Assembly (NCBI GenBank): GCA_963782915.1
Contig: CAWALK010000015.1
Span: 96,001 to 160,000 of the forward strand
Reading direction: 5' to 3'
Source of the DNA: an uncultured archaeon
GTDB taxonomy: Archaea; Thermoproteota; Bathyarchaeia; Bathyarchaeales; Bathycorpusculaceae
DNA length: 64,000 nucleotides
Position numbers and translations under genes: made by a program. Positions within the stretch are counted from its first letter, which is position 1. Every line of letters starts with the position of its first letter. Below are positions 1-64,000 of the stretch, piece by piece. The notes beneath the pieces are model-generated. The model had not been told where the DNA came from, searched no databases, and was given only the letters and a program-made list of their open reading frames with translations.

Positions 1-1071
1 CACAGAGACAGCTACAAGAACAACATTAACTGCTTTTCTCTTTGTTAATGCACCAAGCAGCATGAACATCGGAAACATCGCCATGATATAACGCGGAACA
101 CTTATCCACCAAGAAGTCGAAACCGCCAACCCCCAAGTAAGGAACATATAAAGAAGGTAAGAAGGCCGCAGTCGCTTCCAAACACCCACCCCAATCATTA
201 CAAGCCCAAACACTGCGAATGCGATGGGTGCTGCGCCGATGGTTAGGTTGTTTGCGAATTCGCCTGTTCCTGCCCAATACCAAGCCCGAGTTAAACCTGT
301 CCATGGATCAAAAGTGTTATTCCAATGGGTGGCTTCTATGGTCATGAATGTAAAGGGGTTTCCCGTGACGGATTGGTTGATGCCTAAATAGATCAGAAAA
401 CCAGCCAACGCAGAAAATGCGAAAGCAACGTTTAGCCTTATTTTCTTTGGTTTCCAACCAGTTTGATGAAAATACTCCAAAAGAAGCACTGGCAGCATCA
501 GTAACCCCGCAAGCCGCGTTAGGGCCCCCAAGAAACTAAGCAAACCCACCAGCCACCATTTGCCGATTCGTGCATAATAGAAACAGGCGATTATCAACGC
601 AAAAAAGAGCCCCTCCGTATATGGCGCTGACAGAAAGTAAGCGGTTGGAAAAACACTCAAGAACAACACAGCCTTCACCGCGGCGCCTGAATTGAATTCC
701 AGTTTCGTGAGCTTGTAGAGGTAAAGAAAAGCGATTAGGCTGCAGGCGTTGGCGATTATTAACGCCGAAATGTTGCCATAAGCAAAATCGAATGTGATGG
801 CTCTAATGAGCAAGGGGTAGAGGGGGAAGAAAACGATAAAGTTAGCGTCGTTGCCGACGTTCACGTATCCGTTTTGGGCGATGTTGACGTAGTTTGAGGA
901 ATCCCAATAATGAAACAAGCTGTTGAAGACTGAGGTGGGCGGGGCGGCGCCGTTGTTAAGGTAGGTTACAGTGTAACCTATTGCGAGAACTAAGATTTTG
1001 GCTGCTAAAACGATTAGAATCGCAAGTTTGACCTGTTCAGGAATCCACCTGATATACTCTTTGGGGTTCAA
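1..1071 (-). CDS. GT-C (PIG-V/mannosyltransferase-like) multi-pass membrane protein, 3' end runs off the window
   Basis: Read by hand from TTG at 1071 (not in the ORF track because there is no stop in the window): ...HYWDSSNYVNIAQNGY...FFPLYP...APYTEGLF...SVPRY; paralog of 35970..37208. Confidence 0.8.
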   Translation of the reverse strand, partial: MNPKEYIRWIPEQVKLAILIVLAAKILVLAIGYTVTYLNNGAAPPTSVFNSLFHYWDSSNYVNIAQNGYVNVGNDANFIVFFPLYPLLIRAITFDFAYGNISALIIANACSLIAFLYLYKLTKLEFNSGAAVKAVLFLSVFPTAYFLSAPYTEGLFFALIIACFYYARIGKWWLVGLLSFLGALTRLAGLLMLPVLLLEYFHQTGWKPKKIRLNVAFAFSALAGFLIYLGINQSVTGNPFTFMTIEATHWNNTFDPWTGLTRAWYWAGTGEFANNLTIGAAPIAFAVFGLVMIGVGVWKRLRPSYLLYMFLTWGLAVSTSWWISVPRYIMAMFPMFMLLGALTKRKAVNVVLVAVSV

Positions 1072-1126
1072 GCTTTCTCTACCAAGCTATTGAATCCCCA
1101 AGTTTTTAAAGTTTAAACAAAACGAT

Positions 1127-1828
1127 TTAGGTGTAGCCCGTGAAGTATTCCAGCTTCAGCTTTTCCTTTGGCAAACCCAAACTATCCATCATCGCCTGCA
1201 TCGCCTTAACCATCGGCGGCGGACCACAAGCAAAAAACAAATAGTCCTTGTAATCTGGCAATTCTTTTTGTATCATATCTGCGTTGATGGTGCCGACTGT
1301 GCCTTTCCAGTCGGGTGTAGCTTCGTTTACGGTGAAAGCGATTTTGAGGTTGCTGTTTTTCTGGGCTAATTCTTCAAATTCCCGCCTGAAAACGATGTCG
1401 TTGGGTGTTCGGCAACCATAAAACAGCACAATACGGTTGCCCAAGCCTTTGTCAGTGGCGTTTCTGCATATGCTCATAAACGGGGTGATGCCTATGCCGC
1501 CGCCCAACAATGCGATTTTGGGGTATTCACCTTCGAACGTGAATTGTCCATAGGGGCCATCGATTTTCGCCCAGTCGCCGGCCTTTGCTGCTTTGAGGGC
1601 TGCGGAGTATTCGCTGTCGCTTAATTTCTTGGTGAATTCTATGTGGTCTTTTTCGGTGGGGCTGCTGCTGAAGCTGAAGTGATGGCTGATTTCTTTGTCG
1701 TTCCATTTCAGGTTGACAAAGAAGAATTGTCCAGGTTTATACTCGAGTCCTTGGGGTCTTGGAAAACGATAGCTTACTATGTTAGGCGTTCTGGGAATTA
1801 CGCTTAGGAGTGCTGTTTCGTACTTCAT
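1127..1828 (-). CDS. FAD/NAD(P)-dependent oxidoreductase, ferredoxin-NADP reductase superfamily
   Basis: GPYG, GGIGITP and CGPPPM motifs. Confidence 0.9.
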   Translation of the reverse strand: MKYETALLSVIPRTPNIVSYRFPRPQGLEYKPGQFFFVNLKWNDKEISHHFSFSSSPTEKDHIEFTKKLSDSEYSAALKAAKAGDWAKIDGPYGQFTFEGEYPKIALLGGGIGITPFMSICRNATDKGLGNRIVLFYGCRTPNDIVFRREFEELAQKNSNLKIAFTVNEATPDWKGTVGTINADMIQKELPDYKDYLFFACGPPPMVKAMQAMMDSLGLPKEKLKLEYFTGYT

Positions 1829-1975
1829 AAAAGCTGCAACCACTTCTAGATTGTGATTTTGGGGCTTTAGTACTTTTTGCTAACCCCCAAGCAAAAGAAG
1901 TGCTGGTTTGGGGTTACGTTGAAAAGTAATATATGGAAACAAACAGTAGAAGTAGCCACGAGAACAGAGCTGCAA

Positions 1976-2536
1976 ATGAACCCGAGGCCAAGCACATTAA
2001 ACCGCATTGCAAGTTATGTTAAAAACCACTGGGTATCTCTGGGTGTGCTCTTGGCAGCATATGGCGCCTTCTACCTCTTGGCGGTAATAAGCACTGGTTG
2101 GTCACCAATTGATTGGGGTAAAGATGTAGTTCAATGCGCACCCTCGGCGGTTTCTTCTGTGATTCCACGAAGCTATGTTAGCCCTATTTTCTTTGTTACA
2201 AGCTTGCCAGCCTTACTCATTGGTTCGGTAATGTTATGCGTTTACAGTTTGCATGCGTTGCGTTTTGGTTTGACAGGTGATAGTGAGCGTATAGCGGTTT
2301 TGTTGGTTGTGTTCGGTTTTGCTTATGTGGTGCTGGGTGCTTGGCCGCTTCAGACTGCCGCTAATTTTCCTTGGGAATGGCAAAAGCAAATCATGGGTTA
2401 TGGGCCAATTTTTACTTGGTTACTTTATGGCTTGAGTCTGGTGACGCTTGTTATTGGGGGCCTGTTGCTTTTTGTGCATAGCCGAGATTATAATAGGAGG
2501 CGTCCTGAGGGTTCTTTGGTTGAACTGACCGAATAA
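1976..2536 (+). CDS. Hypothetical membrane protein (about 4 TM)
   Basis: Hydrophobic segments; ATG 1976 preferred over the track's TTG start. Confidence 0.6.
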   Translation: MNPRPSTLNRIASYVKNHWVSLGVLLAAYGAFYLLAVISTGWSPIDWGKDVVQCAPSAVSSVIPRSYVSPIFFVTSLPALLIGSVMLCVYSLHALRFGLTGDSERIAVLLVVFGFAYVVLGAWPLQTAANFPWEWQKQIMGYGPIFTWLLYGLSLVTLVIGGLLLFVHSRDYNRRRPEGSLVELTE

Positions 2537-2726
2537 TTTCCTTGACTAATAGGCATGGGTTTGATGTTCCGCCGTCTTTTTGCATCATCGTCCAGTAAAT
2601 ACTTGTTAATGTGGCCATTCATCCAATTAGTTCGGGTTTAGGCTGGTTTTTTGTCAATTTTATATCGAAATGTGTGAAACACCTATATACTTGATTTTAA
2701 CGTAGTATTGGAAACGAGGGAGCTAT

Positions 2727-5474
2727 TTGACTAAAGTCTGGCATAGTGAAACACCTGAATCCGTATTGACAGAATTAAAAGTGACTACCAATGGATTAAC
2801 TAGCCAAGAAGCCAAAGAACGTCTAGTAACATACGGGCCAAACGAACTCAAAAAGGAAAAAGGCACCTCCCCATTCAAAATCCTCGCAGGACAATTCACC
2901 GATATACTCATGATTATCCTGCTCATAGCAACGGGCCTCTCGATTGCTGTAGGCGAATACACCGATGCCGCAATAATCCTAATCATCGTTTTTGCCAGCG
3001 CAGCTTTAGGTTTCACTCAAGAGTTCCGAAGCGAAAAAGCAGTTGAAGCCCTCAAAAAAATGACGGCGCCAACCGCCAGTGTTCTGCGGGATGGCAGAGA
3101 ATGCCGAATCCCCGCTGCTGAACTCGTACCCGGCGATATTGTGCTTCTATATGCCGGCGATAAAGTTCCAGCAGACGGTAGGCTAATTGAAGCTTTTACA
3201 ATGAAAAATGATGAGGCTCCCCTAACCGGTGAATCTAACCCTGTAAAGAAGTCCTCTCAAACCCTGCCGGAACAGACCCAGCTAAACGACCGCGACAACA
3301 TGGTCTATACTGGAACAGTCGTCGTTTATGGCAGAGGCAAAGCCGTAGTGACTAACACGGGCATGACTACTGAATTCGGTAAAATCGCCCAGATGGTACA
3401 ATCTGCACCAACCGAAAAGACACCCTTAGAAAAACGTTTAGCGGGTGTTGGAAAATGGCTGGGCATTATGTGCATTACCGTTGCAGCAAGCGTGGGCATC
3501 GTGGGCATAGTTATTGAAGGCCGCCCACCTGTAGAAATGCTTCTGTGGGCTGTCAGTTTAGCCGTTGCAGCCGTGCCTGAAGCATTGCCCGCAATAGTTA
3601 CAGGTGCCCTCGCCATCGGCATGTACCGCATGGCAAAAGGCAACGCCATCGTCAAACGCCTGCCAGCAGTGGAGACGCTTGGAAGCTGCAGCGTTATATG
3701 CAGCGACAAAACAGGCACCATGACTAAAGGTGAAATGACCGTTAGAAGCATCTACGTCAACGGCCAAACCATCAAAGTCACGGGAATCGGTTATGCGCCA
3801 GAAGGCGAATTCCAAGTTAACGACAAAAAAGTAACCCCTGACGAAAGCCTCAAAACTTTGCTCAAAGCCGCAGTACTATGTAACGATTCAGGCCTTGAAC
3901 AGGACAGCAAAACCAGCAAATGGATAGTCAAAGGCGACCCAACAGAAGGCGCATTAGTTGTTGCAGCTGAAAAAGCCGATATGCGCAAAGAAGAACTTGA
4001 CATAGCTGAACCTCGCATCTTCGAAGTGCCGTTCTCTTCTGAACGCAAACGCATGACTACAATTCACACTGTAGCTGGCAAGAAAATGGCTTACATGAAA
4101 GGCGCACCTGAAATGGTAATCGAACGCTGCAGCAAAATCATCATCGACGGCAAAGTACAACCATTCACCAAAGACAGCCAAACAAGCCACTTCAAAGTCA
4201 CCGAAACACTAGCACTGCAGGCGCTACGAAACCTCGCTTTCGCCTACAAGGAACTTCCCGACAGCAACGACGAATTTACTGAAGACATGGAGAAAGACTT
4301 TGTCTTCGTCGGCATCATGAGCATGCTTGACCCCCCACGCACTGAAGTAAAAGATGCCATTGAAGTATGCAAGAAAGCAGGCATACGCGTCGTCATGATC
4401 ACAGGTGACCACAAATTAACCGCCATCGCAGTCGGCAAAGAACTTAAACTCTTAGAGGAAAACCACATCGAAACCCAAGTGCTCACAGGACAAGAACTTG
4501 AAAAGATGACTGATGAACAACTAGCGGATGTAGTTGAGCATGTGGTAATTTACGCCCGAGTTGCTCCCGAACATAAAGTTCGCATTGTGAAAGCTTGGAA
4601 ACAAAAAGACCAAGTTGTCGCAATGACCGGCGACGGCGTTAACGATGCCCCAGCACTTAAAATGAGTGACATCGGCGTCGCCATGGGCATCAGCGGCACA
4701 GAAGTTTCCAAAGAAGCCGCAGACATGGTTCTAGCCGACGACAACTTTGCCAGCATAGTTAAAGCAGTTAAGGAAGGCCGTGAAATCTTTGAAAACATCA
4801 AGAAGTACCTGACATATCTGCTGCAATGTAACATCATGGAAATCTTGGTAATGTTCTTCGCAGTCGTTAGCGTGCCATATCTTGCAGCTTGGCTTTCACC
4901 GGGTTCAGACGTAACTGCAGTCAGTGAAGCAGCAATCGCTTTGACAGCTGTACAGTTGCTATGGATGAACTTAGTCACAGACGGCTTGCCAGCCATCGCA
5001 CTAGGCGTTGATCCAGGCGACCCTGACTTAATGGATCGTAAACCACGAAAACCAAACAAGAGCATCTTTAGCCGAGACGTCAAGACATACCTAACCGTAA
5101 TGCCAATAATCATGACAGCGATGCTGCTGATTGCTTTCTTCTCGCACCTACCTTGGACAAGCGAATTCCATCTGCTTGAAGCCAGAACACAACTGCTAAC
5201 CGCTATGATCGTAATGGAGCTAGTCATAGCCCTCAGTATGCGCTCGCTAAAGTATCCAGTATTCAAGGTTGGGATCTTTAAGAACAAGTGGCTTTGGGTT
5301 GCTATACTTGCCTCATTTGGGCTGCAACTAGTAATCCTATATGTCCCAGGGCTACAAGCACTCTTTGACGTGCACATGCCCGAACTAATCGATTGGGGCA
5401 TTGCAGCGCTGTATGGCGGTATAGTCTTTGCTATACTGGAAATTGGCAAATGGGCTACTTCACGAGGAAAATAG
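2727..5474 (+). CDS. Cation-translocating P-type ATPase (P2A, Ca2+-type)
   Basis: TGES, PEAL, DKTGT, GDPTE, KGAPE, TGD and GDGVND motifs. Confidence 0.95.
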   Translation: MTKVWHSETPESVLTELKVTTNGLTSQEAKERLVTYGPNELKKEKGTSPFKILAGQFTDILMIILLIATGLSIAVGEYTDAAIILIIVFASAALGFTQEFRSEKAVEALKKMTAPTASVLRDGRECRIPAAELVPGDIVLLYAGDKVPADGRLIEAFTMKNDEAPLTGESNPVKKSSQTLPEQTQLNDRDNMVYTGTVVVYGRGKAVVTNTGMTTEFGKIAQMVQSAPTEKTPLEKRLAGVGKWLGIMCITVAASVGIVGIVIEGRPPVEMLLWAVSLAVAAVPEALPAIVTGALAIGMYRMAKGNAIVKRLPAVETLGSCSVICSDKTGTMTKGEMTVRSIYVNGQTIKVTGIGYAPEGEFQVNDKKVTPDESLKTLLKAAVLCNDSGLEQDSKTSKWIVKGDPTEGALVVAAEKADMRKEELDIAEPRIFEVPFSSERKRMTTIHTVAGKKMAYMKGAPEMVIERCSKIIIDGKVQPFTKDSQTSHFKVTETLALQALRNLAFAYKELPDSNDEFTEDMEKDFVFVGIMSMLDPPRTEVKDAIEVCKKAGIRVVMITGDHKLTAIAVGKELKLLEENHIETQVLTGQELEKMTDEQLADVVEHVVIYARVAPEHKVRIVKAWKQKDQVVAMTGDGVNDAPALKMSDIGVAMGISGTEVSKEAADMVLADDNFASIVKAVKEGREIFENIKKYLTYLLQCNIMEILVMFFAVVSVPYLAAWLSPGSDVTAVSEAAIALTAVQLLWMNLVTDGLPAIALGVDPGDPDLMDRKPRKPNKSIFSRDVKTYLTVMPIIMTAMLLIAFFSHLPWTSEFHLLEARTQLLTAMIVMELVIALSMRSLKYPVFKVGIFKNKWLWVAILASFGLQLVILYVPGLQALFDVHMPELIDWGIAALYGGIVFAILEIGKWATSRGK

Positions 5475-5617
5475 TCACTCTCCAAGTGAAACCCAACATT
5501 TTCTTTATTTTTCATTTTTTCGAAATTTAATCTAAATTTTGTATGGTCAGATAGCAAGCCTTATAATCAAAACCAGCTAAAAACAGGTCTAACCTCATAC
5601 GTGAGGGGCAATAAAAA

Positions 5618-6196
5618 ATGAGCGATAAATTGATAACTAAATTAGCAAATCCCGCACCTCTTGGACTCTTAGGCTTCGGCTTAACAACAGTGCTTCTAAA
5701 TCTACACAATGCTGGCTTATTCGAGCTTAACACAATGATTCTGGCCATGGGCATAGCTTACGGTGGCTTAGCACAAGTCATCGTTGGCATAATGGAATAC
5801 CGAAACGGAAACACCTTTGGCATGGTCGCCTTCAGCTCTTATGGCCTATTCTGGTGGTCTCTTGTAGCGTTACTCATTTTACCTGGCTTAACATCGTTTG
5901 CAGGACCCGACAACGCTGCCATGGCTGCATACTTCTTCATGTGGGGAATCTTCACATTAGCGATGTTCTTTGGCACTCTAAAAACTAACCGTGCACTGCA
6001 ATTTGTATTCATGAGCTTAGCGATACTGTTCTTTTTGCTTACAACACGTGAATTACTTGGAAACCCTCAATGGTTCAACACAATCTGTGGAATCGAAGGT
6101 GTCATCGTTGGCGCTAGCGCAGTATACCTTGGTATAGCAGAAGTCCTAAACGAAGCACACAAGAAAACAATTTTGCCGATTTGCCCAGTGAAATAA
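5618..6196 (+). CDS. satP: Acetate uptake channel, GPR1/FUN34/SatP family
   Basis: N-terminal ANPAPLGL signature, 6 TM segments, adjacent to acs. Confidence 0.92.
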
Positions 6197-6576
6197 ATTT
6201 TCCTTTTTTATTTTTTTTACGCTTCACGCTCGGTTTTTCACTTTTTTAATTCTTTATAATCATTTTTTTGGTTACCTGTAATTCTCTCGATATGTTAACA
6301 TTACTGATTGAAAAAAATACACTTTTGTCAAGCAATAATTGAATTTTTTCAGCTGCAATATTGTTATATGAGCAATATACAACCTAACAATTTTATTAGA
6401 TAAAATCTTGTAAGGTTTATTTTGAATACGGTGTTTTTGCTCCATCCAAATGTTCGCAGCATATTTGGTGAGTAACATAAAAAAACCGTATATCTGTTTT
6501 CAATTTCACATTAAGCGCTTAAAAAAACTTATATGCAGTAAGGGCTTAACCTTTCAGGCACATATAGGATGAGAAT

Positions 6577-8538
6577 ATGTCCGAAGCAAGTCTACCCTTC
6601 AATGAGAAATATTCTCCCGTCAGCGCAAAAGTTTCTTCTGGTCAAATCCGACAAGCTGAATGGGAGAATTCCATTAAGAACCCACGCGAGTTCTGGGCTG
6701 AAAAAGCCAAAGCAATTGATTGGTTCAAAGCGCCAACGCAAATACTAGATGATTCGAACCCGCCGTTTTTTAAGTGGTTTGCTGATGGAGAACTAAACAT
6801 CTCCTATAACGCGTTAGATAGGCACATTAAAGGCCCCAGAAAAAACAAGCTAGCCTACATTTGGGAAGGCGAAATGGGAGAAGTAAAAACTTACACTTAC
6901 TACCAGCTCTACCGTGAAGTCAACAAATTTGCAAAAGCACTAAAAGACCTAGGCGTCAAAAAAGGGGACCGCGTGGCAGTCTTCTTACCGGTTATCCCTG
7001 AATTGCCAATGGCATTGCTTGCAACCGCAAGAATCGGTGGAGTCCACACCGTAGTGTTCTCTGGATTTAGCGCAGAAGCTTTAGCTGACAGAGTTAACGA
7101 CTGTGGAGCAAAAATCCTCATAACCGCTGACGGCTCTTTCCGCAGGGGCAAACCAGTCGGAATCAAGGACAACGCAGACCGTGCAATCCCCTTAATGCCA
7201 AACATCGAAAAAGTCATCGTCGTCAAACGCACCGGTCAACCCGTTCAAATGAAAGAAGGACGAGACATCTGGTACAGCGACGCTTTGGCACAGGCAGGCG
7301 CAAACGCATACGTCGAACCGGAAAGCATGAAGTCAACTGACCCATTGTTCATTCTCTACACTTCAGGCACCACAGGCAAACCTAAAGGCGTTCAACATGG
7401 CACAGGCGGCTACCTCGTCTGGGCTTACTGGACACTTAAATGGGCATTTGACCCCAAAGACGAAGACATCTACTGGTGTGTTGCAGACATCGGCTGGATC
7501 ACAGGCCACACCTACAACGTCTATGCGCCACTTAGTCATGGCATAACAGCGTTCCTCTTCGAAGGCACACCAGACTACCCAGCACAAGACCGCTGGTGGC
7601 AAATGATCGAAAACCACGGCGTCACCATACTCTACGGCACACCAACCGCAGTCCGCATGTTCATGAAATTTGGTGAAGAATGGGTCAACAAACACGACCT
7701 GTCCACACTACGCGAACTCGGTTCAGTCGGCGAAGCCATAAACCCCGAAGCATGGAAATGGTACTACCGCGTAATCGGCAAAGAACGACTGCCAATAATC
7801 GACACTTGGTGGCAAACAGAAACAGGCGGATTCATGATTTCCCCAGCGACAGGCATAGAACTTACACCACTAAAACCAGGTTCAGCCACACTTGCCTTGC
7901 CAGGAGTTAACGCTGACATCGTCGACGAGAAAGGACAATCAGTGCCACAAGGAACCAAAGGGTACTTAGTGATAAGGTCGCCTTGGCCTGGAATGCTACA
8001 AACCATCTGGAAGGACCCCGACCGCTTTAAGCTAACATACTTCGGCAAATGGCCAGGAATCTATTATGTCGGCGACTACGCTATTCGGGACCCTGATGGG
8101 TACTTCTGGTTACTTGGCAGAGCAGATGAAGTTCTAAAAGTAGCGGGACACAGAATCGGCACCGTCGAACTCGAAAGCGCATTAGTCTCTCACCCAGCAG
8201 TCAGCGAAGCAGCAGTCATGGGTAAAGAAGACGCAGTTAAAGGCGAAGTCCCAGTAGCATTCGTTGTGCTTCGCAGCGGATTCACACCTTCAGACGAGCT
8301 TAGTGCGGAACTTATAAAACATGTCAGAACCACAATCGGTCCAATCGCAACACCAGACGCCGTTGTAATCGTTGCCAAACTACCGAAGACCCGAAGCGGC
8401 AAAATCATGCGCAGACTCCTCAAAGCAGTCCTAACTGGCGCACCACTAGGCGACACCAGCACAATCGAAGACGAAGGCTCAATCGAAGACATCAAAGCAA
8501 CCTACAACGAGTTACGCAAGCAACTTGCACCAAAATAA
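6577..8538 (+). CDS. acs: Acetate--CoA ligase (AMP-forming)
   Basis: YTSGTTGKPKG, DTWWQTETG and PKTRSGKIMRR motifs. Confidence 0.96.
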   Translation: MSEASLPFNEKYSPVSAKVSSGQIRQAEWENSIKNPREFWAEKAKAIDWFKAPTQILDDSNPPFFKWFADGELNISYNALDRHIKGPRKNKLAYIWEGEMGEVKTYTYYQLYREVNKFAKALKDLGVKKGDRVAVFLPVIPELPMALLATARIGGVHTVVFSGFSAEALADRVNDCGAKILITADGSFRRGKPVGIKDNADRAIPLMPNIEKVIVVKRTGQPVQMKEGRDIWYSDALAQAGANAYVEPESMKSTDPLFILYTSGTTGKPKGVQHGTGGYLVWAYWTLKWAFDPKDEDIYWCVADIGWITGHTYNVYAPLSHGITAFLFEGTPDYPAQDRWWQMIENHGVTILYGTPTAVRMFMKFGEEWVNKHDLSTLRELGSVGEAINPEAWKWYYRVIGKERLPIIDTWWQTETGGFMISPATGIELTPLKPGSATLALPGVNADIVDEKGQSVPQGTKGYLVIRSPWPGMLQTIWKDPDRFKLTYFGKWPGIYYVGDYAIRDPDGYFWLLGRADEVLKVAGHRIGTVELESALVSHPAVSEAAVMGKEDAVKGEVPVAFVVLRSGFTPSDELSAELIKHVRTTIGPIATPDAVVIVAKLPKTRSGKIMRRLLKAVLTGAPLGDTSTIEDEGSIEDIKATYNELRKQLAPK

Positions 8539-8558
8539 ACAAACAACTTTTTTCTTTT

Positions 8559-9506
8559 TTATTCCTTTTTTTCGAAAAGAATGTTGGGTGCAACTGTTAA
8601 ATCCCTATAGAGTGGGATAAATTCTTTTAAACGTTGTATTGAAATATTCGAGCCGATTATGGGCAATTGGTCTCCTGCTCGTCTGAGTAGAACTCGTGTA
8701 ACTAAATTTTCCCTAACTTTATGTTCATAAACGATGAATTTGATTTTGTAATGGTTGTCTTTTAGAATTTGAAGCAATTCCTCAAGTTTCTCCGGCCTAA
8801 GGCAAGTTGGTTGTGTGTGTAACTCAAGCAAAATCTTTGTTTTACCCTTGAGCGTTTGAGTCATGCCTTTAATTATTTCGTACTCAAAGCCTTCTACATC
8901 CATGCGGACAAGGTTTGGTGGCGCCTTGTCTTTCACAAACTCATCCACAGTCATCATGGCAACGTCTTGAACGCCTAAGACTACTCCACCGACAGCTTCC
9001 TTATTCATCGCACACAAGTTAGATTTATTAGAGACAAAAATTTCTGCATGCATGTTTCTGTCTCCGAAAGCAAATTGATAAGTAGAAACATTCGCTAAAT
9101 TGTTTAAACCCACGTTCTTCTCTAACATTTTATAGGTGTTGCGGACTGGTTCAACAGCGTAAACTTTTCCAGTCTGTCCTACAAGTTGCGATTCAACCAA
9201 TGCATAGTAGCCAATGTTTGCCCCGATATCTAAAACGACATCACCTTTTTTTATTACCCCAGAATTAATCAGGTATTCAGTGCAGATGGGCTCTCTTTTT
9301 CGGTAAAGGTACAAGTCAGTGTTGATGTCGCCTTTTTCGGGGAAGAGCATCATTTTTGATTTATTGACTTTGATAACCTTTGCTTCGGGCATATATTTTA
9401 GCCTATTAATGGTTTCTTTTACGGCTATTGCAAAAAGTTTTGCGGCTATTTGGTTTATTGTTTTGTTCTTTGATTGTTTTATAGTTCTATAGAACGGTAG
9501 CTTCAT
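8559..9506 (-). CDS. FkbM-family SAM-dependent methyltransferase
   Basis: LDIGANIGYY, AVEP and MDVEGFE motifs. Confidence 0.9.
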   Translation of the reverse strand: MKLPFYRTIKQSKNKTINQIAAKLFAIAVKETINRLKYMPEAKVIKVNKSKMMLFPEKGDINTDLYLYRKREPICTEYLINSGVIKKGDVVLDIGANIGYYALVESQLVGQTGKVYAVEPVRNTYKMLEKNVGLNNLANVSTYQFAFGDRNMHAEIFVSNKSNLCAMNKEAVGGVVLGVQDVAMMTVDEFVKDKAPPNLVRMDVEGFEYEIIKGMTQTLKGKTKILLELHTQPTCLRPEKLEELLQILKDNHYKIKFIVYEHKVRENLVTRVLLRRAGDQLPIIGSNISIQRLKEFIPLYRDLTVAPNILFEKKE

Positions 9507-9715
9507 TCTTATTTCCTACATCTTGCCCACTATTGCAAAGCAGAGGTTGACGCGAGCGCCAAACATCTTACAAGTCAAACCATAAAACGCCATTAAAAGA
9601 GGTATAACGTGCATGCTGCACTTACAAAAAATCTTGATATGACCTATTAATTTAATTAAATTTGGGAAAATCCTTTAAAACAAGGTATGGGGTTTTACGT
9701 GGAAAAGGGACCTGT

Positions 9716-10531
9716 TTGGAATTACCAAATGAGGAAAACGTACTCGTTAGTCTAGGACTAACTTCTATGCAAGCCAGAGTCTACTTATCACTAGCCCGTA
9801 ATGGATCCTCAAAAGTAACAGCTATTTCACGGACTTCTGGAATTCATAGAACTCACCTCTATGAGGTCCTGAAGTCTCTTACAGACAAAGGGTTCGTTGT
9901 CAAGCAACTTAGCAGTTCCGAATATAGCGCAGTACCCCTAAAAGATGCTGCACAATTTTTAGTCAGAGGAAAGCAACAAGAAGTTTTGAAACTTGAAAAT
10001 TCAGTTAACGAAATCGCTGAATCCTTACACGAAAAAAGTGACCTAACAAAAGAAATCAAACGTGAACTGTTTTTATCTTCTAATAAAACGTATAGTATTT
10101 CCAAAAGCCGAAAATACATTGATTCCGCCGCATCTCAAGTTGATCAAATGCATACTTGGAAACGATTTACTCAACTTTGGCAGCTCTTCGATGATCATCT
10201 CACGGGAACTATGAATAGAGGCGTAATGATACGCCAGATTGTAGAGATTCCCAAAGATATAGTTCAGGCTAAGAGGTTTCTAAGCGGAGCGGTTTTCGTT
10301 CATCCCCTGTTTGAGTTGAGGTTTGTTAATAAGACTGGCGGCAACTTGACGATTATTGATAACAAAGCGGTTTTTTTGAGTACCTCTCTGGAAAAGGAGA
10401 ATCTCGGGGAGACACCGCTTGTTTTTTCGAATTATGAGGGGTTGTTGGGTCTTATGCGGAACTATTTTGATTATAGTTGGATGTATGGTTACCGCTGGAA
10501 ATGTGGAGAACTTATTCCATTTAACCGATAG
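9716..10531 (+). CDS. TrmB-family transcriptional regulator
   Basis: LGLT...ARVYLSL...HRTHLYEVLKSL..KGFV winged helix; PLD-like C-terminus (IIDNK). Confidence 0.85.
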   Translation: MELPNEENVLVSLGLTSMQARVYLSLARNGSSKVTAISRTSGIHRTHLYEVLKSLTDKGFVVKQLSSSEYSAVPLKDAAQFLVRGKQQEVLKLENSVNEIAESLHEKSDLTKEIKRELFLSSNKTYSISKSRKYIDSAASQVDQMHTWKRFTQLWQLFDDHLTGTMNRGVMIRQIVEIPKDIVQAKRFLSGAVFVHPLFELRFVNKTGGNLTIIDNKAVFLSTSLEKENLGETPLVFSNYEGLLGLMRNYFDYSWMYGYRWKCGELIPFNR

Positions 10532-10583
10532 CAGAGTGAAAGGAAATTGTTTCCTGAGTGATTGGATTAGGATTTATTGATTT

Positions 10584-10946
10584 TTTCTTTAGTTGTTGTT
10601 GCCGAGAAGCCTCTATACACAACAACAACCAGCAGGCTTGGCTGGCGGCTGCTTTTTGGTTAACGCGTTTAAGGGCAGTTGCTGGCTGGTTGTGGAGACT
10701 TATGCAAGCAGATCAAAGAAAGGGCAGGGTCTTTTGCTCTTGGCGAATAGACCCCCCTCTATTTATAGGCTAAACAAGCGCAGAAGAAAAACAAGCACAT
10801 GCAGGCGTATGTTGATTCGCGGCGTTGGGGCTTAAGTGTTTGAGAGCTTGGCTGTAGGGTTACTAACGTTTGTGCCAAACGCCTAACCGCAAAGGTTAAA
10901 GCGGGAGTTTGTTGCTCCAAACGAATTCCCTCCCCTCTATATAGCC
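10584..10946 (+). repeat. Dispersed intergenic repeat, copy 1 (longest)
   Basis: GTTGTTGTTG-N18-CAACAACAAC hairpin, GCTGGCTGGTTG..GCAAGCA, GGTCTTTTGCTCT, CCCCCCTCTATTTATAGGCT and CCCTCCCCTCTATATAG blocks, shared with the copies at 52781 and 62337. Confidence 0.8.
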
Positions 10947-10960
10947 GGCAGCAGAGCCTT

Positions 10961-13900
10961 TCATGCTTTCTGCTCAATTCGAGCTTTCTGTTGGGGGATT
11001 TCGAAAAGAAACAAAACACCTCTGCCCGCCTCACCTTTTTCCCGAACTTTCCAGCCGTAAACATCGCAAATCCGTTGAATCAGGTACAAGCCTAAACCTG
11101 TTCCTTTGCCGGCACCCTTCTCAAAAAGACTGGGCTTAACTTTAGCATCGATCCCTCCGCCGTTATCCTCAAAAAATATCTGCAAATCGCCGTTTTCAGC
11201 ATTTGTAGCTGATATTTTTATCTGAGTCAGGTTTTGCCCATACTTCAATGAGTTATCGATGAGGTTATGGAATATTTCTGTTAGGGCTGAATCAGCAAGG
11301 ACCTCATAATCTAGGTTTTCCAAGTCTATTTGAAGGTGTTTTAAGCCCGAAAACAAACCTTGCGCTGCAACAATTGCTTGGGGTATACTAATCCAGGTTA
11401 AGCCTTGGCTTCCAACAACTTCATAGGTTTGAGAGAATTCCAAAATGCGTAGAATGCTTTTGGCGGTAGAACTTATTTGCTCCATTTGGCTTAGCATTAT
11501 TACATTATCATTGGAGTATTTTTTACTCAGATATAATGTGTTGGTTATGTGAGAAAGCTTGTTTCTTATATCATGCCTAACAAATCCGCCAACTACACTT
11601 AACTTTTCAAGCAACATTTCCGCTTGGGCAAGCGCTTTATTACGTTCTTCATGGTCTTTCTTTCGTTGTGTAATATCACGGCTAATGGCTATGAATTTCA
11701 TGCCGCCAGACTCATCATTAACTAAGCTAATTCGGGCTTCAAGCCAAACATCTCTGCCCTTAGGTGCAAAATGAAGTTCTAGCGTCTGCACTTCCCCTGT
11801 ATTGACTAGCTGCTCCATTTTAGGGTTGAATTCCACAATGTCTTGAAGGCTTAGAAACTCCAGCACACTCTTTTTACCAATTAATTCTTCAGGCTTGATT
11901 TCTAAGACAGACTCAATCGATGGTGTAACAAACTGGAAAGTTCCGTTTACATCAGTTACCGTGATTATGTCTTTTGCATGTTCAGCTACGAAACGGTAGC
12001 GTTCTTCGCTTTCTTGTAGTTTTTCTTCTGTTTTTTTGCGTTCTGAAATATCTCGAATCAAGCCAACGGCATTCCAGCTTGTGCCTAATTTGAATGAGGA
12101 AAGGGATAATTCGGCGCAAAACTCTTCACCAGTTCTACGTATAGCAACAAATTCCATGTTCTTTTTCAGCGTAATACTTTTGCCCGTGTCTCTAAAAGCC
12201 TCAAATCCAACTGCATAAGTAGCGTGGAAACGTTCAGGTGTACAGATGAGATGGAAATCTTTTCCCCGAGTTTCCTCAAACGTGTAACCGAACATTTCTA
12301 CTGCAGCAGAGCTCCAGAATGAAATTTTCCCCTCTACATCAATCATTACAATTGCATCATTTGCAGAATCTGTGATAGCGCGCATCTGCCTCTCGCTATT
12401 AGCAAGTGCTTCCATGGCTGCATTGTTCTCTAAAGCGATAACAGCAAATTCAGCAAGCAAAGTCGCGATTAATAGGTCATTATCATTAAAGCCACCCTGT
12501 TTATTCGCTAATATTATGTAGCCAACTACGTTCTGTCTTGTTCTAAGGGGGATAATTGCTCCATTTGAAGGTACCTCAATAGGCATCTTCTTTATCAAAT
12601 CAACAAACGGGCTATCCCTAAGATTGTTGATGTAGACCGCTTGATTACTACAGCAGATTTTTTCGCATACATTGAGCAGGTTTTTTGAGACACTATTTTT
12701 ACTGTTATAGGTATTCCCTGTAAAATGTGAGATTGCAATGTCGTTTGCCCATTCAGAGCCAATTAAACAGATAAGCCCCGATTCGGAACGAATAATATTT
12801 TCAAATGAACCCAGAATCCTTTCAAGAACAGTCTCAGTACTGCAATTTCTCAGAATGGATTCTGAAATTACGATAAGATCCCTGAGATTTGCTTCCCTTC
12901 GCTTTGATTCTTCCAGCAACTCGACGATTTTATTTTCCTTAGTAATCTTCTCAGTAATGTCTCGGGTAATTGCTATATATGCCGAAGGATTGCCAAGTTC
13001 ATCCATAATTGCTTTTATTGAGCTTTCTGCCGTAAACTCCTGTCCATTTTGTTGCCTTACCCGGTAAGTGTTTGTTTTTACTTGTTTTTCCTTTACCGCT
13101 TCTTCGAAACTGCGAATAAGCTTCTCACGGTCTTTCTCAACAATAAAATCAGCGCCAGACCTTCCAATTACTTCCCCCGGATTACACCCGAAAAATCTTC
13201 CCGCAATATCATTACAACAGACAACTTTTCCATCTACCCCTACGATAGTCAACAGCATCCGGAGCCAGAGCCATAAAATTCTCTAATTCTTTTTGTCTGA
13301 GAAAAAGTGCCTTTTCTGTCCGTTTAAGGACTGAAATATCTATAACTGTGGTAAGAAGATGCGGTTGCTCCTCAATAGTAATTTCTTTGGTAGAATATAG
13401 CACAGTTGCGGTCGAGCCATCTCTTTTTTTGATTTTAACTTCTCGGTTTATTACTGATTGGTTTTTCTTAAGTGAAGTAATAATTTCTTCGCGGTCATTC
13501 ATATTAGCGTATATTTTTAGTTCGCGTGCAGTTTTTCCAATCATTCCCTCACGGGTATAACCTAATAACTTTAACAAACAATCGTTTACTTCGACAAATA
13601 AGCCGTCAGATACTCGGGTGAGGGCTAATGCGGCTCCACTTGAGTTGAATGCTGCACTATATTTCTCTTCTGAAACTCTGAGTTCATCTTCAGCTTTTTT
13701 TGTTTCAGTCACGTCTTGTACTATGCTTACAACTTGCAGTATTTTGTCATTTTCAATTATTTGTGAATAGGAATGGTGAAGCCATCTTGTTTGCCCTTGT
13801 TTGGTAATTATTCGATAATCTGCTTTACCGCTGACTTTTGTTGTCAGGGACGCTTGGAAGATTTTTTGCACTCGCTCAGAGTCTTCTGGATGAATAACCC

Positions 13901-14457
13901 ACGGGTTTTTTCCTATTAATTCCTCAGGTTCATAACCCAAAATCTCTTTGCTTGCTGGACTTACGTAGAGTATTATTCCGTCTGTTTGAGTGAGCATAAT
14001 CATGTCTTTGCTGCTTGTAACCATTTTTTTGAAGCGCTCTTCGCTCGCCCAGAGCATACGTGTAGCTTGAGCTTTTTCGTAGAGTTGGCGGATACCCGCA
14101 GATAATTCGGTATATACCACTTTGGGTTCGCCATGTTTATCGATATAGCGGTCTGTTCCCAAATTGAGGGCTTGTACAACGATTTCTTCTCGACCTTTTC
14201 CGGTGAAGAGAATAAACGGGATATCCGAACCGTTTTCCCGTAATAATTTGAGAAAATCCAAGCCATTTTTCATTGGCATCTCATAATCTGAGATGATAAC
14301 GTCATATTGTTCGGTTTTTAATTTGAGGAGCGCCTCATCTACGGAGTAAGCTGTTTCTACAGAGAAGGGTCCTTCGCATTCTAGAATGCTCTTGGAAACA
14401 TTGCACGAATGAGCTGTCATCGTCTACATGGAGCACTCGTATCTCTGTAGTTGTCAC
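10961..14457 (-). CDS. Hybrid REC-multi-PAS-GAF histidine kinase, split by frameshifts near 14410 and 13260
   Basis: IRVLHVDD read in another frame from GTG 14457; SDYEMP receiver; PAS repeats; RHDIRN H-box; DNGGGI and GTGLGL. Confidence 0.85.
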
Positions 14458-14554
14458 TAGCCGTCACCAATCGCCAACTTATTCAGTTTCTGAGCAAAAA
14501 ACGTTGTGTACAACCAAAAAAAGACAAACAAAAAGTAGACAAATAAGAAAGAAT

Positions 14555-14809
14555 TTACTTCTTTCTAGATTCTATTATTCCTCGGCATTTATCGGCGAAT
14601 TGACAGTATTCTAGACAAGCGGCAGATGGGTCAGGACGTTTCCATTCAGCGCCACAGCTTGGGCAAGTGGTTTTGTCTTCATCGGTCCAGATTTCAAGTT
14701 CTCCACCGCATACATGGCAGTTGATATAGGCGGGTTTTGGTTGTAATAGATCGCGCAGTCCAGGGCAGGTATCAGGGTTCTTTGTAACAGGTTTATCTTT
14801 AGAGCTCAA
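14555..14809 (-). CDS. Small Cys-rich zinc-ribbon protein
   Basis: CHVCG..CPSCG..CLEYC...C; start overlaps the stop of the upstream Fe-S gene. Confidence 0.75.
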   Translation of the reverse strand: MSSKDKPVTKNPDTCPGLRDLLQPKPAYINCHVCGGELEIWTDEDKTTCPSCGAEWKRPDPSAACLEYCQFADKCRGIIESRKK

Positions 14810-15437
14810 CAATGTCACCCCCAATTTTGACTTCGTACTCTTTAACTGGAACATGCTTGCCAGAGCCCTCCAACGCCTTGTTAACGGCCCATTTTAATCC
14901 TGTGCAGCAGGGCACTTCCATGTGAACAACGGTTATGGCGGCGATGTTGTTTTGCTGTAGTATCTCGGTTAGTTTAGCTGCGTATGCTCTTGCGTCGTTG
15001 AATTTGGGGCATCCGATGATTACTCGTTTGCCACTCATGAGGTCGTGGAAGTTTTTGAGTGCAACTGGCGCGCAGTCGGCTGCGAGTAGGAGGTTGGCGT
15101 TTTCGAAAAACGGCGCTTTTACGGGTACTAGATCGAGTTTAACTGGCCACTGGGGCTTCTGTGGACCGGTGTTTGCAGGTGCTGGTTTTGTGGTTCCTGT
15201 GGTTTTTAGGTATTCGTGGACTTCCGTCTCGCTGAAGGCGTCAGCTTCGCGTTCTGTAACTGTGATTGCGCCTTGTGGGCATTGTCCTAGGCATGCGCCG
15301 AGTCCATCGCAGTAGGTGTCCTTGACAAGTTTTGCTTTTCCATTAATGATTTTGAGTGCGCCTTCGGCACATTTGGGGATGCATTGTCCGCATCCATTGC
15401 AGAGGCTTTCATCTATATTTACGATTTTTCGTTTCAT
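14799..15437 (-). CDS. 4Fe-4S dicluster protein with Cys-rich C-terminal domain
   Basis: CNGCGQCIPKC, CDGLGACLGQCP; QWP, ADC, GCPK and MEVPCC motifs. Confidence 0.9.
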   Translation of the reverse strand: MKRKIVNIDESLCNGCGQCIPKCAEGALKIINGKAKLVKDTYCDGLGACLGQCPQGAITVTEREADAFSETEVHEYLKTTGTTKPAPANTGPQKPQWPVKLDLVPVKAPFFENANLLLAADCAPVALKNFHDLMSGKRVIIGCPKFNDARAYAAKLTEILQQNNIAAITVVHMEVPCCTGLKWAVNKALEGSGKHVPVKEYEVKIGGDIVEL

Positions 15438-15757
15438 ACTTGTTCCTCTTTTAGGCAGTTTCCGCCTGTGGGGCAAAATTTCATGGCATGGTTTTCTATG
15501 GCGTCAAAGATGGGGGCGATGGTTTCGAGGTTGACGGTTAGGATGTGTTTTTTGCCTTCTTGGTGGCTTGTTAGGATGTTGCATTCGAGTAGGGGTTTTA
15601 GGTTGTGGCTGATCATGCTTTGTTCTTGGCCGAGTGCTGTGGCGAGTTCGGTGACGCTCATTGGTTTGTTGATTAATTGTTCGATGGCGGCGAGGCGTGT
15701 GGGGTTTGCTAGGTTTGTGAAGAATCTGTAGCAGATTTGGGTTAGGCCTTTTTTCAT
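15434..15757 (-). CDS. ArsR/SmtB-family regulator
   Basis: LANPTRLAAI...SVTELA...QSMISHNL; ATGA-type overlap with the next gene. Confidence 0.88.
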   Translation of the reverse strand: MKKGLTQICYRFFTNLANPTRLAAIEQLINKPMSVTELATALGQEQSMISHNLKPLLECNILTSHQEGKKHILTVNLETIAPIFDAIENHAMKFCPTGGNCLKEEQV

Positions 15758-15897
15758 TTTTCTTGCCTCAACAGTGATATGAATAATGTTACATATGAAT
15801 AATTGTTCATATAAACGTTTCTGGTAAAATACCGCTCGATTGACCTGTAGATGGCGAAGTATTCGGCGACAAAAAGTCACAATTCTTATAATCTAAT

Positions 15898-17768
15898 ATG
15901 CTGTGTCACTTGGAAGTGAACCATACGTACAGACGAATTATCGATTCGTTAGGGAACGCAGTGCTCGTAATTGACGCCGACAACTACGCAATAGTAGATG
16001 TTAATCCAGAAGCGTCAAAACAGCTAAAACTAACAAAACAGGAACTTGTAGGAAAAACATGTTACCAAGTTTCACATCAAAGAACCTCACCGTGCCCCGA
16101 GGAGGCATGCCCCGTACGTATGGCACTTAAAAATATGAAGCCCTGCACGGTTGAACATCAACACTTTGACAAAAACAATAACCCGCAAATCGTGGAGATC
16201 ACAACTTTCCCCCTGCTATCGGAAGAAAGAACAACAGTAATCCACGTTTCCAAAGACATAACAGCACAAAAACAGTTAATTAAAAAAATCCAAGAAGACG
16301 AAAAACGTTACCACGCATTATTCGACCATGCCCCATTAGGCATCCTCATCATAGACCCCCAATTAGCAGCGCCCGTAGAGTTTAACGAATTAGCACATAA
16401 ACAGTTGGGATATACTCGAGAAGAGTTCAGTAAGCTTCGAATTCAAGATTACAAGTATAAAAGAACAAGAAATGAAACCAAAGCCCTCATAGACAAGATT
16501 CTGCAGGAAGGCAAAATCGAGTTTGAAGATAAACACGTTACAAAGAACGGTGATGTACGTGATGTCATCGTTATTTCTCAAGCTATAGAGTTGTCTGGGA
16601 AAACTTATCTGCAGAGTATCTATCGAGACATCACTGAAGCCAAAGAAGTAGAGCTCGCACTTATGGAAAGCGAGACCATGTATCGTTTGCTCGTTGAGAA
16701 TGCCCGTGAAGGCGTCTGGGCTCTTAACGGCAATAACCGCACAGTGTATGTTAACCCAAAAATGGCCAAAATGCTGCGTTACACTGAGAGTGAGATGCGA
16801 GGAAAAACCCTAAACGAGTTTTTGGACAAAAAGGACACCAACGCCGCCAAGAACGGATGGAGCGACTACATTGGCAATCAAGGGGAATGGGAATTCATTT
16901 TTAACGCAAGGATGGAATCCGAATCTATGCGCTCGTCTCTTTCTCAGCTATAGAAGACGACGACGGATGCATCCAGGGAACCCTTGCATTGGTCACAGAC
17001 ATCACCTTACGCCGAGCCATGGAAGAAAAACTGGAGGCGTATTCAAAAAATCTTGAGCAAACCGTAGAGCAAAGAACCAACCAACTGCTTGAGGCACAAT
17101 CTAAACTGGTTAAATCGGAACGCCTCGCTGCTATAGGAGAAGTTGCAGCGATGGTTGGACATGACCTGCGCAATCCATTAACAGGAATAAATGGCGCTGT
17201 ATTTTACCTCAAAAAGAAGCTACCCCCCAATCTGGAGCCTGAAGCATTGCAGATGCTCGACGTCATCGAGAGAGATATCCAATACGCAAATGCCATCATA
17301 ACGGATTTGATGGATTATTCCAGAGAACTCAAACTAGAATTAAGCGAGACAACGCCTAAACGGGTGATCGCCGAGTCGATTTCACTTGTCAAAATTCCAA
17401 AGGACATCCGAATTGTAGATGCAAGCGAGACATTCCCAACTATACTGATAGATGTCGGGAAAATGCAGAGGGTATTTGCGAATTTTATCAAGAACGCAAT
17501 TGAAGCCATGCCTAAAGGCGGTGAATTGTCAATAAAAAGCCGAACCATGGATGGAATGGTTGAATTCAAAATCGCTGACTGCGGCTGCGGCATATCCTCG
17601 GAGGTGCTTGAGAAAATGTGGATGCCCTTTTTTACGACTAAAGCTAAGGGTATGGGGTTGGGTTTAGCGATTTGTAAAGGCATAATTGATGCTCATGAGG
17701 GCAAGGTTTGTGTTGAGAGCACTATTGGGCAGGGTACAGCCTTCACGGTTACTTTACCCATTATTTAA
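15898..17768 (+). CDS. Multi-PAS sensor histidine kinase, split by frameshift(s) near 16900-16990
   Basis: PAS repeats; GHDLRNPL H-box; PFFTTKAKGMGLGL. Confidence 0.85.
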
Positions 17769-17951
17769 AACCAAAAAAATAATGCAGATTATGCTGCCGT
17801 TTAGAGTCGGTATCTGCTCTAAGTCGGGTGAACCGGTGTCGGGGGTAACGAAGTAGAAAACCATTCCGCATGCAAGGCATTTGACTTCTTGATTTCTTTG
17901 GCGTTCAACTCTGGGTGAATGGCATTTTGGGCAACGTAACTGTCCGGACAT
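17754..17951 (-). CDS. Small zinc-ribbon protein
   Basis: CPKC...CLACG; the 3' end overlaps the kinase stop and may be frameshifted. Confidence 0.55.
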   Translation of the reverse strand: MSGQLRCPKCHSPRVERQRNQEVKCLACGMVFYFVTPDTGSPDLEQIPTLNGSIICIIFLVLNNG

Positions 17952-18029
17952 TTCAGATTCTTCCGTGACCCAATCGTTAAAGAATAGTTCAATTAAGTGT
18001 TTTCCCCAAAAAGGGAGGGATATTGAGGA

Positions 18030-19888
18030 TTACTTGGTTTTTCTATTGTGCCGTAATCCGAAGAATAGTAAACCGCTGCCTGCAACGCCTGCGAATATTA
18101 TTGCCCAAAGCCACCACTGCGTCCACACTGGCTGCGCTGGTGTTTGGGCGGTGTTGCTGAGTTGAAGCTCGTCGATGGTGCAGATGGCGTCGTGGCCGAT
18201 GTAGGTTTCAGTTTGCCGCAAAGTGGAGCCTTGGGGATTAGCGGTGCCGGCGGTGACTTTGACTTCTTGTTCTTGATCGTTAACGTAGATGTGCATGCCA
18301 GTGGTTGTGCTGCGTGTGAAGACGACGTGTATCCATTGGTTGAGTTGAACGACGGATTGTGTGGTGACGATTTCGTTTAAGCCCCCGTCTTTTGTGTAGC
18401 ACATATCCGCGGATTGCGCCTAATGCTGCTGCACTATCGTTTTGCGGTGCTTCACCGTTGATTGCTAACCCAAACGTGCGTGTTGGCAGGGCATCGGTGC
18501 CTCGCAGGGCTTCGACGATGATGTTGTTGTATGGGATTGGTTTGTATGATTGCACATTTATCCAGACATCAACCGTTACTTCTCCGCTGATTTCAAGGCT
18601 TGGCGAAGCTGGCACAATTATGTATTGTTGCCCGTCGAAAGCTAAGGCTTTGCCGTATTTGCCCTCTACGGTTTGGGGAACATAGGATTTGTTGACTGTC
18701 ACGGAGCCTAAAATGGCTGGGTTGTTGCCTGTTGAATCGAGGCTTATGCCAGTGGCGTCTATGGTGTCAAATGACCATGAAGCAACTACCCCATTGGATG
18801 CAACTGCTGGTGTTGGATTAGTTGGAGCAGTGTTTCCTAAGTTGGAAGTGTCAAATTTGGCGATGAGGGGATAGTTGTCTTGTGCCCCTGTATACACCTG
18901 GTAGGGTGTGTTGGCTATGCCTGAATTGCCGATTTCGGTTGCAGTTGGGATATTTTGTTTGGTAGTCGCTCCAGTAGTTGCCGCCGCTTTGAGCGCCGTT
19001 ATCCCAGAATTGGACTGGAGTGGACTCGTTAACGTAGACGCCATAGATGTTGCCAACGAAGTTGTTGTGGTAGAAGGTGTTGTCGTGTGGAGCAGCCCAT
19101 TGTGGCGTGATGTAGATGCCCCATTTATTCTGTGATATGTCGTTGGCTGCGAGTATGTTTTTGGAGCCTGCCAACCAGATGGCTGATTCAGTGTTGGAAG
19201 TGAATTTGTTGCCAAACACCACTGAATAGGAAGTTCCTAAACCTAACCCTCTTAAGTTATGGTCGAAGGTGTTGTTGGTTACGGTGTTTGAGTATCCCTG
19301 TAATGCGAGACCTGACACAGCGTTTCCAGTAATGGTGTTGCCTGTAATGTTGTAGTATGAACCAGCATAGAAGCGCATGCCATCTTTGAGGTTATTGGCG
19401 ATGGTGTTATCGATGATTTGGGTGTAGGATTGAACGGAGCAGAATAGGCCCATGTAATTGTTTTGGATTATGTTGCCCTGGATTGTAGTGTGGTCTGCTT
19501 GGATTTTGATGCCTGTGGCGTAGAGGTTGGTGGTTGTGTAGTTTTGGCTTTCAATCGTGAAGCCGATGATTTTTGCGTTGTCAGCATTCAATGCTACGAC
19601 TGGGCGGGATCCTCGGTCAACGCCGCCTTCGCCTATTATTATGGTGGTTTGGCTGTTTTCGCCAATTATCGATATTGACTTGTTTACTTGCAGGTTTTCA
19701 TGATAAACCCCGCTCTGTACAGCTATAGTGTCGCCGTCTGAGGCGTGATTAATAGCTTCAGAGATAGTGGAGTAATCGGTTGGGACAGTAATTGTTTTTG
19801 AGGCGAAGCCTGTTTGGAGATTAATGAGCCAAATTGCCGAGAGTAAGATTACGCTCAGCGCCAAAACTTTTTTGCTGTTTTGATTCAT
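18030..19888 (-). CDS. Secreted NosD/parallel beta-helix plus LamG-like protein with C-terminal TM anchor, split by 2 frameshifts
   Basis: Signal peptide, VPTDYSTI, N-rich beta-helix repeats, GGNYWSDY, GKYGKALAFDG, NQWIHVV and a C-terminal TM helix spread over three frames. Confidence 0.85.
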
Positions 19889-20320
19889 ACCAAGTCACTG
19901 ACATCAATAGTCCTCGGCTTAGATATTACTCTCCCCAAGGAACACCCTGTTCCCGAAGATGGAACACCCAAGATTTAGGCGGGTACCAAAAAATTGGTGA
20001 TTATTAGCAATTAATGGGGATTAAGGACGCAGAATGAAGGGGAAGCTTTTTGAGTGCCCTTGTTCCATATTGCACGCTAAAGGACGTTAATATTTTGTCT
20101 AAAAAAGCAAAGAAAGCAGAAGGATTAGAACACCACAAGCAATTACAGCGAGAAAAAGATCAGAAACGCAAAGACCGCAAACAGGTTTCATTGCCGTCAA
20201 AACTCGCAAACAAGGGCAAAAAGTAGCCCTCCAAAAAAGAACAAGTGCCTTTTTCCTTTTTATAATTTTTACAATCAATGTTATCTTAAAATTTCGTTTA
20301 TTTGCCAGTCTGGAGAATGC

Positions 20321-20390
20321 TCGGGGTCTGTCATTTCGTTTAATTCTTCATCTTTCCCAATCAGACTGGGACGGCGACATCATCCCCCGA
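20321..20390 (-). ncRNA. Box C/D guide sRNA (70 nt); D' guide predicted to target the 23S rRNA G2251 equivalent
   Basis: Minus strand reads TCGGGG-G-ATGATGT(C)-CGCCGTCCCAGT-CTGA(D')-TTGGGAAAG-ATGAAGA(C')-ATTAAACGAAATGA-CAGA(D)-CCCCGA. It has a terminal stem, and both K-turn/K-loop motifs close with compensatory pairs (UGU/ACA and AGA/UCU). Confidence 0.8.
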
Positions 20391-20439
20391 TGGAAAACAC
20401 ACCGTCCCCGACTAAAAAGCCTTGGGTTCAAAGGAGGAA
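20366..20439 (+). repeat. attL: 18-bp core plus element left end
   Basis: 74 bp identical to 26407-26480; similarity continues to about 20511/26548. Confidence 0.9.
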
Positions 20440-21398
20440 GATAAAGATGAAGAAACAAACCCTAAGAACCCCAACAAAGTAAACCAGCAGACCCACAAAC
20501 ATCGGTAAATTAAACATTCCAAACGTTATGCTCTGGATGCTAAACGAACGCCTATGAGCAAACAACGATTAAGAGAGTGGCTAAAGAGCTTAGGCATTTA
20601 GAACGAAACTGCAAAACAAATAACCCCGAAGAAGTTAAACTCTTTATAGCTAAAAAGAACTGTTCAAATGCAAGAAAAGAAAACCTAATTGAGTCATACA
20701 ATATAGCGATAAAATCCTTAGGCTTAACATGGAACAAGCCATTTTATGAGCGCTATGATAAAAAGCGCAGAGCGCCAAAAGAAGCACTTTTAGATTTTAT
20801 GATTAATCATTTACGTTTTGAGATGGCACTTAAACTGTCATTACTCAAAGACTTAGGAACACGTCCACAAGAACTTACTGTGGTTAACAGTCAAAGACAT
20901 TGACCTTAACACTGGATTGGTAAGCATCACAGGAGCTAAAGCACACAGTAGGACGAGATGGGAAACTTAAAGCCAAATCAATGGCACTTGCTCAAAAGCT
21001 ATATAGAGAGAAAACAGCTAAATGCAAACAGCAAACTTTTCGAAGTTCAAGCATCAGACTAATTTAGGCAACGATGTACAGACACGCAAGAAACCGATTA
21101 GCCAAAGACTACAGCATGCCCGAACTCAAACAAATCTGCCTATATGACTTCAGACGCTTCAAAGCATCCAAAGAATACACGCTCTCAAAGCACAACACAT
21201 TCTATGTCAAGCAACTACTTGGACACAAAGACTTCACGAAGCATAGAACGCTACATAAGCGTATTCGATGATTCAAATGTAAACTGGATACCAGTAATAT
21301 GCCATAACCAAGAGGAAATAGAACAAGCAATCAAAGGATGACTGCGATCTTAGTATGCCAAGAGAATGGAATAACGTATTTTAAAAGAGCCTGTTTGA
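20422..21398 (+). CDS. Tyrosine recombinase/integrase, multiply frameshifted as assembled
   Basis: Fragments give NPEEVKLFIA, LLKDLGTRPQE (R), DIDL..GAK (K), YDFRR (HxxR variant), LLGH and IERY (Y). Confidence 0.85.
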
Positions 21399-21411
21399 AA
21401 ACACGTTAAAT

Positions 21412-22433
21412 TATGACAAACGTACAACTATCGAAATAACCCTTTAAAAGTTCGAGAAGAGCTACACCTTCTAGAATTTCCATTGTTTTAAGTGACAAAC
21501 GTGAGGAATTTTTATAAACACCTTGTGGAACAAGGTAAGAGTTGTAAAGAAATCAATCTCCAAATTTATAAAAAATACAAACAATATAAGTCTTCTGAAG
21601 AGCAAAATATGGCATCCCATATTGAAACTCTAGTCGTATGCTATTTAGCTTAATCAATGACGAGTCTATTGGACAACCATTAAAGATTACCATTCTTTCT
21701 GAAATCGGGATTTGTAATAGCTGATAAAAATATGAAAAATGAAGAGAAAAAATGATTCTTACTCTAAAAATTCTTTAATGAAATCAAACCATCGTGGTCC
21801 AAAATGTCATCTGAAAAAGGGATTTATCCAGATGATATAAATGGACACGAACATTCGATTTGTCTAATCGATGAGTACGCTAACAACATTAGCTGTTGCA
21901 ATAAAATTTAATTGTGAGGCAGATATCGACTCAACTTAATACGACAAGCAATTGCAAGAGTTCGAGTTCAGCTTAAAGAATTTGAAACATTAGCGCTATT
22001 ATCACGAATTGAAGGTATATTCAATTGCTATGGTGAATCAAGTAAAATATCAGGATTAAAAGTCTCCATTAAACAATCATCTGGTCTTTTACTTAAAGAA
22101 TTGTTGGAAGACTCAGAAATTATGGCTCTTTCTCAAGAAAGGTATATGTTAGGAATACCGAGTAAGGCTAAACTTGCTCTCAAGACAATCGGACAAAAAA
22201 CACAGGATGTACTTTCGGTTAATAAGAATAGAAAATATCTTGCAATTGCTCAAAAGGTAGGAAATATTGCGACGAAAAATATTGGGTTAGAAATCCCCGA
22301 GTTACCTATCGAGAAAGACACAGAATTCATGCCGCCTTTATTTGCCCTTAACGATTATAAACCAAATTGTCTAGTGACTTTAAAGGGCTCTACCATCGGT
22401 GATGCCCTCACCCAACGAAGAGCAAAACATTGA
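21412..22433 (+). pseudogene. AT-rich hypothetical ORF of element 1, broken by several indels
   Basis: Only the C-terminal 110 aa is intact (22101..22433); upstream sequence looks coding but shifts frame; boundaries approximate. Confidence 0.4.
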
Positions 22434-22454
22434 GTAAAAAGTCTGACGTGGGGG

Positions 22455-22525
22455 TCTCTTCACCCTTAAGCTCGCTTCGCTCCCGCTTGCGCGGGTCGCT
22501 CCGCTTCTGCCTCGCCGAATGTTGA
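22455..22525. other. Candidate rolling-circle origin region
   Basis: GC-rich CGCT-reiterated tract with a CCCGC-TTGC-GCGGG hairpin, downstream of the rep operon and within otherwise AT-rich sequence. Confidence 0.4.
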
Positions 22526-22673
22526 GCAAGAGCCAAACGATGCGTTGAGCTATTCATCAATTTCTTCGTTCTCCCACAAATCATCAAAGGGGACAAAGCC
22601 CAACTGTACTGAATCCAATATTCGCAGGTAACCGCCTACAAAAAGGCATGTGGTAGCGAATTCGCCATGACCC

Positions 22674-22892
22674 TTACCTCTGTTGTGGAAATCGAATAAG
22701 CCCAACATTGAATACCCATACTAATTCATCGGACACTTTGACCGCATGATACTCTATAATATGGGGAGGCTTAAACAACCCATTGCGCTCTAAGAAGTCG
22801 GTGCAGATTGCACCGACCTTTATCTTACTCCACTGGCGCTCTATTCGCCTTCTTTGCTGGCGAAGCATATCTATCCGCACTCCCCATGGCAA
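22674..22892 (-). CDS. Small hypothetical protein overlapping the end of rep
   Basis: 72-aa ORF coupled to rep; no recognised motif. Confidence 0.4.
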   Translation of the reverse strand: MPWGVRIDMLRQQRRRIERQWSKIKVGAICTDFLERNGLFKPPHIIEYHAVKVSDELVWVFNVGLIRFPQQR

Positions 22893-23920
22893 TCGCCTTC
22901 ATGCGCTACCTCCCAAAGCGGTGTCCCATCCTCAGCAAACATGCTTAGGACTTCGCCTTTTCGAGTAAGCAAGAGTTTAGAATTGCCTAAGTATCGAATA
23001 TGGACTAATTCTGAATTGCAGATTGGACACTTATGTTGAATTCCAACGTCTTTATCATCGTTGATTATCTCCAGCTTTCGATAGGAGCAAGCACCGAACC
23101 ATGTTGTCGCATGAGATTTTTTAGAGCCTCTTTGAATAGAGCAGTGATTTAACTGATACCAGCAAGTTCCGCCGACAGTCTTGCGTTTGTCTAAGACTTT
23201 GACAACCCAGCCGTCCTTTTTGTTTTCACGTCTTGTGATGCCTTCAAAGCCTTTGCAGGCGTAGCAGTCACCGCCTTTACATTTACGGCATAAACCGTAA
23301 CCTTCACCACCTACAAAGCCAAGTATGTGAAAGTGTGGACTCCAGCGCCAGCCAAAAGGCACACCTTTAATGCGTGCTTCTTTTCGATTGGCATAGCGGA
23401 AGCCATGAAAGATCATGGAGCCCCCGATTATGCCCCGATTAGCCATTAAACGAACTGCTTTTTTGCGTAGAACATCAAGACTTAAACCATAATCTTCGCT
23501 TCTGAACACTTACTACTATATGTTCTACTGGAAGCCCGAAGCGGTTTGAGGCTACTTTTAAACGTTCTTCCATTCGGTAAGCTTCTCTGACCAGCCCATC
23601 CATACTTGAAACAAATCGGACAAGTAGGTTTATCGCATGAGTGATAAATGGGTTTAACAAAAACTGAATCCTTTGCTAAACCCTCATTAAAGAAACGGGT
23701 TTGATTGTGAGCCTCATAATTTAGGCAGCCCATATATTTGTTGAATGTTCCGCATTTAGGGGATGTCTGTGGTCCATGACCGACAACCTCGTTTTCGCCA
23801 TAACTCCAGAAGTCATTTCTAATTATTGGTTTTTTGTCTGATTCGAACGGTTGATTATATTCAAGCCAAGCAGTTCTCTATTGCGATATTCTGATTATTT
23901 TTTAATTGACTGTTTTCCAA
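22871..23920 (-). CDS. HUH rolling-circle replication initiator (Rep), frameshifted as assembled
   Basis: Joined frames give a Zn motif (KCG..GC..H..SCDKPTCPIC), motif 1 EHIVVS, motif 2 PHFHILG, motif 3 WYQLNH and a C-terminal CPIC. Confidence 0.75.
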
Positions 23921-23996
23921 GTGTTACACCGAAACATTAAGTGCCAACCGTTAATAATAGGAACCGTATAACGTGGTAGAATTCGGAGTACATACT

Positions 23997-24626
23997 ATGT
24001 CCCAGCCTACAGAGGGAGAACATACATCAAAAGGAGTAACGGAAAACCAGTATTTGCCACCATTGCAGAAGCAAATTCTACTTTTCCTCGCTGAGAACCA
24101 TCCTCAATCTAAGATACAGCGTGTCAAAAGGGATGAAGGGATACTACAAATCGGTATATGACGCGATTGATGACCTCATTGAGAAAAAGATACTGGTAGA
24201 AATCAAAGAAGAGGAATACCGAAACCAAAAACACTTAGCGTATTGGCTTACACCCGCGGGAGTATTCATCGCACTTGTTCAAGGAGCCAAGGCTAAAACA
24301 GTCCTTAACAGAACAATCGCAGTTTATCCTGATAACAAGCATGCTTCAATGTATAGTTGAACTCACAACCATTCATAGGTACTGACGTACACCAGATAGG
24401 CTATCAGGCAATTCTCAAAAAAGGTAAATTAGAAAAAAGCGATATTTCGTTAATGTTGGGAACAATGCTTTTGAGGGAATTGAGTTTAGAGCAAGTTACC
24501 CAATTAATAGCTCTTATGAAAAAATATCCAGAGCAATATGGAGACTTAAAGCAACAAACAGATGAAACACTTGAAAAAATGAAGAAGGCTGAATTATTCT
24601 TTAAGGATGCTTTTGAGAAAAGTTAA
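23997..24626 (+). CDS. Winged-helix DNA-binding protein of element 1, split by 2 frameshifts
   Basis: LQKQILLFLAE...YKSVYDAIDDLIEKKILV...YWLTPAG; divergent from rep. Confidence 0.65.
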
Positions 24627-24659
24627 GGATTGACACCGCTCCGTTAGAGAGAAAGTGGG

Positions 24660-24691
24660 AAGCGAGCAACCACAAGGGTTGCCGCCGACTA
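24660..24691. repeat. Cargo-junction site B1
   Basis: AAGCGAGCAACCACAAGGGTTGCCGCCGACTA, preceded by TAGAGAGAAA. Confidence 0.9.
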
Positions 24692-24750
24692 ACGGTTTTT
24701 GTTTTTAATTTTTTGTAAATTAACTGATGACTTTTTTCTTTAAGGGTTGA

Positions 24751-26121
24751 TTAGGAAAGCGGGCGCTTTCTGTATTTATTTTCCTTTTTGCGATACAGCG
24801 CAAGAGTGACTAAGATAATAACAATTACTGGGACACCGATTATCGCCAATTCAATAGGAAAACTCGAAGGTGCATTAATGGTAAAATAGATTGTTTCTGA
24901 TGCATTCATACTGCCATATGTGTCATTCGCGTAGACAGTAAGGTTATGAGCACCATTTGAAAGATCGACTAAAGATAAGTTGTTGGTAAAGGTGACGTTA
25001 TTTTGACCGTCAAGGCTGTAACCACTCCAACTTATGGGCTTATCAAAAGTAATATTCAAGGAAACATTTGATTGATTATATGATTGATTTTGTTTAACTG
25101 AAAAGTTGATTTGCGGTGGAGTGGAGTAGCCGATTGGCGTATACAAGTCATTTAAACCGCTCTGAATTCCTCGAAACTCTTGAAATGTTATACCACCAAT
25201 TGTATAAATAAGATCATTAATATTTGCCACTCCAAAATATTGTCGCACATTAAGCATAGGTGTGCCTTCAGTCCAACTGTCGTTTTCCATATAATATGCT
25301 TTAGTAAGCAGTTCAGCACGTCCCTCGGGGTAGGCATAACCAAAAACGTAAACTAACTTGGGTGCTTTTACGCCTGCAGTTGCAGCGATGCCTAAAATCG
25401 AGTAAAACTCGCAAGGAGTGCTTGCAGTCCAGTTATCGGTTGCGTGATTATAAGTATATAGCACAGGGTCACGCGAGCGAGCGCTAACGATTATCTTATC
25501 ATTAAAGACCGTTGATACTAACCCGAATTCCATATAGTCTATAGGTATTCTTGTTTTTGTAGTCCATGTTTCATTACCGATATTATAAACAAATGTGTCG
25601 CCGACTTGGAAAATATAAATTGAGTCGTTAATCACTTGGGTTGTGCAGAAACCAATGCCATTAGGTGCAGATTTCTTGGACTCCCATATGCCAGAAGTTG
25701 TGTTATAAACCTCAAATGCATTAGTGCCGACATGAACTTGACCCACAAGACCATTTAGCGCAGGTTCGGTATATGATTGCATTCCAGTAATTCCTCCAAT
25801 GCAATAAATCAAGTCCCTATACGCTGCTATAGCGAAAAATGCTCGAGGCGTGGGCATGCTCGTTTTTATAGCCCAATTATCCGTTGCTGGATCATATTCT
25901 TCGTTGTTGCTTAACCCACCTATCATATTTACTCCCAATGAACCACCAATAGCATAAATTTTGTCGCCAACAGTAACTGTTCCTAATCCTGCTCTTGCTT
26001 GATGCATGGCTGCTTTAGGCATCCATGAGTCACTAACGGGGGTTATTCCACTAACAGGCGTAATGGCAACTATGCAAGCGATTAAAATTAGGGCTGATAG
26101 CAATATTGTATAAATTTTCAT
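24751..26121 (-). CDS. Secreted Kelch-repeat protein with Ig-like domain and TM anchor (cargo)
   Basis: Signal peptide, KIYAIGG/MPTPR kelch repeats, YSLDGQNN..GAHNLTVYAND domain, C-terminal TM helix. Confidence 0.88.
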   Translation of the reverse strand: MKIYTILLSALILIACIVAITPVSGITPVSDSWMPKAAMHQARAGLGTVTVGDKIYAIGGSLGVNMIGGLSNNEEYDPATDNWAIKTSMPTPRAFFAIAAYRDLIYCIGGITGMQSYTEPALNGLVGQVHVGTNAFEVYNTTSGIWESKKSAPNGIGFCTTQVINDSIYIFQVGDTFVYNIGNETWTTKTRIPIDYMEFGLVSTVFNDKIIVSARSRDPVLYTYNHATDNWTASTPCEFYSILGIAATAGVKAPKLVYVFGYAYPEGRAELLTKAYYMENDSWTEGTPMLNVRQYFGVANINDLIYTIGGITFQEFRGIQSGLNDLYTPIGYSTPPQINFSVKQNQSYNQSNVSLNITFDKPISWSGYSLDGQNNVTFTNNLSLVDLSNGAHNLTVYANDTYGSMNASETIYFTINAPSSFPIELAIIGVPVIVIILVTLALYRKKENKYRKRPLS

Positions 26122-26406
26122 TGCATCTTTCTTGAGCGATGAATAGTTATATAGTTTTACATTTTAGGTGGATCAATCAAATTGTGATTTTCAAATAAAA
26201 TATTTGAAAAAGGCTTATGAGTTGGTGCAAGGAAGCATCGCCCTGTGAATTTACAATAAAAGGATACTTGATAAATGTTATATTGGCGATTTTGAAAAAC
26301 CGCTTGATAAGCTTATGTCTGAACGTTTGAAGAAACAGGATTAAGGAGCAGGTAGTAGAATTTTTTAGCGCATGCTGTTTGAGCTATACTTCTGATACAT
26401 CTTTTC

Positions 26407-26548
26407 CTGGGACGGCGACATCATCCCCCGATGGAAAACACACCGTCCCCGACTAAAAAGCCTTGGGTTCAAAGGAGGAACAAAAGATGAAGAAACAAAC
26501 CCAAGACCCCCAACAAGTAAACCAACAGCCCCACGACATTGGTAAATT
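26407..26548 (+). repeat. att junction between elements 1 and 2, plus a remnant of the integrase 5' end
   Basis: Second copy of 20366-20511; integrase homology stops after ...DIGK. Confidence 0.88.
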
Positions 26549-26593
26549 TCATTGTCTGCTTACGGATAGTAGGCTAGTAGAGAGAAATGTTGG

Positions 26594-26625
26594 AAGCGAG
26601 CAACCACAAGGGTTGCCGCCGACTA
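26594..26625. repeat. Cargo-junction site B2
   Basis: Identical to B1; the stop codon of 26627..26965 lies 1 bp away. Confidence 0.9.
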
Positions 26626-26626
26626 C

Positions 26627-26965
26627 CTATAGGGATTTAGCGATTTTAGCTTTTTTGTATTCATTAAAGAAGGTTAAGGTTTCTTTCGCTGAGGTAACCA
26701 TTATGGTTTCGGTCTGAGTAAATGTAACGCGAGCCATATTTTCAGGCTCAAGCTCAAACTGCTTAAACGCCTCCATGCTGGGTGTCTCAAAGACAGCCCA
26801 TGAGGTATGCCCCCAGCGGTCAGTCCAAACACCTAAAACAGTTATACCATATTTGGCAGCAAGAGCGTCAATACTTTTCAACCAGCTCATCTTTATGTCT
26901 AAATTTCGGGGATTACCTAAAGGGCAGCTTTCAGGAGAGTGACTAATTACCTGCAAGATATGCAT
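26627..26965 (-). CDS. Small dimeric alpha-beta barrel (GYD/DUF3303-like) protein (cargo cassette)
   Basis: HSPESCP motif and GHTSWAVFETPS; flanked by B2 and B3. Confidence 0.65.
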   Translation of the reverse strand: MHILQVISHSPESCPLGNPRNLDIKMSWLKSIDALAAKYGITVLGVWTDRWGHTSWAVFETPSMEAFKQFELEPENMARVTFTQTETIMVTSAKETLTFFNEYKKAKIAKSL

Positions 26966-27028
26966 ATTAATAACCACTAAATGAAAGCGCTCAAATTTAA
27001 AAATGTAGCACTATAAAAGAGAAATCTT

Positions 27029-27060
27029 AAGCGAGCAACCACAAAGGTTGCCGCCGACTA
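27029..27060. repeat. Cargo-junction site B3
   Basis: 31/32 identical to B1; the single change lies in the hairpin loop. Confidence 0.9.
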
Positions 27061-27249
27061 AAGGACGCCCCGACCTGACTGGCGCTTCACCCATCGTATC
27101 TAAAGAAAGAAGAAAAATAATCACACTCTTTGACCCCTAAATCCTCTTTCCCCTATCTTAGGGAATACAGGGGACTTTTGGACACTAAAGGGCACCCTCC
27201 TCGCACCTAAGGACTCTGTTTTTGCCCTTTGCTAAAAAACTATATAGAG

Positions 27250-28719
27250 TCACGGACGAGTAAATGGCAGTTTTATTATGAATTTTGTTCCTTTGCCTAC
27301 TTCACTTTCAAAACTTATTGTTCCGCCTTGAGCTTCAACCATACGCTTTACAACAACTAGTCCAAAGCCTTGACCTTTAGCTTTAGTGGTAAATAAGGGT
27401 GTAAATAGTTTCTTTTGCACTTCTTTTTGGATACCAACGCCCGTATCTTCAATGGTTATGATGGCTTGGGTATCTTTTCTGCTGGCTTTAGCAGTTAATA
27501 TGCCCCCCTTTGGCATTGCCTGAATTGCGTTATTCACTAGATTTGTTAAGATTCTTCTCATAAAAGTTGGGTCAAGCTTAAGCTTAGGCATAGCTTCTTC
27601 GCAGTCTGCATTTGCTTGAATGTTATCTGGAATAATTATCGTTTTTATTGACTCAGGTATAAGTTGGCAAAGCTCAACTTCAACAAGGTTAGGTTGCAAG
27701 GTTTTAGAGTAGTCTTGCAAATCAGAAACAATCCTGTTAATGTAGTCAACTTGGTCTTGAATTACGTTAATGCTTTCTAATGTATCCTGTTTGATTTGAC
27801 TTTGCGGAGCTTCATTTATTGACTGTTTTTCAATATATAATTCACTAGTTATAGTCTGTAGTGGGTTACGAATGTCATGCCCAACCATGCCTGCAACTTG
27901 TCCAATAGTTACCATGTGCTCATTTTCTTGGAGTTGCTTTTCCATTCGTCTTCTTTCGGTTATGTTTTGCATGTAACCAATTATGCGTGTTGGGTTTCCT
28001 GCTTTATCTTTTAAAACCTTTGAAGCGCCTTGCACGATTATGTAGCCGCCGTCTTTGTGTTGTATGCGGTATTCATTTACCACCTTATCGGCAGAATCGG
28101 TTGGATAAAACTGCTCTTTGACCTTTGCCTTGTCATCTGGGTGCATTTGGCTAATCCACCAATCAACCGTATCAGGAACTTCGCCTGCGGTGTAGCCTAA
28201 AAGCTCTTCTAAGCCTCTAATAATTGTGATGCGATTGGTTTTTTGGTCGATTTCATAAATCATCATGCCAGCAGCTTCAACTACATAATTCAGTCGCTGG
28301 TTGCTTTCCACAAGCCAGCTGTCAACAGTTACCCTTTCAGTAACATCACGGGTTATCGACATTAAGCCGGCTTTGTTGCCCGCTTCATCTTTTAGCACAT
28401 TAATGGTTGTGTTATAAACTGTTTTTGTGCCATCAGGTTGTTGCTGAATGTTAATGCCTTGCCAGTATCCTTGATGCTTTAATGCTAAAAACGCCGTGTG
28501 CTCATCTTCTGGGCTAAACCATAGCTGCCTGTAAAATTGGGTTAGTTTTAAGCCGATGGCTTTTGCTTTGTCTATGTTATATCGTTGTGCTGATGCCTTA
28601 TTTAGGTAAATTAGTCGATCTTGGTTGTCGACCACTACAATGGCATCTCTAATTTGGTCGAAAGCACCAGTTTTCAATAAAAAATCTTTCTCGTTAACTG
28701 AAGCATCAGAAGTCGACAT
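27250..28719 (-). CDS. PAS-PAS histidine kinase (cargo)
   Basis: MHPDD PAS motif, GHDIRNPL, DTGVGI and FTTKAKGQGFGL. Confidence 0.92.
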   Translation of the reverse strand: MSTSDASVNEKDFLLKTGAFDQIRDAIVVVDNQDRLIYLNKASAQRYNIDKAKAIGLKLTQFYRQLWFSPEDEHTAFLALKHQGYWQGINIQQQPDGTKTVYNTTINVLKDEAGNKAGLMSITRDVTERVTVDSWLVESNQRLNYVVEAAGMMIYEIDQKTNRITIIRGLEELLGYTAGEVPDTVDWWISQMHPDDKAKVKEQFYPTDSADKVVNEYRIQHKDGGYIIVQGASKVLKDKAGNPTRIIGYMQNITERRRMEKQLQENEHMVTIGQVAGMVGHDIRNPLQTITSELYIEKQSINEAPQSQIKQDTLESINVIQDQVDYINRIVSDLQDYSKTLQPNLVEVELCQLIPESIKTIIIPDNIQANADCEEAMPKLKLDPTFMRRILTNLVNNAIQAMPKGGILTAKASRKDTQAIITIEDTGVGIQKEVQKKLFTPLFTTKAKGQGFGLVVVKRMVEAQGGTISFESEVGKGTKFIIKLPFTRP

Positions 28720-28982
28720 TAGAACACACAATAGTAGGAATAACCTGCAATTATTATTTTTTGTGCAAATTGAACGCCGTTAAACTGTGTGTATACGCTG
28801 GTGCTGCCGTTAAAAATTGAACCAAGCCGTTAAGACATTTTTCTGTGTGTTGCACCTGTGCTGAGGTTGTCCCAATTTGAACTAACACTTTTCACTTTAC
28901 CCGCCTGTCTAAAAGCGTATAACTGATGTAATAACAAGAAATTGAGGATAATACCTCAGTAAAAAATTACTTTACCCTAAGG

Positions 28983-29000
28983 CTGGGACGGCGACATCAT
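28983..29000 (+). repeat. attR: 18-bp core with the displaced host 5' end of the sRNA
   Basis: Core matches exactly, then the flank diverges; a minus-strand TATA-like AATTAATA lies about 27 bp before box C. Confidence 0.8.
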
Positions 29001-29911
29001 TCCCAATAGAATACGCTCCCCCGATATTATTAATTTTAGCAGGGATTAAAAAAAAGCAGGTTAGTAGTTGTTGCTGCTGTTGTTGCTGCAACCCTGCCCC
29101 CACAATAGTTGCAACTACTAACAAAACTTGCGCTTGTCTTTTACACTAAAGACGGCTATGGAGTATAGCGTATTTTTTTGCCATTGGCAGAAAGAAACAA
29201 CAAAAACAGCTAACGCACAACATACTTCCCCATCCTCATCCCATCCCATCTACATAGCGCCATGTATCGGATGGGGCAAAAAAGTCTCTTATCCCATCCC
29301 AACGCAAACACAAAAACAGCCCGAACCAAAAAACCAACCGCCCCCACAACCCACCCATGGGATGGGGAAACTCGGGGCGATCCCATCCCCACAAAGAACA
29401 AAAACAAACCCACCGCTTGACTTGCAGAGCACGCAGCAAAACAAACCACATCGTTTTTCTCAACTTTCCGGAAGCTAGTTATAAACCCTCAGTAATGAGC
29501 CAATCAGGGAAACCCACCGTTTATGTGCAGCCAAAAAAGCATTTTATCATGCGCCCACACCCACACAGCTTCAACATGGCGCCAATGTATCGAGTGTAGA
29601 GCAAAACATGCAGCCCACACTTAAAACAGGCATAGAAGAACAACCTAAATCCGAAAAGCAACGTAAACCGCAAACATAGGTGTGGTGTGGCAACATTAAA
29701 CGCCCATACCCACACAAAGAAGAAAAAACGAGACCACAAAAAACTAAATCCAACCAATACACCAACCATTCTCTAAGAGAAGTAATGTGCTAATCCTAAA
29801 AGCTGTAATTAAACAACAAGAATAAACACCGCAGATGAACCAACAAATACAAAAGTACTTCCAAAGAAAGGGAAAGCAACATAATCCCCTGTACACGGAA
29901 GCAAACGCTCA

Positions 29912-30172
29912 TTAAACGAGTTTTAATGCTTCGTCTCTTGGGATAGCTGTGAGGGCTTCTACGTCTGCGACGTCTGCGAAGGCGGGCATGAGTTTTATGG
30001 CGTCCTTCTCAGATGGCGCGTCCATGACGCATACGAAGTTGTAATGCCCCAAGGTCCAGTAAAGTTGTAGTTTGATGCCTTGTTTTTCGAGTTGTGCGTA
30101 GGTTTCGCTGAATTTAGCTAATACATCTTTTTTTACGGCTTGTTTCCATTTTAATAAAAATATGAAGATCAA
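29912..30172 (-). CDS. GYD domain-containing protein
   Basis: YWTLGHYNFV (variant of YWTLGxYD). Confidence 0.8.
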   Translation of the reverse strand: MIFIFLLKWKQAVKKDVLAKFSETYAQLEKQGIKLQLYWTLGHYNFVCVMDAPSEKDAIKLMPAFADVADVEALTAIPRDEALKLV

Positions 30173-30325
30173 CGTTTTTCACCTCCCAAACAGGAAGTTA
30201 AGGAGTTATCGGCAAGACTAGTTAGATTGCATGTGTAGTTAAAATTTTCGTTGAGATACCATAGCTAAAAAGTTATTAGTACAATCCGCAAAAAGAACAA
30301 GTATCCAATCAAGAGTTGAGCGTAA

Positions 30326-30823
30326 ATGGAATCCTTCGACAAATACCTACCTGAATACAAAAAACAACTCCAAAAAGGCACCGTAAAAGCCGCATACCAA
30401 GGATTAATGAAGTACTTCGATAACCTGCGATTGCAACTAAAAACCAAGTACCCTGACTATTTCTTGTCCGATGTCCATTATGGGCTGATGGATTATACAT
30501 ACATCTATTTCTTCCCCAAATCGCTTAAACGCCAAAACCTAAAAGTCGTCATACTGTTCACCCATGAATCATTCAAGTTTGAGGTTCTATTGGCTGGCTA
30601 TAATAGGGCTGTTCAAGCAAAGTACTGGAAACTATTCAAAGAGAAAGGCTTTAACAAGTACCCTCTTACCCAAACTGCCACAGAAGCGGATCGTTTCGTG
30701 AGTTCGATTTTAGTTGACAACCCAGATTTCAGCAATTTGGATGCCCTAACAAACCAAATAGAAAGCGACACCTTGAAATTTATCAAGGATATTGAAGGCT
30801 TTTTAGCTGAAACTAAAAGATAG
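30326..30823 (+). CDS. Conserved hypothetical protein
   Basis: Clean 165-aa ORF with GLMDYTY and FEVLLAGYN. Confidence 0.7.
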   Translation: MESFDKYLPEYKKQLQKGTVKAAYQGLMKYFDNLRLQLKTKYPDYFLSDVHYGLMDYTYIYFFPKSLKRQNLKVVILFTHESFKFEVLLAGYNRAVQAKYWKLFKEKGFNKYPLTQTATEADRFVSSILVDNPDFSNLDALTNQIESDTLKFIKDIEGFLAETKR

Positions 30824-31352
30824 CTTTGGCGCTAAAATCCAAAGCGTATCACCTAAACAGCAAACTGCCAGGGTTTAAACAGCTATTAGGGCAGAACGAT
30901 ACCTGAAGCACAGAAGGTACGTCAGCCTCTTTGAGAAACAGAATATACATGGATACCGTTAGCTGTAGCATGCGTTTGCAAAGTTTTAAATCAAGAGCGC
31001 CCCATACGGGATAGCGGTTATAGTAATGAATAAACAAGAAAAGAAAATAATTCCTGAAAAGAGTAAGCCAGTAATAGCTTTGAAAAACGTTGTTCCAATT
31101 GATGATTCTAATACACGTGCGTTAAAGAAGGGCGGTAAATCAACCAGCGCAAAATAATCAACTTTATTTCTAAAAATTCTGTGTTAGACGTAGGAAAGGA
31201 AAGTAATAGGCGATTTTTGAACACATGACGCTTCGATCTTATAAACGTATAAAAGCCAAATTTTGCAGAAAGCAGGTTATTAGCGGTTACAGTGTTGGCT
31301 TGACTGAAAACTTTTTTATCAAGCTAATTCACGTTTACCCACAGGGATCGAT

Positions 31353-31898
31353 ATGGCAACTACCAAACATGGCTACGACCACTATGAACTGCTAAGCGCC
31401 CTCCAAAAATCCATCCGCAGAGGCATGGAGTACGAAGCGGTTCATTTCGCAGTTGAATTGGAAGAATTCAACCCAACGATGCTGTGGAATCGGCTCAGGG
31501 TTATTGCATGCGAAGATATTGGTCCCGCTAATCCTTCGATGCCCGTCTTGATTGATGTTTTGCAGAAAAATTATTTGGCTGAGAAATCTAAACTTGCCGA
31601 AAGCTCATACAAGCTGTTTCTGGTCAACGCAGTGGTGTGTTTGTGTTTTAGCCAAAAAAGCAGAATCACCGACGACCTGCTTAACGTAGTCTACACCGAA
31701 AGGGAAGCGGAAGGCAAGTTTCCACCGATTCCCGAGTTTGCCTTGGATAGGCATACTGCACGGGGCAAAGCTTTGGGAAAGGGCATAGAAGACTTCTTTT
31801 CTGAAGGCAATAAGCTGGAGAATGAGGCATTCATCAACCGTTATACTGAGCGGTCAAAAGAATTGCTCAAGAAGTACAGCGAAAAATCCCAAAAGTAG
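31353..31898 (+). CDS. Stand-alone MgsA/RarA C-terminal-like protein without the AAA+ domain
   Basis: YELLSALQKSIRRG, WNRLRVIACEDIG and IPEFALDRHT. Confidence 0.75.
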   Translation: MATTKHGYDHYELLSALQKSIRRGMEYEAVHFAVELEEFNPTMLWNRLRVIACEDIGPANPSMPVLIDVLQKNYLAEKSKLAESSYKLFLVNAVVCLCFSQKSRITDDLLNVVYTEREAEGKFPPIPEFALDRHTARGKALGKGIEDFFSEGNKLENEAFINRYTERSKELLKKYSEKSQK

Positions 31899-31914
31899 CC
31901 CGAACATGGAAACG

Positions 31915-32340
31915 CTATAGATCCGTGCGCTTGGCATATTCACGCAGCCGTTGCAGTTGCCAGTCGCGTTCTTTGATTAACCCGTCTTCTGGATTGCCAG
32001 AGTGGGCAGCGGCTGCTTTTATTGCGTAAACTGCAGCGCCCATACAGTGTGTGGGCACATGCGCTGTTGCTACCGCTTGACCTGCCGCACGTGCAGCATA
32101 ACAAGCCGCTGAATCTTTCTCTGCTTCACGGGCTGCTGCATGGGAATCAAGCGAAGCCTTCCGTATCACAGCCATCTTAAACACGCCAGTAGCAGCCCAA
32201 GTTCGGCAGGCGTCAATGGCTTTTCTGGGTCTGTCATCGTTTGGGTATTTCTCTTCGAAGAATGGCAGAACATGCTCAGCGCAATCCGCCGCCCAAAGCG
32301 CCAGCTTTTTCTGGTCCGACTTGAAAGCCTGATGACCCAT
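31915..32340 (-). CDS. Imm5-like putative immunity protein
   Basis: WAADCAEHVL, DDRPRKAI and AARAAGQAVATAH. Confidence 0.8.
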   Translation of the reverse strand: MGHQAFKSDQKKLALWAADCAEHVLPFFEEKYPNDDRPRKAIDACRTWAATGVFKMAVIRKASLDSHAAAREAEKDSAACYAARAAGQAVATAHVPTHCMGAAVYAIKAAAAHSGNPEDGLIKERDWQLQRLREYAKRTDL

Positions 32341-32663
32341 TAAGGTCTGAGATGGGTCTGTTTAGAATTTCCACAATCGACCGCCTTACCTCTGAAGCTA
32401 ATGCGGGCAGTTTCAGTTTTTCGTTTGCATCCTTGTTAAGACATGGGGCTTTCTTCATTCCAAACCGCCTAAATGGAAAGTGCTTTGGCATATACCAAGT
32501 AACGCTCGCCCATAAGCGTTAGACTACACAAACGGTTAGGTCATAAACCTTTAAGCGTAGCTGCCCATAAAGAAATCGTTAAGTACTATGGCCCTTTTTT
32601 GAACAGAAAGCAGTAAACAACCCATAAATACACAATCCACCAACCCACACCTCAGGTAATACC

Positions 32664-33363
32664 ATGTCAAACGAACCCACACAAAACAACCCCAAAGTAT
32701 CAAGCAGCAGTATTTTTCGTACAAGACATCAAAAAATCCAAACAATTCTACAGCGAAGTTTTGGGCCAGAAGATAGTGGCTGACTTTGGCAGAAACATAG
32801 GGTTCGAAGGCGGCTTATCCCTCTGGGAGAAAGAGTATGCCCTAAGCGTTATCTTCGAAGAGAAAGCTAAGCAGATAGCTGTTGGAGCGAATAATTCGGA
32901 GATATACTTTGAATGCAGCGATATTGAGGCTTTCTTTGAGCGATTGACTAAGGGGCAGGTTAGGGTTATTCACCCTGTTATGGAGCATCCTTGGGGGCAG
33001 CGGGCGTTTAGGGTTTATGATCCTGATAATCATATTCTCGAGTTTGCGGAGCCAATGTCTGAGGTGGTTTTGAGGTTGCACCATGAAGGGTTGGGTGTTG
33101 AGGCGATTGCAGCAAAATCCATGATGCCACCCGAATTCATTAAAAACATTCTCCACATAAAAGAACATTGGTTTGGTGTTTTGGCACCTGCAGTAGCGCC
33201 GTTATGGCGAAAAACGCTGCAAAATACGTTTCGTTTCTTTGCTGCTTCATGTAAGGGGAGGGGAGGCTTCCGAGCAACAGCGATTAGACCTATCTTGATG
33301 CGTAGGGCTAAGAATACCAGTCAATTATTGCTGGAACAACAATCGTCTGCAAATCCACAGTGA
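32664..33363 (+). CDS. VOC/glyoxalase-family protein, frameshifted near the start; true end probably near 33160
   Basis: VQDIKKSKQFYSEVLG and EHPWGQRAFRVYDPDNHILE. Confidence 0.82.
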
Positions 33364-34027
33364 GATTGTTCAGTTGCTCTGGGCTCAATTCACTTCTTGT
33401 AAAGATGACAAAGCACCAGTTAGCCATGTTTGCGTTGAAGCGAGTCATATCATAGCGGACAGTTAAGACATCAGATAGGTTGGATGTACCTGGGTAGGTT
33501 TCATTTCTGGTCAATAACTCTGGATACTTGGATACGAAAGAGGGCAACATGTGGTCGAATGGGACGCTGGGTGAATCCATAGAGTTAATGTTTTGTAGCG
33601 TTAAGCGCCAAGTGTAATAGCTATAGTTTGGCAGGGTCTGGTTTTTTTCGTACCATGCGTGGTAAGGATCAGTTGGGAAGCCCGCTAAACCTGGCGGAAC
33701 AATGTTTGCTCCGTAGTAGGCGATTGTGGCGGTTACTGCGCCGCCTTGGGTGTAGGTGGGCTGGGGGGTCTGGTTGTCTGGGGGTTGGGCGGTGTAGTTG
33801 ATGCCGTTGATACTTACGCTGCTAATGTTATCGGCGTCTATGTACAGGTTTAGGGTGCCGTTGGTTATGGTTACGTTTTCGATTACACTGCTGTTGGTTA
33901 TAGCATTGTTTATGGTGGCGTTTGAATTGGTGAAGTCGAAGAAGTAACCTGTTTCCTGTGCAACAGCAGCGCTTATGCTGATTACTAAAATTAAGGCGAT
34001 GATGATTGCGGCGACTTTTCGATTCAT
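33308..34027 (-). CDS. Hypothetical secreted or membrane-anchored protein
   Basis: N-terminal hydrophobic helix; rich in NxS/T sequons. Confidence 0.65.
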   Translation of the reverse strand: MNRKVAAIIIALILVISISAAVAQETGYFFDFTNSNATINNAITNSSVIENVTITNGTLNLYIDADNISSVSINGINYTAQPPDNQTPQPTYTQGGAVTATIAYYGANIVPPGLAGFPTDPYHAWYEKNQTLPNYSYYTWRLTLQNINSMDSPSVPFDHMLPSFVSKYPELLTRNETYPGTSNLSDVLTVRYDMTRFNANMANWCFVIFTRSELSPEQLNNLTVDLQTIVVPAIIDWYS

Positions 34028-34203
34028 TGTTATCCAAAAAGGCAATGGCTCCTGGTTTCTTATTAAGTTTGGCAGAACCAGCCGTTAACCGCTAAACTGA
34101 AAAGAGCCCCATAACCAAAAAACACAGCCACAACAGGGAAATACCTTAAATCCTACCCTAAAGCTATCTATCAAAGTCCAAAAAACTCTAGGTAACAAGC
34201 AAA

Positions 34204-35325
34204 ATGGCCCAAAAACGTGACTACTACGAAGTACTCGGAGTACAAAAAGGCGCACCCAAAGAACAAATCAAAGATGCCTACCGCAAATTAGCGATGCAGT
34301 ACCATCCAGACCGCAATAAAGACGCAGGCGCAGAAGAAAAATTCAAAGAAATCAGCGAAGCATACGCAGTCCTATCAGACGACCAGAAACGCAGCCAATA
34401 CGATCAGTTAGGCCACAGCGGATTTGACCAACGATACACCTCAGAAGACATCTTCCGAGGAGCAGACTTCGACAGCATATTCCGCGACATGGGCTTTGGC
34501 GATTTATTCCGCAGCATATTCGGCGGCGGAGGCGGGGGATTTGGCGGCTACGAGGAACGTAATCGAGGCCAAGATTTAGCTTACGATTTAGAAATCACAC
34601 TCGAAGAAGCAGCTAAAGGAGCCCAAAAAGACATCGAAATCCCAAGAACGGAACATTGCGATGTCTGCGGCGGCTCAGGTGCAGCACCAGGCACATCCGC
34701 AAGGATTTGCCCAACATGCCACGGCGCAGGCAAAGTCCAGAACATGCGCAAAGCAGGATTTGCCATGTATGTCCAAGTTGTTGCGTGCCCCACATGTAAA
34801 GGCAGAGGAAAACTCATCGAAACCCCATGCAGCAACTGCCACGGCACAGGAGTAGTGCGTAAACGCAGAAAAATCTCTGTTAGAATCCCCGCTGGCATCG
34901 ATGAAGGCTATCAATTGCGATTAAGGGGCGAAGGGGAAGCAGCGCCAAACGAGGGCGAAACAGGCGACTTATACGTACTGGTTCACATTAAACAGCATCC
35001 GCAGTTTGTCCGCGAAGGAGATGACCTATGGCATATAGCCATGATAACTTATCCGCAGGCGGCTTTAGGCTCAGAAATCACTGTGCCAACCTTGGATGGG
35101 CCTGTAACGATTAAGGTTCATGCGGGCACACAAGTCGGCGAAGTCCTAACGCTTAAAGGCAAAGGTATGCCGCGCTTTAGGGGATACGGCAGAGGCGACT
35201 TAAACGTTCGTTTGGGCATAATGGTTCCTGAAAAGTTGACGGCACCTCAGAAAGCGCTGCTTGAGCAGTTAGCTAAAGAATTCGGCACGGATGTATCGTT
35301 GAAAGGCCGAAAATTTAAACTCTAA
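34204..35325 (+). CDS. dnaJ: Molecular chaperone DnaJ
   Basis: HPD J-domain, G/F region, four CxxCxGxG repeats. Confidence 0.97.
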
Positions 35326-35440
35326 ACCGCTAAACCATTAACCTATTTTATAGTTGGTTAGCGGTAACATAAAATTTTTAAACTAAACACGAGATAGAGA
35401 ATAGCTAAATTTTAAGAGAGAGAGAAAAAAAAAAAAAAAC

Positions 35441-35863
35441 ATGGAAATCGACATAGCCTCGTTACTCATAGGACTCGTCATAAACATCATCATCTGGATA
35501 ATCGCTGCTGTACCATCACTTTGGATATCAGGCAGACTACTCGCAGGCAAACAAAACGCCAAATTCACTGATGCACTCTGGATAGTTATCATTGGCACAG
35601 TCATCTTCTACTTCACAAACTGGGCCATAACAAACTTCTTACCCGACGTCTTCGGTTCGCTGATTGGCTCGCTTATTGCATACTTTATACTGCTGATTAT
35701 CTGGTTAGCTTTGGTTAAGCACTTCTTTGACTGCGGTTGGCTCAGAGCATTGGCGATAAGCATCGTTGCAGTGATATTTGCCATCATAATTTGGCTCATC
35801 ATCGGCTTCATATTCGCGCTTATCGGCTTTGGCACAGGCTGGTTCCCCATCCCAACACTTTAG
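35441..35863 (+). CDS. Hypothetical membrane protein (4 TM)
   Basis: Hydrophobic ORF with KHFFDCGW. Confidence 0.7.
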   Translation: MEIDIASLLIGLVINIIIWIIAAVPSLWISGRLLAGKQNAKFTDALWIVIIGTVIFYFTNWAITNFLPDVFGSLIGSLIAYFILLIIWLALVKHFFDCGWLRALAISIVAVIFAIIIWLIIGFIFALIGFGTGWFPIPTL

Positions 35864-35969
35864 CGGCATCTAAATTCACCCTCTTTATTTTTTTTATACA
35901 ATCGACTGTATTTCTAGTTGCAACTGCTTCAACCCATAATACGCAAGCACCTAAATCAGAAACAGGTTT

Positions 35970-37208
35970 TTAGGCTACAAATTGCCCGTTAAGAAAACCC
36001 ATCCACAAATCCAAAGCAATAGCAAAGAAAACGCCACATATTATTGCTGCAATAGTTATTGATTTTTTACTGCCTGAGAAACCAGCGGTTAAGGGTATCC
36101 ATAGCGGAAACAGTACAGAGACAAACCGCGGCGTAGACACCAATGCACCAAAGAATAAGATTCCAGCGTAACCAGCGATTGCATATAACCATAGCGACTT
36201 GTCGAGTTTCCAAGTTTTTCTGGACAATAAAAGAGGAAAAAACAAGGCACAAACAACGGCTAAAGGAAGAAGCCAATGGGTTATGATTGGCGGTGGCTGA
36301 AAAGGCGCGGTTAAGATAACATTCACGCCATAACGTGGAATACCCTCCGTGAGTAGGGTTCGAAAAGAGTAGAGGTTACTCCACTCAGACGTATCCACAG
36401 GGGCAAGGAAATCACCCGCTGAAAAACCTAAAACCACAAACCAACAAATCAAGGAAACTATGGGAACCAGACTAACCAAGACATTTCGGATTCTGTGATT
36501 TTTATGCTTAAAAGAATAATATAGCATCGGAAAAGCAACTATGATTCCCATTGTTCTCGCTAAAGGTGCCATTGCAGCAAACACACCCGCACCCAACAGT
36601 TTACCCTTCTTAAATAGAAGCCAAGCGCCTAAAACAAAGAACAAAAGCAAACCCTCGCTATAAGCTACAGTAGTGAACACAAAAAGATAGGGCGAAAACG
36701 CCAAAAGCAAAGCCGAGAGCAGAGCCGCTTTTTTTCCAATGTAGCTTTCTGCCAGTAACTGATAAAGCGGAATCCAAAGCACACCGAAAACCAAGGCAAT
36801 CAGTGAAAGCGAAGCCGTAGGGTTTTGCAAAACCAAATTTGCGACAGCCCCAAAAAAGGGCAGTACTGGCGAAAAAGTATAACTCTGTACCGAGAAACCA
36901 TAACCATTCGTCAAAATATCCAGGTACCATGCGCTGTCCCAGCCCAAGAATGTGAGCGGCCACTTGTCCAGGGGTAGGGGATTTGTGCGAAAGGCATTGT
37001 CTTGTACCCAAGCATATACTCTGTTTGGGTCCGACCAAAATGTTCCAGCGCTATTGATGTTTAGGGAATAATAGATGAATACTGCTCCTGCGATTTTGGC
37101 TGCGAGAATTATGAGGAGGGGAATGAGGAGTCTTTTTGGAATTTTGATTTTTCCTAGTTGGAGGGATGATTCTAAAAAATCGTTAAAAGAAAAATCCTCC
37201 TCGCTCAT
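35970..37208 (-). CDS. GT-C mannosyltransferase-like membrane protein
   Basis: GWDSAWY, YSEGLL and STPRF; multi-TM. Confidence 0.8.
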   Translation of the reverse strand: MSEEDFSFNDFLESSLQLGKIKIPKRLLIPLLIILAAKIAGAVFIYYSLNINSAGTFWSDPNRVYAWVQDNAFRTNPLPLDKWPLTFLGWDSAWYLDILTNGYGFSVQSYTFSPVLPFFGAVANLVLQNPTASLSLIALVFGVLWIPLYQLLAESYIGKKAALLSALLLAFSPYLFVFTTVAYSEGLLLFFVLGAWLLFKKGKLLGAGVFAAMAPLARTMGIIVAFPMLYYSFKHKNHRIRNVLVSLVPIVSLICWFVVLGFSAGDFLAPVDTSEWSNLYSFRTLLTEGIPRYGVNVILTAPFQPPPIITHWLLPLAVVCALFFPLLLSRKTWKLDKSLWLYAIAGYAGILFFGALVSTPRFVSVLFPLWIPLTAGFSGSKKSITIAAIICGVFFAIALDLWMGFLNGQFVA

Positions 37209-37253
37209 TAATCGGGCATTACTACGCAAAAGCAGTAAAAAATAGGTAAAAAA

Positions 37254-38345
37254 TCAAGTTTTATCAATTACAATAAACCCTTTTTGCTTAAAAGACATAA
37301 CCCACGATAAACTCTCCATCACCCCAATCAAAGGTATAACAACAATATACCACCATTTACTCGATTTAAAAACGCCGTAACAATACAAGAGCCAATAAGC
37401 GATTCCGCCAGGTAGCGCTGGCCACATTGGCCCCCAAGTTGACCAAAGAAAAGCAAAAGCCCAAGACCCAAAAAGACCTAATGCCCAAAAAGAAACCCGC
37501 GTACCCACAATCAATTGCATGGGAGTAGTTACGTTTTTTAGTTCAAGCGATATGCCCTTAAACCATCTACCTCTCTGCCGCATTAAATCATGAAGGCTGT
37601 TTGGCGATTTAAGCGAAACTTTAGTTTTGCTCTGCCAAGTGCGGTAATTTCTTTTTATTAATTCAGCTGAGAAATGGAAATCTTCAGTTATTGTATGGTA
37701 ATCATAGCCTATTTCTTTGAGGATTTCACCCTTTGCACATAACAATTCGCCATGCAAACCCACAAACGGTCTTCCAAGCAAACCTGTAAAAAATCGATAA
37801 ACCGTTAGGTCGTCATATATTCGAATAGAATCCATTACATAAGTCAGGGTGCTTTTTCCTCTTCTCATCACAAGTATGGGGTTCATTGCGACATAGCCAT
37901 GCTCTTCGTAATAGGGGATTTCATAGAGAAACTCTGTATCCAAAACCAAGTTATCATCATCTACAAATCCGTACCATCGTCCATTTTGCACATGGGTTTC
38001 GATAAAATAATCAATCGCACGACCCTTAGCAACCAGATGGGGCTTGAACGTTTTAGGCACAATGATGAGGTTACTGGCTGGAAGCTCATCAATCAAAGCT
38101 GCGCCTTCATCAACCAAAATATGGAATTTCAGGTTTAATTTGCGGATGTTCTCGATAGTTTCAAACAAGCTGTTTCTAACTTTTGGGCTTGCAATACTTA
38201 CAATTATAATTTCCACGTTTTTTGCGGGTTCCTTGGCTTTCTTTGGTTTGTAAGTTAGACTGATTACTCCCAGAATAGTCCAGAGTAGAAACATGGACCA
38301 ACAAAGGAATGCTATGATTCTGAGTACTTCAACAATTTCTAGCAA
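37254..38345 (-). CDS. Glycosyltransferase family 2, membrane-bound processive type
   Basis: KGRA, VDDD, TED and QRGRW (QxxRW). Confidence 0.9.
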   Translation of the reverse strand: MLEIVEVLRIIAFLCWSMFLLWTILGVISLTYKPKKAKEPAKNVEIIIVSIASPKVRNSLFETIENIRKLNLKFHILVDEGAALIDELPASNLIIVPKTFKPHLVAKGRAIDYFIETHVQNGRWYGFVDDDNLVLDTEFLYEIPYYEEHGYVAMNPILVMRRGKSTLTYVMDSIRIYDDLTVYRFFTGLLGRPFVGLHGELLCAKGEILKEIGYDYHTITEDFHFSAELIKRNYRTWQSKTKVSLKSPNSLHDLMRQRGRWFKGISLELKNVTTPMQLIVGTRVSFWALGLFGSWAFAFLWSTWGPMWPALPGGIAYWLLYCYGVFKSSKWWYIVVIPLIGVMESLSWVMSFKQKGFIVIDKT

Positions 38346-38454
38346 ACAGTTTTCAATCCTGTTTTCTAAAATTCTAAACCCATTGGTTACTCACTAACTT
38401 CAACCGCTCAAGAATAGGTTGTCTGCAAAAAGGATTAGCCAATTTAATTAATAA

Positions 38455-38913
38455 TCAAGGATTAACTGTTATCGTTCCCCATAGCCCCAAGTCAACATGA
38501 CCTGGTACTTGGCAAATATAGTAGTAGTTTCCTGCTGAGCCAGCTGTGAAGGTTACTTGACCGCTTGATCCTGCATTTATGGGGGTGATAACGGCGTTCC
38601 AAAGTACATGTGCGGTTGTTGCTTTGGCGTCTACTATGGCCCAGTTATGCTGCATCGTTCCAACGTTATGAAGCGTCATTGTATATGTCTGACCTGCCGT
38701 CAGCGTTATTGTTGGTCCTGGATTAGAAGTTAAAGTTGTGGAGGTATTGCCAAAGCCATAGGAAGTAGCCGTTATTTCGCCGACATATAGCGTAAGAGGG
38801 GTAGCTGAACCAGTTTGGGGTGTCAGTGTTGTAGTATAATAATAAACCGAAACAATAATTACCACTGCAATTACAATCGCTACTAATCCATACACTATTT
38901 GCTTCTTAGGCAT
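38455..38913 (-). CDS. Membrane-anchored cupredoxin (sulfocyanin/plastocyanin-like)
   Basis: QHNW and YYICQVPGHVDLGLWG. Confidence 0.85.
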   Translation of the reverse strand: MPKKQIVYGLVAIVIAVVIIVSVYYYTTTLTPQTGSATPLTLYVGEITATSYGFGNTSTTLTSNPGPTITLTAGQTYTMTLHNVGTMQHNWAIVDAKATTAHVLWNAVITPINAGSSGQVTFTAGSAGNYYYICQVPGHVDLGLWGTITVNP

Positions 38914-39342
38914 ACTTTGTTTTGCCCCATTATTCGTTTACGCTAAATCGATTAAGGTGGGAGTGCAGATTTAACCATGTGCTGTTGGCAGGGCACAATC
39001 ACGAACTGAATAGTGGACAAAGACAAAAAGGAGCGCCAAAAAAAAACAAATGCAATCTATATGGCCAGACCTTCGACTCTGGCGAAGAACGGGATAACAT
39101 AACTAAAAAGTGGATTCCCAATGCTTACCGCTCTCAAATCTCTTTAATAACGATGGAAAAAAGTAAATCGGATATGATAGGATAACTTCAGCGCTATAGC
39201 TTAACGATTTTTTTAATCTAATTAGAATAACCAGTTAAAAATTGAACTTAAAGCCCACTAACAAGAAAGAATAGATGCAATTGTTACCATTTGGTCCTCA
39301 AAAAACCATTTCAGTCAGGCTTCGATTTTATTCCGAATCATC

Positions 39343-39789
39343 TTAGTGCTGCATTGGTTTTTCCATAGCATAATAACCTGCAGTTACCTCGTTTTTGTGT
39401 GCTGAAAAAGCCGCTAAAACTTCACCTTTTTCCCTTTCAGGCACATGGTAGTAATCAAGGGCTTTGGCAAGTTCTCCTGCAACAGCATCGAATTCATCGG
39501 GGGATATGTGAAGATCAAAGTGTGCTTTCTCTAGACCCATCTGTGTTGCTCCCGGTTTTGTACCTGTATACTGGAATGGTCCGCCTGCTACTGCACAGAC
39601 CCATAATGTACGCATCCACTTAAGCCCAGGTAATCTTTCCAATTCCTCTGTATGCCACTTTCTAAGTGCAGGGTTCTGTGACATTTGACCTGCTACTCGA
39701 TTCTTTACAACTTCGTCGCTGAAACGGTTAACAACGGCTGCTATAGCGAAAACGCCGCCTAAACGGTCATACAAGCTTTTTTCTGCCAT
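39343..39789 (-). CDS. Group 1 truncated hemoglobin
   Basis: SLYDRLGG, GGPFQYTG and AHFDLHISPDEFD. Confidence 0.88.
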   Translation of the reverse strand: MAEKSLYDRLGGVFAIAAVVNRFSDEVVKNRVAGQMSQNPALRKWHTEELERLPGLKWMRTLWVCAVAGGPFQYTGTKPGATQMGLEKAHFDLHISPDEFDAVAGELAKALDYYHVPEREKGEVLAAFSAHKNEVTAGYYAMEKPMQH

Positions 39790-39952
39790 TATTTTACCTT
39801 CTTTTTCCCTCTGCATTAGGAATTCGAGTTTGCCCATTTATTTAAAAGGTTGTGGGAACAGTGATATGCCCACAAATTCTATTTCCGTATAAATAAGAGG
39901 GGTCCTGGGCAACAATTACTAAAGAAAAACAGGCACCCAAAACTTTTCAGTT

Positions 39953-40841
39953 TTAGGCTGACTTTGGATTTTTGGGTTTGCGCACCCTTAAAGCCACAAA
40001 TCCCACCACACCGACCGCGACAACGGCGCCTGCACCTGCCAAAGCAATCCAGTAAACAGGCAACGCCTCAGAACCAGCTAAACTGTAAGATTGAAGCTCC
40101 ATGGTAGCAACGACGTTTCCTGTGGGGTCATAATCTGTCTCTTTGACTTGCATGCCCACGTTTGGTGCATAATAGATTTCTTGAACATAGCCGTCCACAG
40201 CGGTTCCGACTAACACATACGTCTCAAACGTGCCCGCTGAAGTCGCTACATTTTCTGTTCTATCAACTTTAAAGTTCATTGTTGATTGTACTGTGCTGCT
40301 GTCGTGGTTGAGTTGTCCGTCGGTATCCGTGTCGGTGGTGCTGGTTGCGGTGGAATTCGCGGTCCATGTTTTGCCCACTGATAATGGGAAGCCACCGTTA
40401 ATTCCAAAAGCGGGTGAATAAACAGTGTTTGTAGTTGAAGATGACCTGTTGGTTACATCCGCTCGGTTGGTTGTAACTGTTCTGTTTTGGTTAATTTCTA
40501 CTAAGCTATAGTCTGATTTGAGGTAATATTCTTTGAAGGTGAAGGTTGCAGGTCCGGATATGTTTGTTCCGTATACAATCCCTGAACCGGTGGAGGTTAA
40601 CTCGAAGCATTCATTGTTTGTTGCGGGGTTTTGGGTTGTGGTTTGCGTGACGGTTGTGGTTAAATTGAAAAGTATTCCTTCCTCGCCTTTGTAATCGACG
40701 ATAAATCGCCATTCATCACCCAATGATCGCGTGGGTAAACTTGGGGATTGATCATCCGCTGCAAGGGCAAACGGAATAACGCAACTGCTATAGGACAAAA
40801 ATGCATACTAATAATTTTGCAAGGGCTTGATTGTTACTCAA
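39953..40841 (-). CDS. Hypothetical secreted protein with C-terminal TM anchor; frameshift in the signal peptide
   Basis: FPLSVGKTW, TSAGTFETY and YYAPNVG motifs. Confidence 0.7.
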
Positions 40842-40918
40842 CCGACTTATCTCCGGCAAGCTAAGCTTCAGGAGAATTCCATTTAAGCTTTGCCCCCAAA
40901 AAAGCGGTTAAAATTTTG

Positions 40919-40996
40919 TGGTGGGCCGGACCGGATTCGGACCGGCGACCTTCTGCACGTCAAGCAGATGTCCTAACCAGGCTAGACGACCGGCCC
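40919..40996 (-). tRNA. tRNA-Val(GAC), CCA encoded
   Basis: GGGCCGG/CCGGCCC acceptor stem; anticodon arm TCTGC-TTGACGT-GCAGA; T-loop TCCGAAT. Confidence 0.93.
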
Positions 40997-41235
40997 ACAC
41001 ATTTTGCACTCTTTTCAATAGCGCCTTCCTATATATGCTCATCGTTTCAGAGGTAGGCACTTTGGTTAAAGAAACAGGCTTATTTGCGCTTTCTATGCGT
41101 TGCTTGTATGGTGGAGTGCCCGCATTAATACGTGTGTTCTGGAAGGTTTATCCTAAAAAGTGGAGGTAAGTCCAGAACTGCCTGACTCTTACAAAAAAAT
41201 TGTCCTTTGAAACAAAATCATTACTTCTAAAGTAG

Positions 41236-42025
41236 TCACATAGTGTTTGGGTAAGTACTATCAATCGCCCTCGCGTTCTGCTCTGCAAACTTGATTGTTT
41301 GGATCGTATTGTTTTTGCAATCAGTTAGCTGTTGCATTTGCAGTTCGGGCAGTTTCGCGTACACTAAAAAGCTCTCTATTGCACGGGCAAAGCAGAGCAT
41401 TTTGAGGATTTCTGTTGTTATGATGATGAGGCAATATTTGGGTGGCCTTGTCGCCCGTATTTCGGAGAATAAGCGGTTTAATTGGGTTCTCGAGTTTGCA
41501 CCGTAATAGCCAGCTTTGTATTGAATCCATTTTTCTGCATCAAAAGATAGCAATAGTTTGTTCACATAGTAATGGTCGTAATGCCTGCCGAGGCTTTCAA
41601 TTACTTCAGAGGCAAAGTGGGGATCAACGTATCTGCTGTACTCGTTTTGGAAAAATAGGAATTGTTCGCTTTGATTAAAATCGGTTGCGGCGTAATCGAG
41701 TAAATGGCAGAATTCTTCTAAAATGATAAACTCGCAATTATCGTCTGTTTTTTTTTTCAGGCCGTCGGTGTTGATTGCTATGGCGCTTCTGCCTTGTTTG
41801 GCGGCGTATGCATATGTTTGAGCGGGCATTTTGCCTTGGAAGCGTCCGCCGATTGCTTGGGTGATTTCCTGCTGAAAAACTTCAAGCAGGGAATTATTGT
41901 CGATGAATAGGATTTTTAGGGTGTTGTAATCGTCTGCAATTTGTGTTTTGGCTAATCAATGTTTCGCATATCGTTTTATAACGATTAACATCGTTTCTTG
42001 TCGTTGATCTGTACTGTGTTTCCAT
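41236..42025 (-). CDS. Hypothetical protein with a degenerate zincin-like EEFCH motif, frameshifted near 41955
   Basis: 197-aa ORF extends upstream in frame, then shifts to ATG 42025. Confidence 0.5.
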
Positions 42026-42207
42026 ACTTCCACTCGCTTGGGTCTATAGCTTGTGGCAATGATAGTTATAGATTTTTGTGGTGTTTGTTAACTGCCACTC
42101 ATTCTGCAGCAAATAATTCAGAAGAAAATCGCTGCGCATTCTCTGGGTGTTGATAACAGATGTTTTAAGTATCTTCCACCATAATATACCCTGTCTGGAT
42201 ATGGGCT

Positions 42208-43455
42208 ATGGCAGTAACAGATGAAATAACCTCCATACTAGTGGAATTCATCAACAAAAACTCTGACGTCGCCGATGTCCAATGGGACAGACGCATGAGC
42301 CCCAGACTGCTTTTCAATCCCTACTCCGAGAAGTATGAAGAAAGAAAAATAATCGCCCACTACTTCCTGCTTGCCGCATCAATCTTGGATGACACAGTGG
42401 TTGGGTACCCAGAAAACGCCCGCATGTTACTGTGCTATTTGCATACAGCGTTTGGCAGCAGCATGTTTGAAATAAAAAAAGCCCACCTCTTCGAAGAAGA
42501 AATCGTAAAAGCAGACTTTTACCGCGATTTGGGACCAAACAAGAAAGCTGCCTCCGAAATCCTCGCATCCGTAAACTTATTCGTAAAATTGAAAGCCGAA
42601 CGCAACCTCCTCACGTATGCCCAAAAATTCCGTAAACCCAAAGATTTCATCGAAGACTTAGCACAAAACATCCCCGCACTCGGCGGCCCCCACAAAGACC
42701 GCGCTTGGGTTTACATGCGTTGGATGGTTCGCCCCCAACCTGACCTGCAAATTTATGATCACCTCTTGCCCGAAGACCTCTACGTGCCCTTAACGAAGGA
42801 AAACGTGAATGTGGCGGCAAGTTTAGGTTTAGTCTCCTCTTTTTCGCCTGTTTGGCGTGACGAACGCACAGAAGCCGAAGCGAGACAGAGATTAACTGAT
42901 TATGCCAAACGCCTTTTTCCCAAGGACCCCGCCAAAGTAGATTACCCCTTCTTCCTGTTGGGCAGGTGGCTGAAACAGAAAACATTAAACCGCTATACGC
43001 TCAAGGCGGCGCTGGATTTTTTGGAGCAGATGCAAAAAATCACTGGGCAATCGCAGGCGTATTACCAGAAAATGAGCCGCTACAAAAGCGGGTGGGAAAA
43101 GAAAACCGCCCTCACGCTGCTGCGCCTGCACATCCCCTATGGCTATGAAACCATCAGTTTTCCGTTGCCAAACGAAGTCTACACCCCCGACTTCATTTTA
43201 GAGCGCAAGCTTCAGGGCAGAAAAATCATCCTCGAACCCCACTTCGAAATGACCAAAAAACAAGCCCGCAAATACGCCCTATTCAAACGCACCTACGGCC
43301 ACGAATTCCTCCTCATACTCCTACTAAAAAACGACTTAATCCCCCTCTACCACCAACGAAAAATCTTAACCGACGACGTATGCGACGACGTATGGCCCAT
43401 CGAATTTATCCATTTACTAGCCGAAAAAATACGACGCGGAACATACGGACAATAA
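42208..43455 (+). CDS. HhH-like (DUF2400-like) domain fused to a PD-(D/E)XK nuclease domain
   Basis: RAWVYMRWMVR...LYVPL...LFPKDPAKVDYPFF, then YKSGWEK...YETI...YTPDF...ILEPH. Confidence 0.75.
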   Translation: MAVTDEITSILVEFINKNSDVADVQWDRRMSPRLLFNPYSEKYEERKIIAHYFLLAASILDDTVVGYPENARMLLCYLHTAFGSSMFEIKKAHLFEEEIVKADFYRDLGPNKKAASEILASVNLFVKLKAERNLLTYAQKFRKPKDFIEDLAQNIPALGGPHKDRAWVYMRWMVRPQPDLQIYDHLLPEDLYVPLTKENVNVAASLGLVSSFSPVWRDERTEAEARQRLTDYAKRLFPKDPAKVDYPFFLLGRWLKQKTLNRYTLKAALDFLEQMQKITGQSQAYYQKMSRYKSGWEKKTALTLLRLHIPYGYETISFPLPNEVYTPDFILERKLQGRKIILEPHFEMTKKQARKYALFKRTYGHEFLLILLLKNDLIPLYHQRKILTDDVCDDVWPIEFIHLLAEKIRRGTYGQ

Positions 43456-43757
43456 ACCAATTAACCAGAGTTTTAGTTTCATTGTTTGGCCTGTAATCTG
43501 AAATTGAAAATGTTTTCCTTTAGTGTTTGTTGAATAACAGGATTACTTTTAGGGGGTGGCTGGGTTGGTCGGAGTGGGCGATTGTTTGGAGAGATTTAGT
43601 TTTTGTATTGGAAGGTGTAGTGGGTTTGTTGGTTGTTTTGGTTTTTTATGAATGCTGTGAAGCCGTGTTGGCTCATGCAGTTTTCTAATAGTTCTCGGCG
43701 CTGGCTGGGGGTTAGGTTTGTGACGTTGTAGGTTTTCTGTTCTGTCATGGTTTTGGC

Positions 43758-43939
43758 CTATTGGGTTTCTTTGGGGTTGATGAAGGCTGCGACGAGTTTT
43801 CCGCAGTTGGGGCAGTGGATGTGGAGTCCTTTGTCGCTGTTTTGGTAGCCTGAGAGGTGGGCGTCCTTTTTGGGGATAATGCAGCCGCAGGTGCATTTCC
43901 ATACAGGTTGGGGTTCTTAAGCAGGTGGATGGTTTTCAT
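43758..43939 (-). CDS. Small zinc-ribbon protein with a 1-bp frameshift
   Basis: Hand-joined: MKTIHLLK/EPQPVWKCTCG...IHCPNCGKLVA. Confidence 0.5.
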
Positions 43940-44073
43940 TCTTAACACATTGGCATTGTTTCTATGCACCTATAATATAACTTTTACTTATTTTGCCTTA
44001 TTTGCCCAGTTTATGCCAGATATTTACAGATAAAGCCCTAAACAGGCCTACACGAGGGCTAACTAATGACAAA

Positions 44074-44245
44074 ATGGTTAAAGTAAAGTTAAAGCGTAAC
44101 ACCGTGACTGTAACCACCCGAGCTAATCCACTGGATCGATGAACAGGTTAAGCAGGGACACATTGCCGACAGGAAGCCACGATATAGTACAGTATCAGTT
44201 CATAAAGTCAAGGAGTTAATTGAGAAGGGCGAAATTAAATTCTAG
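44074..44245 (+). pseudogene. Frameshifted ribbon-helix-helix (CopG/Arc-like) gene
   Basis: Hand-joined: MVKVKLKRNTVTVT/PELIHWIDEQVKQGHIADR/SH...KVKELIEKGEIKF. Confidence 0.5.
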
Positions 44246-44334
44246 CACCTATCACCTGAAAAAGCCTTTTTTGTTTTAATTTTTGTTTGCGAGGATTCAT
44301 AGATCCATGTGAAGCAGAGTGTAAGACTGAGATA

Positions 44335-44440
44335 AGGTGGTTGTGGTTGGTGGTTTGTGTGTTGGTGAGGTGAGGGAGTTGAGATAAGGGAGGGATGAGG
44401 GGAGGAATAAGCTGTTTTGGCAACAACTACTATAGAATAA
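44335..44440 (-). repeat. Dispersed intergenic repeat, degenerate copy
   Basis: Minus strand TTCTATAGTAGTTGTTGCCAAAA matches the start of the 52781 copy; followed by CCCTCCCTTAT. Confidence 0.55.
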
Positions 44441-44497
44441 CCGTCAGTGACTTGTGGATGTATATATGGGTCTTTGATGTTGTTGTTTTGATTTGCG

Positions 44498-44866
44498 ATG
44501 CCATCCGAGAATTTTAAAGCCTACATTGTCTCTTTGATTCATGTTGAGGGTAAAACGGAAGAAGCGATTGAGTTGCTCTCAAAAGAGTACCATGTTTCGG
44601 TGCCGGCGTTGAAAGTGGGGTTGCCGAAAAAACATAAAACAACCGCATACGGATGCTACCAAGCAAACAACCAAACAATCAGCGTCTTAAACAGCGACAT
44701 ATACGTTAACCCGTTTGTTATTTTGCACGAATTCTATCATCATCTGCGGAGCAAAGCCGTGGATCACATGCATAAAGGCACAGAGGGTAACGCAGACAAA
44801 TTCGCAATGGACTACATCAAGCAGTACCAGTTGGCTGCATTAAAAGCCCAGTTGGGCACTCAATAG
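44498..44866 (+). CDS. Small HExxH metallopeptidase-like protein
   Basis: ILHEFYHH...EGNADKFA. Confidence 0.75.
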   Translation: MPSENFKAYIVSLIHVEGKTEEAIELLSKEYHVSVPALKVGLPKKHKTTAYGCYQANNQTISVLNSDIYVNPFVILHEFYHHLRSKAVDHMHKGTEGNADKFAMDYIKQYQLAALKAQLGTQ

Positions 44867-45282
44867 AAATCTTCGTCATCCTTGCATTCTATCGGCGCCA
44901 CAATTTCGATGGGCACTTTGTCGCCGTCTGAATCGTAAGCTGCGATACAGTTTTTGCCCTCAAATGGAGGACCCACAATCATCAAAACCCTGCCGAAAAA
45001 ATAGTTCATATCCACATGACTCGGCGAAATATTGCCCGAAGGATGAGAATGCACCGTCCCAACCAAGCTAAAGTCACCAGAAAATAAGTAAGGGTTGAAA
45101 TGGACTTCGCCGTGGCCGTGCGCTGCAAAGGGCGCCAGAATTAAATCGTTAATCTCTATTGTGCCCTTGCGTTTCTTGCCCCGAAGCAACAGGAAACTTT
45201 CACGCGGAAAGAGTTCTTTGGCGCCTGCATAGATGGTTTCAAGTATGTTGCTTGGGATATGCACGGTTATTTCGGAGGTCAT
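44860..45282 (-). CDS. JAMM/MPN+ metalloprotease
   Basis: PRE...HSHPSGNISPSHVD. Confidence 0.9.
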   Translation of the reverse strand: MTSEITVHIPSNILETIYAGAKELFPRESFLLLRGKKRKGTIEINDLILAPFAAHGHGEVHFNPYLFSGDFSLVGTVHSHPSGNISPSHVDMNYFFGRVLMIVGPPFEGKNCIAAYDSDGDKVPIEIVAPIECKDDEDFY

Positions 45283-45405
45283 ACGTGAACCTTTGGATTT
45301 GTATGTTAAGAACTTTGCCCAAAAACCCTTGCCCCCTTGAACTTTAAGCTAAAAAATTAGGTAAACATTTAAACCACAATCGCTGTAAAGTGTTGAATCG
45401 TCAGT

Positions 45406-45490
45406 GCCGGGATGGCAGAGTGGTTAACGCGCGGGCCTTGAGAGCCCGTGGACCTCCTGGTCCGCATGGGTTCGAATCCCATTCCCGGCG
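45406..45490 (+). tRNA. tRNA-Ser(TGA)
   Basis: GCCGGGA/TCCCGGC acceptor stem; CGGGC-CTTGAGA-GCCCG anticodon arm; long variable arm; GGTTCGAATCC; G73. Confidence 0.95.
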
Positions 45491-45500
45491 CTCTTTTGTG

Positions 45501-46097
45501 TTATATCAGTTTTTGATCGGTAACCGCAGATTTCAGGTGCACTGACACCTTTTTCGCAACCAAATAACTTATCGGAACCACATAAATTGGCACTGTAATG
45601 TTGTATAAAACTATGGCCGGCATTGCTATCAAGACGCTGTTGAATGCTTCGGAGATGCTCAAACCCGAAACTATAAACACTAAATATGGGAAAACCAAGA
45701 AATCCATAGGCAACATCAAAAGTGTCCTCGTAAAAACCGCACACACTGTAGATAAAGCCGCAGACTTTGCTTTAAAAAAAGGTTTATTCTGAATTCTCGA
45801 TTTAAGTATTCTTCCGAAAATATACACTCCAAGAACCATTGTTAAAACCGAAAAGAGATAGTATGGTGCGCCAATAATCCCAACCGGATTAGGATAAATT
45901 GTCATCGACACAAACATGTCAGCTATGGCGATGGTTAACCCGATTTTTATTCCAAAAAGAAGGAAGGCTATTACCAATATAATGTCGCCCAACTGATAGC
46001 TATAACCAAACAGGAAGGGTACTGGAATCCTCACAAGGTTCAATGCTGTTGCAAGAGCGGTGAAAGCAATTACTAAGCCCAATGTTTTGCTGTTCAT
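45501..46097 (-). CDS. ECF transporter S component
   Basis: FTALATAL..RIPVPF; about 6 TM segments. Confidence 0.75.
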   Translation of the reverse strand: MNSKTLGLVIAFTALATALNLVRIPVPFLFGYSYQLGDIILVIAFLLFGIKIGLTIAIADMFVSMTIYPNPVGIIGAPYYLFSVLTMVLGVYIFGRILKSRIQNKPFFKAKSAALSTVCAVFTRTLLMLPMDFLVFPYLVFIVSGLSISEAFNSVLIAMPAIVLYNITVPIYVVPISYLVAKKVSVHLKSAVTDQKLI

Positions 46098-46179
46098 TGA
46101 TTCTCCCTATAACAGCTACTCTTACGAGTTATAGAGCATTAATAATTTTTCATACACTTATTTTCCAACACGATGAATG

Positions 46180-46668
46180 TTAAGGTGAAATACTAGCGAG
46201 TTCACGGCTCTTTTTACTCAAAACCTTTCCAAAATTCAACCCAATAGGAAAACTCGTATCGTTGATACAAGCTAACTCTACACGCTGCAAATGCGGAGCC
46301 CTTCTTGCCTCATTAACTAACGTCTGGATGCTTTTCAAATCTGTAATCGGCGCTATGGCTAAAATGTCATAAGGCCCCATAGTTTCAGTTACAACAATAA
46401 CGTTTTTTACGTTTTTAAGATAACCTATCGTTTCTGTCTTGTTACTGTTTGGTGAAAGAGTTATCAAAAGAAAGGCTTTACCCTGGTAACCGAGCTTTGA
46501 AAGATCAATAGATACCATTGACCCAAAAATTAAACCTTCTTTCACCATTTTTTCATAGCGTCTTCCAACAGTATACGGTGTTGAGTCAACCCTCTTGGCA
46601 ATTTCTACAAAAGATAACGTACCGTCTTGGAGTAACTCGTTTAGTATAAGATAGTCTAGTTTGTCCAT
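46180..46668 (-). CDS. Lrp/AsnC-family regulator
   Basis: MDKLDYLILNEL HTH; GPYDIL RAM domain. Confidence 0.9.
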   Translation of the reverse strand: MDKLDYLILNELLQDGTLSFVEIAKRVDSTPYTVGRRYEKMVKEGLIFGSMVSIDLSKLGYQGKAFLLITLSPNSNKTETIGYLKNVKNVIVVTETMGPYDILAIAPITDLKSIQTLVNEARRAPHLQRVELACINDTSFPIGLNFGKVLSKKSRELASISP

Positions 46669-46670
46669 TG

Positions 46671-47147
46671 TTATACGTCCTTTAAGGGAGCCAAATCCAA
46701 ATTGTTATAATTCAGGTACGGTAGACCCGACCAAACATTGACAATTACCTTTCGTACACCGAATCGTCTCCGTATGCTTTCGACTCTCTCGTTTAGAGTT
46801 GCTATATTTTCGGCATAGACTACAGCTGTTAAATCGTATGCTCCGATGCTCGTTGAAGGCTCAATCAGGTACATGTAATCTTTTAGGTATTGTAGTATCT
46901 CCTCGATGTTGGCATCTGTTTCCATTCCTATCGTTGCAACAATCTGGAATCCAAGCGGAGCAATCGGCGGAAAAACAGTCACGCCGGTTATTACACCAAT
47001 TTTTTTTAGGTGGTTGATTCGGTTCAATACAGATACCGCTGAAATGTCGCATTTTTTTGCGATTTCTTTAAGACTGGTGCGGGCATCTTCGATAAGCATC
47101 CTCAAAATTTTTTGGTCAATATCATCAATTTCAACGGCGGTGGTCAT
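46671..47147 (-). CDS. Lrp/AsnC-family regulator
   Basis: IDDIDQKILRMLIEDARTSLKEIA; GAYDL. Confidence 0.9.
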   Translation of the reverse strand: MTTAVEIDDIDQKILRMLIEDARTSLKEIAKKCDISAVSVLNRINHLKKIGVITGVTVFPPIAPLGFQIVATIGMETDANIEEILQYLKDYMYLIEPSTSIGAYDLTAVVYAENIATLNERVESIRRRFGVRKVIVNVWSGLPYLNYNNLDLAPLKDV

Positions 47148-47668
47148 TGCTGAACCTGTCAACTCAGCGTTACCGATTTAAATAAAGCTTCGCCACTTCG
47201 ATAGCTTAGAACCTGAAATTTTTTAAAAAAAAAGCATCTGGACGAACTAATGGGTCACTATTTTAAGGCTAAAACAAATTGGAATTAATAATACTGCAAT
47301 AAATATCTCTAACCTGCGTTATACAAAGAATCGAAATCAACTCGAGTCTACCCAAGGCTGGTAGGTCAAGAAATACTTCTGTTCGCAACATTCAGCTCGA
47401 TTTCATGCATTGAAGGCGTAATCTGCGGCTTTAGCGCTGTATACGTAGGCCTTGCAGAGGTTCTAAACGAAGCGGCATCAAAGGGTAATTTTACCTCTCT
47501 GGCCTAAGCAATAACCAATTTTTTTTAATTTTTTTATTGCTTGTATGTGTATTGACCCACTAACATAACGCTAAAATAGTCGGCTTCTGAGTTGGAGCTT
47601 GAATTCATAACTCATTTATAAGCAAAACAAGAACAAGCATTCGGAATCTGAATAACGAAGGGCTAGGT

Positions 47669-49159
47669 ATGACCGAAAACGATCAAAAGAAAATTACCGA
47701 GTATGAAAAGAAAATTGATACTCTCATAAAAGAAATTACAAAACAAAAAACAATAAACACCGAACTGATAAAGTCACAAGCAAAAGTATTGGAAGACGCA
47801 ATCAAAGGCGCCCAAGACATCGTAAAAAGCAACGAAGCTACAATAAAATCAAACCGCCACATTGCCGAGCTCGCAAACAGCGCTCAACAATCAGCCGTTG
47901 AAGTCTCAAAATTAGCTTTAGACACAACCGCTGTAATTGACAAGGTTGCAGTAGCCGCCAAAAGCGTCGGCGATGTAGCTGGAAAAGTCTTTGAAAACGC
48001 TGACAGCGCCACCAAAGCAAGCGGACGTGTTTTAGAGATGGGTAGACAAGCAGCCAACGTATCAAACCAAATGGCCATTGGCATGCAACAAGTCAGCACA
48101 GCCTCACAGCAAGTTTCAACAGGCGCACAAAAACTAGCTGACCTCGCTCAAGGTGCAGCTCGAAGTACCGAATCACTCAAGAAAGTAATGGATGAAGCAG
48201 GAATAATTGCACGCGAAGCAACCTGCACAACCGATGAAGCCCTTAAAAAATCGCGAGAAGCAAACGAGAAAAGCCAAAAAGGTCTCCAAGCAATCGAAAA
48301 CATCAAAGCCGACATAGCAAAAGTCGGGGAAGCAGTAACCTCCATGGTTAGCTCAGTTGAACAAGTTGGCGAAATGGCCAATTCCGTTTCTGATATTGCT
48401 GGTCAAACTAACATGTTGGCGTTGAACGCTGCCATTGAAGCAGCAAGAGCTGGTGAAGCAGGCCGCGGATTCGCAGTAGTCGCAGACGCAGTAAAAGGTC
48501 TCGCGGGTCAATCAAAAGAAGCAGCTGGATCATCCATTAATCTCGTAAAAGGCATTAAGGAAGCTGGCAGTCGGACAAGTGAAATCTCAAAACAATCTCA
48601 AGTAGGTGCACAGCAAGGAGCCAACATTGTATTAGGCGCAATAAAAGAATCTGAAGGAATCGCCAAAATCATGGGTGAAATGAGCGTAAAAGTCGGCAAC
48701 TTAACAAACGGCGTCGAACGAGGATTAGAAGCAATCACTTCCGTAACAAAAACCATTGAAGAAGTTGCAAGCATCGCCGAAGAAAGCAGTTCTGCATCAG
48801 AAGAAGCGTCCTCAGCTACCGAAGAACAAACTGCCGCAGCACAACAGATGGCTGGAATCGCAAAAGACGTATCTGAAACCGCTGAAGTACTTGAAAGCAA
48901 CTCAAAATCAGTCGTTAAAAGTGCTCAAGAAATGGCGCAATTAGCAACCGGCGTAAGCAACGATGCCGCAGTCGTAGAAAAATCCGCTAAAGAAATCGGG
49001 ACCCAAATAGAAAAAGTCTCCTCAGCAACACAATCAGTTCGCGATCAAGCTTTAGAAGCAGTGGAAGCTGCAGAAAAAACAAATGGTGACCTGCAAAAAC
49101 TCATAGACTACCGCACTAACCTCCTCAACGAATTAAAAACAAAATATAACGTAGAATAG
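47669..49159 (+). CDS. Soluble methyl-accepting chemotaxis protein
   Basis: [30 protein letters not shown]; no TM segment. Confidence 0.93.
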
Positions 49160-49174
49160 GTAACGGCGAACACA

Positions 49175-49624
49175 ATGCAGACTGTAGTACAAACAGGCGA
49201 CTTACAAATCGTTAACTTCACAATCGGCGAAGTCAACTATGGCGTGCCAGTGGAACAAGTTCGAGAAGTCAGGGACATGCAGACGGTAACTCCCGTCCCA
49301 GGTTCCCCAGCTTTCGTCGAAGGAGTAACTAATCTACGCGGTCAAATAATCACTGTGATGGATCTTCGAAAACGCTTAGGATTACCTGATAAGAGCATTG
49401 CAAACGAAAAAATAATCATCATTGACCTCGGAAAACATGCAATCGGCGTAGTAGTTGACGCAGTTACTGAAGTATCAACGATACGTGGACCAGATATCGA
49501 GAAGAATTCAGAGGTTACCTCAACACTGGATGAATCAATATTAGGCGTTGGAAAACAAGGCAATCACTTAACCATCATTCTAGATATTGCCAAGACAATT
49601 TCTAGAGTGCAAAACACCGCTTAA
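49175..49624 (+). CDS. cheW: Chemotaxis coupling protein CheW
   Basis: TPVPGSP..EGVTNLRGQII..DLR and GVVVDAV. Confidence 0.93.
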   Translation: MQTVVQTGDLQIVNFTIGEVNYGVPVEQVREVRDMQTVTPVPGSPAFVEGVTNLRGQIITVMDLRKRLGLPDKSIANEKIIIIDLGKHAIGVVVDAVTEVSTIRGPDIEKNSEVTSTLDESILGVGKQGNHLTIILDIAKTISRVQNTA

Positions 49625-49698
49625 ACCAACAGTAGCCAATAAACACCTAAAAAGCAAGCTTGCCTCAGTAAAATGAGGCAACGCTTGAATTTTGATTT

Positions 49699-50070
49699 CT
49701 ATTCTAACATTAAAAATTTCTTTACGAAATCTGTCATTTCTTTATTGAAATTCTGCATCATGGACGTTATTACGTCGTTTCCTTTTTCGGTTAATGAGTA
49801 GACTGTTTTTCTATTATCCGATTCACCCTTTATGAGCCCTTTGCGTTCCATCGAATATAGAGTTGCATAGACTGTGCCGGGGCTTAGAATACCGCCGAAT
49901 TTGTTGTTAACGAATGCTGTTACATCGTATCCACTTAGGTTGCTGTGTTTTTTCATTTCGATAAGGATTAAGATGTCTAGAAAGCTTTTGATTACGCGTG
50001 TTTCAATGTCTTTTGGAGTGTAACCGGTGATGAATTTGGATGATTTTTCGTTTTCTGTAAAGTCACTCAT
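49699..50070 (-). CDS. PadR-family regulator
   Basis: SGYD...SPGTVYATLYSMERKGLI...YSLTEKG. Confidence 0.9.
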   Translation of the reverse strand: MSDFTENEKSSKFITGYTPKDIETRVIKSFLDILILIEMKKHSNLSGYDVTAFVNNKFGGILSPGTVYATLYSMERKGLIKGESDNRKTVYSLTEKGNDVITSMMQNFNKEMTDFVKKFLMLE

Positions 50071-50410
50071 TTCTATTTCGCCCTATGGCTTTCAGTTGGT
50101 ATGTTCGATAGCATCATTTAAGATTATCGTTTTAGAAGAGCGTTTGCAAGAATAAATAGTTAATGTTCAATTTTTTATCGCTCGGTCTGTTAAAAGTTAA
50201 AATTTTTTCTGTTGAATTTACTATTTAGCCCTTATATGCGACGTCTTTTTGAGTCATTTATTGCTTGATTATTCCATATTATGTCTGCGTTTTGCTGTTA
50301 ATGCTTCATTTTTTGGATATTTTTCATATTTAAAGTTACAGTCAGCACAAGGCTTAAAAATCTAAGCTTCAGACAAGTATTCGATAACCGAATATAGAGA
50401 GGAGACTTCA

Positions 50411-52685
50411 ATGCTAAAAAATAACTTTACAAGAAAAATAAAACTCAGCACGGATTTACCCCCACCTCCGCCGCCCCCACCACCAACATCTCCAAAAAAC
50501 CGCAAAAAACTCTTTGCCATCCTCGCAATCGCCTTAGTCATAATCATACTTGTCCCGACAATGCTTGTCTTTTCAGGTGCACTAAACTTCAACGGCAACA
50601 ATACAAACCCACCACCAACCCCCACTACAAATCCGACGAATTCTGTAATTTCTCCAGGTGTAACTACTCAGCCAACCACCAACAATATAGTCAGTATGAC
50701 ATCGGGTTCTAAAGTTACTGTTACCTCACAGTCCATTGGCTCCGGCGGTGGAACCATCCAAGTAACAGACACCTCAAGCCCACTCTATGGCCTCAAAATC
50801 GTTGTTCCCCCAGCAGCAACATCTGAAACTATCCAGTTCACCATAAGCTACGCAGACATCTCAAACATCAACGGTTTACCCACAGGCGCTTCCCCTGCAA
50901 GCAAACTTATAACCATCCACGCCACAGGATCAGCTGAATTCAACCAGTACGAAATGTTGGATAAACCAGTCGAAGTAACCCTGCCCTATGATTCAACAGC
51001 AGCTAACGATGATTCCTCACCCGTACGATTCTACTGGTACGACGCATCTAACGGCAAATTAGATTCAACCGGTTTTCTAAGCGAAGACAAAACAGCACAT
51101 ACCATAACATTCATGACTGCTTCATTCTCTGATTTTCTTGCAGTAGAATTAGACATTACCCTTTCACAGCTTGCCGGCGAAACTAACTACACAGTCGACA
51201 CGGGCTTTCGAGCCTCAACCAACGGCTGGTTCATTCCCAACTATGGCTCAGTGCAGACTCCGGGCGGTATGTGTCTTGGTATGGTTAACTACGCAAAATG
51301 GTACTACACCTACCACAGCTCAGACACAGGATTAAACGCTAAATACATCGAAGGCGACACCGCAGAGTGGCGAGACGACGCAACTGCAATTCAATTAGCA
51401 GCCCGAGCTCATCTAGCAACTAGCGGTATATGGAATTCACTTACACAAGAAGAAAAGGGCTGGGCAGAAGCAAACGCACGCGAAGTAGGTTTAAGCTGGT
51501 TATCCGGCATGATCGTAACCGGCGAGCCGCAATTAATTGGCTTAAAGGCTCGGGTTAACAATGGAACCTACTTGAATTATGCTCATGCAGTCATGACTTA
51601 CGGATACTCCGATGGATGCTTCCAAATCTATGACCCTAACTTCCCAGGTTCCAACTGGGGCGATAGAATGCGAACAATACCCTTCTCATACACTGACGGA
51701 TTTAACGAAACATACGTTTCAGGAACAACCCGTGCAGACAGCTTAGTCTTCAACATCTTCTACCATGCCGGCTCTAAACTTTCATCAACACCCAGCGACT
51801 ATCAAGGGCTCTACGATTCAGCTCAAAGCAAATTCCAAGGCAGCAGCACTTTCCCAACCGTAACCCTAACCGATACAAGCACAACACCCACAGGAACAAC
51901 TCCCACAGACACAGATAGTGACGGAATACGAGACACAACCGAAGCCAAAACAACAATATCCGGCACCATCACAGGCGGACAAGACACCATAAACTCCACA
52001 TTAGTCTTCGTTGACAACAAAAAATACACCTCACCAGTCGTTGACGGCGCATTTTCAGTCGAAGTACCCTTACTAACAGGCGACAACGACGTTGTAGTGC
52101 TCGCAACCGACAGTAACACTTTCAGTAACTGGGCAGGATTCCTCCGTGACACGATAAAATGCACTGCAAGCCCCGCTGCTCTAACAGTGACTCTTACTTG
52201 GGATCAAGACCAAAGCGACGTAGACTTACATGTGCTCGAACCAGGAACAGATGGACGCCACATATACTATAGCTACAAGGGTTATACAGGCACAAACCCA
52301 TACCTTGACTTAGACAACACCTACAGTTATGGACCAGAACATTACTATGCAATAGAAGGCTCAACACTTCCCGGCTCAACAAATCTCTATGGCACACTAC
52401 CAAGTCCGCGTTCAATACTACAGTGATAAAAGCGATGCAGATACCCCGCAAACAATCACTTGGCACCTAAACGTAAAGTATCTTGCATTCAAAAATACCC
52501 AGACTGGGCAGGAATATTGGGTTGAAGAATCACGAGACGGCGTTCTCTCAACACCCAACAGTTCTGGTACAGCAGATTTCACCGGCGGCGATGCATCGTG
52601 GTCAAGCATTTGGAACATTGATTACTCTGCGCCAAACATTTCGGACTATAACATTCCTGCTCCACCACAGAACCATTTTAGCTAA
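50411..52685 (+). CDS. Membrane-anchored surface protein with a C-terminal YfaP/DUF2135-like domain, frameshift near 52395
   Basis: N-terminal TM helix; Cys/His/Asp-containing middle region (GMCLGM..HAV..YDPN); LTWD..SDVDLHV.EP and DLDN..YGPE. Confidence 0.75.
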
Positions 52686-52780
52686 AATTAGATTAGCCCG
52701 ATTTTTTGGGCTCCACTAACTTTTTTTATTTTTAATTAGAGTTGAGAGCGCGTTTGTTATTTATCAGAGACCTGTCTTGT

Positions 52781-52920
52781 TTTTCTATAGTTGTTGTTGC
52801 CAAAAACCCCTTATACACAACAACAACCAGTGGGCTTGGTTATGTGATAGACCGCAAGCAAACCAACGGAGGTCTTTTGCTCTCACCGACCTACCCCCCT
52901 CTATTTATAGGCTCAATAAA
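52781..52920 (+). repeat. Dispersed intergenic repeat, copy 2
   Basis: Same hairpin (N18 loop), GCAAGCA, GGTCTTTTGCTCT and CCCCCCTCTATTTATAGGCT as 10584-10772. Confidence 0.82.
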
Positions 52921-53212
52921 TGCTTAGCTGGGTGCTTGGGGATTGTATGGGTGCAGTCTTTTTGTTTGGAAGGCTATGGGTTTGTTGGGTCCTATGACGG
53001 TTTTGTTTGCAGTTGTTTTTAAATGAGATTTGGTTGGTTTGGCTGGTAGCTGCTTTTGATTTCTGCGTTAAATGGCGATTGCCGACTGGTTGCGGCGATT
53101 TCTGCAAGCAGAACAAAAGAAAATTTTTTTTGACCTACTGATAGAGTGGAAAAAGTGGATCCTTTCCTTTTGGTTCTACAATAGGCACCTGCTATGGCTT
53201 AAGTTGGTTTAT

Positions 53213-54076
53213 CTATCCAAGTTCAAAGCTTGTAACACCAAAAATTTTGTTAAGCGGCAAATCCGGCGCTTTCCTAGTATACATCCTAAGCGTGCTAAAA
53301 ACTGGTTCCATACGGTATTTTTCTGCGAGTGCAATCCCTGCAGCGTTTGGTTCAGGTACATCGAGAAAAACGGTTTCCCCGCATACTGGCGTCGTTAAAC
53401 TATCAAAGAGCATCGTTGCATAGGCTGAATTCTCTGCGAAGAGGGGCCCAATTTTGTAGCCCTCCATGCATTTGCGGATAACACCATAACCACTGATTGC
53501 ATCTGTCTTTTGATTGCGGATTAACATGCTTGAGGCGTTCTTCTGATATAACCAACACTCAAGAAACCTTGACCTATCGAAACGGAAGCACCCCAAATCA
53601 TAAGTTGCTACCTCAGCAAAATCGTCCTTTTCAATGGGAAAACATCGCTTAGTAGGTGTATATTGTGCGGTTCCAGCGTATCGTGTGTTGCTGTATGCGA
53701 GTTTTAAGCCCTTGTGTGCATATTTATCTCGCATTCCAACGACGCCGTCTAAACCCAGATTCATTTCCCTGCATAGGTTTAGTGCATAATTTTGGATTTG
53801 CAATCCTATTCCTTTACCCCTGAACTCGGGTTTTACAATGTAGAGTCCCTCAAACACGAAATTCCCAGGATACTTTACCAGTGATATTGTGCCGACTATT
53901 TCGTTGCCCAGTTTAGCTGCATAGAAACCCGTTGGGTCTGCGTGGTAGAAGCATTCGGCGTCGTGGATGCCTGGGTTCCAGCCTTCTTTTTGTGCCCAAT
54001 TGATAGCGAGGTGTACTTCGCTTTGGGTCATTTGCTCAATGGTTATTTCGGGTTTGGTATTAGGGTAAGTGCTCAT
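53213..54076 (-). CDS. GNAT-family N-acetyltransferase (tandem GNAT, YitH-like)
   Basis: EGWNPG, PEFRGKGIG, KIGPLFA and SFELG. Confidence 0.88.
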   Translation of the reverse strand: MSTYPNTKPEITIEQMTQSEVHLAINWAQKEGWNPGIHDAECFYHADPTGFYAAKLGNEIVGTISLVKYPGNFVFEGLYIVKPEFRGKGIGLQIQNYALNLCREMNLGLDGVVGMRDKYAHKGLKLAYSNTRYAGTAQYTPTKRCFPIEKDDFAEVATYDLGCFRFDRSRFLECWLYQKNASSMLIRNQKTDAISGYGVIRKCMEGYKIGPLFAENSAYATMLFDSLTTPVCGETVFLDVPEPNAAGIALAEKYRMEPVFSTLRMYTRKAPDLPLNKIFGVTSFELG

Positions 54077-54099
54077 GGTACAAAGGAAGCAGCCTATTG

Positions 54100-56210
54100 C
54101 TATTTATCGGTTGTTTTAGGTTTTTCTAGGTATTCAAGCATTTTTTCAGTGTCGTTGGTTGGTGGCATGCAGGTTTGGTTTTTGCAGACATAGGCGGTGG
54201 CTTTGCCATCGATTTTTTCGTAGCTTACGCCAACAGGAGCCGCTTTTGCCCGTTCAGGTGTCCAAAGTGTCAGGGTTAGGTTAGGTATGTATTGTCTTCT
54301 TAGAGTGGCAAGCATGCGTTGGGTGTCGTTATCCGCTGGGTCGCCTGCAACGACGACGTTGACGTTATATGATGGGCCAAGCAGAAAATCCAACCCTGCC
54401 AACATGAACGTGTGACCCATCGGATAACCCTTGATATCTTCCGCAAAAGCTCCAAGCATTTTAGATGCATATTGCTCGAAAGAAACCTCATTAGCCAAGC
54501 GAGATAACCGAAGCAAATCATGAAGCGCCACCGAATTGCCTGAAGGAACCGCACCATCGTAGTTCTGCTTAAGGCGCGGAACATCTGCTTCGCTGGTTTT
54601 GCCTGTGAAGTAGAAGCCTCCGTTTGCTTCATCCCAAAACTCCCCAATCATTGCATTGGTTAATTCTACGCTGGCCTGCAAATATTTCTCTTCAAAACCA
54701 GCCTCATAGAGCTCAATCAACCCATAAACCAGAAAAGCGTAATCATCCAAAAAGCCGCCTATCGCTTTTTCTCCTTTAGCATACCGATGATATAGCCTAT
54801 GGTCGCTTGTCTGCATTTCCTTTAGAATGAAATCAGCAGCTTTTTTGGCTGCTTGGAGATATTTCGTCGTCGCCCAATACTTGGCTTGCTTTGGCTAAGG
54901 CTGCAATCATTAAGCCGTTCCAATCGGTGAGTACTTTGTCGTCTTTAGCTGGATGCACACGCTTCTCACGCACTGCGTAGAGTAGCTGGGTTATTTTTGC
55001 GAGTTTGCCAATAACTTGATCCACAGACAGATTGGTTTGTGCAGCCATCTGTTCCAGTGGTACTGCTAGGTGGAGTATGTTTTTGCCATTTCTACCCTTA
55101 GGCGGCTCAACATAGTTACCCTCTGCTTTAACGCCGAAGAGTTTGATGGCAAAATCGGCGAGTTCAAGCGGCAGAGCCTCCTTGATTTGCGCTAATGTCC
55201 AGAGGTAGAATTTTCCTTCTTCGCCTTCGCTGTCCGCATCCTCTGCCGAGTAGAAGCCGCCCTCGGGCGACGCTAAATCTCTGAGTACGTAATCGAGGGT
55301 TTCTTTGGCGGTTACCATAAATTTGGGTGCACCCGACACCTGATACGCTTCCAAATATGCTAAGCTCAACATGGCTTGGTCGTATAGCATCTTCTCAAAA
55401 TGCGGCACCAGCCATCTGGCATCGGTGGAGTATCGGTGGAAACCTAATCCGATTTGGTCAAATATTCCGCCAAGCCGCATTGTCCGCAGGGTCCGCTCAA
55501 CCATGCTCCAAGCCGCTGGCTGTTTGGTTCTGTTGTAGTAGCGCATTAGGAACAGGAGGTTGTGGGGTGAGGGAAATTTCGGTGCTGAGCCGAACCCCGA
55601 GTTTTCGTGGTCGTAGGCTAAGAAGAGTTGGTCGTATGCTTCGTCGAGTTCCATTTTGCCAAGTTTAGCCTCATTGGATGGAGCGGCTTGCTGGGTTAAT
55701 TGCTCATTTAATTCCGTGCCCATAGTTTCCAATTCGTTTCGGCGGGTTTTCCAGATTTGCCCAAGCTGCGGAACAAGGCTTAACATGCCTATTGTGCCGT
55801 AGCGGTTTTCTTTGGGTATGTAGCTTGCCACAAAAAACGGTTTCTTCGAGGGCGACATGACTACGTTTAGGGGCCAACCGCAGCTTCTTCCCATAGCTTG
55901 ACAAACCGCCATGTAAGCGGCGTCGAGATCAGGGCGTTCCTCACGATCCACTTTTACACAGACAAAGGCTTGGTTGAGTAATTCGGCGACTTCTTGGTCT
56001 TCGAAGGATTCTTTTTCCATAACGTGGCACCAGTGGCAAGATGAGTAGCCGATGGAGACAAAAACGGGTTTATCTTCTGCTTGGGCTTTTTCGAAGGCTT
56101 CGCTGCTCCAGGGATACCAGTCTACGGGGTTGTAGGCGTGTTGGAGTAGGTAGGGGCTTTTTTGGTTTATGAGCCTATTAGGCTTCCTGATTTGAAGTTG
56201 GATTCTGCAA
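54100..56210 (-). CDS. Thioredoxin-domain protein YyaL/SSP411, frameshifts near 54860 and 56185
   Basis: [45 protein letters not shown] and DGAVPSGN. Confidence 0.92.
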
Positions 56211-56279
56211 AAGATGGCGTCTCCTAATCTAGAATTGGCGTTTATTCTATTTAGCTTTAATAAAAAAAGAATTGTTGGT

Positions 56280-56888
56280 TTAGTAGTGGTAGACTGCTGT
56301 GGCGTTTACTTGGGCTGCTTCGTTAATGTTGCCGACTTTAACTTCCAAAGTTCCAGGCAGTACAGCGAACACGAGGATTCCCGAGGTTCCTAAGGTTTGG
56401 TTTGATGCCAAAGTGTAGGTGCTGCTAAAAACGTTTGTTACCTGCACATAAGTTGAGGTCACATTGGAGGTTCCTTCAACCACTACGTATCCTGCATAGT
56501 CTATGTTGCCGCTCCAAAGAGTCGTTGTTGCGTTGAGGTCTTGGCTGAAATTGCCGCTATAGAGGTTTCCATAGGTTGCTAAGTCAGCGATTTTTTGCAG
56601 GTTTTGGTATTCCGTGCCTAAGCTTGTTAAGGTGGCGTTGTATTCTGCTATTTGTGATTGTAGTGCTGCGATTTGGGCTGTATAGGTGCTGATGTTGGGT
56701 GCAGCAGCAATTTGTTGTTGCAACGCCGCTATCTGCTGGTTTAATGATGCGATGGTTTGGTCTTTCTCGGATATTTGTGTTTGAGTTGGAAGGTAGAGTG
56801 CAAAAGCGCCGACTGTGCTGGCGATGAGAACAACGCATACCACAGCCAATGCGATAAATTTCAGGTTACTATTGCCTTGTTGAGCCAT
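56280..56888 (-). CDS. Membrane-anchored coiled-coil protein
   Basis: N-terminal TM helix; QIAALQ heptads. Confidence 0.7.
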
Positions 56889-56984
56889 TTTATATCTCAC
56901 TGCTTTAGAGCCTGATAACCAAGGCGGTAGTTAAAATCTTTTTTTCCAAATTAAACCCAAAGAAGAAAAAAGTGATTTGCTTTT

Positions 56985-57419
56985 TTAGTATTTGACGCTC
57001 AAGTAGAAAAGCACCAACAGGGCACTCATCTCAAAGAGGTCTGGCAGAAACGCAAACGGTCCTAAACCGAATATGCCAAATCCGCCTAAAGCAATCACAA
57101 ATGGACTCAAAGTGATGTCTTTAATCAGTAGCATGAATGCGAAGAGCATTAATCCAAGTGTGAATTCGGATTTTGTCTTGCTGTAGATGCTTGCATAATT
57201 GAAGATCAAAACAGCCGTTAATACGATGTTGACTGTGGAGAGAACCGTTCGAACCATATAATAGAATTCAAGGTCCCCTGATGTGGTCCTAAACTGTCTT
57301 GGCATAAAGGGAAAACCGTTAGCTTGGCTAGTCTGATACGATGAAATAATAATTGCTAATACCGCAGTTAAACCTAACATGATGGCAAGCAAGATCAAGA
57401 TTTTTTGTGTTCTACTCAT
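56985..57419 (-). CDS. Hypothetical membrane protein
   Basis: 4 TM segments with KSEFTLGL; downstream of a wHTH gene. Confidence 0.7.
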   Translation of the reverse strand: MSRTQKILILLAIMLGLTAVLAIIISSYQTSQANGFPFMPRQFRTTSGDLEFYYMVRTVLSTVNIVLTAVLIFNYASIYSKTKSEFTLGLMLFAFMLLIKDITLSPFVIALGGFGIFGLGPFAFLPDLFEMSALLVLFYLSVKY

Positions 57420-57449
57420 TGTTTCTCCCTCTTTGGTCTTCTCCTTTTT

Positions 57450-57752
57450 CTACTTTTTCCCGATTTTACTGGTAATCTCCTCAAATAAGGCATAATTGTC
57501 CTCTAGCACTTGCGAAAGAAAATAGGTCGCTCCATATCTATCTCCAACTGAAGTTAGCATTTTGTTTTTCTCTAAAACTTCAAGGTGATGGCGCATCGTT
57601 TTATAATCCATCTTGAGCAAAGTTGCAAGTTGATTGGCGTTCTGAGGCGACTCTTTTAAGGCTATAATTATTTTTGCACGGGTCGGGCCACCTCTTGTGC
57701 CAGCAATGAGCCATCCAAGCAAATATTTTAGTGAACGCGCATTTACTGACAA
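57450..57752 (-). CDS. ArsR-like winged-helix regulator
   Basis: GTRGGPTRAKII...NANQLA..L.MDYKT.RHHL. Confidence 0.88.
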   Translation of the reverse strand: MSVNARSLKYLLGWLIAGTRGGPTRAKIIIALKESPQNANQLATLLKMDYKTMRHHLEVLEKNKMLTSVGDRYGATYFLSQVLEDNYALFEEITSKIGKK

Positions 57753-58147
57753 TTCTTACCCTCCGTGCATGAGATTCTTATCACTCTGTGTTTAGCTTGA
57801 GTAAATAAATGTGAGCCTTTCTGGGGCTCCCAAACGGTTTTGATGATGGAATTTTCTTCAAAGCCTCCGCTTTACCGACCAGATCGCTTGAGCTATTGTC
57901 ATCTGAAATTTTGCTCCTGCGCTATATTGCTTGCATTTATTACATGTTAGCGATGTCCAATTTGGGCTCAATTTGGGTAACATTTTGAAATATTATTTAA
58001 TAATCAAACGGGGTAACCCAACTCAGAGACAGCCAAGAAGGAAAAGTGAATTTCCAAACGGCCATAAGCCCAAACTGCCCAAAATACCCCTTCATTATCC
58101 TTCTTGGTTGCACTCCAAATTTACAATTAAATTAGGTGCAAACTACA

Positions 58148-59608
58148 ATGGGAATATTCAGCAGAGCAATAAGGAACCTTTCACGAAGAAAAGTCCGATC
58201 ATTACTCGTTATTGTTGCATTAGCAATTTCACTTTCAATCATGGTTTCGATTCCTGCAGGCCTTTTAGCCAATCAGGAAGCCACCAGTGCAATGGCGGAT
58301 AATTTAGGATCAACCATCACCCAAACCAGCGAGTCAATCAATGCTTCGCTAAGTCAAATCGACGTTTCTATGTCGTCGAATTTTGCTGGGTTCGGTTTCA
58401 TTTCCTCAGATTCGGGAACTACCATAACGCCGCCTAGTGATGGACAACGGCCAAGTGGCAGCTCGGATCCATCGGATAGCAGCAATTTCCCTGACCGTTT
58501 CGGCGGATTCGGTGGCGGCGGAGTCACTGGCCAATTTGGCGGCGGTTCACGAGCAGCTACCCCCATGAATGCAAGCCTCTACTCGGACATTAGCGACATC
58601 TCGGGCGTTGCAGCTGTTGAAGAAATTTTGGAAGCCTCCGAAGGCGACACTAACCAAACAATAACTATGATGGGAAGAAGCTTCACTATGCAAATAACTG
58701 ATTACACAATCAAAGGTATACCCCTAACCTCCGATTTAATAACAGGCTATTCAGTGCTGCCAACCAATATCCTTGAAGGAAGAAACCTACAAGCAAACGA
58801 AAGCGGCGTCGTTTTACTAAGCGAAAATAATTCACGATTCTTTGATGCAGGCGTCGGCGACACAATAAAAATCCTCAACCAAACATTCACCGTAGTGGGC
58901 ATCTATCAGCCAGCATCAAACGATAACATCCAAACACTCTACATGAACCTCTCAGACGCCCAAACAGTAACCAACAACACTGGATACATAACAAGCCTCA
59001 AAGTCTTCACCACAAACAGCGACATCGTAGACACCGTTGCCTCAAGCATCAAATCATTACATTCAGAGGTAACCGTAACCACCCAACAAGACACACTAGA
59101 CCGCCTTCAACAGCAACAATCAATGTACACCTCAGCCCTTGAAAGTGCACAGGCATCCATCGCATCAACCCAAGCAACTGCAACACAAGAAATCATCGTA
59201 GTAGTCGCAGCATCAAGCCTAATCGTGCTCTTCGTAATGCTCTATACAGTGCGTGAAAGAACCAAAGAAATCGGCACCCTCAAAGCAATCGGTTTTAGCA
59301 ACAAAGTCGTCATGGGCCAATTCATCATCGAAGGCTTACTACTAAGCGCAATTGCAGGTGCAGTCGGCATAGGCATCGCAAGTGTCGCAGCGCCTACTTT
59401 ATCCTCACTGTTGCTTCCAAGCGTTGGGAGCAGCATGGGATTCACCCAAATCGTAAACGGCGGCGTCTCAGCCACCTCAGTTACGCTAAGTCCAACCCTT
59501 ATCTTCGAGGCGTTTGGCGCCGCCATAGCGCTTGGCGTTATAGGCAGCCTCTATCCCGCATGGAGAGCAGCAAAAATCAGACCAGCAGAGGCAATGAAAT
59601 ATGAGTAA
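58148..59608 (+). CDS. ABC transporter permease, MacB/FtsX family
   Basis: RNLSRRKVRS, VRERTKEIGTLKAIG and YPAWRAAK. Confidence 0.92.
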   Translation: MGIFSRAIRNLSRRKVRSLLVIVALAISLSIMVSIPAGLLANQEATSAMADNLGSTITQTSESINASLSQIDVSMSSNFAGFGFISSDSGTTITPPSDGQRPSGSSDPSDSSNFPDRFGGFGGGGVTGQFGGGSRAATPMNASLYSDISDISGVAAVEEILEASEGDTNQTITMMGRSFTMQITDYTIKGIPLTSDLITGYSVLPTNILEGRNLQANESGVVLLSENNSRFFDAGVGDTIKILNQTFTVVGIYQPASNDNIQTLYMNLSDAQTVTNNTGYITSLKVFTTNSDIVDTVASSIKSLHSEVTVTTQQDTLDRLQQQQSMYTSALESAQASIASTQATATQEIIVVVAASSLIVLFVMLYTVRERTKEIGTLKAIGFSNKVVMGQFIIEGLLLSAIAGAVGIGIASVAAPTLSSLLLPSVGSSMGFTQIVNGGVSATSVTLSPTLIFEAFGAAIALGVIGSLYPAWRAAKIRPAEAMKYE

Positions 59609-60410
59609 ACCAGTCCTACAAATCGAAAACCTAAACAAAACCTACATGCTTGGCAAACGCCCAGTCAACGCCCTAACCAACCTCAGTCTACAGGTTAATC
59701 AGGGCGAATTCATAGCCATCATGGGACCTTCAGGCTCGGGCAAAACAACCCTGCTAAACGTCATCGGATGCATCGATAAACCTTCAAGCGGAAAAGTCCT
59801 CATAGACGGCATAGACGTAGGCAATACCCCTGAACATGAACTCTACAAGATCAGACGTGACAAGATGGGGTTTGTCTTCCAATCTTTCAACCTATTACCC
59901 TACCTAAATGCCAGAGAAAACGTCGAGTTACCCATGGAAGGCAAACAAAAATCAAGAGAAGAACGCAAAAAACGTGCAAGTGAACTCTTGGCTTTAGTTG
60001 GGCTTTCAGGAAGAGAAAACCATCGCCCCCAACGACTCAGCGCAGGAGAACAACAAAGAGTCGCCATAGCAAGAGCCCTAGCAAACAACCCCGCAATAAT
60101 ACTCGCAGACGAACCAACAGGCAATTTGGATTCAAAGAATAAACAGGAAATAATGAAGCTACTGGCAAACCTCAACATACAACAAGGCACCACAATAATC
60201 ATGGTTTCACATGACACTGACGCTGCAAGACACACCGAGCGTATGCTGTTGCTTAAGGATGGCAAAATAGTTAAAGAGAAAGAAGGTACCCATTGTGCTA
60301 AGAAGAACAGTAAATGTCCCAACTGTGGAGCAGCAATCAAATTGAATGACGATGTTTGTCCGTCATGCAAGAAGTCGCTGTTTGCAGCGGACGAATTCTT
60401 CACAACATAG
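59601..60410 (+). CDS. ABC transporter ATP-binding protein (LolD-like) with C-terminal zinc ribbon
   Basis: GPSGSGKT, LSAGEQQR, ADEPTGNLD; CPNC..CPSC. Confidence 0.93.
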   Translation: MSKPVLQIENLNKTYMLGKRPVNALTNLSLQVNQGEFIAIMGPSGSGKTTLLNVIGCIDKPSSGKVLIDGIDVGNTPEHELYKIRRDKMGFVFQSFNLLPYLNARENVELPMEGKQKSREERKKRASELLALVGLSGRENHRPQRLSAGEQQRVAIARALANNPAIILADEPTGNLDSKNKQEIMKLLANLNIQQGTTIIMVSHDTDAARHTERMLLLKDGKIVKEKEGTHCAKKNSKCPNCGAAIKLNDDVCPSCKKSLFAADEFFTT

Positions 60411-60421
60411 AGAGGGATAAA

Positions 60422-61636
60422 ATGGAGTCACCACCACAACAAATTCCAACATTTTCTCTTCCTCCACCACAAAAACCCAAACGCTCCCCGACCGTGCTCA
60501 TTGTTGTTTTGCTTTTGATAGGTTTAGTAGTGGGCGGCGGGATAGGTTATGCAGTTACTTATTCGGATTTTAACGGTAAATTAACGAATTTGCAGACGCA
60601 ACTGGGCCTCTACGAAGGTTCCGATAGGAACTCGCAGACGTATCTGCTAAACGATAACGTATCCCTTGCATCATTGTATCAGCATGTGAAGACTTCGGTG
60701 GTTGTAATTCAAGACCTTGTATCTGGCTACACCATGTTTGGCCAAAAAGTTTACACTCTCCAGCAGGGTTCAGGGTTCGTAACCGAAGTCAACAATCAAC
60801 GGGTCGTAGTAACCAACAATCACGTTATCGATGGCGCCATCAATTTTACCGTGACTTTCTCTGATGGCAACTCTTATCCTGCCACTGTGCTGGGTCAGGA
60901 TGCTAAAGCTGACTTGGCGATACTTTCCGTTTCGAACATGCCGAGTGGAGCTACAGGATTAACCCTTCTAAGCTCTTCAACTTTGAGCGTCGGAGACCCA
61001 GTAATAGCCGTCGGCACCCCATATGGCCTCTCAGGAACCCTAACAACGGGCATCGTGAGCGCTTTAGGCAGAACCATAGTAGAATCCTCAGATTCAAACC
61101 AAAACAGTGGACAACAAATCCCCGACACAATCCAAACAACCACACCCATCAACTCAGGCAACTCCGGCGGCCCATTACTCAACTATGCAGGACAAGTCGT
61201 AGGCATAACCACCGCAGGCATCAGCAACTCCGAAGGTTTAGGCTTCGCAATCCCCTCATCGACAATTATGCGTGAAATCGCCGATTTAGTTTCCTCTGGC
61301 AGCTATGATCAGCATCCATCCATAAACACCGAAGGCGTGGACATGAATTTCCCAATTGCCCAAGCTATGGGCGTTAGCGTATCCTATGGTTACTTGGTTG
61401 AGAGCGTTTCAACCAGCAACGGCTTGCAAGGCGGAAGCGCAATCAAAGCAATCCTCAACGACAACATCAAAATCGGCGGCGACGTAATCATCGCCATAAA
61501 CAACGTGCGAATAGCCAACACAGACGATTTGCTATCCTACCTCGAGCAGCATACGTTGCCGGGGCAAACGGTAGGTTTCACGGTGGTTCGAGGCGGACAA
61601 ACGCAGAACGTCCAAGTGACCATCGGAAAAGCCTAA
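60422..61636 (+). CDS. HtrA/DegP-like S1C serine protease with PDZ domain
   Basis: GSGF, TNNHVI, DLA and GNSGGPL; GDVIIAIN PDZ. Confidence 0.93.
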   Translation: MESPPQQIPTFSLPPPQKPKRSPTVLIVVLLLIGLVVGGGIGYAVTYSDFNGKLTNLQTQLGLYEGSDRNSQTYLLNDNVSLASLYQHVKTSVVVIQDLVSGYTMFGQKVYTLQQGSGFVTEVNNQRVVVTNNHVIDGAINFTVTFSDGNSYPATVLGQDAKADLAILSVSNMPSGATGLTLLSSSTLSVGDPVIAVGTPYGLSGTLTTGIVSALGRTIVESSDSNQNSGQQIPDTIQTTTPINSGNSGGPLLNYAGQVVGITTAGISNSEGLGFAIPSSTIMREIADLVSSGSYDQHPSINTEGVDMNFPIAQAMGVSVSYGYLVESVSTSNGLQGGSAIKAILNDNIKIGGDVIIAINNVRIANTDDLLSYLEQHTLPGQTVGFTVVRGGQTQNVQVTIGKA

Positions 61637-61719
61637 CTTCTTTTCTTTTTGCTTCTAACTTTTTAGTATTCGATTTTTTTTTAGGTCTATTTCCCTTCTG
61701 CGTTATGAGCGATAAAATT

Positions 61720-62342
61720 CCTTGGGACAGCATTGGTTGGTTGTTGGTGGAGGTGATTGCCTGATTAAAGGCTATGCGAGTACCAATTTGCATTGTGCTA
61801 TTCGTTGTTTGCAAAGTCATTCAGAAATTCTCTCTACCATAAGCGTACTAGTCAACAAAGAAAGAGTAACCTTAGCTGCAGTTCCAATGCTGGATAAATG
61901 CATACTTGGGCACGTGAAGCAACTGCTAGATTGCGTTTTTAATTTGGGTTTAACAATTAAGCTGCTCCTCTTTGATAGAGGATACTATTCGAGTGGATCT
62001 GCTAAATTTCTTGCACTCTTCAAAAATCAAGTATATCATGCATATTCCCTGGTTTGGTAAACCCTTGAAAAGTGGTGAAGACAGAGATTTATATGACTAC
62101 AACCCACAACAAGAGAAACAGCCAGCAGGCTGCTTTTAGGCTTGTAACCATGCGTCAAAGGGATAAATTGCTTATTTTTGCCACGAATACTTCTTTTAAG
62201 CCCAGAAGGCTCAGGAAAACGTTTAGGAAACGATGGGGTATTGAGACGAGCTTATCGCATGATCGGGATGTTTTTGGCTAAGACTACATCTAAGCTGTAT
62301 CAGCTGAGGCTTTTGTACTTCTTTTTGGCGGTGGTACTCTAT
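61720..62342 (+). pseudogene. Degraded DDE transposase remnant (IS4 superfamily, ISH3-like)
   Basis: LLLFDRGY, FATN, RWGIETS/YR and RLLYFFLAVVLY spread across broken frames. Confidence 0.75.
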
Positions 62343-62585
62343 ATAAGGGGAGGGGGCCTCGGAAGAGCAACAGAAGTTGCCTATTTATTCTTTAAATAAG
62401 GGAGGGGTAGGTGCCTTTGAGGTAGGTAGGTCCACCGGCACCTAAAACCGGGTTGCTTGCACAAACCGCCTCAACCAGCCAGCAGCCAATTACGAACGCC
62501 GAAGCCAAACACCACCCGCCTACAAGCCTTTCGTTGTTGTTGAAACAAGGCATAATCACAACAACAACTAACTATGAAAAAATGA
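62337..62585 (-). repeat. Dispersed intergenic repeat, inverted copy
   Basis: GTTGTTGTTG-N16-CAACAACAAC; minus strand GCTGGCTGGTTG..TGCAAGCA, CCTACCCCTCCCTTATTTA and TGTTGCTC..CCCTCCCCTTATATAG, collinear with copy 1. Confidence 0.78.
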
Positions 62586-62644
62586 TAGGTCTGTTGTAGT
62601 TTTGTCGCAGTCACAAATCGATATATGCTGTTAATGGTCGATGT

Positions 62645-62836
62645 ATGGTAAGGTGGTTAAATTTGGGTCAACCAATGTATGAATGCCCTTTCTGTGATGA
62701 TGCTCCGGTTTGGCGAACCCGCTATATGCTTTGGAGGCATATGCATGAATGTTTGCGTAAAGCGCAAGATTTTATTCCGGATGTTAGTGCGCCATCGGTT
62801 AGTGTACCCCGAAATGAAATGGTAATATCGCCTTAA
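62645..62836 (+). CDS. Small zinc-finger-like protein
   Basis: YECPFC...LWRHMHEC; TATA-like ATATATG upstream and a T-run after the stop. Confidence 0.5.
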   Translation: MVRWLNLGQPMYECPFCDDAPVWRTRYMLWRHMHECLRKAQDFIPDVSAPSVSVPRNEMVISP

Positions 62837-62914
62837 CAATTTTTTTTATTTTTTATTCAAAATAAGATCATAAGATCAAGTGTTTTCTTTGGTTATTGAA
62901 AAAAATGGTTCTGA

Positions 62915-63214
62915 CTAAATAACTGTCAATGTCAGCGTCGACTTGATACTGCTTAAATTTCTAATCTGCCTAAGAACCTCTTCACGCAAATACTCCAACG
63001 AATCCCCACTGACTTTAGCAACCAAATCATACGCTCCCCTAGATAGGTAAACTTCATCGACTGCATCGAGCTTCCTTAAATCTTCAAGTGCAAGGTGACT
63101 CTCATCTATTTCAGTTGTTATAAAAACAAAAGCGCTTCTCTTCTGCTTCAAAAAAGGTTCATTTTCTGCTGAAGCGCTTATTTCTGGCCGTTGGTCGGCA
63201 AAAACATTCTCCAA
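62915..63214 (-). CDS. Lrp/AsnC ligand-binding (RAM) domain protein
   Basis: AFVFIT...GAYDLVAKV...IKSTLTL. Confidence 0.82.
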   Translation of the reverse strand: MENVFADQRPEISASAENEPFLKQKRSAFVFITTEIDESHLALEDLRKLDAVDEVYLSRGAYDLVAKVSGDSLEYLREEVLRQIRNLSSIKSTLTLTVI

Positions 63215-63344
63215 AATAATCAATCTCCTATTTGATACACACATTTGCCCAGTACAGGTATTAAATCTAAGTTGCTGCCTTGCTACAACAACAAATCGAT
63301 ATAACCGCGTAAAGGGTAATTTAATGTGCAGCTTGAAAAAGCTG

Positions 63345-63484
63345 GGGCTTGGCGAAAACCCGCTTTTAGCGTCTGCAGAAAGCGTGACGATGGCTTGGTG
63401 CGCCATTCGTAATATTATTTTTTCGCCATCTGGGAGGAAGTGAAGGAATGGGTGCTTGACTCATGCTTTCTATAAGCCAAGCCC
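63345..63484 (+). ncRNA. Candidate structured ncRNA (about 140 nt)
   Basis: Nested stems GGGCTTGGC/GCCAAGCCC and AGAAAGCGTGA/TCATGCTTTCT; TTTAAT starting 25 bp upstream. Confidence 0.45.
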
Positions 63485-63500
63485 GAAAACAAAAAAAAAA

Positions 63501-64000
63501 TTAGACGTCTGTTGGCGTCTTATAGTTTACCAGCGAGAACACTTCATGTTTGTCGCCAAGGGCCTTTCTTCCGCCTAAATAGTCTAACTCGATTAAGAAA
63601 CCAAGTCCCATGACTTTGCCGCCTAATTTTTCGACCATTTCAATGTTGGCTTTTACGGTTCCGCCTGTGGCTAGCAAGTCATCGATGATTGAGACGTTTT
63701 GGCCTTTGGTGATGGCGTCTTCGTGGATTTGGATGCTGTCACTGCTGTATTCTGTTGTGTAGGTGTAGTCAAGGCATTTGTATGGTAGTTTGCCTTTTTT
63801 GCGGATTGGAACAAATCCAACGCCCAGTTCATATGCGAGGGGTGCGCCGATTATGAATCCGCGTGCTTCGTTGGATACGATGGCGTCGATTTTTTTGCCG
63901 CGGTAGTGGTCTGCTAGTTGTTTTATAGTTTCTTTGAACATAGCGGGGTCTTTTAGGAGTGTAGTGATGTCCCAGAAGACGACGCCTTTGAATTCGGGGA
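63501..64000 (-). CDS. apt: Adenine phosphoribosyltransferase, 5' end outside the window
   Basis: FWDITTLL, EARGF, RKKGKLP and IDDLLATGGT. Confidence 0.95.
   Translation of the reverse strand, partial: PEFKGVVFWDITTLLKDPAMFKETIKQLADHYRGKKIDAIVSNEARGFIIGAPLAYELGVGFVPIRKKGKLPYKCLDYTYTTEYSSDSIQIHEDAITKGQNVSIIDDLLATGGTVKANIEMVEKLGGKVMGLGFLIELDYLGGRKALGDKHEVFSLVNYKTPTDV

Follow-up and report, generated by a model that had tools for sequence, protein, structure and literature searches.

The window, that is, the whole 64,000-nt stretch of DNA analysed here, contains a 66-nt box C/D sRNA gene on the minus strand, an 18-bp core repeat in three copies and, between these copies, two element-like segments, A (20384–26406, 6.0 kb) and B (26425–28982, 2.6 kb) (Table 1). 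In minus-strand order, the sRNA reads GGGGG-AUGAUGU-CGCCGUCCCAGU-CUGA-UUGGGAAAG-AUGAAGA-14 nt-CAGA-CCCC. The core, CTGGGACGGCGACATCAT, matches without mismatch at all three positions, always on the plus strand, and no fourth site was found in the window when up to two mismatches were allowed. Shuffled sequence contained 0.01 matches on average, and none of 100 shuffles had three copies. The minus strand, read from 20388 to 20323, passes through box C and then the guide; therefore the 18-mer, as a reverse complement, spans box C and 11 nt of the D′ guide. Only copy 1 extends leftwards into the D′, C′ and D boxes. The tRNA genes closest to the core copies lie at 40919 and 45406. All of this agrees with the preliminary description, which had claimed three copies of the 18-mer, its match to the reverse complement of box C plus 11 of the 12 guide nt, continuation into the other boxes at the first copy only, and the lack of a nearby tRNA gene.

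Table 1 Features of the locus (positions in the window; aa, amino acids).
Feature	Position	Strand	Remarks
Box C/D sRNA gene, 66 nt	20323..20388	-	boxes in sequence, conservation, rRNA pairing, weak Rfam matches
sRNA 3′ stem CCCC	20326-20323	-	
Terminal box D variant CAGA	20330-20327	-	3/4 vs CUGA
Variable D guide, 14 nt	20344-20331	-	
C′ box AUGAAGA	20351-20345	-	
D′ box CUGA	20364-20361	-	
D′ guide, 12 nt between C and D′	20376-20365	-	
Box C AUGAUGU	20383-20377	-	matches RUGAUGA at 6/7
sRNA 5′ stem GGGGG	20388-20384	-	
Core copy 1, putative attL crossover region	20366..20383	+	exact 18-mer; identity to copy 2 continues to 20388
Element-supplied sRNA 5′ end and upstream region, also int leader	20384..20443	.	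93% identical to 26407-26548
CCCCC	20384-20388		within element-supplied region
Inverted guide copy CACCGTCCC	20400-20408		within element-supplied region
A/T-rich box	20412-20419		within element-supplied region
Tyrosine integrase (int) pseudogene, element A	20444..21388	+	tblastn with intact 320-aa integrase of genome G072
Broken homologue of 111-aa element ORF	22553..22880	-	match in two frames; no Pfam match
Rep-like gene, HFH motif, broken	22874..23823	-	91% identical to 340-aa G072 protein, three frames
Winged-helix-like gene	23985..24333	+	two frames; G072 homologue matches PF25212 below cut-off
40-nt hairpin GCAACC-ACAAG-GGTTGC	24652..24691	.	repeated at 26586 and 27021
Kelch-repeat protein, intact; cargo slot of A	24751..26121	-	signal peptide and C-terminal anchor
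Core copy 2, putative junction of A and B	26407..26424	+	exact 18-mer; left flank without CCCTAAGG end motif
Left end of B	26425..26548	+	sRNA-type 5′ stem, inverted guide copy, first int codons, then truncated
Two hairpin copies	26586-26625, 27021-27060	.	flank 116-aa ORF
116-aa ORF between hairpins	26627-26977	-	
PAS/PAS histidine kinase, intact, cargo of B	27250..28731	-	many paralogues in genome
Element right end, conserved AAAAATTACTTTACCCTAAGG	28962..28982	.	adjoins core copy 3
Core copy 3, putative attR	28983..29000	+	exact 18-mer; aligns with attR of genome G122
Putative old sRNA upstream region, now displaced to the chromosomal flank of attR	29001..29050	.	beyond core unlike copies 1 and 2

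Element A is a fossil; its int gene, its Rep-like gene and two further genes are broken by frameshifts and stops. The int gene is matched in at least two tblastn frames, with stops inside the matches. Its integrase-like frame begins 40 nt (TTG, 20424) or, behind a GGAGG, 64 nt (ATG, 20448) past core copy 1, and the earlier figure of about 40 bp applies to the TTG start. Element B retains only its ends, the hairpins and its cargo, with neither int nor a Rep-like gene, and is an internally deleted, cargo-carrying relative, likewise a fossil.

Element ends and the number of insertions

To the right of the core, copies 1 and 2 have 146 nt in common at 93% identity, and copy 3 has no such match, in support of the earlier proposal that the element supplies the 5′ end of the RNA. 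Within this region, 93 of 97 distinct int-adjacent attL sequences have an inverted guide copy 14–16 nt past the core. In relatives, 17 of 19 core-only copies have the right-end motif beside the core. Beyond copy 3, the position equivalent to 29001–29050 sits, in G122, 143 nt ahead of a shared DUF7000 gene. Elsewhere in the genome, outside the window, there are three extra core copies, one exact and two with one mismatch; each of these orphans adjoins an element right-end motif and has no partner core, an arrangement whose explanation requires later rearrangement or decay.

Two successive insertions are likely but not proven, because the end motif CCCTAAGG, present at copy 3 and at 17 of 19 related right ends, is missing to the left of copy 2. 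The earlier reading of the three copies as attL, tandem junction and attR is supported for integration at the sRNA gene by the int linkage, G122 and the core pairs described below, and is probable for the succession of two events. The missing motif, together with the absence of int and a Rep-like gene from element B, would also fit one composite island, in which a single integration was followed by internal duplication, gene conversion or integrase-mediated rearrangement that generated copy 2 and its 146-nt right flank. We consider such a history unlikely. The left ends of A and B differ at 7% of positions, and therefore any duplication would be old; moreover, a tandem array with three cores occupies the same site in genome G003, and intact elements without the motif exist, for example in G105. 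A weak joint between 20390 and 27200 in one sequencing run, below our reliability bar, would fit a strain without element A.

The box C/D sRNA gene

The gene for the sRNA belongs to the host, a genus of Bathy-6 Bathyarchaeia. It was found at E ≤ 1e-10 in 32 of 36 genomes of the same genus, and the core is present in 108 of 120 genus genomes (72 of the 73 good ones). The full sRNA is a single-copy gene in nearly all good genomes, including those free of integrase homologues. Its internal D′/C′ boxes and 12-nt C-to-D′ guide show the canonical box spacing of an archaeal C/D guide, and the CAGA variant of the terminal box D is kept throughout the genus. An alignment of 20 copies shows no variation in the D′ guide, in contrast to the second spacer.

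Nucleotides 2364–2374 of the LSU (23S) rRNA encoded by the same genome pair with the guide in an 11-bp duplex that includes two G·U pairs. In this duplex, nucleotide 2368, which aligns to E. coli G2251, lies opposite the fifth base upstream of D′. The predicted methylated base is therefore the G2251 equivalent in the P-loop, where the sRNA is predicted to guide 2′-O-methylation. One paper describes Gm at G2251 as universally conserved and yeast snR67 as the guide for Gm2619, equivalent to E. coli Gm2251 (PMC11121408). Like snR67 and other P-loop Gm guides, the sRNA is complementary to the P-loop and has the G2251 equivalent as its predicted target. It differs in that snR67, its best Rfam match, scored far below gathering (19.2 versus 55 bits), and the two may be alike only in the guide, where their common target imposes constraint. 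Seven of the eight weak Rfam matches were CD-box families on the minus strand.

No Rfam family reached its gathering score, box D is CAGA and the upstream region is mostly element-type, as might be expected if the 66-nt sequence were no working methylation guide and were kept only as an attachment site spread by elements or as a promoter region. This is very improbable in light of the canonical box spacing, an invariant guide beside a variable second spacer, and the presence of just one full copy in almost every good genome, integrase-free ones included. Furthermore, the guide and the N+5 rule land exactly on the universally methylated G2251, and the genome encodes fibrillarin (PF01269, 314 bits) and Nop5 (PF01798, 242 bits) in neighbouring genes on its contig C1.

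Integrase linkage and proposed integration at the sRNA gene

Three intact members of the integrase clade matched Pfam PF00589 with 30.9, 29.8 and 53.7 bits (cut-off, 27.1). All 14 intact integrases compared share R146, K171, R241, H265 and Y274, a candidate catalytic set (R..K..H-x-x-R..H/W..Y) with Tyr238 in place of the first His of H-x-x-R. The core directly precedes int in 25 of 25 close homologues from the genus, in 46 of 49 loci from the genome collection (the remaining three begin at a contig end) and in 69 of 80 metagenome loci (ten without upstream DNA, one without a core); the genus and genome-collection sets overlap in source genomes. More distant integrases in the same genomes (32–41% identity) adjoin tRNA-Ala, -Gln or -Val. 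A quick tree places the 29 sRNA-linked integrases on one side of a branch (SH-aLRT 95), opposite 19 others. The suggestion that homologues be checked for C/D sRNA or tRNA neighbours thus gave a clear answer: the close clade sits at the sRNA, and tRNA sites are confined to distant relatives. This strict linkage ties the integrase clade to this sRNA gene.

The constant adjacency of int and sRNA, and the presence of element sequence at the sRNA's 5′ end and upstream of it, would also be seen if the sRNA gene were itself element-borne and adjacency reflected co-inheritance rather than target choice. We find this hard to credit. The 3′ two thirds of the gene lie outside the repeats, beside syntenic host genes, and G122, G096, G014, G015 and G093 all share synteny at the NosD-like left flank. 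Among 20 listed genomes without an integrase-fragment match, 16 still carry the core and sRNA, and in G014 no int lies within 2 kb of the sRNA. Each insert, furthermore, is bounded at its far end by core-only copies.

Occupancy varies between genomes at the same site. At least 30 of the 120 genus genomes, closed or single-contig ones included, contain same-strand core pairs 0.9–22 kb apart, and many genomes have the sRNA and a single core but lack an integrase. All 19 fetched regions have the full sRNA first and core-only copies after it on the promoter side. G122, the nearest relative, shares both flanks at 83–87% identity and carries a different 2.6-kb insert between two cores. The preliminary description had proposed a search for the empty site, which was answered in part: G122 provides the same flanks with another insert, but none of the 120 genus genomes has a strictly orthologous empty site. 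The circular attP that it had also proposed to look for was not found; an attP-like arrangement, with the element end adjoining int, occurred in 0 of 80 metagenome loci, IMG/VR gave no core copy and only one distant integrase match, and none was found in sequencing runs holding only 6–7% of the words. Although the genome is a 25-contig metagenome assembly, the chance expectation of 0.01 and the recurrence of the architecture in dozens of independent assemblies, single-contig ones included, dispose of the concern that the repeats arose by chance or misassembly.

Our results favor, with a probability of about 0.85, a reading in which two decayed integrative elements lie in tandem within the 5′ portion of a host box C/D sRNA gene, which the integrase of this clade targets. 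In the proposed mechanism, tyrosine integrases of the Bathy-6 Bathyarchaeia clade would recombine a circular element with the chromosome, and the crossover would fall inside an identity of 18–23 bp that takes in the 5′ stem, box C and the D′ guide. Once the element is inserted, attL would retain the 3′ two thirds of the gene, now fused to a 5′ stem and upstream region of element origin. A full-length sRNA gene would thus persist, probably transcribed from an element promoter, with int transcribed divergently ~60–80 bp away. What stays behind at attR would be a truncated remnant, made up of the former upstream region, box C and the guide, that abuts the conserved T-rich element end. Judged from sequence, catalysis by this integrase is plausible, and the inverted repeat created by the inverted guide copy may have a role.

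Archaeal integrative elements with tyrosine integrases normally target tRNA genes; in related archaea, this clade instead lies beside a predicted methylation-guide sRNA gene. A review gives, as integration targets in archaea, tRNA genes, intergenic sites and protein-coding genes (PMC8371274). A literature search found no published precedent for a C/D sRNA gene as an integration target, in line with the earlier remark that no described element family with this target was known to its author.

Similar to pNOB8-type integrases that target tRNA genes, a PF00589 recombinase is encoded beside attL and stays whole after integration, the crossover would use a short identity to a conserved small-RNA gene, and the element replaces the displaced gene part; tandem arrays and decayed remnants pile up in both. 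This likeness is one of layout. The target here is a box C/D sRNA gene whose 5′ end is replaced, and therefore the element must bring the upstream region too; the RNA gene is divergent from int, whereas it is co-directional in the pNOB8 type. SSV-type (fusellovirus) integrases are likewise archaeal tyrosine recombinases that insert into a small RNA gene; their attP lies inside int, and integration splits it. An SSV-type integrase was rejected here, as the core lies 40–64 nt upstream of complete int genes (283–320 aa) beside attL. In bacterial prophages and islands in tmRNA (ssrA) and sRNA genes, a non-tRNA small RNA gene also serves as attB and is restored by the element; sRNA genes are reportedly prophage integration sites in one paper. 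Those bacterial systems belong to another domain of life, involve another RNA class and usually use the 3′ end of the gene.

The Rep-like protein and a conserved hairpin

In an alignment of 21 Rep-like sequences, H188-F-H190 and Y247 are invariant and Cys clusters are present; H188/H190 and Y247 may represent an HUH-type motif and its catalytic Tyr. The Atlas features of the protein lie near Rep_1/IS91-Zn clusters (0.95). Searches of an AlphaFold model (mean pLDDT 75) against the PDB with Foldseek returned no match at E ≤ 0.001, and the best matches (E 0.12–0.3) include small ferredoxin-like proteins. The earlier label "Rep" found no confirmation in Pfam, PHROGs, PDB sequences or fold, and we treat it as a lead. 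The elements resemble small rolling-circle plasmids with a Rep_1-type HUH protein in their 4.8–7 kb backbone, HFH, Tyr and Cys clusters, and hairpin; they differ in that the protein has no match in Pfam, PHROGs, PDB sequences, plasmids or phages and no significant fold match. The elements of G072, G092, G099 and G096 have genes of only ~80% identity, yet their 40-nt hairpin is 91–100% identical; this conserved hairpin is a candidate origin.

Anatomy and conservation of the predicted guide-RNA gene at the core repeat

The preliminary description had claimed that the 18-mer CTGGGACGGCGACATCAT occurs three times, and we found all three copies on the plus strand with 0 mismatches; dinucleotide shuffles gave a mean of 0.01 matches. 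As it had also stated, this core, read in reverse complement, comprises box C and 11 nt of the D' guide of a small RNA (sRNA) gene, boxes D', C' and D continue from core copy 1 only, and no tRNA is nearby. The nearest tRNA genes lie 20 kb off. The sRNA, which we place at 66 nt, is arranged as box C, guide, D', C', guide and D, closed by a terminal stem. The observation was confirmed overall and its interpretation is supported. Three extra core copies (one exact, two with one mismatch) lie outside the window in the same genome (3.28 Mb, 25 contigs), of which the window is C15:96001-160000.

Coordinates of the sRNA gene, core copies and element features in the window
Feature	Coordinates	Strand	State or sequence
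sRNA gene	20388..20323	-	GGGGG-AUGAUGU-CGCCGUCCCAGU-CUGA-UUGGGAAAG-AUGAAGA-AUUAAACGAAAUGA-CAGA-CCCC (read from sequence)
Core copy 1 (attL)	from 20366	+	
Core copy 2 (A/B junction)	from 26407	+	
Core copy 3 (attR)	from 28983	+	
Element A	20384-26406		
Integrase gene (int), element A	20444-21388		split over two or three frames, plus stops
111-aa ORF, element A	22553-22880		split over two or three frames
Rep-like gene, element A	22874-23823		split over two or three frames
Winged-helix gene, element A	23985-24333		split over two or three frames
Kelch-repeat surface protein, element A cargo	24751-26121		intact
Element B	26425-28982		
PAS histidine kinase, element B	27250-28731		intact
40-nt hairpin, three copies	24652-24691, 26586-26625, 27021-27060		GCAACC-ACAAG-GGTTGC core
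Multi-copy repeat	29051-29728		

The sRNA gene belongs to the host and is conserved: a 121-nt query spanning it matched over 63-80 nt in 32 of 36 genomes of the genus (E ≤ 1e-10). The genus is of the Bathy-6 group, placed in GTDB family UBA233 by PMC11697101. An alignment of 20 copies showed a variable second spacer but no changes in box C, the 12-nt D' guide, D', C', the CAGA box or the stems. With up to two mismatches, the core is present in 108 of 120 genus genomes, including 72 of the 73 good ones (completeness ≥90%, contamination ≤5%), and it still occurs in 16 of the 20 listed genomes that lack an integrase-fragment match. Five genomes (G122, G096, G014, G015 and G093) share the synteny of the sRNA with its left-flanking gene, which encodes a NosD-like beta-helix protein.

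The D' guide pairs with LSU rRNA of the same genome at 2364-2374 (GCUGGGGCGGC) over 11 bp, including two G.U pairs. By the 'fifth base' rule, the fifth base upstream of D or D' marks the methylated position. LSU 2368 lies opposite this guide position and corresponds to E. coli G2251 in a pairwise alignment (numbering from rrlH of K-12). The text of PMC11121408 describes Gm2251 as universally conserved, with Gm2619 as its yeast equivalent and snR67 as the yeast guide. No Rfam family matched the sRNA at gathering scores; at loose thresholds, seven of eight weak matches were CD-box families on the minus strand, the best being snR67 (19.2 bits against a gathering score of 55, E 0.084). Fibrillarin and Nop5 genes stand side by side in this genome. 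For the D guide (20331-20344), a scan restricted to rRNA found no match of 10-13 nt with ≤2 mismatches. Indirect but strong evidence predicts a functional P-loop methylation guide in uncultivated Bathyarchaeia.

Insertions at the sRNA gene and the linked integrases

We read the locus as integrative elements residing in the box C/D sRNA gene, with a probability of about 0.85. Among the matches listed, at least 30 of the 120 genomes carry same-strand cores, two or three to a single contig, at spacings of 0.9-22 kb, and core pairs were found in two more (G029 and G136). The full sRNA comes first and core-only copies lie on its 5'-end side in all 19 fetched regions, and a conserved element end, ...AAATTACTTTGCCCTAAGG, precedes 17 of the 19 core-only copies. 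G122, the nearest relative (83-87% DNA identity), aligns with window positions 17633-20665, covering the left flank, sRNA, core and 280 nt of the element's left end, then at 28957-29003 (element end and core) and again from 30324 onwards. Its two cores enclose 2.6 kb of unrelated genes, namely a GltD-like oxidoreductase and a 181-aa protein.

The reading frame after core copy 1 is a broken tyrosine integrase, and homologues of its 108-aa fragment occur in 97 of 120 genus genomes. It had been proposed to check whether such homologues adjoin C/D sRNAs; the core indeed lies upstream in 25 of 25, 46 of 49 and 69 of 80 loci. At all 25 close loci (E ≤ 2e-28; L030-L054), the full sRNA with its core stands directly upstream on the same strand. 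The 49 loci from a species-representative collection, found with an alignment of intact Int and overlapping in source genomes with the 25, comprise 44 with the full sRNA, two with the core at a contig edge and three that start inside int. The 80 metagenome loci comprise 65 with the full sRNA, three with the core beside another left flank, one with the core at a contig edge, ten without upstream DNA and one without the core. Fourteen aligned intact Int proteins (283-320 aa) keep R146, K171, Y238-D-F-R241, H265 and Y274, and three clade members pass Pfam PF00589.

None of 22 more distant homologues (32-41% identity) has the core. Half of them (11/22) are preceded, at a distance of ~100 nt and in the same orientation, by a tRNA gene (Ala-CGC or -GGC, Gln-CUG, Val-UAC); these tRNA-adjacent sister integrases come from the same genus (L056, L058, L211, L212, L215-L218, L222, L224 and L225). 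A quick maximum-likelihood tree of 48 proteins, with eight short ORFs omitted, places 29 sRNA-linked integrases on one side of a branch (SH-aLRT 95); because it is unrooted and its sRNA-linked rows were recruited by similarity, it shows consistency rather than direction. A whole integrase clade is tied to one box C/D guide-RNA gene. Four integrase contigs (L080, L094, L103 and L107), three of them also with the sRNA core, are filed as Methanocella, Sulfotelmatobacter, Pirellulales and 'Crenarchaeota' MAGs, labels that are probably binning or labelling errors. One sister-integrase locus without a tRNA (L221) also encodes a homologue of the Rep-like protein.

Two forms that had been suggested as checks, an empty site and a circular attP, were not recovered. 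A 20-kb DNA query against the 120 genus genomes gave no orthologous empty site with both flanks, and G122, the one genome in which the right-flank gene adjoins the locus, has an insert of its own there; G014 carries the sRNA with a single core and no integrase within 2 kb. No circular form appeared in IMG/VR or in the 80 metagenome loci: a search of IMG/VR for related loci returned one distant integrase match (25% identity), exact-pattern scans there returned 0 for the core combined with either the element end or CCCC, and the element end stood beside int in 0 of the 80 loci. Four sequencing runs, all compared as contigs and none recorded as RNA, each contained 6-7% of sampled words and gave fragmentary cover of the window at 90% likeness; nothing is concluded from their contigs. 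One contig of run X2 departs from the window sequence exactly at 20388, and a joint from 20390 to 27200 in run X3 has a shorter side of 26 letters, below the reliability bar. At metagenome loci L134, L147, L151, L204 and L174, several contigs start at the sRNA and stop no more than ~100 nt past the attR core; assembly seems to break at att sites there, which would be expected if a sample contained both occupied and empty sites.

tRNA genes are the textbook integration site for integrases of archaea and bacteria. The present elements share their mechanism with classical tyrosine-integrase elements that keep int whole, but differ in target class, in the gene end that is replaced and in the need for promoter supply, since replacing the other end of the gene requires the element to bring a promoter. 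Unlike SSV-type elements, they have the core upstream of complete int genes. According to a 2021 review (PMC8371274), archaeal tyrosine recombinases target tRNA genes, intergenic regions and protein-coding genes; its text contains none of the terms 'sRNA', 'snoRNA' and 'non-coding'. In a Thaumarchaeota survey (PMC6563490), 39 sites fall in tRNA genes, 15 are intergenic and 14 fall in protein genes, and the word 'sRNA' is absent from its article text and from those of PMC10541130 and PMC11697101. The preliminary description knew of no element family with such a target; likewise, searches of article full texts yielded no report of a C/D sRNA gene as att site, and Table S2 of PMC6563490, with the 15 intergenic sites, might include a similar case. 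A clade dedicated to a box C/D guide-RNA gene represents a new class of integrase target, and its tRNA-using sisters in the same genomes give a view of target switching in practice. The defined attB of 18-23 bp and matching integrases are possible tools for a lineage without genetics. Additionally, 'intergenic' integration sites described for other archaea may conceal unannotated sRNA genes.

Elements A and B

Element A has the same backbone as intact relatives such as the 4.8-kb element of G072, consisting of int, a 111-aa ORF, a 340-aa Rep-like protein, a winged-helix protein and a cargo slot for a membrane protein. The Rep-like protein had no Pfam, PHROG, PDB-sequence, plasmid or phage match, and its structural model (mean pLDDT 75) matched no PDB fold at E ≤ 0.001. 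Comparison of 21 homologues shows a conserved H-F-H motif, one conserved Tyr and three clusters of Cys, and language-model features place it near clusters with 17-64% Rep_1 members, some with an IS91 zinc domain (score 0.95).

The first 124 nt of element B repeat the left end of A at 93% identity, including the first int codons. The sequence then jumps to a conserved 40-nt hairpin, a 116-aa ORF and a second hairpin, and finishes with the PAS histidine kinase and the conserved end motif; element B looks like an internally deleted relative. The kinase has dozens of paralogues genome-wide at 65-80% DNA identity. Two successive insertions in tandem, as first described, are the likely history of the window, and certainty is withheld because the end motif is missing from the left flank of core copy 2, an absence shared by 2 of 19 related ends. 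The hairpin, also found at C15:41210-41259 of this genome (G000), is 91-100% identical across species, compared with only about 80% for element genes, which fits a candidate replication origin or regulatory site.

Sequences supplied by the element, and orphan junctions

Int-adjacent sequences to the right of the core keep CCCCC, so the 5' stem of the sRNA is preserved. An inverted copy of the guide, CAYCGTCCC (window 20400-20408), occupies a constant position, 14-16 nt past the core, in 93 of 97 distinct attL sequences; of 11 attR flanks, only 5 have it. An imperfect inverted repeat of ~20 nt, between the right end plus core and the left arm, beats shuffles in about half of 12 elements. Beyond the inverted guide copy lies an A/T-rich box, ~23-28 nt before the expected sRNA start and ~30 nt before the int start. 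These features would provide a putative divergent promoter shared by the sRNA and int, along with arms for integrase binding, the candidates for which are the inverted guide copy and the CCCTAAGG arm. We also considered the upstream guide copy as part of the sRNA transcript, but its position, past the A/T-rich box and ahead of the start expected ~23-25 nt downstream, makes transcription improbable.

Each insertion would displace a stub, a truncated box C and guide left at attR. On the RNA strand, the guide of this stub runs straight into the conserved right end, CCUUAGGGCAAAGUAAUUUUU, and we guess that this end serves as the stub's terminator. A variant element end, with a GC hairpin and then ATCAGA directly before the core, occurs at the middle core of L063 (genome G003) and at L137. 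There the stub would read box C, guide, CUGA, hairpin and T-run on the RNA strand, a possible minimal C/D RNA.

Because the 5' end of the sRNA is replaced, the element would have to supply a promoter, and expression of the host RNA would then depend on mobile DNA. An extended reading, which we consider rather unlikely as a whole, is that the sRNA 5' stem and promoter are mobile-element-derived throughout the genus and renewed at each integration. A conserved inverted repeat, made up of the guide half of the core and its mirror 14-16 nt past the core, would with the shared A/T-rich box link transcription of the sRNA to int expression and to binding of the integrase, imprecise loss of the element would silence the guide RNA in a form of addiction, and the variant end of G003 and L137 might turn the attR stub into a second minimal C-guide-D RNA.

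Orphan junctions, each a conserved element end with a core, lie elsewhere in this genome at C15:40305-40322(-), C25:107291-107308(-) and C25:123114-123131(+), and no partner core was found for any of the three. Those at C25:107291 and C15:40305 adjoin a paralogue or remnant of the element's membrane-protein gene; the latter is also near a hairpin copy and, 76 kb from the window locus on contig C15, has the opposite orientation to it. All three junctions resemble remnants that were relocated or truncated when the genome was later rearranged. One contig of run X1 is the C25 orphan site.

Just past attR in the window lies the multi-copy repeat, parts of which are found again, with 70-90% identity, on seven or more other contigs. 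Rfam gave no match within 28900-30400, and the 1.3-kb stretch that holds the repeat (29004-30323) is absent from the same spot in G122. The repeat may be a MITE-like insertion.

What the first reader, a model, noticed from the sequence alone, without database searches (positions are those of the whole stretch)
24645..27060. Integron-like cargo cassettes delimited by a 32-bp bulged-hairpin site that is not attC
Seen: AAGCGAGCAACCACAAGGGTTGCCGCCGACTA at 24660, 26594 and 27029, each preceded by an AGAGAAA block. The only mismatch falls in the loop. It folds as GCG-A(bulge)-GCAACC / GGTTGC-CGC. Shared identity ends at, or one base after, CCGACTA, and each copy is followed by the 3' end of one unrelated minus-strand gene: Kelch protein, GYD-like protein (stop codon 1 bp from the site) and PAS kinase. 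B2-B3 bracket a 435-bp single-gene unit. The sites lack RYYYAAC/GTTRRRY cores and L boxes. Inference: a gene-capture system that stacks single-gene cassettes at this site, using either the integrase on folded ssDNA (which rolling-circle replication would supply) or the HUH Rep by nick-and-join.
Basis: partly seen in the sequence, partly recalled or inferred. Interest (0 to 1): 0.87.

Follow-up and report, generated by a model that had tools for sequence, protein, structure and literature searches.

The report
Junction hairpin of stacked integrative plasmids
The repeated 32-base hairpin is real, but it is an internal border marker of small integrating plasmid-like elements that pile up at another site beside a small-RNA-like gene in these archaea, so it is not shown to be a new kind of gene-capture site.

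Summary
Observation confirmed. The 32-mer ("A", really about 48 nt) occurs at 24660, 26594 and 27029, plus once 79 kb away.

Interpretation mostly not supported. A belongs to a family of 4-6 kb integrative elements carrying a tyrosine integrase, a probable rolling-circle Rep and a wHTH gene. The direct repeat flanking these elements is a different 22-nt core, "B" (window 20366, 26407, 28983). B lies at the 5' end of a conserved host sequence that looks like a C/D-box sRNA gene.

Across 120 genomes of the genus, A is in 25. It normally sits once per B-started unit (20 of 22 units), at the border between backbone and one variable cargo gene. The window holds one decayed full element (A1 + Kelch) followed by backbone-less remnants (A2 + 116-aa gene; A3 + C motif + PAS kinase). 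This matches tandem accretion and decay, as known for bacterial ICE/IME/CIME islands.

Some evidence remains for cassette-like behaviour:
- A has sharp edges in many different contexts.
- One cargo module is 95% identical between two elements whose backbones are 73-79% identical, with breakpoints at A and at a second motif, C.
- C forms arrays of 4-5 single-gene units in two genomes.

What A does biochemically is unresolved.

The parts
20324..20387 (-). Conserved host sequence with the box order of a C/D-box sRNA (GGGGG-AUGAUGU-12 nt-CUGA-...-AUGAAGA-10-14 nt variable-...CAGACCCC). Its 5' end is the att core B.
   Evidence: Alignment of 10 genomes shows conserved boxes and a variable second spacer. 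Seven of 9 weak Rfam hits in 20250-20500 are C/D-box families on this strand, all below gathering score; the best is snR67 at 19.2 bits, E 0.07. B occurs in 105 of 120 genus genomes.
20366..20387 (+). B1: att core at the left junction (attL), preceded by the host 'class 1' flank.
20444..21388 (+). Tyrosine integrase, broken into three reading-frame pieces (pseudogene).
   Evidence: tblastn with the intact 320-aa G320 integrase gives HSPs in frames 1, 2, 1. The intact relative hits PF00589 at 30.9 bits, cut-off 27.1.
22874..23823 (-). Rep gene (H-x-H and conserved Tyr motifs), broken into three frames.
   Evidence: invariant H187, H189, Y246, Y271. Leads only.
23973..24626 (+). wHTH gene remnant. 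The longest ORF here is 89 aa, against 204-216 aa in relatives.
24645..24691 (+). A1: the A site at the backbone/cargo border of the decayed full element.
   Evidence: Same subtype and same left neighbour as in G352, G377 and G434.
24751..26121 (-). Cargo 1: Kelch-repeat protein with signal peptide and C-terminal TM segment.
   Evidence: Kelch_1, 62.9 bits.
26407..26548 (+). B2-long: second copy of B plus the integrase leader and first ~19 codons, 93% identical to 20366-20511. The rest of the backbone is deleted.
26578..26625 (+). A2: A joined almost directly to the integrase 5' remnant (backbone-less unit).
   Evidence: The same layout occurs in G320, G377, G193, G424, G429 and G472.
26627..26977 (-). 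Cargo 2: 116-aa ORF of no Pfam family.
27018..27060 (+). A3: third A, a different subtype (ATCTTAAG flank) shared with G157.
27156..27228 (+). C-long: second conserved junction motif (...CTCGCACCTAAGGACTCTGTTTTTGC).
   Evidence: nhmmer 58.5 bits. Alignments.
27250..28731 (-). Cargo 3: PAS/HisKA/HATPase histidine kinase.
28908..29004 (+). Element right arm ('class 2' flank with a promoter-like box) plus B3 core (28983-29004). This is attR of the composite.

Best explanation
A is the conserved core (about 36 nt, up to 48 nt with its 5' block) of a junction module inside a family of small integrative plasmid-like elements of one Bathyarchaeia genus.

How the elements integrate. Each carries a tyrosine integrase, a probable rolling-circle Rep and usually a wHTH gene. 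They integrate through a 22-nt core, B, at the 5' end of a conserved C/D-box-sRNA-like host sequence. An integrated unit reads: host flank-B-int-rep-wHTH-A-one cargo gene-element arm-B. The element arm carries a promoter-like box that would face int only in the circular or tandem form.

How the array forms. New elements enter at a B that is already occupied, and old ones lose their backbone. This is accretion and decay, as in bacterial ICE/IME/CIME islands. The result is a row of cargo genes, each still preceded by its own A.

What the window holds. It holds such a row:
- A dead full element (A1 + Kelch).
- A backbone-less unit (integrase 5' stub + A2 + 116-aa gene).
- A further remnant (A3 + C motif + PAS kinase), closed by the true attR.

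What A does. A marks the left edge of the cargo slot and serves as a crossover point when cargo modules are exchanged between elements. The most economical mechanism is homologous recombination across the invariant A and the conserved right-hand sequences (C or the element arm).

Shown: the layout, the B repeats, one A per unit, and the swap breakpoints.
Inferred: that Int acts at B, that accretion is the history, and that the swaps are homologous. The biochemical reason why A is so conserved is not known.
For: B as the att repeat:
- Five of 37 metagenome Rep loci have B at both ends of a 4.8-6.8 kb stretch. The left B has a conserved host flank and is followed by int. The right B is preceded by a conserved element flank.
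- The same layout occurs in genus genomes.
- B is in 105 of 120 genus genomes, and in 71 of 73 high-quality ones.
- In 5 of 6 single-B genomes examined, the DNA right of B is an integrase 5' remnant.

Distribution of A:
- 25 of 120 genus genomes.
- 0 of 360 class genomes outside the genus.
- 20 of 22 B-started units hold exactly one A.
- A follows the wHTH gene in full elements of G320, G377, G352, G434 and G471.

The window's copies came separately. Its three A copies fall in three subtypes, each with its nearest relative in another genome, so they did not arise by local duplication.

Decay in the window. int, rep and wHTH are broken.

Backbone-less units. B-A-cargo-B units of about 0.9-1.9 kb occur in G424, G429, G472 and G448, and as second units in G320 and G377.

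Cargo exchange:
- Units share only A (~90 nt) and the right arm (~80-100 nt); the cargo between them is otherwise unrelated.
- G370 and G434 share a 717-nt A-cargo block at 95%, while their backbones are 73-79% identical.

Precedent. Accretion with decayed att-flanked elements is described for bacteria (PMC5704250, passages of section 2.3 read).
Against: - Two A-A units have no B between them: window A2-A3, and G324 with copies 313 nt apart. C-C units without B occur in G370 (5 C) and G353 (4-5 C). Accretion at B alone does not explain these.
- In 6-8 of 22 units the backbone deletion ends within about 25 nt of A. That is far more than random end-points would give, and it hints at a site-specific process or strong selection at A.
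- The A core is 96-100% identical between elements whose other DNA is 70-83% identical. Acting as 'portable homology' does not by itself explain this.
- No excised circle or empty site was observed. The only public runs found hold 5-7% of the sampled words.
- Gene maps of relatives are my own longest-ORF calls, not curated annotation.
Confidence: 0.6

Rival explanations
1. A (perhaps together with the related motif C) is a true site-specific recombination site of a non-attC cassette system. Single-gene circles carrying one site are inserted or excised at A, either by the element's integrase acting on the folded strand or by Rep nick-and-join.
For: - A is a discrete module with sharp 5' and 3' edges in many different left and right contexts.
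- The A2-gene-A3 unit (435 nt) and the G324 A-A pair lack B.
- C arrays have single small accessory genes between sites, for example ABM, DUF454 and MntP in G353.
- The G370/G434 swap has breakpoints in A and at the edge of C.
- The arms and spacer (9-10 / 5-7 / 8-9) resemble a simple tyrosine-recombinase site; this comparison is my recollection.
Against: - 20 of 22 units have a single A.
- Cargo orientation is mixed.
- The integrase is not IntI-like.
- The intact int+rep element in G382 lacks A.
- 13 of 25 A-bearing genomes have no Rep match at E<=1e-10.
- No covariation: 0 compensatory, 6 wobble and 15 mismatch cells out of 207.
- A3 differs from A2 in the spacer/loop, which usually blocks simple-site recombination (recalled).
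Confidence: 0.12
2. A is a replication signal of the rolling-circle Rep. It could be the nick site (the minus strand reads CAACC-CTTGT-GGTTG, with CTTG in the loop) or a dispensable single-strand origin. Units between two A copies would be by-products of initiation and termination at successive copies.
For: - Rep has invariant H-x-H and Tyr residues.
- Its Atlas neighbours include clusters in which 17-64% of members carry Rep_1, with Zn_Tnp_IS91 in 15-20%.
- All four named hits among the top 50 viral fold matches are Microviridae replication initiators, at E 0.008-0.017 and low TM.
- Enzymes of that group cut after CTTG (recalled, not tested).
- A shows sequence-level conservation that includes the loop, a fixed orientation, and a non-coding position. 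It is absent from some complete elements, as single-strand origins can be.
Against: - A is absent from elements with intact, 86-87% identical Rep (G382/L089, L033) and from all more distant Rep loci.
- No analogous CTTG-loop hairpin occurs there.
- A universal CTTGAT lies inside rep itself, in the YGLSLD codons, as an alternative nick candidate.
- A persists in units and genomes without Rep.
- The Rep fold assignment is weak: no PDB hit below E 0.18, and no Pfam hit.
Confidence: 0.12
3. A and C are transcriptional insulators or terminators: RNA hairpins flanked by purine-rich and T-rich tracts that work on both strands. They travel with cargo genes and are kept because read-through from the integrase promoter or from convergent cargo genes is harmful.
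For: - C-long has A5 on its 5' side and T5 on its 3' side around a stem that shows one compensatory variant (GCGAG/CTCGC versus ACGGGC/GCCCGT).
- Many minus-strand cargo genes stop 1-60 nt from A.
- A1 and the G377 copy are followed by T runs.
- A sits just after the wHTH stop codon in full elements.
Against: - Most A copies have no T run on either side.
- The A stem shows no covariation, and the loop is invariant in intact elements. This points to sequence-specific recognition rather than to a generic hairpin.
- No expression data are available.
Confidence: 0.1

Closest known systems
Tandem accretion of integrative elements with decayed att-flanked remnants (CIMEs), e.g. ICESt1/ICESt3-type islands of Streptococcus (PMC5704250; passages read)
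   Same: A tyrosine integrase acts at one conserved host site. Successive elements integrate into an occupied att. Old units lose their recombination and maintenance genes but keep att repeats and cargo, which gives composite islands.
   Different: The host is archaeal. The elements are very small (4-6 kb, with units down to 0.9 kb). The target is a C/D-box-sRNA-like sequence rather than a tRNA or protein gene. A rolling-circle-type Rep replaces the conjugation genes. Extra conserved junction modules (A, C) border the cargo slot.
Integrons, including those reported in archaeal MAGs (bioRxiv 10.1101/2022.02.06.479319; passages read)
   Same: Rows of small, unrelated, mostly single genes are separated by short conserved hairpin-forming sites next to a tyrosine recombinase.
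   Different: - There is no IntI-specific domain signal.
- The site is 32-48 nt and lacks R''/R' cores and L boxes.
- There is usually one site per unit.
- Cargo lies on both strands, with its own promoters.
- Stacking is explained by a double-strand att core (B).
Archaeal integrative plasmids and cryptic integrated elements with pNOB8-type (non-splitting) integrases
   Same: They are small elements with an integrase next to attP, flanked by direct repeats after integration, and often decayed.
   Different: The target here is not a tRNA gene. The Rep has no Pfam family. My searches found no description of this family or of a C/D-box sRNA target.
Single-strand origins and RS_B-type recombination sites of bacterial rolling-circle plasmids (recalled)
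   Same: They are non-coding, orientation-fixed and hairpin-forming, dispensable, highly conserved between otherwise diverged plasmids, and located at module borders.
   Different: They are much longer (150-300 nt) and their function is shown experimentally. For A nothing is shown, and it persists without Rep.

Membership tests
Integron (IntI + attC cassette array) | Integrase of the IntI subfamily, with its additional domain | tested here: not met
   TIGR02249 scores 19.6 bits against a cut-off of 265. The best NCBIfam hit is archaeal XerA at 44.4 bits against 220.
Integron (IntI + attC cassette array) | attC with R''/L''...L'/R' boxes (RYYYAAC / GTTRRRY), 57-141 nt | tested here: not met
   By reading, the site is 32-48 nt with GAGCAAC / GTTGCCG, a single stem and one bulge. 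No attC covariance model was available.
Integron (IntI + attC cassette array) | Arrays of at least 2 sites less than 4 kb apart, with cassettes in one orientation | tested here: not met
   Only 2 of 22 units have more than one A. Cargo is about 17 minus and 12 plus.
Site-specific integrative element (tyrosine recombinase) | Tyrosine recombinase gene next to one att repeat | tested here: met
   PF00589 at 30.9 bits (cut-off 27.1) and phrog_216 integrase at E 8e-13. int starts about 55-80 nt after B.
Site-specific integrative element (tyrosine recombinase) | Direct repeats of the att core at both ends, one end in a conserved host sequence | tested here: met
Site-specific integrative element (tyrosine recombinase) | Excision to a circle, or an empty site in relatives | not testable with these tools
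   No usable reads. Five of 6 single-B genomes still carry integrase remnants.
HUH rolling-circle Rep (Rep_1 / microvirus gpA-like) | HUH motif and catalytic Tyr | tested here: met
   H187-F-H189, Y246 and Y271 are invariant in 17 sequences sharing 38-86% identity.
HUH rolling-circle Rep (Rep_1 / microvirus gpA-like) | Family model or fold match | tested here: inconclusive
   - No Pfam, PHROG or NCBIfam hit.
- No PDB hit by sequence or profile.
- Foldseek against PDB: best E 0.18.
- BFVD: 4 unnamed hits at E<=1e-3; named hits are all Microviridae initiators at E about 0.01 and TM 0.2-0.3.
- The model has pLDDT 70.
C/D-box sRNA (for the host sequence that holds B) | C, D', C', D boxes with ~12-nt spacers and a terminal stem | tested here: inconclusive
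   The box order fits: AUGAUGU, CUGA and AUGAAGA are conserved, but the last box reads CAGA or UGA rather than CUGA. Rfam hits to 7 C/D families are all below gathering score.
CRISPR solitary repeat / mini-array | Same repeat in a CRISPR array of the host or its relatives | tested here: not met
   No genome has more than 4 copies, and none are in arrays, in 120 genus and 401 class genomes. My crude scan found no array in the own genome.
tRNA-derived att site | Overlap with a tRNA gene | tested here: not met
   ARAGORN and Rfam find tRNAs only at 40919 and 45406.

The most novel reading that the evidence does not exclude
A and the related motif C are the recombination sites of an archaeal cassette system unrelated to attC/IntI. 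Small circles of one gene plus one site would be inserted next to an existing site in islands seeded by these integrative plasmids. This would give arrays of up to 5-6 sites (G370, G353, the window) and let cargo move between elements independently of the backbone.
Probability: 0.13. Interest if true: 0.85.

Novelty: new variant of a known kind. Interest (0 to 1): 0.5.

Why it matters
If my reading holds, the locus documents three things for Bathyarchaeia:
- A family of tiny integrative, probably rolling-circle, plasmids that my searches did not find described.
- An unusual integration target, a C/D-box-sRNA-like sequence that is nearly always occupied.
- Island building by accretion and decay, which brings varied cargo genes into the chromosome, among them secreted or membrane-anchored proteins and histidine kinases.

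These organisms are uncultured, so such elements are candidate starting points for genetic tools (att site + integrase + replicon).

The conserved junction modules A and C remain unexplained. They show that cargo moves between elements at fixed borders. If that exchange proved to be site-specific, it would be a second, independent invention of an integron-like system.

Tried and rejected
- **tRNA or known RNA at A.** None found.
- **CRISPR solitary repeat.** No arrays.
- **A as a remnant of an integrase 5' coding region.** Local alignments of A against 23 post-B regions gave z < 3, except where a true A lies there.
- **A coding for a peptide.** Indels that are not multiples of three occur between subtypes just upstream of the core.
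- **CCGACTA as a core shared by A and the post-B hairpin.** It is present in the window and G320 only, not in G377, G352, G370 or G308.
- **A as the universal Rep origin.** See rival 2.
- **Homology between A and C.** They share GGWAGCGAG, a stem-loop and a TAAGG tail, and L034/L090 carry a hybrid. However, nhmmer with the A profile finds no C copy, so this stays a lead.
- **Read-level test for circles or deletions.** Only two runs were found, holding 0.05-0.07 of the sampled words.
- **Viral contigs.** No Rep relative.
- **Plasmid and phage collections.** No Rep match.
- **Hits in bacterial records.** The four bacterial-titled stretches with the exact 21-mer share only the hairpin, not the A flanks.
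- **Paper supplements.** They were not available. The supplementary tables of the archaeal-integron paper may list Bathyarchaeia MAGs that I could not check.
Full report
**1. The observation**

The 32-mer occurs three times in the window, at 24660 and 26594 (exact) and at 27029 (one loop mismatch). None of 100 shuffles gave any match. A fourth copy lies in the same genome, 79 kb away on the other strand (G000:C15:41210-41239).

With its AGAGAGAAA block the conserved unit is about 45-50 nt. As ssDNA the energy is -9.3 to -9.5 kcal/mol with z = -3.3 to -3.9.

The three neighbouring minus-strand genes are as described, with one exception. The 116-aa ORF has no Pfam hit, so 'GYD-like' is unconfirmed. 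No tRNA or Rfam family overlaps the site.

**2. A second repeat changes the picture**

A 146-nt repeat at 93% identity lies at 20366-20511 and 26407-26548. A short copy lies at 28983-29004. Its first 22 nt (CTGGGACGGCGACATCATCCCC) I call B.

After the first copy comes a frameshifted tyrosine integrase. Further on lie a frameshifted Rep and a broken wHTH gene. In G320 (locus L021) the same element is intact: int 320 aa, rep 340 aa, wHTH 204 aa, then A.
- The integrase passes Pfam Phage_integrase at 30.9 bits against a cut-off of 27.1.
- It is far below the integron-integrase model, at 19.6 bits against 265.

**3. B is the att repeat**

*Metagenome evidence.* I searched metagenome contigs with the Rep and obtained 37 loci.
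- Eleven of them hold B.
- Five hold it at both ends of a 4.8-6.8 kb stretch.
- The left B is always preceded by the same host flank (GGGGTCTGTC...TTCTTCATCTTT...ATCAGA) and followed by int.
- The right B is preceded by a conserved element flank (...AAATTACTTTGCCCTAAGG) and followed by unrelated DNA.

*Genus evidence.* Genus genomes show the same layout.
- About 60 nt upstream of the right-hand B, the element flank carries a promoter-like box, GCTTATAACTAG. I saw it in most of the 26 class-2 flanks I listed.
- In a circle or a tandem this box would face int. That is an inference.
- B occurs in 105 of 120 genomes of the genus and in 71 of 73 high-quality ones. It is mostly single-copy.

*The host sequence.* Read on the minus strand, the host flank plus B has the box order of a C/D-box sRNA, with conserved boxes and a variable second spacer. 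Seven of nine weak Rfam hits there are C/D families, all below threshold. I therefore call it C/D-like and no more.

*Occupancy.* In five of six single-B genomes the DNA right of B is still an integrase 5' remnant. The site appears to be almost always occupied.

**4. Where A sits**

A (up to 3 mismatches) is in 25 of 120 genus genomes, 35 copies in all:
- 19 genomes have one copy.
- Four have two.
- G320 and the window's genome have four.

Outside the genus:
- A was in none of 360 class genomes.
- A was in none of the 37 metagenome Rep loci. L034 and the contig end of L090 carry a variant that keeps only CAACCACAAGGGTTG, fused to the tail of motif C.
- Across one genome per species, the exact inner 21-mer was found in 18 stretches: 11 Bathyarchaeia/Bathyarchaeota-titled, one 'uncultured archaeon', two Methanocella-titled and four bacterial-titled. 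The four bacterial ones share only the hairpin.

In the fetched loci I found 36 copies.
- 24 have a B within 9 kb upstream. They fall in 22 units.
- 20 units hold one A and two hold two (the window's second unit, and G324).
- The usual order is B-[int, rep, wHTH, or less]-A-one cargo gene-element flank-B.
- Cargo differs from genome to genome and lies on either strand. Examples are Kelch, radical SAM, GT2, PRC barrel, Ig-like secreted proteins, MntP, ABM and DUF454.
- Units share only about 90 nt at A and about 80-100 nt at the right arm.

**5. Reading the window**

- **Unit 1 (20366-26406).** A dead full element ending in A1 and the Kelch gene.
- **Unit 2.** It starts with a copy of B plus the integrase leader and first codons (26407-26548). 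This is joined within 29 nt to A2, which is followed by the 116-aa gene.
- **Remainder.** Then come A3, motif C, the PAS kinase, and the class-2 flank with B3 (28983), which is the true right end.

G320 and G377 have the same full element plus a backbone-less second unit. Backbone-less units also stand alone at the host site in G424, G429, G472 and G448.

The three window copies of A belong to three subtypes. The nearest relative of each is in another genome:
- A1 groups with G352, G377 and G434.
- A2 groups with G464, G473, G193 and G429.
- A3 groups with G157.

They therefore arrived separately and were not duplicated in place. This is what tandem accretion followed by decay produces, as reviewed for bacterial ICE/IME/CIME islands (PMC5704250, passages read).

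**6. What this does not explain**

- A2-A3 and the G324 pair have no B between them.
- A second motif, C-long (about 80 nt, window 27156-27228), forms rows of five copies in G370 and four to five in G353. One or two small genes sit between copies, with no B.
- G370 and G434 share a 717-nt block at 95% identity. It begins in A and ends at the edge of C, while their backbones are 73-79% identical. Cargo therefore moves between elements with breakpoints at these motifs.
- In 6-8 of 22 units the backbone deletion ends within about 25 nt of A.
- The A core is 96-100% identical between elements that are otherwise 70-83% identical.

A is therefore a discrete, constrained module. Homologous exchange across it is the simplest account, but a site-specific process is not excluded.

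**7. What A is not shown to be**

- **A structure under selection for pairing.** Among 23 distinct variants, 207 pair cells give 186 unchanged, 0 compensatory, 6 wobble and 15 mismatched.
- **Required by Int or Rep.** G382 has an intact 6.3-kb element without it. Also, 13 of 25 A-bearing genomes have no Rep match.
- **The family's common origin.** No comparable hairpin exists in A-less elements, and a conserved CTTGAT lies inside rep.

Rep itself is only provisionally an HUH initiator.
- For: invariant H-x-H and Tyr residues, Atlas neighbours with Rep_1, and weak fold matches to microvirus initiators.
- Against: no family model and no PDB match.

**8. Literature**

My searches found no description of this element family or of integration into a C/D-box sRNA gene.
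- In the Bathyarchaeia virome paper, I read the passages that mention 'integrase' or 'plasmid'. They describe viral integrases and plasmid databases, not small Rep-bearing integrative plasmids.
- The archaeal-integron paper describes canonical IntI and attC (passages read).

**9. Verdict**

The sequence feature is real. The integron-like mechanism at A is largely not supported.

The locus is best read as a stack of decayed small integrative plasmids at a C/D-like sRNA site. A is their conserved backbone/cargo junction and a crossover point for cargo exchange. I give a minority chance of about 13% that A and C are true cassette recombination sites.

Noticed in passing
window 20324-20387 (-), and the same place in 9 other genomes (alignment A3): The integration target looks like a C/D-box sRNA gene, and the att core covers its C box and first guide. 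The att site is nearly always occupied by an element or by an integrase remnant.
   Followed up: partly
window 28908-28982; class-2 flanks in 26 loci: A promoter-like box, GCTTATAACTAG, lies about 60 nt left of the right-hand B. It would face int only in a circle or tandem, so integration may switch the integrase off.
   Followed up: no
window 27156-27228; G370 (L029) five copies; G353 (L025) four to five copies; G000:C25:121504-121587: Motif C-long (about 80 nt, ending CTCGCACCTAAGGACTCTGTTTTTGC) separates single small genes in rows without B. It shares GGWAGCGAG, a stem-loop and a TAAGG tail with A. L034 and L090 carry an A/C hybrid.
   Followed up: partly
window 29066-29404: An A/C-rich stretch is repeated at about 82-86% identity on at least seven other contigs of the genome (C24, C9, C22, C14, C19, C20, and more weakly C12 and C23). 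There is no Rfam match at E<=1. Its nature is unknown.
   Followed up: partly
window 14555-15880 and 40919-43463, compared with L021 1-5330: In G320 the genes matching window 42-43 kb and tRNA-Val lie directly beside the genes matching window 14.5-15.9 kb. The segment that carries the element array therefore appears inverted or moved between the two species.
   Followed up: no
downstream of A in L021, L023, L026, L024 (second unit) and L030: Several plus-strand cargo genes share a promoter-like TAAGTAAATTATATAAC box and a signal peptide, M..(I/M)GKYLS..LVVILA. They form a family of secreted proteins that recurs in the cargo slot.
   Followed up: no
L094, L098, L108, L109 (bacterial-titled records): The same GGCAACC-ACAAG-GGTTGCC hairpin occurs in unrelated bacterial contigs, twice in L094 just beyond the 3' ends of the adjacent minus-strand ORFs. 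These are probably independent terminator-like hairpins.
   Followed up: partly
G000:C15:40301-41259 (L030): A solitary A-small ORF-class-2 flank-B unit lies 79 kb from the array in inverted orientation, next to a gene whose product begins MGITTEFEFTLPEGYVDENG. It may be a displaced remnant or the trace of an inversion.
   Followed up: no
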